The position numbers were made by a program, and so were the translations under genes. Below the pieces are notes generated by a model. It had not been told where the DNA came from, did no database searches, and saw only the letters and a list, made by a program, of their open reading frames with translations. 64,000 nt of DNA from Salpingoeca rosetta (Eukaryota > Protista > Choanoflagellata), in NCBI GenBank assembly GCA_033442325.1, contig JAWQFM010000010.1, forward strand, positions 1,664,293 to 1,728,292. Direction: 5' to 3'. Within the stretch, counting starts at the first letter, position 1, and the number at the start of each line of letters is the position of its first letter. Positions 1-64,000 of the stretch are shown piece by piece.

Positions 1-89
<89 letters not shown>

Positions 90-163
90 CACATGCAACG
101 GCATGTGATCGCGACACACACACACACACACACACACTCGCACGCACAACCATGCGTGTTGAC

Positions 164-1711
<1,548 letters not shown>

Positions 1712-2172
1712 GCCCGTCTGCCTGTGCTGTGTGGATGGATGGAAGGATGGATGGAAGTGGGGTGAAGCAGCAAGTTGTGTGCAGTGGCAATGCTGTGTCG
1801 TGGCAAAGTTGCTCCTGTCTTCTTCTTCTTCTTCCATTTCCGTTCCAGTTTTTTTTTTCGTTCGCACAAAGTGCGGCAGTGGCAGTCCTTGTGGTGTGCC
1901 TTCAACCTCGTCCCTTCCCTCCCTCCCCCCCCCCATACCTCCCTTCCCTCCGTTCTGTCGTTCCTTTCCCTCTCCCTGACTCCTGCGTGTGTGCGTTGGC
2001 GCTTACTTGTGGTTGGTCAACAGGCAGGCGGTTGTTGTTCAATTCAACAGACTGCAACACAAAGAGATTGGCAGAACACGGTGTGGTGGAGCTGTGTGTT
2101 TGCAGCATCGTGGCAGCAGTGTGCAGGGACTTGTGGTGGTGGGGATTGGCCGTGTCATGGCCTTGCGCGGCT

Positions 2173-6208
<4,036 letters not shown>

Positions 6209-6606
6209 GACCGCGCTGGATACAACGAACGATGTCGTGTCAAGGTGTTGCTGGCACCGGGGAACGCGCAGGAAGGTGAAGCGTCTGCACAGAGACAGAG
6301 AAGAAGGAAGGGGCTGCTCAGCTCAGGTCTGGCGTGTCGTCCGTTTGGTGGTTGCTTCGTTCTTGTTCTCTTTGTCGTTGTTGGTTGGTTGCTTGTCGGT
6401 TTTTTTGTGCAGAGTGAAGGGAAAATTGATAAGCATCATTGCAAACAATCGTCGGTTTCAGGCAAGGGAGGAGAAAGGAAGAAAGGCAGCAATCGATCGC
6501 TGTCATCATCATCAATCATCCATCCACCAGCCGCCACTGACCGACCCTTCTGTCTGTTGACCTCGCCTTTTGTGAGCGCACAACAACCATTGATCCTTCA
6601 TCGAGG

Positions 6607-7797
6607 ATGGCCTTGCCTGTGTCAAAGGCAGCCGGAAGCGCTGCGCGTCGCGCTTCAACGATTGCGCGTCACATGTCTGTTGTTCCCGATCTCCTTGCGG
6701 GTGGATGGGCAATGAAACGCATCCCAAAGGTACCATTGGAACAAATGTAAACAAAAAGGTTGAGGCTGTGTGCGGTTGTGGTGGTGGGTTCTGTGTGTGT
6801 ATGTGCGGTTGTGGTGGTGGGTTCTGTGTGTGTATGTGCGGTTGTGGTGGTGGGTTCTGTGTGTGTCTGTGTCTGTGTCTGTTTTTGTCTGTGTCTGTTT
6901 CTGTGTATGTTTCTGTTTGTATCTGTGTGCAGTGTGATCTGGAGTTGAGGAACATTGTCGTCACACCACGCACACCCCACACACTCCATCCTCATGCCTT
7001 TGACTTGCAAAGCTCACCTCCCACCATCATCGTGCTTCGCGACACTCCACTCACACGGCCAGGTCCCGGACGACCATGTGCTCCCCGAGCGGAGTCTCAA
7101 GGGGAAAACCTTGGTACGCTTGCACGCTGCCCTCAACTGTGCTGCTGCGCTTGACGTTGCTTGCTGCTTGTTGTGTCACATCACGGCAGTGGAGCAACCC
7201 ACTCTGCATCAACACAACTCTGCTCCTCCCCCTCCTCCTCCTCCTCCTCCTTCTCCATCTTCTCCTCCTTCTTCCCCGCTTTGAAGCACGTCCTCTCAGC
7301 CTCACATTGAAACGGCCCTTCTCGTTCCCATCAGTTTGTCACTGGAGCCAGTCGGGGTATTGGCTTGGCAATTGCCCTGCGTGCGGCCCAGGACGGCGCC
7401 AACGTGGTAATGTCATCGCTCCTGTGTTTTGCCGCTGTGCCACTGTGAAGGTGTGTGCGCAGGGCCGGATATGCTGTTCACAGTGATCTCGGGCACCATT
7501 CGCTCATACCTGCGCCTTTTGTGCCTGCCTGTGCTTGGTTGCGTACATGGTTTTTTTTGTTTGCTTCATGTTCTGCTTGCAGGCAATCGCTGCCAAGACA
7601 GTGGAGCCGCACCCTGCGCTTCCAGGCACTATTTACACCGCAGCAGAGGATATCGAGAAGGCGGGCGGGCAGGCGCTGCCAGTCCAATGTACGTGTTGCG
7701 TGCTGTCTGTGTGTGTGCTGTCTGTGTGTGTGTGTGTGTGCGAGGTGTGCTTTTATGTGCTTGTTTGTGAGTTTGTTTGTTTGTGTGTGTGTGTGTG

Positions 7798-7832
<35 letters not shown>

Positions 7833-10022
7833 GTGTGTGTTTTGGTACTCGTGGATCGTGCGCGTCAGCGAGGAGCCGCGTTGGTACTCATGACATGACA
7901 TGCTTCATACTGTGTGACACAGGCGACATTCGGTCTGAGGACAGCGTGCGCGCAGCTATTGACGCGACGGTGGACAAGTTTGGCGGTATCGACATTCTCG
8001 TCAACAACGCCAGCGCCATTAACACATCAGGTGGGCAGTCGATCATAATGTGTGTGTGTCTATGTGTGTCTGTGTGTCTGTGTACCTTTGTCTGTGATTG
8101 TTTATGTCTGTGTTTGACGCTTTCTCGCGACTATCTATGCCACGCACCGTGTCCACACCAATTGCATGTGTACACGCTTGGCCCACATGCACCGCAACTC
8201 ACACGCACGCACGCACACATACACTCACACACATACACTCACACGCACGTACGCACGCATGAACACACACACACTCACTCGCACACACGATGACAGACAC
8301 TGAATCTGTTGAGATGAAGCGGTATGATCTGATGCACACCATCAACGAGCGTGGCACATTCATGTGCACAAAGCTCTGTCTCCCACACCTCAAGAAGGTG
8401 CAGTACACTGGTGCACGCATGCAAGATTTAGGTGGCATAGCCATCCACACAGCTGTGCTGCCGTGTCTGTTTGCGTGCATCTGCGCGGGTGTGTGCGAAC
8501 GCCTGATCCACAATCCGCTCCCCCCCCCCCTAAATCTTTGTGTCATTTGTTTGTCTGCCTGGCCGATGGTGTTCACGTGAACATTCGCACGCGTGACTCA
8601 CTTGCTTCTCTTCCACCACGGGTTTTGGGTTTTGTTTGATTGCACGACAGAGCGACAATGCGCATGTGCTGACGCTGGCGCCTCCGCTCTTCAACCTGGA
8701 TGAGAAATGGTGCCACCACACCCGTGCATGCACCTGCACACTGCTCCCAAATGCTTTGCATCTTGTGATGGCAGCATTTGCATGATTGGACAAGCTCATA
8801 CTCCCATGCCATGGTGCAAGTGCCTGTTGTGCGCACGCATATCCCTCACATTACCAACCGTCACCACTCCGTCACAGGTTCCAGCACCACACCGCATACA
8901 CCACGTCCAAGTATGGTATGGCCATGTGTGTCCTCGGACACAGCGGTGAGTTTGCACCTGCTTGTGTGTGTATTGAGTGTGTATTGTGTGTGTGTGTGTG
9001 TGTATTGTGTGTATTGTGTGTGTGTGTGTGTTTATGTGGCGTCTTTGATTTCGCCAGCCATGATGCTGCGCTGTAGTACACTGCCCTGCTGTTTCTCACG
9101 TGTTGATTGATGATGACAACAGCGGAATTCCGGCCCTTTAACATCGGCGTCAACGCCCTTTGGCCACGGTAACACACGCGCCTGCCGCAGTCTGTGTGTG
9201 TGTGTGTGTGTGTGTGTCCGTGTGTGTCCGTGTGTGTGCGCGCGCTTTTGTTTGCTGCCACCAAATCGCGCGTGGCGCAACTATTGTGTGGGGGGCGGTG
9301 TCATACATGCACGCTTACACGCACACGCTCGTCACCTCTCCGGCCATATATGCAGGACGACGATTGCCACCGCTGCGCTGCAGAATGTGCTCGGTGGTGA
9401 TGCAATGATGAAGATGTAGGTCTCTGTGTCTATATGTGTATGTGTATGTGTCTGTGTCTGTGTGTGTGTGTGTCTGTGTGTGTGCGTGTGTGTGTGTGTG
9501 TGTAATGTCGTGGAGTATCGTGTAGTGTGAAACATGCCTTGAAAACTTTTTCTCTTCTCTGTGCACAAACGTTGTGTAGTCCGTCCCCCACCCACTCACC
9601 CACACCTTCCATCTTTCTGGTGTGATTCGCGGCCACCGCAACAGTGCGCGCAAGCCGGAGATTATGGCGGACGCAGCCCACTTTATCCTGACGCGTCGCA
9701 GCGACAAGTGCACGGGCAACTTCTTTGTTGACGACGAAGTGCTTGCATCCGAGGTAAGCTTGGCATTTGGTTTCTTGCTTGTTTGTGTGTTGTGTGTGTG
9801 TATGTGTTGTGTGTGTGTGTATGTGTGTGTTGTGTGTGAGGAGGGACAGGCGGGTGATTAGGGAAGTGCCATCATGTCTCACCACTTCCTGCACACCTTT
9901 GCACACACCACACGCACACATCGACTGCTGCTGCTGCTCTGTAGGGTGTGCGTGATCTCCAGAAGTACAAGGTGGATCCAACACTGCCCGACAGTGAACT
10001 CTGCCCAGACTTTTTCGTCTGA
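6607..10022 (+). CDS. HSDL2: HSDL2-like short-chain dehydrogenase/reductase, multi-exon, no SCP2 domain
   Basis: FVTGASRGIGLAIALRAAQDGANV, AIAAKTVEPHPALPGTIYTAAEDIEKAGGQALP, GGIDILVNNASAI, catalytic YTTSK, VNALWPR, RKPEIMADAA, GNFFVDDEVL, ends PDFFV* at 10022. The start at 6607 is inferred from an in-frame first exon (MALPVSKAAG...MKRIPK|GT). Confidence 0.9.
6769..6867. repeat. 33-bp tandem repeat x3 in HSDL2 intron 1
   Basis: Unit tgtgcggttgtggtggtgggttctgtgtgtgta occurs three times. Confidence 0.85.
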
Positions 10023-10921
10023 TGGAACCCACGTTGCATTGAGTGCAGGGTTTCTGCTTCTTTCAGTCATGATCTCTTCTGTTCTTCTTCTGTTGTTCTG
10101 TTGTTCTGTTGTTCTGTTGTTCTGTTCTTTCGCTCCTCTCTTCTCATCACAACAACAACAACAAACACACAAACAAAACAAAACAAACAAACAAACAAAC
10201 AAACACACAAACACAAGCAAACAAACAAGCAAACAAAACAAACAAAACGCCCGCCGTGACCGTGTATTCCACGTAGTTTCCCACAGCTTTGCTGGTGAAG
10301 ATTTCCGTGAATTCTGCAAGAAACGAAGAAAAATTAGCTCGCTCTCTGCGGCACTTACAGGCACTTCCACTGTCCTCCAACAGTCCCCACCATAATTTCA
10401 CCACACCAAACCTTCGGCATTTTGCAACCAGCGACGCCCTCCCCCCCCCCTCCACACACACACACACACCCTGCCAAGAGTTTCCGCCCCCTTCTTCCCA
10501 CCCCCTTACACAACGTGTGCCCTCTATTGTTTTGCATTGCCACTGTAATAGCAGCAGAGGAGCCACAGCGGTGGTGGCTTTCGTTTCGTTGGCACAGCAC
10601 TCACAGCAGCAGTCCATTTCGCTTCATTTCATTTTCCACCTCCCTTACTCCACTGGGACCACCACTACAAGCCCCACGGTACAAGACAACCAGACCCAGA
10701 GAACCTGGCTTGCGCTCTGCGTTTGTGTGCTGTTTGTACTTCCTTCTCATGCTCCCCTCAGAATCCCCTCCCCCTCCTTCTGTGCGTTTGTGTTTAGCGC
10801 CCTCCCTTCGTTCCTGCCTTCGCGCCTTTCACTCACGGACTCACGGTATCTCCCTCTCCACGACACTTGCACCGGTTTGCTCTCGTGCTTCAGGTCAACA
10901 AAGACAAACGCCTCGCCAGCA

Positions 10922-13900
10922 ATGCACACCAAAACGCACGCGCTACTGCGTCGGCGTCGCGGTGTGGTTGCCTCCGCGCCGTCCGCCTCAGCAGGCTCAA
11001 CAGACTGCCTGCGTTCACGAGCAACACCACGAGCTCTTCAGCAACAAGCGCAAGTGCAAGCACAAGCACGACGCTGCAGTCGCGGAGGCCTTGTGCCACC
11101 AGCAGCGGCCACGCAGCGGGCGGTCCCGCCACTGCGACGGGGCGGCTTCCTTTGCTTCGCGTTGCTGCTGCTGCACGCGTGCTTGCAGGCTTTGTCCAAC
11201 ACCGGAGTGCTGGCGCAGGCGACGCTGCAAGACTGCACATGCGCCACGCAGTGGACAACCGCAGGCTCGGGATGCTCTGAAACCATCCGGATTGCAGGCT
11301 GCGGGCTTGTCGAGCCGTGCGGCGGACCAACACCCTCCTTTCCCACCGGCTATCCCTACCCTCCGAACACCCACTTCTCCTCCTGGTGCAAGCTCGCGGC
11401 TTCCTGCGGCGCGTTTGGCTCATTTGACTACTGCGACCCGAGCGAAGGCGTCGATCTCTCAGGTCGCGGCATCGCAAGCGTCTCCAACTTTCGTTTCGGC
11501 CCAAACGTCACCGACATTGACCTCTCCAACAACCCCATCGACGACGCTTCGCTTTGCGACGCCCACTGGCCACCCTTTCTCGCCACCATTGACCTCAGCA
11601 ACACAAACCTGAAGAATCTCTCCTGCCTCGCTGCGCTCCCTGCCGGCGTGTCCATCGACATCTCCGGCAACCCCTTGGGCAACGAGCGGCTTTGCTCTGC
11701 GCGCTGGCCAGACACCTTGACCACCCTCACCATCCAAGACGCAAACATCACCGACGCCGACATCGCCGCCTGCTTTGTGCACACCGCCAAGTCGGCACTC
11801 CCCAATGCCACCGACAAGTTGGACCTGTCATACAACGGCATCACGCAGTTTGCGGACGGCGCTTTCCCGCAGGAGCTGCGTGATCTCTCTCTCGCACACA
11901 ACGCTCTCACAACCCTCAGCGGCCACAACTGGAAGCAAACAAGCATCACACACCTTCGGCTCAACGGCAACAAAATCTCATCCGTGGTCAACAACTCCTT
12001 CCCGGCGGGGCTTCGCAACCTGTACCTGAACGACAACGCCATCACCGCGCTGAGCTCTTCGCCCAACCTCTGGCCGCCCGGCCTCGCAGACCTCTTCCTC
12101 AGCGACAACAGCATCACGTCAATTGCCGGGCAGACATGGCCCGTCAACATCACCAGGCTGACCCTGTCCAACAACCTTCTCATGTCCATCGACAATCAGA
12201 CGTGGCCAACAAGGCTTCAGGCCCTCACCCTTTACAGCAACGCCATCACGTCCGTGCAGGCTCAAACATGGCCGCCAACAATCACCTTGCTGCGCTTGGA
12301 CGACAACAGGCTCACTTCCATCGCTGGTCAGACATGGCCGTCCGCCTTGCAGGAGCTACAGCTCTTCAGCAACAATATCGAAGCGCTTGAAGGACAGGTC
12401 TGGCCGGCGAACTTGGCATACTTGAATGTTGAAAACAACCGCATCGACCGCTTGCAGGGCCACGTCTTTCCTGACACGCTTCTGTACCTCTACGCCCGCC
12501 GCAACAACATCACCAGCGTCGTCAACAACACATGGCCGGCGCACGTGGAGCAGCTGTGGCTCGGGTACAACAACATCACCTTTATCGACACGTTGCCAGC
12601 AAGCGCAACCGACATTCGGCTCAACAACAACCGCATTTCCTCCGTCCACGGCCTCACCTGGCCAGCAAACCTCGACACCCTGTATCTGTCCTACAATCCA
12701 CTGTCGTCTGTGGACGGCCAAGTGTGGCCAACCACCCTCGCCCGTCTTGAGCTGGAACACACCCAGATCACCAGCATCAGCAACCAGGTGTTCCCAGACT
12801 CCCTCATCTACCTCTACGCGCAGCACAGCAACATCAACAGTATTTCCAACGTCACGTGGCCGTCTGCCATGGTGGATGCCTGGTTCAGCTTCAACAACAT
12901 CGCAACCGTCGATGCCTGGCCCGCCAGCGTGCAGAGGATCAGGCTGGATGGCAACCGCATCACAAGCATTGATGATGTGCTGTCAGCATGGCCCGCCGAC
13001 CTCTACTACCTTGACCTTGACTTCAACCAACTGCAGCACATCCACAGCCAGGCGTTCCCAGACTCGTTGCTGTACCTCTATGTCAGCAGCAACAACCTCA
13101 CCAGCGTCACCAACGTGACCTGGCCAGCGGCCATGCAGGAGATCGCCTTAAGCAACAACTCCCTCACGTCTACTGCTGTCAACAGTTTCCCTGCCACGGT
13201 GTCATCCCTACGACTCGACCGCAACCGCTTCCAGCAAGTCCCTGCCGCACCGTTACCTGCAGGCTTGACCGGCCTGACGCTTGCGTGGAACAGCATCACC
13301 TCCATCGCAAACCAGTCGTGGCCACCCACCCTCACCACGCTCGACCTCTCTCGCAACAACATCGCCAGCATCGACGGGCAGCAGTGGTCGTCCGCCATGT
13401 CACTGCTGATCCTCAGCCACAACGCCATCGCCAGCCTTGCGGGGCAGGCCTGGCCGCCCGCCTTGGAGCAGCTTGACCTCCAGGCCAACAACATCTCAGA
13501 TGTCTCCAACCCGACGTGGCCCGCAACGCTTTTCGGCCTTTTTCTGCAGCACAACCGCATCACCTCCCTTGACAATGTCGCCTTGCCTAGCAATGTTGAA
13601 AGCGTGAACCTCTTCAACAACAGCATCACCAGCATCCCAGCCAACGTGAGCTGGCCCCCTGCTGCAGAAAACATCTATCTGCAAGACAACGCAATCACCG
13701 CCATTGGCGAGCAGCATCACTGGCCACCGTCCCTCATGGATCTTTTCCTGCACAGAAACAGCATTCGCCAGGTCGACCACCTTGTGTGGCCTTCCACCCT
13801 GAGGCGCTTGAGCTTGGCAAACAACTCCATCGCCACCGTCACGACGCCCTGGCCAGAAGAGCTGACGCTGCTCTACCTTGCAGGGAACGTGCTCAGCACT

Positions 13901-16900
13901 TTTGACCATCATGTGTGGCCACAGTCACTGCGCTTCCTGACCCTGGACAACAACAACCTCACGTCAGTGCGCAACCAGACATGGCCGCCGACCCTTGAGT
14001 TTCTTTCGCTCACAAACAACACGCTGGGGTTTGACGGCATCTACAACCAGTCCTGGCCGCAAACCCTCACGCAGCTCTTCCTTGACGGTACAGGCATCGG
14101 CGACATCTCCACCCAGCGCTGGCCTTACACCCTGACCACGCTCCGGCTTGACCGCAACAACATTTCCAACCTGTCTGGCCAGCAGTGGCCGCGCTCGCTG
14201 TCTGAGCTGACGCTCTCCTTCAACGCCATTGCAGACATTTCCACCCAGGTGTGGCCAGACACGCTGACCGCGCTGCTCCTCGACAACAACCGCATCAGCA
14301 CTCTTGACGGGGTGTCCTGGCCACGCTCGTTGAAGCTGCTTCACCTGCACAATAACACCATCGCGCGGCTGGGCCCCCAGGTGTGGCCTTTGCGTCTGGA
14401 CCTCTTGCGGCTGGAGAACAACAACCTGACCCAGGTGTCGGTGCAGCAGTGGCCGCAGACGCTTCGGCGCCTGTCACTGGGCTACAACTCCATCCGCACG
14501 CTTCCAATCATGTCCTGGCCAGGTTCTCTCGAGTTGCTGGATCTCGCTGACAATGCATTGACCCGCCTGGGTCAACAGCTTTGGCCCAGCAGCCTGCGCA
14601 ACCTCCTGCTCGCCAACAACAGCCTCCCGACGATCGACGATCAAGTGTTCCCACCACAGCTCGAAACACTCTTCCTGCACAATAACCTTCTCACCAGCCT
14701 GCCCTCTGCTCCTGGGTTCTGGCCCGCGGACTTGCGCGTTCTGTCGCTGCCGCATAACTACATCACAAGCATTGACGGACAGCACTGGCCGATGAGACTG
14801 CAGAGTCTTCATCTGCAGAACAACTCCTTCGCCAGCATCGACGACCAGCAGTGGCCCCCACACCTGGAGGATTTGAGCCTGGAGCAGAACGGCATCACGT
14901 CCATTGCCAACCAGCAGTGGCCAGCCACCCTTCGCACCCTCTGGCTCCACAACAACCCACTCGGCAGCATCCAAGGACAGCAGTGGCCCGCAGGTCTGAA
15001 GCTGTTACACCTCCAGGCAACCGACATCGACGACATTGAGTCCCAGCAGTGGCCCGAGTCTCTTGAAGAGTTGCACCTGGGCGGCAATGCGATTTGCGAT
15101 ATTGCAACGCAGACTTGGCCATCCACACTTCGCATCCTGTCATTGAGCGACAACTGCATCAGCGACATTGAGAACCAGGCGTGGCCGCGCAACTTGGAGG
15201 AGCTCACGATCGACGGTAACCGCATTTCCACCATCCGCACACAGGTCTGGCCTGCGTCGCTGGAGACGCTGTCCCTTTCCGAGAACTTTATTCAAGACAT
15301 TGAGGGGCAAGTTTGGCCAGAGCGCCTGTTGCGGTTCTACTTTGCACAAAACCTCCTCACCAGCCTCGTTGGTCAGACATGGCCGGAGGGCTTGCTGCTG
15401 CTGGCGCTGTACGACAACGCCATTACGCAACTGGGCGTTCAACACTGGCCCGAGACGCTGGTTGATCTGAACCTCAACGCAAACGCGCTGACGACCGTTG
15501 ATGATCAAACGTGGCCCGCCAGCCTTCGCAAGCTTAGCCTGAACGACAACATGTTGCAGCGCTTCAACGCAGACACTTTGCCGCGTGCGCTAGAGAGGCT
15601 GGGGCTCGCAAACAACCGCATCACCAGCATCGACAGCACACGATGGCCAAACCAGCTGCGCATTCTCTCCTTGGAATCGAACCTGATCACGGACATATCC
15701 CAGCAAGAGTGGCCGTCTGCGCAACCCCTCACCCTTCGACTCAGCGACAACCGTATCACCAGCATCAGCAGCGTGACCTGGCCCCCCTTTCTAACTGGGC
15801 TCGGCCTTGACGGCAACGAGATTACGAGCATCAAGGGCCAAGCGTGGCCTTCGCAGCTGGTTGTGCTTTACTTGCACAACAACCTGATTGACAGCACCAG
15901 CAACCAGGCCTGGCCCGCCACCATACGGGTCCTTACCCTTGGAGGGAACCGCCTGACCACCGTGGCGAATCAGCGCTGGCCGATTGCGCTTGAACAGTTG
16001 CGATTGGACAACAACGCCATTTCCGTCATTGGTCGCCAGGCGTGGCCCCCAGGCTTGGTTGACTTGCGGCTCGGTCGCAACGCAATCACCTTCAATGACA
16101 CGGACAGCCGCGCTGCTTTTCGAAACGCCACTTCCCTGCTTGTGCTGGACTTGTCGTCGAACGACATCCAGAGCCTGGATGGCGTTGTGCTGCCACCCTC
16201 GCTGCAGCAACTTGCGCTCACGAATAACAGGCTTGGTAACCTCTCTCAGCACGTGCAGTGGCCCACGCAGCTCAGCCTCCTCATCCTGGACGCCAACCCG
16301 TGGGATGCGCTGATTCAAGGTCGAGCCAAGGCAAGGCTGCGTACCGGACAGGCTATCACCGCGCTCACCCACAACCTGCCGTGCAGCCTGGAGGAGCTCA
16401 GCATCAACCACGGTGCGCAGCCGTGGAACTGCACGCGCGAGGCCGTTCCCGCGGATGATTGTGATGACCTACGGCTGGCAGCTGGCGTCTGCACGGCTGA
16501 TGGCATTGACGGTGCATGCGTGATCAGAAACACCACCTCTGCCACGACATCTCCCACGATGAACGGCACGGGTGGTGCACAACAGCAGGAACAGTACATC
16601 TGGACGTGCCGGCTGACAGAGGACGGCGAAGCCATTTTGAAAGCCCAGGATGTGGTGCGGACCGACACCTCCCAGCAAGCTGAATCTCGAACCAACGCGT
16701 TTTACGGCGTGATCGCTGGCGTGTGTGGCGGAGCTGCCGTGCTGCTCTTCTGGCTGTTCCGAAAGCAAGCAACGAAGCTGTGGATGCTGCTGGTAATTAT
16801 CTCGCTGTTTGACATGTGCACGGACTGGGGGTTCTGGGGCATTGCCCTGACAGCGACCGGCTTCAAAGACAGCTACAACTGCGTGACGTCTGAGCCTGTC

Positions 16901-17794
16901 TACCGGTGTGAAGGTGCCAGCGCTGGCTTTGCCTGTGACGGGTATGGCGACCTCAAGAGCCCGTGTCAGGGCATTGCGTTCGCTCCCTCAGATGCGCAGA
17001 ATGAGTGCGAGTGCCACCGACACACATGCTACACGGGCCTGGTGGAGTTTGCTGAGGAAGGGGCTTTCTTAAACATTGAGAATGTGTGCAACCCAACAAC
17101 CACGAGAGTGGAAGGGGCAGTCGTTGCTGTCAGTTTAGACGAGTCGTGCACCTCCTTTGGGTCACTGGACGATTATGTGAACGCCACGTGCGGGTACCTG
17201 AATGCGGAGCATCCCAACGCCACGGGAACAAACGAGTGTGAGTGCAATGGAGGCACGTGCGAAATTGTTCCCGGTGCAAGCGGCACATGTCGAGGGTTTT
17301 ATGGCGGCAACTACCAGGCCTTGGTCTGGGCGGCGTTTGCGTCCATTGTCCTTGGCTCTATCGTATTTGTTGTTGAGACGTTGAGGAAGATGGTGGAGTA
17401 CTGGCGCAGGCGCAACATCGTTCACTTGGGCAATGAGTTGGCTGCTGATGGCCAGGCGGGAAAACCCGGCGTCATCCTCAATCCGGCGTTTGTCACTAAC
17501 GACGGCAATGATAATGGCAATGATAATGGCAACGGCGGGCAGAAACCAACAAGGAACCCTCCCCCGCCAGCAGATGCGGTGGAGATGGAACCGTGCGGCT
17601 GTATCGAAGTGGAAGACAGGGTATCGTTTGCGCTGAAACTGGTGCGATTGTTCTGTGAAGACATCCCGCAGCTCTCGGTGCAGGTCATTTATTTGACTGT
17701 CCTTGGACAAGAAGGCGAGCCATCAGCCATTGTGAGCTTGGTTGCGACATGTGTCTCCATCATCATCACCATCGTGTTCATCACGCGCGCTTAG
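10922..17794 (+). CDS. Intronless ~2290-aa leucine-rich-repeat multi-pass membrane protein (Cys module, ~70-75 22-aa LRRs, XK-like membrane domain)
   Basis: Uninterrupted ORF with first ATG at 10922. Hydrophobic signal-like segment FLCFALLLLHACLQAL. LRR consensus WPxxLxxLxLxxNxIxxIxxQx. Several hydrophobic helices at the C-terminus with FDMCTDW and EDIPQLSVQ motifs. Confidence 0.9.
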   Translation: MHTKTHALLRRRRGVVASAPSASAGSTDCLRSRATPRALQQQAQVQAQARRCSRGGLVPPAAATQRAVPPLRRGGFLCFALLLLHACLQALSNTGVLAQATLQDCTCATQWTTAGSGCSETIRIAGCGLVEPCGGPTPSFPTGYPYPPNTHFSSWCKLAASCGAFGSFDYCDPSEGVDLSGRGIASVSNFRFGPNVTDIDLSNNPIDDASLCDAHWPPFLATIDLSNTNLKNLSCLAALPAGVSIDISGNPLGNERLCSARWPDTLTTLTIQDANITDADIAACFVHTAKSALPNATDKLDLSYNGITQFADGAFPQELRDLSLAHNALTTLSGHNWKQTSITHLRLNGNKISSVVNNSFPAGLRNLYLNDNAITALSSSPNLWPPGLADLFLSDNSITSIAGQTWPVNITRLTLSNNLLMSIDNQTWPTRLQALTLYSNAITSVQAQTWPPTITLLRLDDNRLTSIAGQTWPSALQELQLFSNNIEALEGQVWPANLAYLNVENNRIDRLQGHVFPDTLLYLYARRNNITSVVNNTWPAHVEQLWLGYNNITFIDTLPASATDIRLNNNRISSVHGLTWPANLDTLYLSYNPLSSVDGQVWPTTLARLELEHTQITSISNQVFPDSLIYLYAQHSNINSISNVTWPSAMVDAWFSFNNIATVDAWPASVQRIRLDGNRITSIDDVLSAWPADLYYLDLDFNQLQHIHSQAFPDSLLYLYVSSNNLTSVTNVTWPAAMQEIALSNNSLTSTAVNSFPATVSSLRLDRNRFQQVPAAPLPAGLTGLTLAWNSITSIANQSWPPTLTTLDLSRNNIASIDGQQWSSAMSLLILSHNAIASLAGQAWPPALEQLDLQANNISDVSNPTWPATLFGLFLQHNRITSLDNVALPSNVESVNLFNNSITSIPANVSWPPAAENIYLQDNAITAIGEQHHWPPSLMDLFLHRNSIRQVDHLVWPSTLRRLSLANNSIATVTTPWPEELTLLYLAGNVLSTFDHHVWPQSLRFLTLDNNNLTSVRNQTWPPTLEFLSLTNNTLGFDGIYNQSWPQTLTQLFLDGTGIGDISTQRWPYTLTTLRLDRNNISNLSGQQWPRSLSELTLSFNAIADISTQVWPDTLTALLLDNNRISTLDGVSWPRSLKLLHLHNNTIARLGPQVWPLRLDLLRLENNNLTQVSVQQWPQTLRRLSLGYNSIRTLPIMSWPGSLELLDLADNALTRLGQQLWPSSLRNLLLANNSLPTIDDQVFPPQLETLFLHNNLLTSLPSAPGFWPADLRVLSLPHNYITSIDGQHWPMRLQSLHLQNNSFASIDDQQWPPHLEDLSLEQNGITSIANQQWPATLRTLWLHNNPLGSIQGQQWPAGLKLLHLQATDIDDIESQQWPESLEELHLGGNAICDIATQTWPSTLRILSLSDNCISDIENQAWPRNLEELTIDGNRISTIRTQVWPASLETLSLSENFIQDIEGQVWPERLLRFYFAQNLLTSLVGQTWPEGLLLLALYDNAITQLGVQHWPETLVDLNLNANALTTVDDQTWPASLRKLSLNDNMLQRFNADTLPRALERLGLANNRITSIDSTRWPNQLRILSLESNLITDISQQEWPSAQPLTLRLSDNRITSISSVTWPPFLTGLGLDGNEITSIKGQAWPSQLVVLYLHNNLIDSTSNQAWPATIRVLTLGGNRLTTVANQRWPIALEQLRLDNNAISVIGRQAWPPGLVDLRLGRNAITFNDTDSRAAFRNATSLLVLDLSSNDIQSLDGVVLPPSLQQLALTNNRLGNLSQHVQWPTQLSLLILDANPWDALIQGRAKARLRTGQAITALTHNLPCSLEELSINHGAQPWNCTREAVPADDCDDLRLAAGVCTADGIDGACVIRNTTSATTSPTMNGTGGAQQQEQYIWTCRLTEDGEAILKAQDVVRTDTSQQAESRTNAFYGVIAGVCGGAAVLLFWLFRKQATKLWMLLVIISLFDMCTDWGFWGIALTATGFKDSYNCVTSEPVYRCEGASAGFACDGYGDLKSPCQGIAFAPSDAQNECECHRHTCYTGLVEFAEEGAFLNIENVCNPTTTRVEGAVVAVSLDESCTSFGSLDDYVNATCGYLNAEHPNATGTNECECNGGTCEIVPGASGTCRGFYGGNYQALVWAAFASIVLGSIVFVVETLRKMVEYWRRRNIVHLGNELAADGQAGKPGVILNPAFVTNDGNDNGNDNGNGGQKPTRNPPPPADAVEMEPCGCIEVEDRVSFALKLVRLFCEDIPQLSVQVIYLTVLGQEGEPSAIVSLVATCVSIIITIVFITRA

Positions 17795-18069
17795 GCGCTG
17801 TGTGTGTGTGTGTGTGTCGAATAGTATTCGTGAATGGCCATGTGTGGCTCTGTCAGTGTGCCTGAGTGTTTGAGGGTGATGCTGTTCTTGGTTCTCTTGT
17901 TTGTTTGCAAACAAGTGAGCATTTTGCTTTATTCTTGCTGCTTCCGTGATGTGACACTGAGTGAAAGGACATCATGGACGAAGCTACAACTTGAGCCTTC
18001 ATGTTATTATGCTAACTTGTGGCTTGAGCCACGCTAAGAACCAGCCACTCCGCGCAACAACCCAGCACG

Positions 18070-18137
<68 letters not shown>

Positions 18138-18162
18138 AAGCGGTGCTGGCTGACTTAAGGAT

Positions 18163-21341
<3,179 letters not shown>

Positions 21342-21547
21342 CCTGCTCCGTGCTTCCTCTTCAGCGCGCGCGCGTTGTTGTACTGTGGTCGTGGATGCAG
21401 TGAGTTGCTGTAGCTTGTGTGACAATTGCACCTCGCTTGTGTGATGTGATTGCACCTCGCCCGCCACGTCCCTGGCCACTGCGTCCGAATTGCTTGCTTG
21501 GTGATGATTGTGGAGTTTATCGTTGGTGTTGTGATGGGTTGCAATCA

Positions 21548-21624
<77 letters not shown>

Positions 21625-21839
21625 CACACACACACACTCACACACACACACTCACACACACACACAAACAAACAAAGGGAACGCACAACACTGAAGGACG
21701 ACAACAAACAACATGACAAGACAGGGAGGAGGGCGTGGTAACGGTTGCTCTGCTCCTCGCTGCTGTGGTGATCACGGGAACTGTCACGGTGTTGTAGCGA
21801 TCAACGTGGTGCAAGCACCTGTCCGGGGGAGGCGGCGCT

Positions 21840-22262
21840 TCAGTCGGTGATGGCGACCTGGGTCTTGGCCTTCTTGGCGCTCTGGGGTGGCTTGGGCACC
21901 TCGATGCGCAGCTGGCCGTTGTCGAACTTGGCCTTGACCTTGCTGGCGTCGACGCCCTCCGGGAGGCGGAAGCTGCGCTGGAAGGAGCCGTAGTGGCGCT
22001 CAACGCGGTGCACCTTGTCGTCCTTCTGCTCCTGTTTGCTCTTGCGCTCGCCAGAGACGGTGAGAACGTCGTTCTCCACGTCAATCTTGACGTCGTCCTT
22101 GGACATGCCGGGCGTGTCCATGGTGAAGATGTGCGCGTCCTTGCTCTCCACAATGTCGCACGAGCCGAGCATGTTCCAGCGCTGCTGCTCCTCCTGCGCG
22201 CGGCGGAAGGGGAGCAGGTCCCAGCTGTCGAAGAAGGGGTCGCGGTACAGGGAAAGGCTCAT
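21840..22262 (-). CDS. Small heat-shock protein (HSP20/alpha-crystallin domain), intronless, 140 aa
   Basis: MSLSLYRDPFFDSW..., CDIVESKDAHIFTMDTPGMSKDDVKIDVENDVLTVSGERK, VERHYGSFQRSFRLPEGVDASKVKAKFDNGQLRIEVPK, and C-terminal V-x-I motif. Confidence 0.95.
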   Translation of the reverse strand: MSLSLYRDPFFDSWDLLPFRRAQEEQQRWNMLGSCDIVESKDAHIFTMDTPGMSKDDVKIDVENDVLTVSGERKSKQEQKDDKVHRVERHYGSFQRSFRLPEGVDASKVKAKFDNGQLRIEVPKPPQSAKKAKTQVAITD

Positions 22263-22375
22263 GGTTCTGGCTTGCGCGTACTTGGAAAGCGGGCCGCGTA
22301 CGATGGGCGAGAGAACACTCCGAAGGAGGGATATGGCTGCGGTCACTGGCGGCAAAGAGGAAACAGGCACGGGGT

Positions 22376-22711
22376 CGAACGTTCGTCGTCTTCTTGTTCC
22401 TGGTCTTGCTCTTGATTGGCGATGAAGAAAATGACTGCTCGCCCTCACCGCTCTCCGCTTGTACCCCGAAATCTGAGCAGCAGTGGCAGCTTCACTTTCT
22501 GTTGCTGTTGCTGTTAGTTCTGCCAGCCAACTGTTGCTTCAGCGCATGTTTCTCCTGCATTGCTAGGTTCGCGGCTCGCTTCTACAGCTTTCTTGGGCGT
22601 TCTGGCTGCTGCTGAAGCAACTCAGGGGCGGGTATTGCTTCTGCTCATGTTTCAGCAGTGAGACAGGTGTGTCTTTCGGGGTTGGTGTGTGTGTGTGCGT
22701 GTGTGTGCGTG

Positions 22712-22765
<54 letters not shown>

Positions 22766-23025
22766 GCTTTCTGGATCTCTCTGCACAAGTGTTGCATCGA
22801 GCAACCTCCCAGCCACACCAACCACCACACTGGACTGTTGCGTTTGCGTTGGACGCATTGATTGCGCACACGTTTTGCTGAATTTTGGTGTATATCTTCA
22901 ACCAAACATCTACAGACAAGCAACACAAGCAGCGTCAAACCTGTTCACCCTCGCCCCTCGCCCCCGCCCCCGATTTCTCTCTCTCGCCGTGCACGCGCGT
23001 GCGGGTGAAGGTTCTGGAGAGTTCG
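22376..23025. promoter_or_regulatory. Candidate heat-shock elements upstream of HSP20
   Basis: cGAAc-gTTCg at 22376-22385; TTC at 22580, 22590 and 22600 (10-bp step-type spacing); tGAAg-gTTCt-gGAGa-gTTCg at 23006-23025. Confidence 0.55.
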
Positions 23026-23054
23026 ATGTGCTGCCAGGCATGCTCGCATTGTCC

Positions 23055-26625
<3,571 letters not shown>

Positions 26626-26874
26626 GACTGCTTGGCTGGATGGATGGACGTGGGGTGGCTGGATGGATGGATGGATGGACGGGTGGACGCGCTCAGTACC
26701 TTCCCCTTCCTGCTTCGTGGTCGTCGTTCGCAGTGAAAACAAGGCACGAAAAGTACATCAAATCATTCGCCATTCCTCCACAACCACCTCCAGCCACTGC
26801 CACCACAACAACACAAACACAGCACAAACACACAAACACACAACATACAACACAAACAACAACGCGGGCACGAC

Positions 26875-29800
26875 ATGATGATGCGGGCGGCATTCGCACT
26901 GCTGCTGGTTGCGCTGGCGGTGGCGCCGTCCCAGTACGGCGCGCTTGCATATGTGCGCGATACTCCTTATCGTGAGCTGGTGCCACAGCGGTTCCAGTAC
27001 AAGTCGCAGACGCCCATTGAGGGCTTCAACCAGCTCAGCTTCAACGCCATCCATGCCATCGATGGCTGCACCGTGCTCGACAGTCAGGGCTGGCTCCTCG
27101 CCACAGAGCTCGGCCTCACATGGTTTACCCGCTCAAACGTGAACAAGTTCATCCCTGTCCAAGGCGAGAGCATCGACTGGGCGTCATCACGCCTCCTGTG
27201 TGCACAGGACAACCACGTGTTTGTTCTCGATGCCACAACCGCATACTTGATCGCCATCGACGACACAGAGGTCAGACACCACCTTGTTTCCCTGCACATA
27301 TCGAACACACACTCACACACATACGCGCTCTCTAACGCGCGCACATGAAATATTGCTCAACACAACATGCAAATCAGTGCTTCTGCTCTTCAACACCATC
27401 GCTACACTCTTCTACTTGTACACGCCCTCAACCAACGCGCGCGCACACACACACACGCCCACACACACCCACGCCCACACATTCCCACACTCACGCACAC
27501 ATTCCCACGCCCACACATTCCCACACTCACGCACTCACGCACTCATGCACACATGGACACGTGTGATATTGCAGCACGGAAGCGTGCAGTGGAAGGTGCC
27601 ACATTATCTGACGAGTGTCAACGACGTGTGCTACGATGGCCAACGGCTGTGGATCGCCAGTGGCAACGGCACTGTCACGCTGAGCACCAAGACACAAGTG
27701 CTGTCCATCGCGGACGACCGCGAGGCGACCGCCGTTGCCTGCAAGCAAGGCGCCAAGGAGGCGTTCTCCGGCGGGCCCGCGTCCGTGCAGACCTTTGACG
27801 CCGACGCCAGGCTGGTGCGCTGGGACTGGGTGACCAACATCACGAGCGCCGCTGGCGGCGTGTACGACGGGCCCGTGACGAGCATGGCGCTTGACGATGA
27901 CGGCGTGCTGTACGTGGGCACACCGGTTGCCATCAACGCCCGCCAGCCCGCCACCGCCACCGTGAGCCGCTTCGACTACCAGCAGGGGCTCCCCATGAAC
28001 AACACGCAGATTGTGGCGGTGGAGGCTGGCGGCACGCAGGCGCTGTGGGCGGCGTCGCCATCTGCAACCATGCGGCTCTCGCCGGAACTGAGCCAGAGCC
28101 CCGGGGAGGTGATGCCTGGCCAGTGGCGGTACTTCCAAGGGCCGCGCTACCTGCTGGGCAAGAGCGCAGTCTTTCTCATGGACACGACGTACGCCAACCA
28201 GACGGTGGTGGTGACGGACGGCGGGCTGGTGGTCTTGGAGTGGCAGTGGTGGACGCTGGCAGCCAAGGCCGACCACTACGAGACGATCCTCAGCCGCCAC
28301 ATCCGCCACGGCATGGTGTCGGACTGCAACCTCAAGTCGTATGGCAACGCCACCTCCTGCACCAACGGGCCCTCGGACAACAACGGCCTGTGGACGTCGC
28401 TGCTTGTGGTGGCGGAGGCGTACAAGTACGCGCTGAGCCCAACACCGCAGCAGAAGGCGCGCGTGGCGGAGGTGTTCAAGGGCATGAAGCTGCTTGTCGA
28501 CGTGACGGGCGTGCGCGGGCTGATGGCGCGGTCGGCCGTGTCACCGAGCGAACCCACACCGTCTGGCGGTGTCTGGCACAACAGCACCAACCCCAAGTAC
28601 AAGGGGTGGCTGTGGAAGGGCGACGCGAGCAGCGACGAGGTTGTTGGGCACATGTTTGCGTACCCAGCGGTGATTGCAGCCATGCCCAACACGACTGAGG
28701 CTGACGACGCGTTGCAGCTGATGGAGGACATTGTGTCCTACATTGTGAAGAACAAGTTTCTCCTCATTGATGTCACGGGCAACCACACCCGCTGGGGCGT
28801 CTGGGCTCCAGACTACCTCAACCACGAGTGAGATGTTTGTGTGTATGTTTGTTTGTGTGTGTGTGTGTGTGTGTCTGTGTGTGTGTGTGTGTGTCTGTGT
28901 GTGTGTCTGTGTGTGTGTGTGTTTGTAATATGTGTGTGTGTCTGTGCGTGTGTGCGTTTGTTCACACGCAAGACACCAACGGGGGCGGTTTGATTGGTAT
29001 TGTGGCACAGCACAATCACACACACACACACACACTCACACACATGCGCACCTGCGTGTGTGTTGCTGACACGACCACCACCTGTTTGTCCGCCTTTTCA
29101 GCCGCGATTGGAGCGACGAGCGCGGTCTCAACGCAATGCAGATCCTCGCATACGTCTCCGCCCTCGCAGCATACTCCCCGTACGCCCGCGCTGCACTGTG
29201 GCCTGCTTTGTGTCTGTGTGTCTGTCTGTGTCTGTCTGTGTCTGTGTCTGTGTCTGTGTCTGTGCGTGTGCTGAACTCTGTTTATTCCTGCGTATTCGAG
29301 GCGACATCACTCATGAACGCTTGCCTTCCTTTGCGTGCGATAGGAACCCTGACATGCAGAAGCTGGCGAAGACCGCATACAACGAGCTCACAAACGCCAC
29401 GAACCAGGTGGGATTACGAACCCCACACGCAGCAGCACGCGTGCATCATTATGCCTGAGCGCCTTGTGGTTTGCTCTCCGTCCAGTGGGCCCGCTCATAC
29501 TTGGTCGTTTCACATTTTACCCTCACCACAACCGCCACCACCAACACCATCGCGACGACCCTCATTACAATCATCCCCACCATTACTTACCCCCCCCCCT
29601 CCCACGCCAACACTACGATTCACCATTCAACAGTACGATAAGAACATGATCAACCTGAAGATTGAGTCGCCCGACGACGACAACTACAGCGACGACGAGC
29701 TGACATTCCTTCCCTACTACACCTTCCTCGGCGCCGCGGCCAAGGCCCCCTACTTCGACTCGCCCGCCCTCCACACCAGCTTTGACCGCACGTGGTCTGC

Positions 29801-29935
29801 TGTGCGCCGCCTCAGCTCGGCAGCGTGGACCAGCATGTACGTGGGCCGCGGTGGCAAGGACTACACCGAGGACGACCTCAACGCCATGCTATGGTGCGTT
29901 CTCAGTACGTGTGCGTGTATGTGCGTGCGCGTGTT

Positions 29936-29996
<61 letters not shown>

Positions 29997-30729
29997 TGCG
30001 TGCGTGTGTTCAGTGTGTGTTCAGCGTGTGTGTGTGTGTGTGTGCGTGTGCACTCTGTGAGTGCATGTGTGAGTGTGCATGTGTGAGTGTACATGTGTGT
30101 GCACCCATGCCAATGCTGTCTGCGTGCGTGCTTGCTTACATGTGTGAACATAGCGTGCAACATATGTAGAGGTCTCCCCGACGCAAACCTCCCACCCTGT
30201 CCACCACGTGCACTGCCACCCTATGCTACAGGAACCTGCGTACGTGGCCGCTGGAGCTGATCAGCTGGCCCGTCAAGAACTCGGACCGCCGCGACATTGT
30301 CCTCGACATTGAGGCAGACCGCTCCGGACGAGTGGGCGGCGACTCGGTCCGTCACGCACACACACACATGCACACAAACAGGCGAACAAACAATACGCGC
30401 TTACCTGCTCACGAACGCACACAGATCACGCACACAAAAACACACACACACACGCACATAACACACACATTTACACGCACAACACTCACATACAATAACA
30501 CGCACACACACTCACACACACACAAACACTCAAACACTCACGCAACTGCTCTCCCTCTCTCCCAAATGCGTTGCAGACGTTCAAGGTGCTGCCTGCGAAC
30601 GAGCGGCCACAGCTGCGCTGGAACAGCAACCCGCACGACCTCGATGGCGGGAGCGGCATGTCTGAGGGCGACCCTGGCGCATGGCTCTGGCCATACTGGA
30701 TCGCTCGCTACCACGGCCTCATCGTCTGA
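26875..30729 (+). CDS. Secreted protein with beta-propeller-like N-half and six-hairpin-glycosidase-like helical C-half; bacterial-type uncharacterised family
   Basis: Signal peptide MMMRAAFALLLVALAVAPS; beta-rich repeats (LWIASGNG, LYVGTP, GLPMNN); motifs SDNNGLWTS, GVRGLMARS, WKGDASSDEVVGH, HTRWGVW; ends WLWPYWIARYHGLIV*. About seven exons joined by GT-AG introns. Confidence 0.8.
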
Positions 30730-31101
30730 TTACCCTCCCTCTTGCTGGATGATGGGGTGCACAGCGTTGCCAGCCAGCGTTTTGTGTTTCTGTGTGTCGT
30801 GTTCTTGCTCGTTTGTGAGCACGGCCTTTGCTTGCTCTCTTTTGTCTTGCATCTCTTTCCCTCTGTTCGCGTCAACTCCATGTTTGATTCGTTGCAACAG
30901 TGTGGCAGTTGTGTGCTTCATTCACAATAAGCAAGCAAGCAAACAAACAAAGCGACGCAGCCAGCAAGCAAGCAAGCGACGCAGTGTGGCGACAACTAGA
31001 TGCACAACCAAACCACACACCAAAACACAAACAAACAGGGTGGATTGTTCGTATGTGTTATTGCAAATTTTCCGCATAACAGGCACAGACAAACAACAGC
31101 C

Positions 31102-35762
<4,661 letters not shown>

Positions 35763-36484
35763 TGCGCACGTGCACGCAGCCAACTACCGCTGCTATCTCC
35801 ACCACCACTCGCTTTATGTCGATTCTAACCCACTTGCCCACACCAACCCACTTTTGGTATTTTGTCTTGTGTCTGATCATTTCCATGTTGAGTTGCGGTT
35901 TCATTTCGTCTGTATTTGCTTCTGTCACCAGCCAAGCAGACACAGTAAAGGGAACCGTAACTGAGTCACCAAGTTCACTCAGATGACCAGTGCTTCCAAA
36001 ACAAAACAACGAGCACTCACATCAGAGTTGATGACACAAACACGTGAGGATGATCGTCATTCAGCGCAAGACACTATCATGCCAGCGTCCATTGAAGCAA
36101 TGGCCGTCTAAAAAGGAGGGGGCGGAAGTGTGTGGATGCAAACACACGACGGCCGTTTTATCTCCTGTTGCGCCTGCCTGCTTGCTTCTCTTGGTGCTCG
36201 TCGTCGTGTGCTCGTTGTGTGCATGTGCCTCTGCGTCCGTGAGCGTTGGCGCTTCTCCAAGCCGTAGCGTGTGGCGGAGCTGCGGCCATCTGGCAATGGC
36301 CAACACCCATCAGGTCATCTGCCATCAGTGAGTGCATCCGCCACCGGCAAGGGCGCGATGGCTGTGGCCTGCGCTACGCACACCCGTGCCTACAGAGCCC
36401 GAGCCCTGTACCCGATGGCGGGTGAGGAGGGCATGTTGCCTCGCGGGAATCGCGTGTCGCTGCTGCTACTTGGCTTCTTGGCGG

Positions 36485-37642
36485 TTATGTGGCATCCGCT
36501 GCCCATGCGCCGGGCGCGTAGAGGAAGCCAAACATGCCGTCAGCATCGCTGCCGGCGCCGCCACTGTTGCTGCCGTGCTGGCATCCGTAATGGAAGAAGT
36601 ACTGCTGCTGCTCTTGCTGCTGCTGGTTGTGGAAGTCGCTGTACTCTGCGCTGTCGTACCCGTCAAACCAGCCGCAGTCACAGCTGCTGCTGCTGCCCTC
36701 GCCGCCATCCACGCAGTTGGCGCCATAGCAGGTGGTGAAGGGTGCGGAGAAGCAAAACTTGTCGGCGCCGTCGTCGTCATCGGCCGTAGCGGCAGAAATG
36801 CTGCTGCTGCCCAAGGTGTACGCCTCATCATGCAACCGCAGTCGTTCTTGTTGTTGTGGCTGCTGCTGTGGCAGCTGTTGCTCTTGCTGGTAGTGGCGTG
36901 TGTCCACTGGACAGCTGGCTTGGCCGGGCTCGCCGGCTGTGTCCATGCAGTCACTGGCAGACACGGTGGCTGTGGTGCAGGGCTGTGTGGTGTTGGCGGA
37001 GAGCGGGCCGCGCAGCAAGTACATGCTCTCCAGCCGTGCCTCGTTCCAGTCCGGCGAGCCAACGGCAAACACGTCGCCGCCCTCGTCCTCCCCCTCCTCC
37101 TCTTCCTCCTCCTCGTGCATCATCATGTCGTCCTCGCACTGGCTGCCAAGGTGGGTGTGGCGATCAAAGTAGCGCTGGCGCAAGCGGCGGCGCTGTTGGC
37201 GTTGGCGGCACGAGGTCGCGCTCGCAGCCATGACAGAGGAGGAAGTGGTGGTGGCGGTGCTGGTGCTGTCGTCGGTGCTATCGAAGACGTCGTCGCCAGC
37301 GTCTGGGGACGCGAGGTTGGAGAGGGTGGCGGCCTCAAAGAGGGCGTCCAGGCTGTCCGAGGTGTAGTGCTCCTCGGTTGTGTCCTCGTCGTTGTGCACG
37401 CTGTTGATGGCAGACACGGGGAGGGCCAGGTGCGCTGCGCAGGAGCCGCGGCGCTGGGCCAGGCTGGAGATGGGCCGTGGCTTGTTCAGCTGCAGGCGCG
37501 GCAGCTGTGGCGCAGACCTGGTCTTGGTCATGATTGGATGAGGCGCCTTCTTGGCGCTGCTGCCGGTGGTGGTGCTGTTGGTGTTGACGTTCGCGTGAGC
37601 GTTGGTGTCGGCGGCAGATGAGGGCATCATGGTGATCATCAT
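36485..37642 (-). CDS. Hypothetical intronless low-complexity protein (385 aa; Ser/Thr/acidic/Gln-rich)
   Basis: Long ORF free of dinucleotide microsatellites, with coding-like GC. No recognisable domain. Contains TRSAP, RRGS, acidic runs and VFAVGSPDWNEARLESMYLL. Confidence 0.55.
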   Translation of the reverse strand: MMITMMPSSAADTNAHANVNTNSTTTGSSAKKAPHPIMTKTRSAPQLPRLQLNKPRPISSLAQRRGSCAAHLALPVSAINSVHNDEDTTEEHYTSDSLDALFEAATLSNLASPDAGDDVFDSTDDSTSTATTTSSSVMAASATSCRQRQQRRRLRQRYFDRHTHLGSQCEDDMMMHEEEEEEEGEDEGGDVFAVGSPDWNEARLESMYLLRGPLSANTTQPCTTATVSASDCMDTAGEPGQASCPVDTRHYQQEQQLPQQQPQQQERLRLHDEAYTLGSSSISAATADDDDGADKFCFSAPFTTCYGANCVDGGEGSSSSCDCGWFDGYDSAEYSDFHNQQQQEQQQYFFHYGCQHGSNSGGAGSDADGMFGFLYAPGAWAADAT

Positions 37643-40039
37643 CTTTGCTGTGCTGGCGCTGAGAATGCGATGCTGTTTTCCTCTTGTCGCTGTTGTTGGT
37701 GTTGTTGTTGTTGTTGTTGCTGCTGCTGCTGGCTGGCTGGCTGGCTGGTGGTGTGTTGTTTTGAGCCTGGCTTACTTCTTGTTGTGGTGGCGGTGGTGTT
37801 CTTGAGTTGAGTGGTGCTCTCGAGAACGTTGATTGATTTGCGCAATGATGATGATGATGATGATGATGATGCTGGGTTCCTTGCGTTCAGTGCAGCAAGT
37901 GCGGGTGCGGGGTGCGGGGTGCGGGCGCTTTCTTGCGAGGGATGCTTGTGAGAGCGGGTGGTGATGTTGAGGTTGATGGTGATCGCGGAGAAAATGAACA
38001 CCATCATGCAGCAAGCATCAGCACATCACGGCGGGTGGCCCCCCAGGTTGCTGTTCGTGGTGCGGTGATGTTCTGGTGTTGTTGGGGCACGAGGAGGGGG
38101 CGGTGTGGTGACATTGTGGGGCCAGCTTGCGTGGTGGATGTTTGCTGTTTCGCTTTTGCTTCGTGGATGTGTTGGAGGGCGTTGGATGTGTTGGATGTGC
38201 TGCTGTGTTTTGTTGCAATGGCGTGTTGTGAGTTGACGTAAGGTCACACACACTCAATCAATCGATCAATCAATCGACACACGTGTGTGGGGGTGCTGTG
38301 TGGGTGCGGTGTTTGCTTTGCAGCAGCAGAAGAAACCAAACCAAAGCAACCGCAAAAGCAAAAAAGCTGGTTGCCTTTCTTCGCTTGACATGCGCCGTTT
38401 CAATGGAAGATGTGGCTAAACCTCAGCTGCATTGTGCAAGAAGGACAGTCACGACAAAGAAAGGAAACGAAACGCATCAGTCAGTGGGGACGACTTCTGC
38501 CTTTCTGCCTGCAATTGCATCTGCATGTGTGTGTGGTGCGATATGTTGCTTGTTCTGTGTTTGTTGCTCTTTGCTTGCATGCAGGCAGGCAGATTCACGT
38601 TTCAATGCTTCCCTTCTTGCTGCTGCTGCTGCTGGGGCGCAAAAGCAAGGCAAGGAAGCAAGGAGAGGGCAATCAAACTGCCGTTTCGGCGTTGCGTCAG
38701 TGCCGGCGTGCGTTTTCAGTGAACTGAAACAACACGTGGTGTTTGGTGTGTTGGTTTGCAGAAACAGCTGAAAACAGAGGCGAGAATCAAAACCTAGTCA
38801 CAGTCGTTGTGATTGTGGTTCTGCTGTCTGTTCCTTCTATCTATTCTCCTAAGTTCCTACTTCGTGTCCTTGTTTGCAGCAGGTCAAACCCAATCCAACC
38901 AGGCGAAACACCGCGCCCGCCAAAGACAGCGTCGTGAGACGGCACCTGCCGCTTTGCTGCCGCTTTCGCCCAGTTGCCTCGCACAATCACAGCAAGTCAA
39001 CGAACCAACACACTGTGTCGCGCGCACGTGTGTGTTGGTTGTGAGAAAAACTCCTGAACATCCGTGCTGTGCTGCGCTGCTGCCTTGCGTCGTGGCGTGT
39101 TTGGTGTTTGGTGTTTGAGGCTGCTGCTGCTTGCCTCATGGAAACCCCCAACGCACGATGAAGCACGATAGAGCAAGAGCCAGTGTTCGAGGCTGCAAGG
39201 GCTGCAAGAGGATGCTTATTCGGTTCCAGTCGGGTTGCCTTTGCCTTTTGTGTGTGCTGACATCCACATGTCAGCACAGCACAGCACAGCACAGCACAGC
39301 ACAGCCAGAGCGTCAGCGCAGGAGAGAAGGAGAGAGTCAAGGTGAACCTGTGAACTGTGTGTGTCGTTACCTGCTGCCTTGCTGCCTGCTGCTGGTGCGT
39401 GCATTGTGGGTAGAGTGGGTAAGGTGGTTGCACTGGGTAGATGTCGGGGTGTGCTTCTTCAAACCTGTTCGAGCTAGGCTTTTGTTTTGTCTCTATATCT
39501 CTGTGTGTGATCACTCGGTTTCCTCCAGGTCTGATATCATCACATGTGCACATACAAAGGTACAAGCAAGGGTGCACGCAGCTGCCTGCCGTAATTCAGC
39601 CGAAAGCAAATGCTCGGCAAATAGAAAGCAAGCTCAAAGCTACGAAGTTGAACGAGAATTCGAAAATAAGGGATAACGACAGCACTGCAACAGAGCACTG
39701 GTCAACGTCTGAAGGGTAAAGCGAACCCCGTCTGAGGGAGAGGAAATCAAAGTAGGTATGACAGTAACAAAACGGCGATGCTAGTGTTTGAAGTGTCAAC
39801 CGATTGAGCACACCAGCTACAGTGTGAAAATCATGATCCAGTGACACGGCTGCAGTTGTGGGCGATTGTTGGGTGCGCTAGTGGGTCAAAATTCTGCTTG
39901 AGCACGCGCGATGTTACAAAGGGGGCCAATCTCTGACATTCTAACAGACGGGCTACACGCAGGTAGAATGCTGGCCAAATTACACAGGCATGCGTTAAGT
40001 TGACATGTGAGCGAGCCGTGGATGGAATGAATGGCCAGA

Positions 40040-42300
<2,261 letters not shown>

Positions 42301-42452
42301 GGAAGCACATTGGGGTGAGACGGTGGGTAGGATGGAAGATGGAAGGCGCGAGCGGAACAAGCAAGGGGGGGGGGGAAGTTCGAGTGGGCAGGCCGATGGC
42401 ACTTTCGATTGGGTTTCAATTGACACTACCATTCTCGGTTCGATCTCAGGTG

Positions 42453-42490
<38 letters not shown>

Positions 42491-42967
42491 ACGTTGTCGG
42501 CGCGTTTTGCAGACACGCTGTTCACATGGCTTCAATACCTCAACACGTCTCACTCATAAGATCAAAGCACACAGGAGTGCACGAATCAAGTCAAGAGCCA
42601 TTGAGCGAATGAATACCTTGTGGCGGCAAATTGGGTGAGTACTTCGTCCCAGGACGTGGCTTGGAGCGTACGAAGGCACCGCCGATCCCGGCCGAGACAG
42701 TCCTTGACCTGGGCCTGGTTGTTCGCACAGCCCACCACGCGCACTTGCGCCATCTTGCTTGGTGGGTGTGGCTCTTGAAAACCCTGGCTTCTTGGTCAAT
42801 CGCGGCAACAAAGAGATGCAAGACAGAAAATTCTCTGTGTGACATTTGGTGTGAGGGTCTGGCTGCAATCATGTACATTGATCACAATGTGTTTTCTGCA
42901 CAAGATTCCATGCCAGCGTAACGCAGTCAGCAACAGGACACTGAGCGAATAAGCGGGCAGTGCAACG

Positions 42968-43656
42968 ATGACGATGAAGACGATCGAGAACAAGACGAGC
43001 AAGCTGTTGCGGATCAACCTGAACGAGGAGGATCGCCAGCCCATCGTGTTCTCACACTGCAAGGACTGCACCATCCATGTATGCAGAAGGAGGGGGGTGG
43101 AGGGCCGTCCAAGGCAGAAGGCTTCTCTTCCTTCCTTGCTAGCTTGTCTGTTTGGTAGTTGTCGTGCACCCGCGCTAGGTTCTCAGGTTGGTGAACGGCA
43201 GACTCGCACGTCATCGCACACGTGCAGACACTGGCTTGTGACTTGTTTTCTAACCTCGTCCTTTCCTCCTCCGCTGTTCTGCGTGCGGATGCCAGGTCCT
43301 GTTTGAGTTCACCACGGGCCCAAACATCACCAAAGAGTACGAAGAGTGGTGCAAGCTTCCAAAGGCCGAGAGGCCAATGCAGCAGATCATCTTCGACAGC
43401 TGTGAAGGCATGAAAGGTGTGTGGCATGTTGAAGCCGAGCTTGCTGCAGAGCACGAAGTAGACGCCTGTTGTGCACTTTTCCACGAGTGTGTACGCCCGT
43501 GCTTGCTTGTGCGGCGCCTTGGGCGCATGACAGGCTCCTACTGCTGCACTGCGCCGACTGCCTGATGTACATAGTGTTGTGTGCGCACATTTCACGTGCA
43601 TTATTGTGTGTGCGCACGTCTCACCCATCTCCAACACCATCGCCCACACACGCACA

Positions 43657-43698
<42 letters not shown>

Positions 43699-44287
43699 AC
43701 ACCCACAAACAAACAAACACACACACCCACACACACCCACAAACAAACAAACACACACACACTTCCACTTGACCATGTGATTGTGTATGTGGCTTTGCTC
43801 ACTCGCCATACACTCGGCAGTGAACGAGCACACATCAGTGGATACGCTGTTTGTGTTCAACGACTGCAAAAGCTGCACGTTTGTGAGCGAAACGTGCGAC
43901 CAAGCCCTGGATTTGTATCGCTGTGTGGATATGGAGTGCAAAGCCATCCTGATTAAACAATTCAGGTGCGTATGATCTGAATAGACTCGCAGTGATGTGA
44001 TACGCCACGCGTTGTTGGTGTCCACTTCATCGCTCTCATGCCATTACCTGACTCGCATTTCATTGTGTGGTTGTCTGATCTTGGACAGGCTGCTCCAGTG
44101 TCGAAATGTGGTGCTGGCCTGCAACAATGAGTGCGACATTGTCTCTCTGCACAATGAGACGGAGCCCGCCATCACACGCCGCTTCCATGTTGGCCGCACG
44201 GTTGCGTCTGTTGAGAGCTACAAGAAGGCAAAAGCAGCCCTCCACCTTGAGGGCTTTAAGACGGCAGATGACCAGCGATACGCGTGA
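42968..44287 (+). CDS. Small C-CAP/cofactor-C-like beta-helix protein, 4 exons
   Basis: Repeated hydrophobic-x-x-x-C-x-x-C/M pattern: IVFSHCKDCTIHV, IIFDSCEGMK, FVFNDCKSCTFV, LDLYRCVDMEC, LLQCRNVVL. Ends DDQRYA*. Confidence 0.6.
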
Positions 44288-44757
44288 CGCATGCCTGCAC
44301 CTTGTTCGTGTTTGTGTTCAAATATGTTGCTGTCGTGATGTGATACCCAGCATTCAGCGTTCCTGGAGTACGTGGTGCTGGAAGTATCGTCGCTCTCATT
44401 TCGTTTGCACCTGCAGGCCATGTGCGCTGGCACTTTCTGTCAGACAACCCACGCATGCACACCCTGATCTCACCATCATTACCCCCATAAACGTTCGCGT
44501 ATTTAATGGCTGCCTTCACTTCACATTTGCATGTGGCACAGAGGGGGGCAGAGAGGGTGCATGTGTGTATGTGTGGTTGTGTGTGTTTGCGCGCGTGCGC
44601 GTGTGTGTGAATGTGTGTTTGTTTGTGTTTGTTTGTGTTTGTTTGTGTGAATGTGTGTGTGTGTGTGTGCGGGAGGTTGCAGTTACTGTGAGAAGCATGA
44701 AGCAGAGAGGTAAAGGAAAGGTAGCAGCAGTGCAACACGCCAGCTCGCTGATCAAAG

Positions 44758-44812
<55 letters not shown>

Positions 44813-44948
44813 ACGCGCGTGGAAGCGAGGTCCAACGCAAAACGCAAAGGGGGAACGACGAGGGATAATGTCCAAGCTGCGAATCGGAGCTGGGCGCCGG
44901 CGTGTCCACGTGTCTTGTGCGTAATGCGCACGATCCTTTTAGCCGCGC

Positions 44949-45498
44949 TCACTGTTGTGTAGTTTCGCCAAATTGCTTGCCCATATCCAGAAGGACATAC
45001 TTGAGCTCTTCGTACTCGGCCATGCCATACCTGGACCCTTCCCGCCCCATGCCAGACTCCTTCACGCCGCCAAAAGGCGCCACCTCCGTGCTGATGATGC
45101 CCGTGTTCACACCAACCATCCCATACTCAAGCAGCTGCACACACGTGGTCGTGTGTGTGTATGTGTGTGTGTGTGTGTGTGTGCGTGTGTGTGCGTGTGT
45201 GCGTGTGTGTGTGCGTGTGTTTGTGTGTGCGTGTGTGTATGTGTGTATGTGTATGTGTGTATGTGTATGTGTGTATGTGTATGTGTGTGTGGAAGGGGGT
45301 ACGGATATGAGGTGAGAAATGAGGTGCAAGGGAAACGTGAAGTACTCAGAGTGACGAACGCAGAGGTAATGCACATAACACGCACGCACGCACATGCACG
45401 TGCCTCCAAGGAGGCAACGGGAGTGTTTGGCTCACCTCTGCAGTCTTCCAGATGCGGCGCAGATCTTGCGAGTAAAAGTACGCGACCAGGCCTTGGGG

Positions 45499-45597
<99 letters not shown>

Positions 45598-46004
45598 GAA
45601 AGAACAAAGGTCGTGGTGATGGCGGTCGTGGTGAGCACGCATGTATGCGTTACAGAACCGATGTCACATGAACGAATGAATGACATGCAGACAGACAGAC
45701 AGACACAGCATATTTCCACGGCAGTAGCAACAGCAGCAACAGCAGCAGCGGGAGTGTTGATGTACATACCTGCGTGTGTGCTGTTTGCCATGCGCACAAT
45801 GTCGTCGTCTGACGTGAACTTGGAGACGGCGGCGATGGGGCCAAAGATCTCCTCACAGAAGAGCTGACGCCGATCGTGTGTGTGTGTATGTGTGTGTGTG
45901 TGTGTGTGTTGGGGGCAGAGTGGGGTGTAAATTGTCATGTGCAACCACGTGGATGTGTAAGTGTGTGTGTGTGTGCTGAACAGAACGCACAGGCACGCAC
46001 GCAG

Positions 46005-46043
<39 letters not shown>

Positions 46044-46058
46044 CGCGCGCACACACAG

Positions 46059-46099
<41 letters not shown>

Positions 46100-46544
46100 C
46101 ACATGCGCGACCAGGTGTACCTGTGACTGGGCCTTGACGTCTGCAACAAGTGTCGGGTAGAAGAAGTTGCCACCAAGCGGATGTTTCATCCCTCCAGCCA
46201 AAATCTGCACGACGCGCATTTGTGAACGTGGATGCGAACACGTGCGTATGCGTGTGTGTGCACACAGTCTACCACATGTGGTGATGGTGGGGTCACTCGA
46301 GCCAACGCATGCAAGCGACAACAATCATCGCCATGACCACCACCACTAGGGCGGTATGTGCACTTACGCGAGCGCCGTGTCGCTGGGCATCGATGACAAG
46401 ACGCGTCACATTCCGCACCGCCGCCTCATTGATCAGCGGACCCTGACCGCACACACACGCACACACACACATGAGGTGGATGTGACGTGAGTGAGCATAT
46501 GTCGACGGTCTCGGGCAATGTGTGTGTGTGTGTGTGAGCGAGCG

Positions 46545-46599
<55 letters not shown>

Positions 46600-47777
46600 T
46601 GTGTGTGTGTGTGTGTGTGTGCAACAAAGCTAGAAAGACAGACACGCACACACACATACACGCACACACATACACACATACACACATACGCACATGTGCA
46701 AACGTACAATGGCGACGCCGTCTTTGAAGCCGTCACCGACAGGCAACTTCTCAATTTCCCGCTGAAATCACACACCAGCACACGCACGGCAGTGAACAGA
46801 TGGCGAAGGGGGGGGGCAAACAGGTGACAGTAGGCAGAGCAGTTCAGACCGCACACACTGTGCCGAGGTGGGTGTTTGTTTGCGTTTGGATGCGAGTACG
46901 CATGGGAGATGGCGCGTGCAGGTGGACGCGGGGTCCGGACCTTGAGTTTCGTCATGAACTCGTCGTACACGCCGCTCTGCACGAAGAAGCGATTTGCACA
47001 CACGCACGTCTGCCCGGCATTGCGGAACTGGCGTGACGAAGACACAAGCGAGGAAGGGACAGACGGAGGTGAGAGGGGTTATCGGAGGAGGGTGCAAGTG
47101 CGACATCACAAAGCAAGCCCAGTCAGTAAGGTCGCAAGAGCAAAGGAGCAAACAAAGCACTGCAACCAAATACTCTCAGCAACACAACGCATGCATACCA
47201 TGCATGATCCACACAACCACATGCGCACACAACCACGCGAACACACGAGCACAAGATTACATGCGGTCTCTCAAGGACGCCACCTTGCTTGCAATGGCGC
47301 CGCTCACAGCCGCGTCGATGTCTGCATCGTCAAAGACAATGAACGGGGCGTTACCACCGAGCTCCATCGAAACGCGTTTGACGTTGTTGGCGGCCAGGCC
47401 AAGCAGCTGCTTGCCAACAGCGGTCGACCCCGTGAACGAGAGCTTGGACACCTTGGGGTTGGTGGCAAGCTCCTGAACGTGCGGAATTGGAGGGAGCAGA
47501 TGAGATGGCGAGGGCGGTGAGGGTGTTTGGTTGTTGTGATGGTGAGTTGGTGCGTGGTAACGGTGGTGGCGAGGAGGGGGTCAATGTGATCTGTTGTTTT
47601 GATGTGATGGGATGGTGGCAAGCGATGGTATCACTGACATCTAGCGGAGTGCCAGACAGACACAGTCACGTACAACACCACGCACGCACATACGCGTGAA
47701 CACACACACAGACACACACACACACACACACTCGCATACACACACGCATACACACACGCACGCACACACACACACAC

Positions 47778-47855
<78 letters not shown>

Positions 47856-48102
47856 CACCACATTCAGCAACTGACCTTGCCGACGGTTGGGCTTGTTTCG
47901 TGCGACGCGGTGATGACTGGGAGGACGTCCTCAGGAATGCCGGCCTGATACGCAAGCTCAGCCATCGCCTGCACACATGCACGTGAAAGGGGGGTTAAGG
48001 GGGGGGGGGCACGCGTGCATGCACATGAAGCACGAATGTGGGGCGTGAAGGCAATTGAGCGTGAGGATTGACTTCCAACGCGTTCTGCGCCATCACAACA
48101 CA

Positions 48103-48160
<58 letters not shown>

Positions 48161-49129
48161 TGCAAGCACACACACACACACACAACCATGCACACAAATG
48201 CACAACCATGCACGCACCAGGGCAGTGAGCGGAGTCTCTGCGGAGGGCTTGACAATCATGGTGCAGCCTGCAGCCAGGGCGGCGCCGGCTTTGCGCGTGA
48301 TCATGGCCAGCGGGAAGTTCCACGGCGTGATGCACGCTGCCTGCAGGCAATGTACGCCAGGGCGTGCGGAGCGTGGCGTGAGCAGGCGGATGGTGTCGAG
48401 TCTGAGCATCAAGCTATCCATGCTGCGAAGACTCAGCTTGTTAAGCCCATGAGTACGTGCACACACACGCACAAACACACACATGCACACACACACGTAA
48501 TGCAAAGGAGAGCAAAACGAGCACACAAAGATGCGGTCGTATGTGGTGTGCGTGTGCGTGTGCGTGTGTGTTCCGGCTTACCACGCCGACGGGCTGCTTC
48601 CAGACCATGATGCGCTGGTTTGGAGCCATGGGAGGATGCACATCTCCATACGAGCGAATGGCTTCCTCCGCAAACCAATACACAAACGACGTGCCTGTAG
48701 GGACAGTGCATCCAAACACACACGCGCGCGCATGAATGTGAGTCGGAGAAGGTCGAGACAAACGGGAAGGCAAAGAGGCAGGGGAACCATGCACCTGACG
48801 TGAAAGCAGGAGCCCGAGACACGAGCATGCTGTGAAGTGAAGGTGATGTGGACGCCCAATTGATGCAGCAGGAATATGATGTGACACAGCTCCATCACTC
48901 ACCATAAGTGACTTCTCCACGAGCCTCAGCGAGAGGCTTTCCCTGCTCCAGCGTCATGACCCCAGCGAGGTAATCTGTGTTTGTGGTATTGAGTGCAAAA
49001 CACCGCAGATGCGTTTCATGTCATGTCACAGGTCACGATGACAATGTTGAATGCAGACGTGCATGCTTCGCGGACAGGGCTGGATAGACCATCCATACTC
49101 GCACACGCATGAACACTCACGTACGCGAG

Positions 49130-49192
<63 letters not shown>

Positions 49193-49484
49193 ATGAACAC
49201 TCATACTCGCATGAACCGTAGGTGAACCGTTCATCTGACCTGTGTTGTGTGTGAGTAGATCAGCCCATTTGCGCAAGAGCTGGCTGCGCTCCCGCGCTGT
49301 CTTGTGTCGCCAGGAACTGAATGCATGCAAGGACCTGTCGATGATGTTGCGGGTCTGCTCCAGGCTTGAGTCTGGGACGTGGGCCAGGGACTCCTGTGTT
49401 GATGGGTTGAACACCGTGAAGGTGTGTGGCTGCGGCTCTGAGAACACAGTTGGATGCATCGAGGGCCTCAAACGAAAAGCAGGC

Positions 49485-49555
<71 letters not shown>

Positions 49556-49795
49556 TTGTTGCTGTTGTTGTGCTTCTTTGTCTGTCACGTTGACTGTGCC
49601 AGAAGCCGTGTGGCTGTCGCTGTTGTTGTCGCTGTTGTTGTCGCTGTTGTTGTTGTTGTTGTCACTGTCACTGCCGCCTTGTTTGTGGGCGGTGCTTGCA
49701 GCGTGCAGTAGGCGTGCAGGGCGGCCAGCACACACCTTGTGGCTGGCTGCAACCCGCTGCAGCACCGCTCGAGCGGTCATCATCGTCATCATCAT
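44949..49795 (-). CDS. ALDH5A1: Mitochondrial succinate-semialdehyde dehydrogenase, multi-exon
   Basis: [73 protein letters not shown], catalytic [35 protein letters not shown]. Arg/Ala-rich N-terminal presequence. Confidence 0.95.
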
Positions 49796-49894
49796 CTCGC
49801 AAGCAAGCAAGGGAAATGCATTTTATGCTGTCGAAATCCGCCTCTCTCAAACCAACCAATCCAACCAATCCACGTGCACAGCACAACAGCCAAG
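49796..49894. promoter_or_regulatory. Very short divergent intergenic region with tandem CCAAT boxes
   Basis: 99 bp lie between the SSADH ATG (49795, -) and the WDR12-like ATG (49895, +). CCAAT occurs at 49856 and 49865. Confidence 0.55.
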
Positions 49895-51064
49895 ATGGCA
49901 GCGAGGGAGCTGAGGATATCGCTCACAACACAGCTCAGCAAGTGCGTATGATCCCGCATATAGGGAATGGCCAACCACCTGTGTGTGTGTGTGTGTGTGT
50001 GTTGGATTGTTGGATGTTCTTGGGTGGACTGCTAACTCACTTCTCACTTCTCACTTCTCACTTCTCACTTCTCACTTCTCACTTCTCACTTCTCACTTCT
50101 CACTTCATGCGTTCCACGCGCAGCTATGAGGTTGACGCTGGGACCCTGACTGTACCGGGCAGCGCCACCCGCGCACAGCTCAGCAAGCTCGTGAACGAGC
50201 TGCTTGACAGAGGTGACGAACGAACGGCTTGTACTCCGGTGTGCGTGTGTACATGTGCCTGTGGTGATGTGTGTGTGTGACATGACATGTCGAGCGAGAG
50301 AAGGAGAAGGAGAGAGAGTGTGTGCGTGTGTGTATGTGTGTGTGTGTGTGCGTGCGTTCGGTGCTTGCTGGTATCGCCACAGGACTGCGCCCACACTGCG
50401 CTACAGTCCGTGTACGGTGTTTCACTGTGGCCCATGTTTGGAGTCGCTGACCTTGTGTGTGTGTGTTGTGTTGATTTGAATCTTGTTGGGGTACAACAGA
50501 GAAGCCATTGCCGTTTGACTTTATCGTCAACGAGCAGTTCCTTCGCAGCACACTGGCAGACGTTGTCCAAGAGCACAACCTGCAAGCGGTGAGTTCCTCC
50601 CCCCCCCCTTGACCACCGTTGGGCCCACAGATACACAATTCATCATGCATGCACGGCATTGCGTGTTCGCACACACAATACAACTCGCATAGCCCATGAC
50701 AGTTTCAGCTTCCACCCGGCAGTCGCTCACCTTGGCGTTCAATCGCATGCACACACTGTATCTCATGCACACGCTCACGCTTCCTTCCATACACACACGC
50801 ACGATGTATTCTCTCTGCTGGCAGGAGGAAGAGCTGTCTGTGGAGTATGTGTTGGCGCTGCTGCCACCGCAGCCACAGGCCACGGCCAGCGAATGTTGCG
50901 GTGGCTGTTGCTTTTGCACTGGGCGAACACGCACACGAACGCGAACGCACGAGTGGTCTCTATCCCTCGTTTCTTTGCCACGTGGGCCCTTGGCCTCCAC
51001 GCTGGTGCTGTGGTCCTGCTGTTGTGGTGGTGGTGGTGATGGGGTTGCTGGTAATGGTTCGTAA
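49895..51064 (+). CDS. WDR12/Ytm1-like N-terminal NLE (ubiquitin-like) domain; WD40 propeller missing (truncated gene, pseudogene or misassembly)
   Basis: Four exons: MAARELRISLTTQLSK|YEVDAGTLTVPGSATRAQLSKLVNELLDR|EKPLPFDFIVNEQFLRSTLADVVQEHNLQA|EEELSVEYVLALLPPQP. This matches the Ytm1/WDR12 NLE pattern (LSxLVNxLL, PFDFLI, LRxxL, ExxLxxEY, PP). Confidence 0.7.
50036..50105 (+). repeat. (CTCACTT)x10 heptamer tandem repeat near the 3' end of WDR12-like intron 1
   Basis: Ten perfect copies, read directly from the sequence. Confidence 0.9.
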
Positions 51065-51131
51065 TCCGTGCATCTGCTTGCTGTCCGCGCCTACGACGAA
51101 CCGTGCAGGGCTCTGAGTCACTGGTTCCGAT

Positions 51132-51222
<91 letters not shown>

Positions 51223-51614
51223 CGCACACATCCAGTGTCCACCACCACCACCACCACCAACACCACCACCACGGTTCACCATCCAAACTCGGAATCAAGC
51301 AATCAAGTGAAACCTTTTTTGGCGTGCTTCATGTGTGCGTTTGTGTGTTGCCGTTGTACGAGTGTTCCTGTCGACGGATCCAACCAAAGCAACCCTCTTC
51401 TTGTTGCAGCTAATGATGATGATGTTGATGTTTCATCGACCTCACACTCATTCACCCGTTCGCATCGCATCACCTCAAACTCACACACACACACACGCAC
51501 GCACGCACCCCTTGCTGGTTCCTGCACGCCCTACGCTCCCCTTCGCAGCCTCCTTCCTTCCTTTCCTTCCTTTTCCTTCCTCCTCCTCTCCCCTTCTGAG
51601 CCATCAACGGCACG

Positions 51615-53207
51615 ATGCAGGACGAGACGCGTGCATATGTGACGCTGGCACTCAATGAGAAGTATGTCATTGGCGCCCTTGTCCTCGCCCACTCCTTGCA
51701 CCAAACGCGCACCAACAAGCGCCTTGTCTGCTTGGTGGGACCAGACATCACCGACGAGCGAAAGTACGTCGTGTGTGTGTTTGGTTGTGGATGTGTGTGT
51801 GTTTGGTTGCGGATGTGGACGTGTGTGTGTGTTGATGTGGATGTGGATGTGGATGTGTTTGAATGGTTCGTTCACTTGCTTGCTAGCGTGCCCTGCCCTG
51901 TGTCTGGCACGACTCTTGTCCTGCTGCGACGACTTGTTGTGTCTTGCACTGTCTGCTTATCAGTCAACTGGGATGAAACACCATCATCGTGCGCATGCCC
52001 CTTCCAACCAAACACAATCACACACACACACACACACGTGATGCCGTTGACTCATCTCCTCACCGCTGCGCTCCCCCCCCTGCTGCGCATACAGGATGCA
52101 GATGCTGGATGTCTTTGACGACGTGGTTGACGTGTCGCTGTACAGCAGCGGTGACGTTTCGCGCCTTGAACTGCTGCAGCGGCCGGAGCTCGGTGTCACC
52201 TTCACCAAGATCCAGGCCTGGCGCCTGGAGCGTTACGAGAAGTGCGTCTTCCTGGACGCTGACACCATCGTGCTGCAGAACATTGACGATCTGTTTGACC
52301 GGCCCGAATTCGCTGCTGCGCCCGACATTGGCTGGCCAGACTGCTTCAACTCTGGCGTCTTCGTCTTCAAGCCGTCGCACGAGACCTTCAGCGCGCTGTC
52401 AAAGCTAGCCAACGAGAAGGGCAGCTTCGATGGTACGCAACAGCGCACTCAAGCACACTCAAACACACTCAAACACACTCAATCACACGCAACAAGCACA
52501 AGCTATCCAACAACACAAGATACCACAAGCTATCCATACCACCCCCCCCCCACACACACACCACAATCTCACGATGCCCTGCGTTGCTGCTTCCTGCCCA
52601 TATGACGTCACGACAGGCGGCGACCAAGGGCTGCTCAACCAGTACTTCTCAAGCTGGCGGACGCAGGGACCCGAGCATCGTCTCCCCTTTACCGACAACA
52701 TGACCGCAAACGCCGCGTAAGTGCATGTACAATGCATGTGCGTTTGTTGCGGTGTGTTGTACGTGTGCTCTGTGCGTGTTGTGCGGTGTTTTGTGCTGTG
52801 CGTGCTGTATGGTGTCGCATGTTGTGTGTTGTGTGTCGCATGTTGCGTGTCGTGTGTTGTGTATCGTGTATCGTGTGCGACAGCTCTTGTCCCCGTGATG
52901 CTGGGATTTGCCTTCCTTCTCAAATCCTTTCTCATTCGTCTTGAAACTCACGTGTTCATGCACCCCTTGCATGCCCCGTCTCACACGTTGCGTCGCTTGT
53001 GCACACGTTACCAGTTACGGGTATGCGCCGGCCTTTGAGCGCTTCAGGGATCGCATTCGCGTCGTGCACTTCATCGGTGCACACAAGCCCTGGATGGGCG
53101 CGCCCCCGCAAAGTAAGTGCTGACGACTCAACACCAGCGCACGTATTGCATATGTGTGCTATTGCCCCACTTGCAAGTTGCCCATTTTATCGTCCTACGC
53201 ACATACC

Positions 53208-53299
<92 letters not shown>

Positions 53300-53858
53300 A
53301 ACGCAGCGACGGCCCAGATGCATGGCATCCAGCAGCTGCACGACCTGTGGTGGAGCACGCATGACGACTTGCTCAAGCACTCCTCCGACTCGGCAATCTA
53401 TCGCTACGCCATGGTCCGCGCGCGTGTGATGTGTGTGTGTGTGTGATGCATGTGGGTGTGCGTGTGCACCTGCATGTGCTGCTGGTACCCTGTTGATCTC
53501 TACCGCTTCATCGTCACTTCCTCCTATTCCATTGTCACTTGGCTAACGCAATCCACGCGTGTGTTTCTGTCGTGCAGGGCATCGTGCCACCCATCCATCC
53601 GAACGAGGACAGGTCGCGGTGGAAGCGCCACTACGCTTACCCGGAGCGCCACGACGACTACCAGCACTCCCGCTCAGCAGAGGAGGTACGCTTGTTTTGC
53701 CGCCGTGTCTGGCGGTTTGTTCTTGAGTTGTGTGGGTCTTGCTTGCGCTGCTCCACCAGCCCCGTGACTAGCTCGAAGCTAGCAGCGCCGTTGATGCAAT
53801 TCACAACCCAACTAGCACGGCGACACACAGCAACTCACACCCACGCACATGCATGCAT

Positions 53859-53924
<66 letters not shown>

Positions 53925-54275
53925 ACTCTCTCTCACTCACCACACACACTCTCTCACTCACCACAAATACACATACATTCAAACACGCTTACAAACTCGC
54001 AGATTACGCGCCGCATTGCCGCGCTGTCGTCCCGCAAGCCGATTATGGGCTCGGCATCAGGCCCGCGTTTGCCGCGTAAGTTGTCGCAGTACGGCAAGGA
54101 CGTCATGGCCCTGAGGGCGGAGCAGAAGAAGAGGGACGATGGCCACGACAGCCTGGACGACGAGGATGAGCGCTACTTCAAGCCCAGGCTCGGTGACGCC
54201 GCTGCGTCTGCCAACGGCAAGGACAAGAAGAAGAAGAAGAAGAAGGGCAAGAAGAGCAAGAGCTCCAAGGTCTGA
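51615..54275 (+). CDS. GYG1: Glycogenin (GT8), multi-exon
   Basis: [85 protein letters not shown] (autoglucosylation Tyr region), VVHFIGAHKPW. Confidence 0.93.
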
Positions 54276-54580
54276 GGACAGGTCTGCAAGCAAGGCGACA
54301 CACACACACACCCACACACGTGTGCTGTCTCTTTTGGTTTTTTCCGTCTCTCTGCTCGACCACTTCCGATCTCCTATGGCCCTTCACACTGCCCTTCTGC
54401 GTTTGTTGTGTCTCCCCCCTCTCCACCCAAAAGCACATCATCTCTGCACTTCAGTTCCCGCTGCAGATGGTTGCGCTTTTGTCCTTTTCTTTGCACGCAG
54501 CCTTCCTGTCTTGTTTGCACATTCATGTTGCTGTGTATTGCCGTGGTCCTTTGCTTGTCTCGTTGTGATCTTCTTGCTTG

Positions 54581-54611
<31 letters not shown>

Positions 54612-55050
54612 CACATTTTGGTTCCACCCATCCACCTCCACCACCTGCTCTGCCCTTTTGCCAGCCCAGCTGTTGTTGGGCAATCGTGACGATTATTGAA
54701 AGATAACCATCAAATTTCGGTATCTGTCGTTGTTGCGAGAACGGCGAGCCAGCCAGTTGTCGCACAAAGCACCACACCACATCAGCACACCCTGCACCGT
54801 GTCGGTGTTGACCGCGCCGCTTGGCTGGGTATCTTCAACCGACCAACGAAGCAACCGTGCAAACAGACCGCTTGCTGTGCTTTGTTGGCAAGCAAGGAGG
54901 GTTCTTGATTGCTTACCCTCTCTGGTGGGTTTCTGTGTGTGACCTCGCTCTGAGCAGCCTCACAACACAGCACCACCGACCGTCATTTTGGCTGCGTGAC
55001 AACCCCATTTCCGCTTTATTCCCCTGCCCCCCCCCACCACCACCAACAAG

Positions 55051-55382
55051 ATGTCTCGCACCCCTGCGTGGGCGCGGTGGCGACCCGAGTATCTCAACTT
55101 TGAAGCCCACCACGCTTCCATCGTCACTAGCCAAGGAGGTATGGCCCACGTGGCGTGCTTGTCGTGTCTCGAGATCGGATTGGGTGTAAACATGCGTGCG
55201 TGTGTGTGTAAATGTGTGTCTGTGTGTAAATGTGTGTCTTTGTGTAAATGTGTGTCTGTGTATTTGTGAATGTGTATGGGGAGAGAGTCGGGGTGGGGCT
55301 GGCAGGGTGAATACACACACACACACACACATACACACACACACACACACACAACGAGCGCTCAAGCAAGCCAAGAGCGCGT

Positions 55383-55443
<61 letters not shown>

Positions 55444-58216
55444 CCACGCAACCGCGCTCAAGCTTGCACGACATCAACTAACCGCATGCCTAAATTCCCC
55501 AGAGCACCCCGGAATCTTCATCATCAAGCCACCTTCCCTGTTCGTTATCAACCCCTCGGTGAGCTGTCGTCTCTGCTGCGCTTGCGTTTGTCGCGGCGAT
55601 TTCGCGACATGCATCCATTACCACCATCCATCCATACATTGCGCATCTTTCGACCACTTACCCTGCCCCTCCCCCTCACGCGCGCTCTTCTTCCCTTCAA
55701 CCTTCCGTCTTCCCAGACACAACAGCCGGTCTTTGTGGTCGACCTGGCCAGATGCACATGCAACGTCTCCGGCACCACGGAAACAATTCTCTTTGTACGT
55801 CGCACCAAACCTTTTCTTTGCGTCGCTTTGCTTTGTGGAGCGCGCGCACACACACACACACAAGAACACTCAAACACAAACAAACAAACAAACACACACA
55901 CACACACACAAACACATACACATACACACACACTTGTATCATGTTCACAATCTCCGCTGGTTGTGCTGTTGGAGACCTGTTTGCTGGCACTTCATTGTGG
56001 GCGCGGATACCCCCCCCCCTTTGTGGTTCTCCTTACCAACCCCATCCTGTTCTCTTGCCGTCGCGCAGGTGAAGCTTGTGCACAGCCTGGCCACACACCC
56101 GACGTTCATGGAGAACGGCCGCATTCGCATCCGCTCAAAGTCACAGCCACACCGGTGCGTGAACGCCTACATGCCAGCTCGACCGTGGTTGGATGTGCTC
56201 TCCCATTCCCAACCGCAGGCATCAAATGGAACAGCCATACGTTTGGTTTCGCGCCTTGCCGCCTTGCCATGCTCACACTGCTGTTCATGACTGTTTGTGT
56301 CTTTCGCATGTTCAGGGACCACCTTGCTTCGGCCATCAACTCATCCCTCAAGGTACAAGGGCAGAGTTGTGTGTGTGTGTGTATGTGTGTGTGTGTGTGT
56401 GTGTTGGTGTGTATGTGAGAGAAAGAGAGAGCTTGTGAGACCTACACAAACACACACACACACACACCTTTGGATGGCGCCCGTTGATTGGTCTGCTTGA
56501 CACCCCCCCCCCCTTCGTTCTCACCACTACCAACATCATCAACATCACCAACATCACCATCATCACCACCATCACCATCACCGCCACCCCCTGCAGCGAA
56601 GCAACGTTGGGATGCAGCTGCAGGGGACGACCGGGGAATCAACAACAGAGCAGGGCGGGTCGACACGCGTGCCCCACGTGGCCATCGACACCCTCACCGT
56701 TCGCCGCCTGGCAACAACAGCGTCGCAGGTCCGCGAGATTTGCGACCGCATCGGCCTCTTTGACAAAGTGCTGACTCAGGACCTCAACATTGCCCACAAG
56801 CTCGTGGCCACCGAACGCAAGCTGCTGCTTGGGCTCAAGGCGACACTGCTGGCACCCTCGCCAGAGGACGGCGAGTGCATCATGCAACTTCGCCTCATCA
56901 CGCAATCTGTGCTGGGGCGCGCGCTGCCGTGGATGGAGTACGGCGAGACGCTGCTGCAGACGGCCATGCAGGCAAACGACTACAGTGCAGCAACCATGCG
57001 TGTCGTTGAGCGCCACCTCAACCGCGTGTCGTTCTTCTCCGAGATTCTGGCGTGGGTGACGCACGCACACGTCATCTTCACGCAGCCATCGACGAGCCAG
57101 GAGGCGGCCGAGATTGCCCTGCGCCTCTCCCAGGTGTTCCACATCCTCGCAGAGCGCCCGCGCACGCAGCCGCAGCTGACGACGCTCGTGGCCAGGCTCA
57201 CCTGGGCGACAAAGGACATCTTGGGCATGGTAAATGTCGCCCACGTTGGCCGCGAGGTGGAGGGCGAGCTGCGTGACGCAATCCTGTCTGCTGTTCAGGC
57301 CGGCATGGCCGTCCAGGACGCCCTGTACAAGTTCATGCTCAGTCCGCCGTTTCCATTTGAGTTTGACGTGGTTGTTGCGCACTGCTACCGACTCGGCGCA
57401 GCGCTGCTTGAGATTCTGCACGCCGCCGCCGCCTCGGGGGAGTGGGAGTTTCTTGACTTTGGGTTGGCCATGCACGTTGACTGGGCACGCCTCGACCCCG
57501 CCACCCCATATGTGTCGCAGGTTGCACGCCAGCACTCCCAACACCAGCAGCAGCAGCGGCAGCACGCGACGCTGCGGCGTGACGGGCGCGGGGCGGCAGT
57601 GGCGGCAGGCGCACACACGCCGGCAGCACGTGCTCTTGGACAGCAGCACCTGCACCCCCAGGGCCAGCAGCAGCAGCAGCAGCAGCAAGGGGCGGGGCAG
57701 ACGGCAACGATGATGAGCGGTGCAAGCATTGGCAGCGGGTACTTTGAGCAGGAGGAGGAGGACGGGGACGCAAACGTGGCGGGCTTGAAGGAGCTCTCTC
57801 TGCTGGAGGAAGAGGAAGATGACGACGACGACTATGAGGATGAGGCGCAGCTGTCGAAGCTGCTGACCAGCGGGGTGGAGGTTGATGCCCTGGACCAGGC
57901 CGTGATGAGCAACGAGCGGTACAGGGACATTGTCTCCAAGCAGCTGGACGAGGCAAAGCAGCGCTGCGACAAGGCCGTGGACGCTGCGAACAACGTCAGC
58001 AGGCTGTGTTTGCTTGACGTGCTGCGGAAGCTCATGTCTGCAAGCAACAAGCTCATCTGCGTGGACAGCCGCAACGCGTCATCTGTTGACACGTGGTCCA
58101 AGACTGTCAGCAGCTTTGTGCAGCGCATTCAGGTCAGTGGCCGTGTGCGTACATGTGCCTGTGATTTTGTGTGTGTGTGTGATTTTTTTTTGTGTGTGTG
58201 TGTGTGTGTGCCTGTG

Positions 58217-58282
<66 letters not shown>

Positions 58283-60424
58283 CGCGTGTGTTGTTTTTGG
58301 TTTTTGCATTACGCTTCATGTCCACTCCCAACTGCACCTCCCCTCCCCCCTCTCCCTGGCTTGTGCCTCACCCTCCTTGCTCAAATCCTCCCCCCTTCCT
58401 TGTCAATGACCAATTGTTCCCCGTGCCGTGCGTGTGCAGACGATGACGGAGGAGGCCCGCCGCGTGTTCCGGGCGCAGCCGCGTGGCGCCTCGCTCACGG
58501 GCGATGCTGCCACCTCCCTGCTCACCAGCATCAAGGGCACCGTGGCCATTGGCACGCGCCTGCTGGCCGACCTCGACGCCATCCTCAAGAGCCAGACCGC
58601 TGCACAGGCGCGGCGTGACAGCGATGCGCGCAAGCACCCGCCAAAGCCCGCGGCAGCACCTGCGTCGCCGCCGTCTGCAGCCGTGATGGCTGAGCCCGGG
58701 TACATGTCCATGCGCATGGGGATGGGGCTGGAGGGCGAGGAGGACGAGTACGTGTACACGGACATCACCGCGCCGGCCGCTCGCGTGCAGGAGGCGGTGA
58801 GCGAGGACGAGGACGAGGACGGAGGTGCTGTGGGGCAGGGGGAGCGGAAGCGCGCAGGCAGCGTGTTTGACGGCGGTGAGGAGGATGTCATCTACCTGAC
58901 GAAAGACTCCCTCAAGGAGCAGCAGAAGAAGGAGATGGCGGCAGATGCCACGCGCGTGCTGGCTGCGGCGTCACTCCCACAGATTGTGACGCGCATCACG
59001 CGCTCTGAGCGGTTTGACCCGAAGCTCATGTCAGCGGTGATCCTGACGTACCACTCGTTTACGACGGGGCGGGAGCTGCTTGACCTGCTCATCACGCGGT
59101 TTGAGGAATCCCTCGAGGGAAAGGTGGTGACGACGCCTGCCGAGGACCCTGTTGGCTTCCAGGTGCGCGCCCGCGTGCTGAACGCAATCAAGCGCTGGCT
59201 GATTGACAACGCGGACGACTTTCGTGACCGTGAGCTCCTCTCGCAGCTGCGGTCGTTCCTGCAGCGGCACCAGGGGCTGCACTCGTCCACGAAGAACATG
59301 CTTGAGATGGTGAAGCACATTGAGTCGTGCCGGCGGCAGAGCACGGCCAACATCTTCACGGATTCTGGCGCGCGTCGCATCCTCGGAGACATGGACGAGG
59401 ACGAGGCGGAGGAGTGGGACGTAGTCATGCGTCCACGCTCGTCCATGTCCGTGTGCAAGCTGGACCTGTGTCAACTCGGGTACTGGGAGACGGCGGAGCA
59501 GCTGACGCTGTGGCACTGGAAGCTGTACGTGCAGCTGACGCCGCACGACCTGATTGGCAAGAAGGCGGAGAAGGCGCCTCGGAAGAAGCTGCTTGCCAAG
59601 CACGCCACTGTCGTCACGTTCTGGGTGATGGCGTCGATCCTGCGCGAGGCGGAGCGGCTGAAGCGTGTGCAGCGGCTCAAGTACATGGTGCGGCTGGCAG
59701 ACACGCTGCTGTCGCTGGGCAACTTTGACCTCTTCTACGCGGTGTACCTGGGCATCTCCCACAGCTCCATCCGCCGGCTCAAGCAGACGTGGAAGCTGTT
59801 CCGGGACAAGCACCCGCGCTCGACCACGCTGTACGAGAAGCACGAGCAGCTGTGCGGCGACCTCCACTTTGGTCGTCTGCGGGCGCTGTTGCGGGAACGG
59901 CACCTGCAAGCAAAGCCGTGCATCCCGCCCATCCCCATGTACAACAACGACTTTCTCCGGCGGCAGAACGCGTTCAACGACACCATGGACAACAACGGGG
60001 TGAAGCTCATCAACCTGATGAAACGGATGAATCTTGTTGAAGCCATTGAGGAAATTCGCGCGTACCAGCGCCTCGAATACCGCCTCCCTGCAAAGGAAAT
60101 CATCCAGGTCTGTTGTGCCGCGTGTTCGTGTTCTGAGTCGGATGTGGTGGTGGTGGTGTGTGTGTGTGTGTGTGTGTGTGTGATTGAGTGTGGTGCAGAA
60201 GGTGGGCTGCTGGCTGAGGTGTCATTTGTCGTGGATGGTTCCGTTGCTTTCCATGACGTTCCTCTCGTGTGTGATGCTCACCATGTGAGTGGCGTGTATT
60301 GTGTGTATTGTGTGTCCTTCGTCGTGTGCAGATGTATCTTGATACGCAGTTTGTGAAGCAAGTCTCGCTCTCGTCGCTCGAGGCATCGGACCGCTCACGT
60401 CAGATTGAGCCGCCGTCGTCTTGA
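55051..60424 (+). CDS. Large RasGEF (REM + CDC25 domains) with helical N-terminal region, multi-exon
   Basis: REM: [12 protein letters not shown]...[31 protein letters not shown]...DF. CDC25: [49 protein letters not shown]. Ends SRQIEPPSS*. The 5' exons are less certain. Confidence 0.85.
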
Positions 60425-61133
60425 GCGGCCCGCTCGCTCACTCGATGTTCGTCTGTGCGTGTGCGTGTGCGTGCGTCTGTGTCTGTGTCTGCGTGCGTGC
60501 GTGTGTCTGTGTCTGTGTGTGTGTCTGTGTGTACATGATGCAGTGTCGTGCCTTCCCTCTTGTCTCCTCGTCAGCATTTTGGTTGTTTGTTTCAGTGTGT
60601 TGCTTCTTCCACACTTCGCCTTCTCGCGCGTTGCCACTTGGTTGTTCAAGCCCTTCCCCTCAGCAATTGTTGCCGCATGCCGTTACATCACACGCAACCG
60701 CAACTTTCTCTCTGCCTCTCTCTCTCTCTCGTTATTCCTCGCCTTCAGGTTTCGTAGATCGATGTGTGTCTGTGTGTCTATGTGTCTGTCTTTTTGCAGC
60801 TGTGTGGCGTGTTTTCGCTTGCATTGTTTGGCGCCGCAAATTTGAAATGAAACTACACCAAGCTACGACTCTGCACCCACGCGTGTGCGCGCAGGCGAAT
60901 GAAATGATGGCAGCAGTGAACATCCTGACATAACATAACATAAGGAACTGCGTCGGAAGAAAAAGCAGGCGGCTGTGCCCATCCCTGTCTGTCTTGCTGA
61001 GATGAGAAACCATCATCATCATGCATAATCATCATCGTCATCATGCATCCTGTTGCAGACGGTATCCTTTGCGCTTGGGGATGCAGGGAAGATCTGGAAA
61101 GCAGCAGCAGCAGCACAAGGCACGGGGCTGGTG

Positions 61134-63722
<2,589 letters not shown>

Positions 63723-63833
63723 CCTGTCGCGTTGATGATTGGCAGGCCAGGGTTAGGGTTTGTTGGTGTGATTGGCAGGCTGAGTGCTTGAATGTGAGCA
63801 TGAAGATAGAGAGAAGAGGGTGCGCCTACTTAG

Positions 63834-63921
<88 letters not shown>

Positions 63922-64000
63922 GCACACACACACACACATGCACACATGCACACACACACCGGTAAACGCACATGCAAGCATACACGATGTGTCCAAACAC

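What the first reader, a model, noticed from the sequence alone, without database searches (positions are those of the whole stretch)
16699..17794. Giant LRR ectodomain fused to an XK/Xkr-scramblase-like membrane domain
Seen: after the LRRs come a TM helix, a second helix with FDMCTDW, a ~150-aa Cys-rich loop, a third helix, a polar loop, then LVRLFCEDIPQLSVQVIYL (E at 17657) and a final helix (AIVSLVATCVSI). No kinase or TIR domain is present. Known: XK-family proteins carry D-x-x-(S/T)-D in the first helix and E-(S/A)-x-P-Q-L-x-L-Q in a later helix, followed by an S-rich helix. Inference: a receptor whose output is a compact XK-like lipid scramblase or transport module gated by ligand binding (for example prey or partner cells), possibly an undescribed recognition-to-membrane-remodelling system.
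Basis: partly seen in the sequence, partly recalled or inferred. Interest (0 to 1): 0.75.

Follow-up and report, generated by a model that had tools for sequence, protein, structure and literature searches.

The report
LRR receptor with half-Xkr-like membrane module
A choanoflagellate gene joins a giant leucine-rich-repeat ectodomain to a small four-helix membrane module that keeps the buried acidic residues which animal Xkr lipid scramblases use to bind calcium; this receptor design is undescribed, and its kinship to Xkr is likely but not proven.

Summary
One intronless gene (Met at 10922, stop at 17794, 2290 aa) encodes about 60-70 LRRs, an anchor helix, and then four helices carrying FDMCTDW and EDIPQL at the stated coordinates. 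There is no kinase or TIR domain.

Both motifs are conserved across 25 relatives: D38 20/21, D42 21/21, E320 25/25, Q324 23/25. The relatives include other choanoflagellates (Salpingoeca infusionum, Bicosta minor) and short stand-alone four-helix proteins. One spliced stand-alone copy lies in this genome.

The motifs, their helix order and the inferred topology match the N-terminal four-helix repeat of Xkr4/8/9. There, the equivalent D, D and E bind extracellular Ca2+ and are required for scrambling.

Membership of the XK family is not shown:
- Pfam XK-related is below threshold (17.4 vs 24.8 bits).
- The module is half the size of an XK domain and lacks the re-entrant helix and the C-terminal plug.
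- A confident AF2 model (pLDDT 82) matches Xkr4 (Z 9.7) and XKR9 (Z 8.7) no better than generic helix bundles, and Foldseek finds nothing.

Scramblase activity is conjecture. Two relatives carry SH2 tails, which suggests the module can act as a transducer.

The scan has already reported the same design on a paralogue in this genome.

The parts
10922..17794 (+). Whole gene: 2290-aa intronless ORF from the first Met to the stop (signal-anchor, Cys-containing cap, LRR array, five-helix C-terminal region)
11500..16410 (+). Array of about 60-70 LRRs with a 22-residue period and a Q-x-W-P signature (58 core matches, 54 WP; approximate bounds)
   Evidence: Pfam LRR_8 E 4e-107, 28 stretches; period count
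16703..16759 (+). Anchor helix TMa (out to in), followed by the basic loop RKQATK
   Evidence: hydropathy 2.01; AF2 helix 2-21
16781..16849 (+). Helix TMb, equivalent to Xkr TM1: F-D38-M-C-T41-D42-W43
   Evidence: D38 20/21, T/S41 19/21, D42 21/21, W43 20/21 in alignment A3; AF2 helix 26-50, pLDDT about 90
16850..17314 (+). Extracellular Cys-rich loop: 14 Cys, two NECEC-x(3-4)-C units, 2 sequons. Predicted as a beta-rich domain.
   Evidence: no Pfam, PDB-sequence or Foldseek match
17315..17383 (+). Helix TMc, equivalent to Xkr TM2 (out to in), followed by the basic stretch RKMVEYWRRR
   Evidence: hydropathy 1.9-2.5; AF2 helix 205-250
17384..17626 (+). Cytosolic polar, disordered loop. No predicted re-entrant helix.
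   Evidence: pLDDT below 50 at 261-283; length varies among paralogues
17627..17701 (+). Helix TMd, equivalent to Xkr TM3: E320-D321-I-P323-Q324-L-S-V-Q328..Y331. A polar stripe runs along one helix face.
   Evidence: E 25/25, D 24/24, P 18/25, Q 23/25, Y/F331 25/25; Pfam PF09815 positions 120-175 align here; hhalign to stand-alone modules 98.9%
17723..17785 (+). Helix TMe, equivalent to Xkr TM4, Ser/Thr-rich (S346, T350, S353). The protein ends 2 residues later.
   Evidence: S346 22/24, S/T350 23/24; AF2 helix 341-363

Best explanation
The gene encodes a cell-surface receptor-like protein of a choanoflagellate.

Architecture: a giant LRR solenoid is tethered by one anchor helix to a four-helix membrane bundle. 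That bundle is most likely a distant, single-repeat relative of the N-terminal half (TM1-TM4) of animal XK/Xkr proteins.

The bundle buries an acidic and polar cluster at mid to outer membrane depth: D38 and D42 on its first helix, E320/D321/Q324/Q328 on its third, and S346/T350 on its fourth. In Xkr4/8/9 the same cluster binds extracellular Ca2+ and 'glues' TM1 to TM3.

A disulfide-rich beta domain is inserted in the first outer loop and lies next to the LRR base.

Inferred mechanism: ligand binding or pulling on the LRR and Cys-rich domain shifts the first helix against the third around the cation site. That switches the bundle, probably as an oligomer or with partners, between states. The output would be either a local membrane effect (lipid scrambling or thinning, or ion leak) or, in relatives with SH2 or CAP-Gly tails, recruitment of cytosolic signalling proteins.

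Shown: the architecture, the motif conservation, the family, and a confident four-helix model.
Inferred: the topology, the kinship to Xkr, cation binding and any output.
For: - Architecture and coordinates.
- Four LRR-fused paralogues in this genome and a spliced stand-alone copy.
- 27 relatives among 1.84 billion representative proteins, including Salpingoeca infusionum and Bicosta minor.
- Stand-alone four-helix proteins keep both motifs. hhalign of A1 against A2 gives 98.9%.
- Conservation counts.
- The Cys-rich, glycosylation-sequon loop must be extracellular, and basic residues follow TMa and TMc. This gives TMb in-to-out, as for Xkr TM1.
- Pfam XK-related reaches E 0.0023 on TMd-TMe at profile positions 120-175. 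It is the only recurrent non-LRR family, hitting 4 of 25 members.
- The AF2 model has pLDDT 81.8 and pTM 0.65.
- VIA search: Xkr4 9boj_B Z 9.7 (140 aligned, 17% id, rank 6); XKR9 7p16_A Z 8.7 over chain residues 8-185, the N-terminal repeat (17% id, rank 25). These are the two highest identities among the 50 rows.
- Literature: Xkr4 D123-V-G-T-D127 (TM1), E310 (TM3) and S339 (TM4) bind extracellular Ca2+ (PMC10495444). Xkr8 D26, D30 and E141 are required for scrambling, and helices alpha1, 2, 4 and 5 form the path (PMC8500837). XKR9 has two four-helix repeats, and its polar TM3 escapes hydropathy prediction (PMC8298096); TMd here does the same (mean hydropathy 1.12).
- ESM Atlas lead: a cluster of 259-aa protist proteins in which 40% of members carry PF09815 (score only 0.76).
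Against: - All Pfam XK hits are below the gathering score (17.4 vs 24.8 bits) and cover only two helices.
- Profile and single-sequence searches of PDB sequences find no Xkr.
- Foldseek finds no Xkr.
- The VIA Z-scores lie inside the range of unrelated or de novo four-helix bundles (Z 10-11), and the tool's own note says Z under about 13 for helical bundles may be generic.
- The module lacks the second repeat, the re-entrant helix IH1 and the C-terminal regulatory tail of Xkr.
- I could not measure D38/D42-E320 distances in the model.
- A Pfam XK search of the six-frame genome found no canonical XK gene here, although its controls did not ring either.
Confidence: 0.5

Rival explanations
1. The module is a lineage-specific four-helix anchor or oligomerisation module with no common ancestry with XK. 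Its buried acidic motifs arose by convergence, for example for cation binding or helix packing. Its job is to hold and assemble the LRR ectodomain and to pass signals to partners or cytosolic tails.
For: - No significant sequence link to Xkr exists: Pfam is sub-threshold and PDB sequence searches are blank.
- Foldseek is blank.
- The structural match is no better than to generic bundles.
- The module is half the size of XK and has no IH1.
- Relatives carry SH2 and CAP-Gly tails, so the output can be cytosolic.
Against: - There are coincidences at several levels: D-x-x-T-D in helix 1, E-x-x-P-Q-L-x-x-Q in helix 3 and Ser in helix 4, with the same order and topology.
- Pfam XK is the only recurrent family on the module.
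- Xkr4 and XKR9 are the highest-identity structural matches.
- Stand-alone copies without any ectodomain argue that the module has a function of its own.
Confidence: 0.3
2. One reading: the module is itself a lipid scramblase or transporter, gated by ligand binding to the LRR ectodomain. The system would turn recognition into membrane remodelling.
For: - In Xkr8 the proposed lipid path is formed by helices alpha1, 2, 4 and 5, that is, by the N-terminal repeat alone, and needs D26, D30 and E141 (PMC8500837). These residues are conserved here.
- The window protein has no cytosolic domain and ends 2 residues after the last helix, so any output must be in the membrane or through partners.
Against: - There is no functional evidence.
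- Purified XKR9 did not scramble in vitro and may need an unknown subunit (PMC8298096).
- A four-helix unit has never been shown to scramble lipids.
- Homologues use the same module in front of SH2 tails.
- The kinship to Xkr is itself unproven.
Confidence: 0.15
3. The module is a pannexin/LRRC8-like or other large-pore four-helix channel subunit joined to LRRs.
For: Pannexins give the longest structural alignments (9oqp_A Z 9.5, 178 aligned; 8gyq_A Z 8.9). LRRC8 channels also combine a four-helix domain with LRRs (established knowledge).
Against: - Identity is only 5-11% and rmsd 4.5-5.2 A.
- The second outer loop here is about 6 residues with no Cys, whereas pannexin-type channels need two Cys-bearing outer loops.
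- The LRRs here are extracellular and N-terminal, not cytosolic and C-terminal.
- There is no Pfam signal.
Confidence: 0.05

Closest known systems
XK / Xkr family (Pfam PF09815; Xkr4, Xkr8, XKR9, XK, CED-8), N-terminal repeat TM1-TM4
   Same: - D-x-x-T-D in the first helix, E-x-x-P-Q-L-x-x-Q in a polar third helix and a Ser-rich fourth helix.
- The same helix order and the same inferred in-out topology.
- The equivalent residues bind extracellular Ca2+ and are essential for scrambling in Xkr4 and Xkr8.
- Weak Pfam hits on TM3-TM4.
- Structural alignment to XKR9 residues 8-185 (Z 8.7) and to Xkr4 (Z 9.7).
   Different: - Only one four-helix unit instead of two (8 TM).
- No re-entrant helix IH1 or IH2.
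- No caspase-cleaved or phosphorylated C-terminal plug.
- An insert of about 150 aa, Cys-rich, in the TM1-TM2 loop.
- An extra anchor helix and a 2000-aa LRR ectodomain at the N-terminus.
- Below the Pfam threshold.
- Found in a choanoflagellate rather than an animal.
LRR-ectodomain receptors (Toll-like receptors, plant LRR-RLKs, choanoflagellate kinase-TLRs)
   Same: A large extracellular LRR solenoid with Cys caps, anchored in the membrane. Relatives couple it to pTyr-signalling domains (SH2).
   Different: - No TIR or kinase domain.
- Five membrane helices instead of one.
- An unusual 22-residue Q-x-W-P repeat.
- The window protein has essentially no cytosolic domain.
LRRC8 / pannexin four-helix channels
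   Same: A four-helix membrane domain combined with LRRs. There are middling structural alignments (Z 8-9.5).
   Different: - The LRRs are on the opposite side of the membrane and at the opposite end of the protein.
- The second outer loop is vestigial.
- There is no sequence signal.

Membership tests
XK/Xkr (PF09815) | Score at or above Pfam's gathering threshold for XK-related | tested here: not met
   17.4 bits vs 24.8, E 0.0023, residues 306-360 on profile 120-175/337. 4 of 25 family members hit, all sub-threshold.
XK/Xkr (PF09815) | Eight membrane helices in two four-helix repeats, each with a partly inserted helix (IH1, IH2) (PMC8298096) | tested here: not met
   The AF2 model has an anchor helix plus four helices only. 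The loop between the second and third bundle helices is disordered, with no inserted helix. Stand-alone relatives have only a 15-25-residue loop there.
XK/Xkr (PF09815) | D-x-x-T-D in TM1 (Xkr4 D123/D127, Xkr8 D26/D30) | tested here: met
   The window has D38-M-C-T-D42. Family counts: D 20/21, T/S 19/21, D 21/21. The Xkr residues come from PMC10495444 and PMC8500837.
XK/Xkr (PF09815) | E-x-x-P-Q in the polar TM3 (Xkr4 E310, Xkr8 E141/Q145) | tested here: met
   The window has E320-D-I-P-Q324. Family counts: E 25/25, P 18/25, Q 23/25. The Pfam alignment falls on this helix.
XK/Xkr (PF09815) | Ser/Thr of TM4 contributing to the Ca2+ site (Xkr4 S339, 29 residues after E310) | tested here: inconclusive
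   S346 (22/24) and S/T350 (23/24) lie 26 and 30 residues after E320. Residue-level equivalence could not be checked.
XK/Xkr (PF09815) | Fold match to solved Xkr structures that stands above unrelated folds | tested here: inconclusive
   VIA gives Xkr4 Z 9.7 (rank 6) and XKR9 Z 8.7 (rank 25, N-terminal repeat), the highest identities at 17%. Generic bundles score Z 10-11. Foldseek finds no Xkr.
XK/Xkr (PF09815) | Regulatory C-terminal tail (caspase site or plug) | tested here: not met
   The protein ends 2 residues after the last helix.
XK/Xkr (PF09815) | Phospholipid scrambling activity | not testable with these tools
   This needs cell or liposome assays.
LRR proteins (PF13855 and related) | Tandem LRRs above the Pfam threshold | tested here: met
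   LRR_8 E 4e-107 (350 bits, 28 stretches) and LRR_4 E 2e-66. 58 core matches, mostly 22 residues apart.
Pannexin/LRRC8 large-pore channels | Two Cys-bearing extracellular loops on a four-helix domain | tested here: not met
   The second outer loop is about 6 residues without Cys. Structural Z 8-9.5 at 5-11% identity.

The most novel reading that the evidence does not exclude
The four-helix module is a surviving single-repeat form of the XK fold that predates animals, so the eight-helix Xkr scramblases arose by duplication of such a unit. In choanoflagellates it is wired directly to a giant LRR ectodomain. Binding of a prey, partner-cell or bacterial ligand, with seawater Ca2+ at the D/D/E site, would then switch on local lipid scrambling or membrane remodelling. 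This would be a one-polypeptide recognition-to-membrane system with no known counterpart.
Probability: 0.15. Interest if true: 0.85.

Novelty: new variant of a known kind. Interest (0 to 1): 0.62.

Why it matters
Xkr scramblases expose the 'eat-me' lipid on dying animal cells. Their fold is described as novel, and their origin outside animals is not discussed in the structural papers read here.

[quoted passage not shown] It would give a candidate ancestor for the two-repeat fold. It would also give a minimal system in which to test what the conserved D/D/E calcium site does. This relative occurs both alone and fused to a large LRR ectodomain or followed by SH2 tails.

The fusion also adds a new receptor architecture (LRR, four-helix bundle, no kinase or TIR) to the choanoflagellate surface repertoire. 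That repertoire is relevant to how these cells sense bacteria, prey and each other.

No paper in the held library links choanoflagellates with XK-related proteins.

Tried and rejected
- AF2 with only the four paralogues gave pLDDT 42 and was discarded.
- The word-index homologue search of the module within full-length-sized proteins found nothing.
- With the short-module profile, that search found only 7 close relatives, none carrying PF09815.
- PDB sequence searches found no Xkr, only low-complexity or chance hits. I tried the paralogue profile, the short-module profile, the TMd-TMe peptide, P0025 and the Cys-rich loop.
- Foldseek against the PDB gave nothing at E 0.001 or better. The 'pdb_via' second look covered only 9 chains and was uninformative.
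- The Pfam XK model found nothing in the six-frame genome, but nothing rang in the control genomes either, so this says little.
- The ESM Atlas search on the whole module gave only low-score, unrelated clusters.
- The contig carrying P0022 gave no taxonomic clue. P0001 has no contig on record.
- The two exons of the stand-alone C3 gene were read separately and were not joined.
- The pannexin/LRRC8 reading was considered and rejected on loop anatomy.


Full report
**1. What is in the sequence**

The + strand is open from 10289 to 17794 (2501 codons). The only Met ahead of the hydrophobic signal-anchor is at 10922, which gives a 2290-aa protein in a single exon.

Pfam sees only leucine-rich repeats in the first 2100 residues: LRR_8 at E 4e-107 in 28 stretches, and LRR_4 at E 2e-66. 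It finds no kinase or TIR domain. I counted 58 LRR cores, mostly 22 residues apart, and 54 W-P dipeptides.

The genome is 55.4 Mb in 68 contigs. The nearest named relatives of this protein fit that, as they come from Salpingoeca infusionum and Bicosta minor.

**2. The C-terminal 364 residues (window 16700-17791)**

- An anchor helix, TMa (16703-16759).
- TMb with F-D38-M-C-T-D42-W (16781-16849).
- A loop of about 154 residues with 14 Cys, two N-glycosylation sequons and two NECEC-x(3-4)-C units.
- TMc (17315-17383).
- A polar loop of about 80 residues.
- TMd with E320-D-I-P-Q-L-S-V-Q, where E320 is at 17657 exactly as stated.
- The Ser/Thr-rich TMe (17723-17785), followed two residues later by the stop.

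The disulfide-rich, glycosylatable loop has to be extracellular, and basic residues follow TMa and TMc. The inferred topology is therefore: LRR outside, TMa out-to-in, TMb in-to-out, TMc out-to-in, TMd in-to-out, TMe out-to-in.

TMb and TMd are less hydrophobic than the others (mean 1.5 and 1.12). The polar, conserved TM3 of XKR9 likewise escaped hydropathy prediction (PMC8298096).

**3. The family**

This genome has four paralogues. All are giant LRR ORFs of 1845-3357 open codons with the same module.

A profile of the four modules was searched against 1.84 billion representative proteins and found only 27 relatives. They fall into two groups.
- LRR-bearing proteins with the same module and Cys-rich loop. 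P0004 (Bicosta minor) and P0005 continue after the module into SH2 domains, and P0005 also has a CAP-Gly domain.
- Short proteins of about 210-300 aa that are just the four helices, without the Cys-rich loop or any ectodomain. They still carry R-x-F-D-x-x-T-D-W and L-L-E-D-V-P-Q-L.

hhalign links the two groups at 98.9% probability. The short-module profile hits the window at both TMd-TMe (E 9e-10) and TMb (E 0.0075).

The same search uncovered a spliced stand-alone copy in this genome, on contig C3 minus strand. One exon carries FDVATDW, a shorter Cys loop and a second helix. A later exon carries FLLFEDLPQIIILIRY. A near-identical duplicate of the first exon lies 5.7 kb away beside an assembly gap. 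I read these exons separately and did not join them.

In the 25-sequence alignment A3 the motif positions are the most conserved of all:

| Position | Conservation |
|---|---|
| D38 | 20/21 |
| T/S41 | 19/21 |
| D42 | 21/21 |
| W43 | 20/21 |
| E320 | 25/25 |
| D321 | 24/24 |
| P323 | 18/25 |
| Q324 | 23/25 |
| Y/F331 | 25/25 |
| S346 | 22/24 |
| S/T350 | 23/24 |

E320, Q324, Q328 and Y331 fall on one helix face. D38/D42 and E320 sit at about the same depth counted from the cytosolic ends of their helices.

**4. Comparison with XK/Xkr: evidence for kinship**

According to the literature read here:
- XKR9 consists of two related repeats. Each has four membrane-spanning helices and one partly inserted helix, and TM3 is highly conserved and polar (PMC8298096).
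- In Xkr8, D26 and D30 (helix alpha1) and E137 and E141 (alpha4) are required for scrambling. Helices alpha1, 2, 4 and 5, that is the N-terminal repeat, form the proposed path (PMC8500837).
- In Xkr4, D123-V-G-T-D127 in TM1, E310 in TM3 and S339 in TM4 bind extracellular Ca2+, which 'glues' TM1 to TM3 (PMC10495444).

The choanoflagellate module has the same residues in the same helices, in the same order and with the same inferred orientation.

Pfam's XK-related model hits TMd-TMe at E 0.0023 (17.4 bits, profile positions 120-175 of 337). It is the only family apart from LRR and tail domains that recurs on the module, matching 4 of 25 members.

With the 25-sequence alignment, AlphaFold2 gave a confident model: pLDDT 81.8, pTM 0.65, helices at about 90, and a beta-rich Cys loop. 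An all-against-48,161-chain structural search gave two Xkr matches:
- Human Xkr4 at rank 6 (Z 9.7, 140 residues aligned).
- Rat XKR9 at rank 25 (Z 8.7, chain residues 8-185, which is its N-terminal repeat).

Both have 17% identity, the highest of the 50 rows listed.

A language-model search with a short module listed, at rank 3 of named clusters, a 259-aa protist cluster in which 40% of members carry PF09815. The score was only 0.76, so this is a lead and nothing more.

**5. Comparison with XK/Xkr: evidence against membership**

- Every Pfam hit is under the 24.8-bit threshold.
- No PDB Xkr sequence is found with profiles or peptides.
- Foldseek finds no Xkr.
- De novo and soluble four-helix bundles score Z 10-11 in the same list. 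The tool warns that Z under about 13 is common for helical bundles.
- The module is one repeat, not two.
- It has no inserted helix. Its cytosolic loop is disordered here and is only 15-25 residues in the stand-alone forms.
- It has no C-terminal regulatory tail.

I also could not inspect residue equivalences in the structural alignment.

I therefore do not file it as a member of the XK family. I rate true but distant kinship with the N-terminal repeat at about one in two, and convergence in an unrelated four-helix module at about one in three.

**6. How it most likely works**

Shown: a large LRR ectodomain, an anchor helix, a four-helix bundle with a conserved buried acidic and polar cluster, and a folded Cys-rich domain in the first outer loop. 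The same bundle also exists on its own and in front of SH2 or CAP-Gly tails.

Inferred: the cluster binds a cation, and Ca2+ is abundant in seawater. Movement of the LRR and Cys-rich domains on ligand binding would shift the first bundle helix against the third. The bundle, perhaps as a dimer that would mimic the two-repeat Xkr fold, would then change state.

The window protein has no cytosolic domain, so its output must be in the membrane or through partners. Lipid scrambling is one possibility, because the Xkr8 path lies in the equivalent helices. It is untested, no four-helix unit has been shown to scramble lipids, and purified XKR9 itself was inactive in vitro (PMC8298096). The SH2-tailed relatives show that the module can also serve as a transducer or anchor.

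**7. Novelty and context**

No paper in the held library connects choanoflagellates with XK-related proteins or scramblases of this kind.

The scan has already reported the same design on a paralogue elsewhere in this genome, with the same cautious verdict. That report is not independent evidence.

I class the finding as a new variant of a known kind: an XK-like single-repeat module in a new receptor architecture. Its interest is moderate to high and rests on a homology test and a functional assay that remain to be done.

Noticed in passing
G000:C3:1553600-1555123 (minus strand; loci L018, L022, L023); duplicate at C3:1548673-1549446: A spliced stand-alone gene carries the same module without LRRs. 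One exon has FDVATDW, a Cys loop of about 110 aa and a second helix. A later exon has FLLFEDLPQIIILIRY. The first exon is repeated almost identically 5.7 kb away, next to a run of N. This may be a tandem duplicate or an assembly artefact.
   Followed up: partly
P0004 (Bicosta minor, EukProt) and P0005: These relatives with the same LRR and module continue into cytosolic SH2 domains (E 4e-18 and 2e-24), and P0005 also has a CAP-Gly domain. This is an LRR / four-helix / SH2 architecture in choanoflagellates.
   Followed up: partly
window 16850-17314: The Cys-rich loop contains two NECEC-x(3-4)-C units, which looks like an internal duplication. AF2 predicts it at pLDDT about 85-95 as a beta-rich domain. 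It has no Pfam, PDB-sequence or Foldseek match and was not folded or searched on its own.
   Followed up: partly
L004 (G000:C6 paralogue), P0001, P0014, P0004, P0005: One subfamily has a conserved stretch after the last helix (L-A-N-R...H-G-G..G-K.F-V..F-S.G-G.I) with a further hydrophobic segment. Some also have a hydrophobic extreme C-terminus. The window protein lacks this tail.
   Followed up: no
L003 (G000:C4:1060156-1063902, minus strand): This paralogue, with a 3357-codon open frame, ends in a K-K-C-C-G-C-C motif that looks like a palmitoylation site. The locus also contains a run of N.
   Followed up: no
ESM Atlas result for P0029: A cluster of 259-aa protist proteins, most commonly from Foraminifera, has Pfam XK-related in 40% of its members. 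This hints that short XK-like proteins exist outside animals. The sequences could not be fetched.
   Followed up: no
window 10001-16000: GC skew is strongly negative (-0.16 to -0.27) over the LRR array. This is presumably a codon and repeat composition effect of the 22-residue unit.
   Followed up: no
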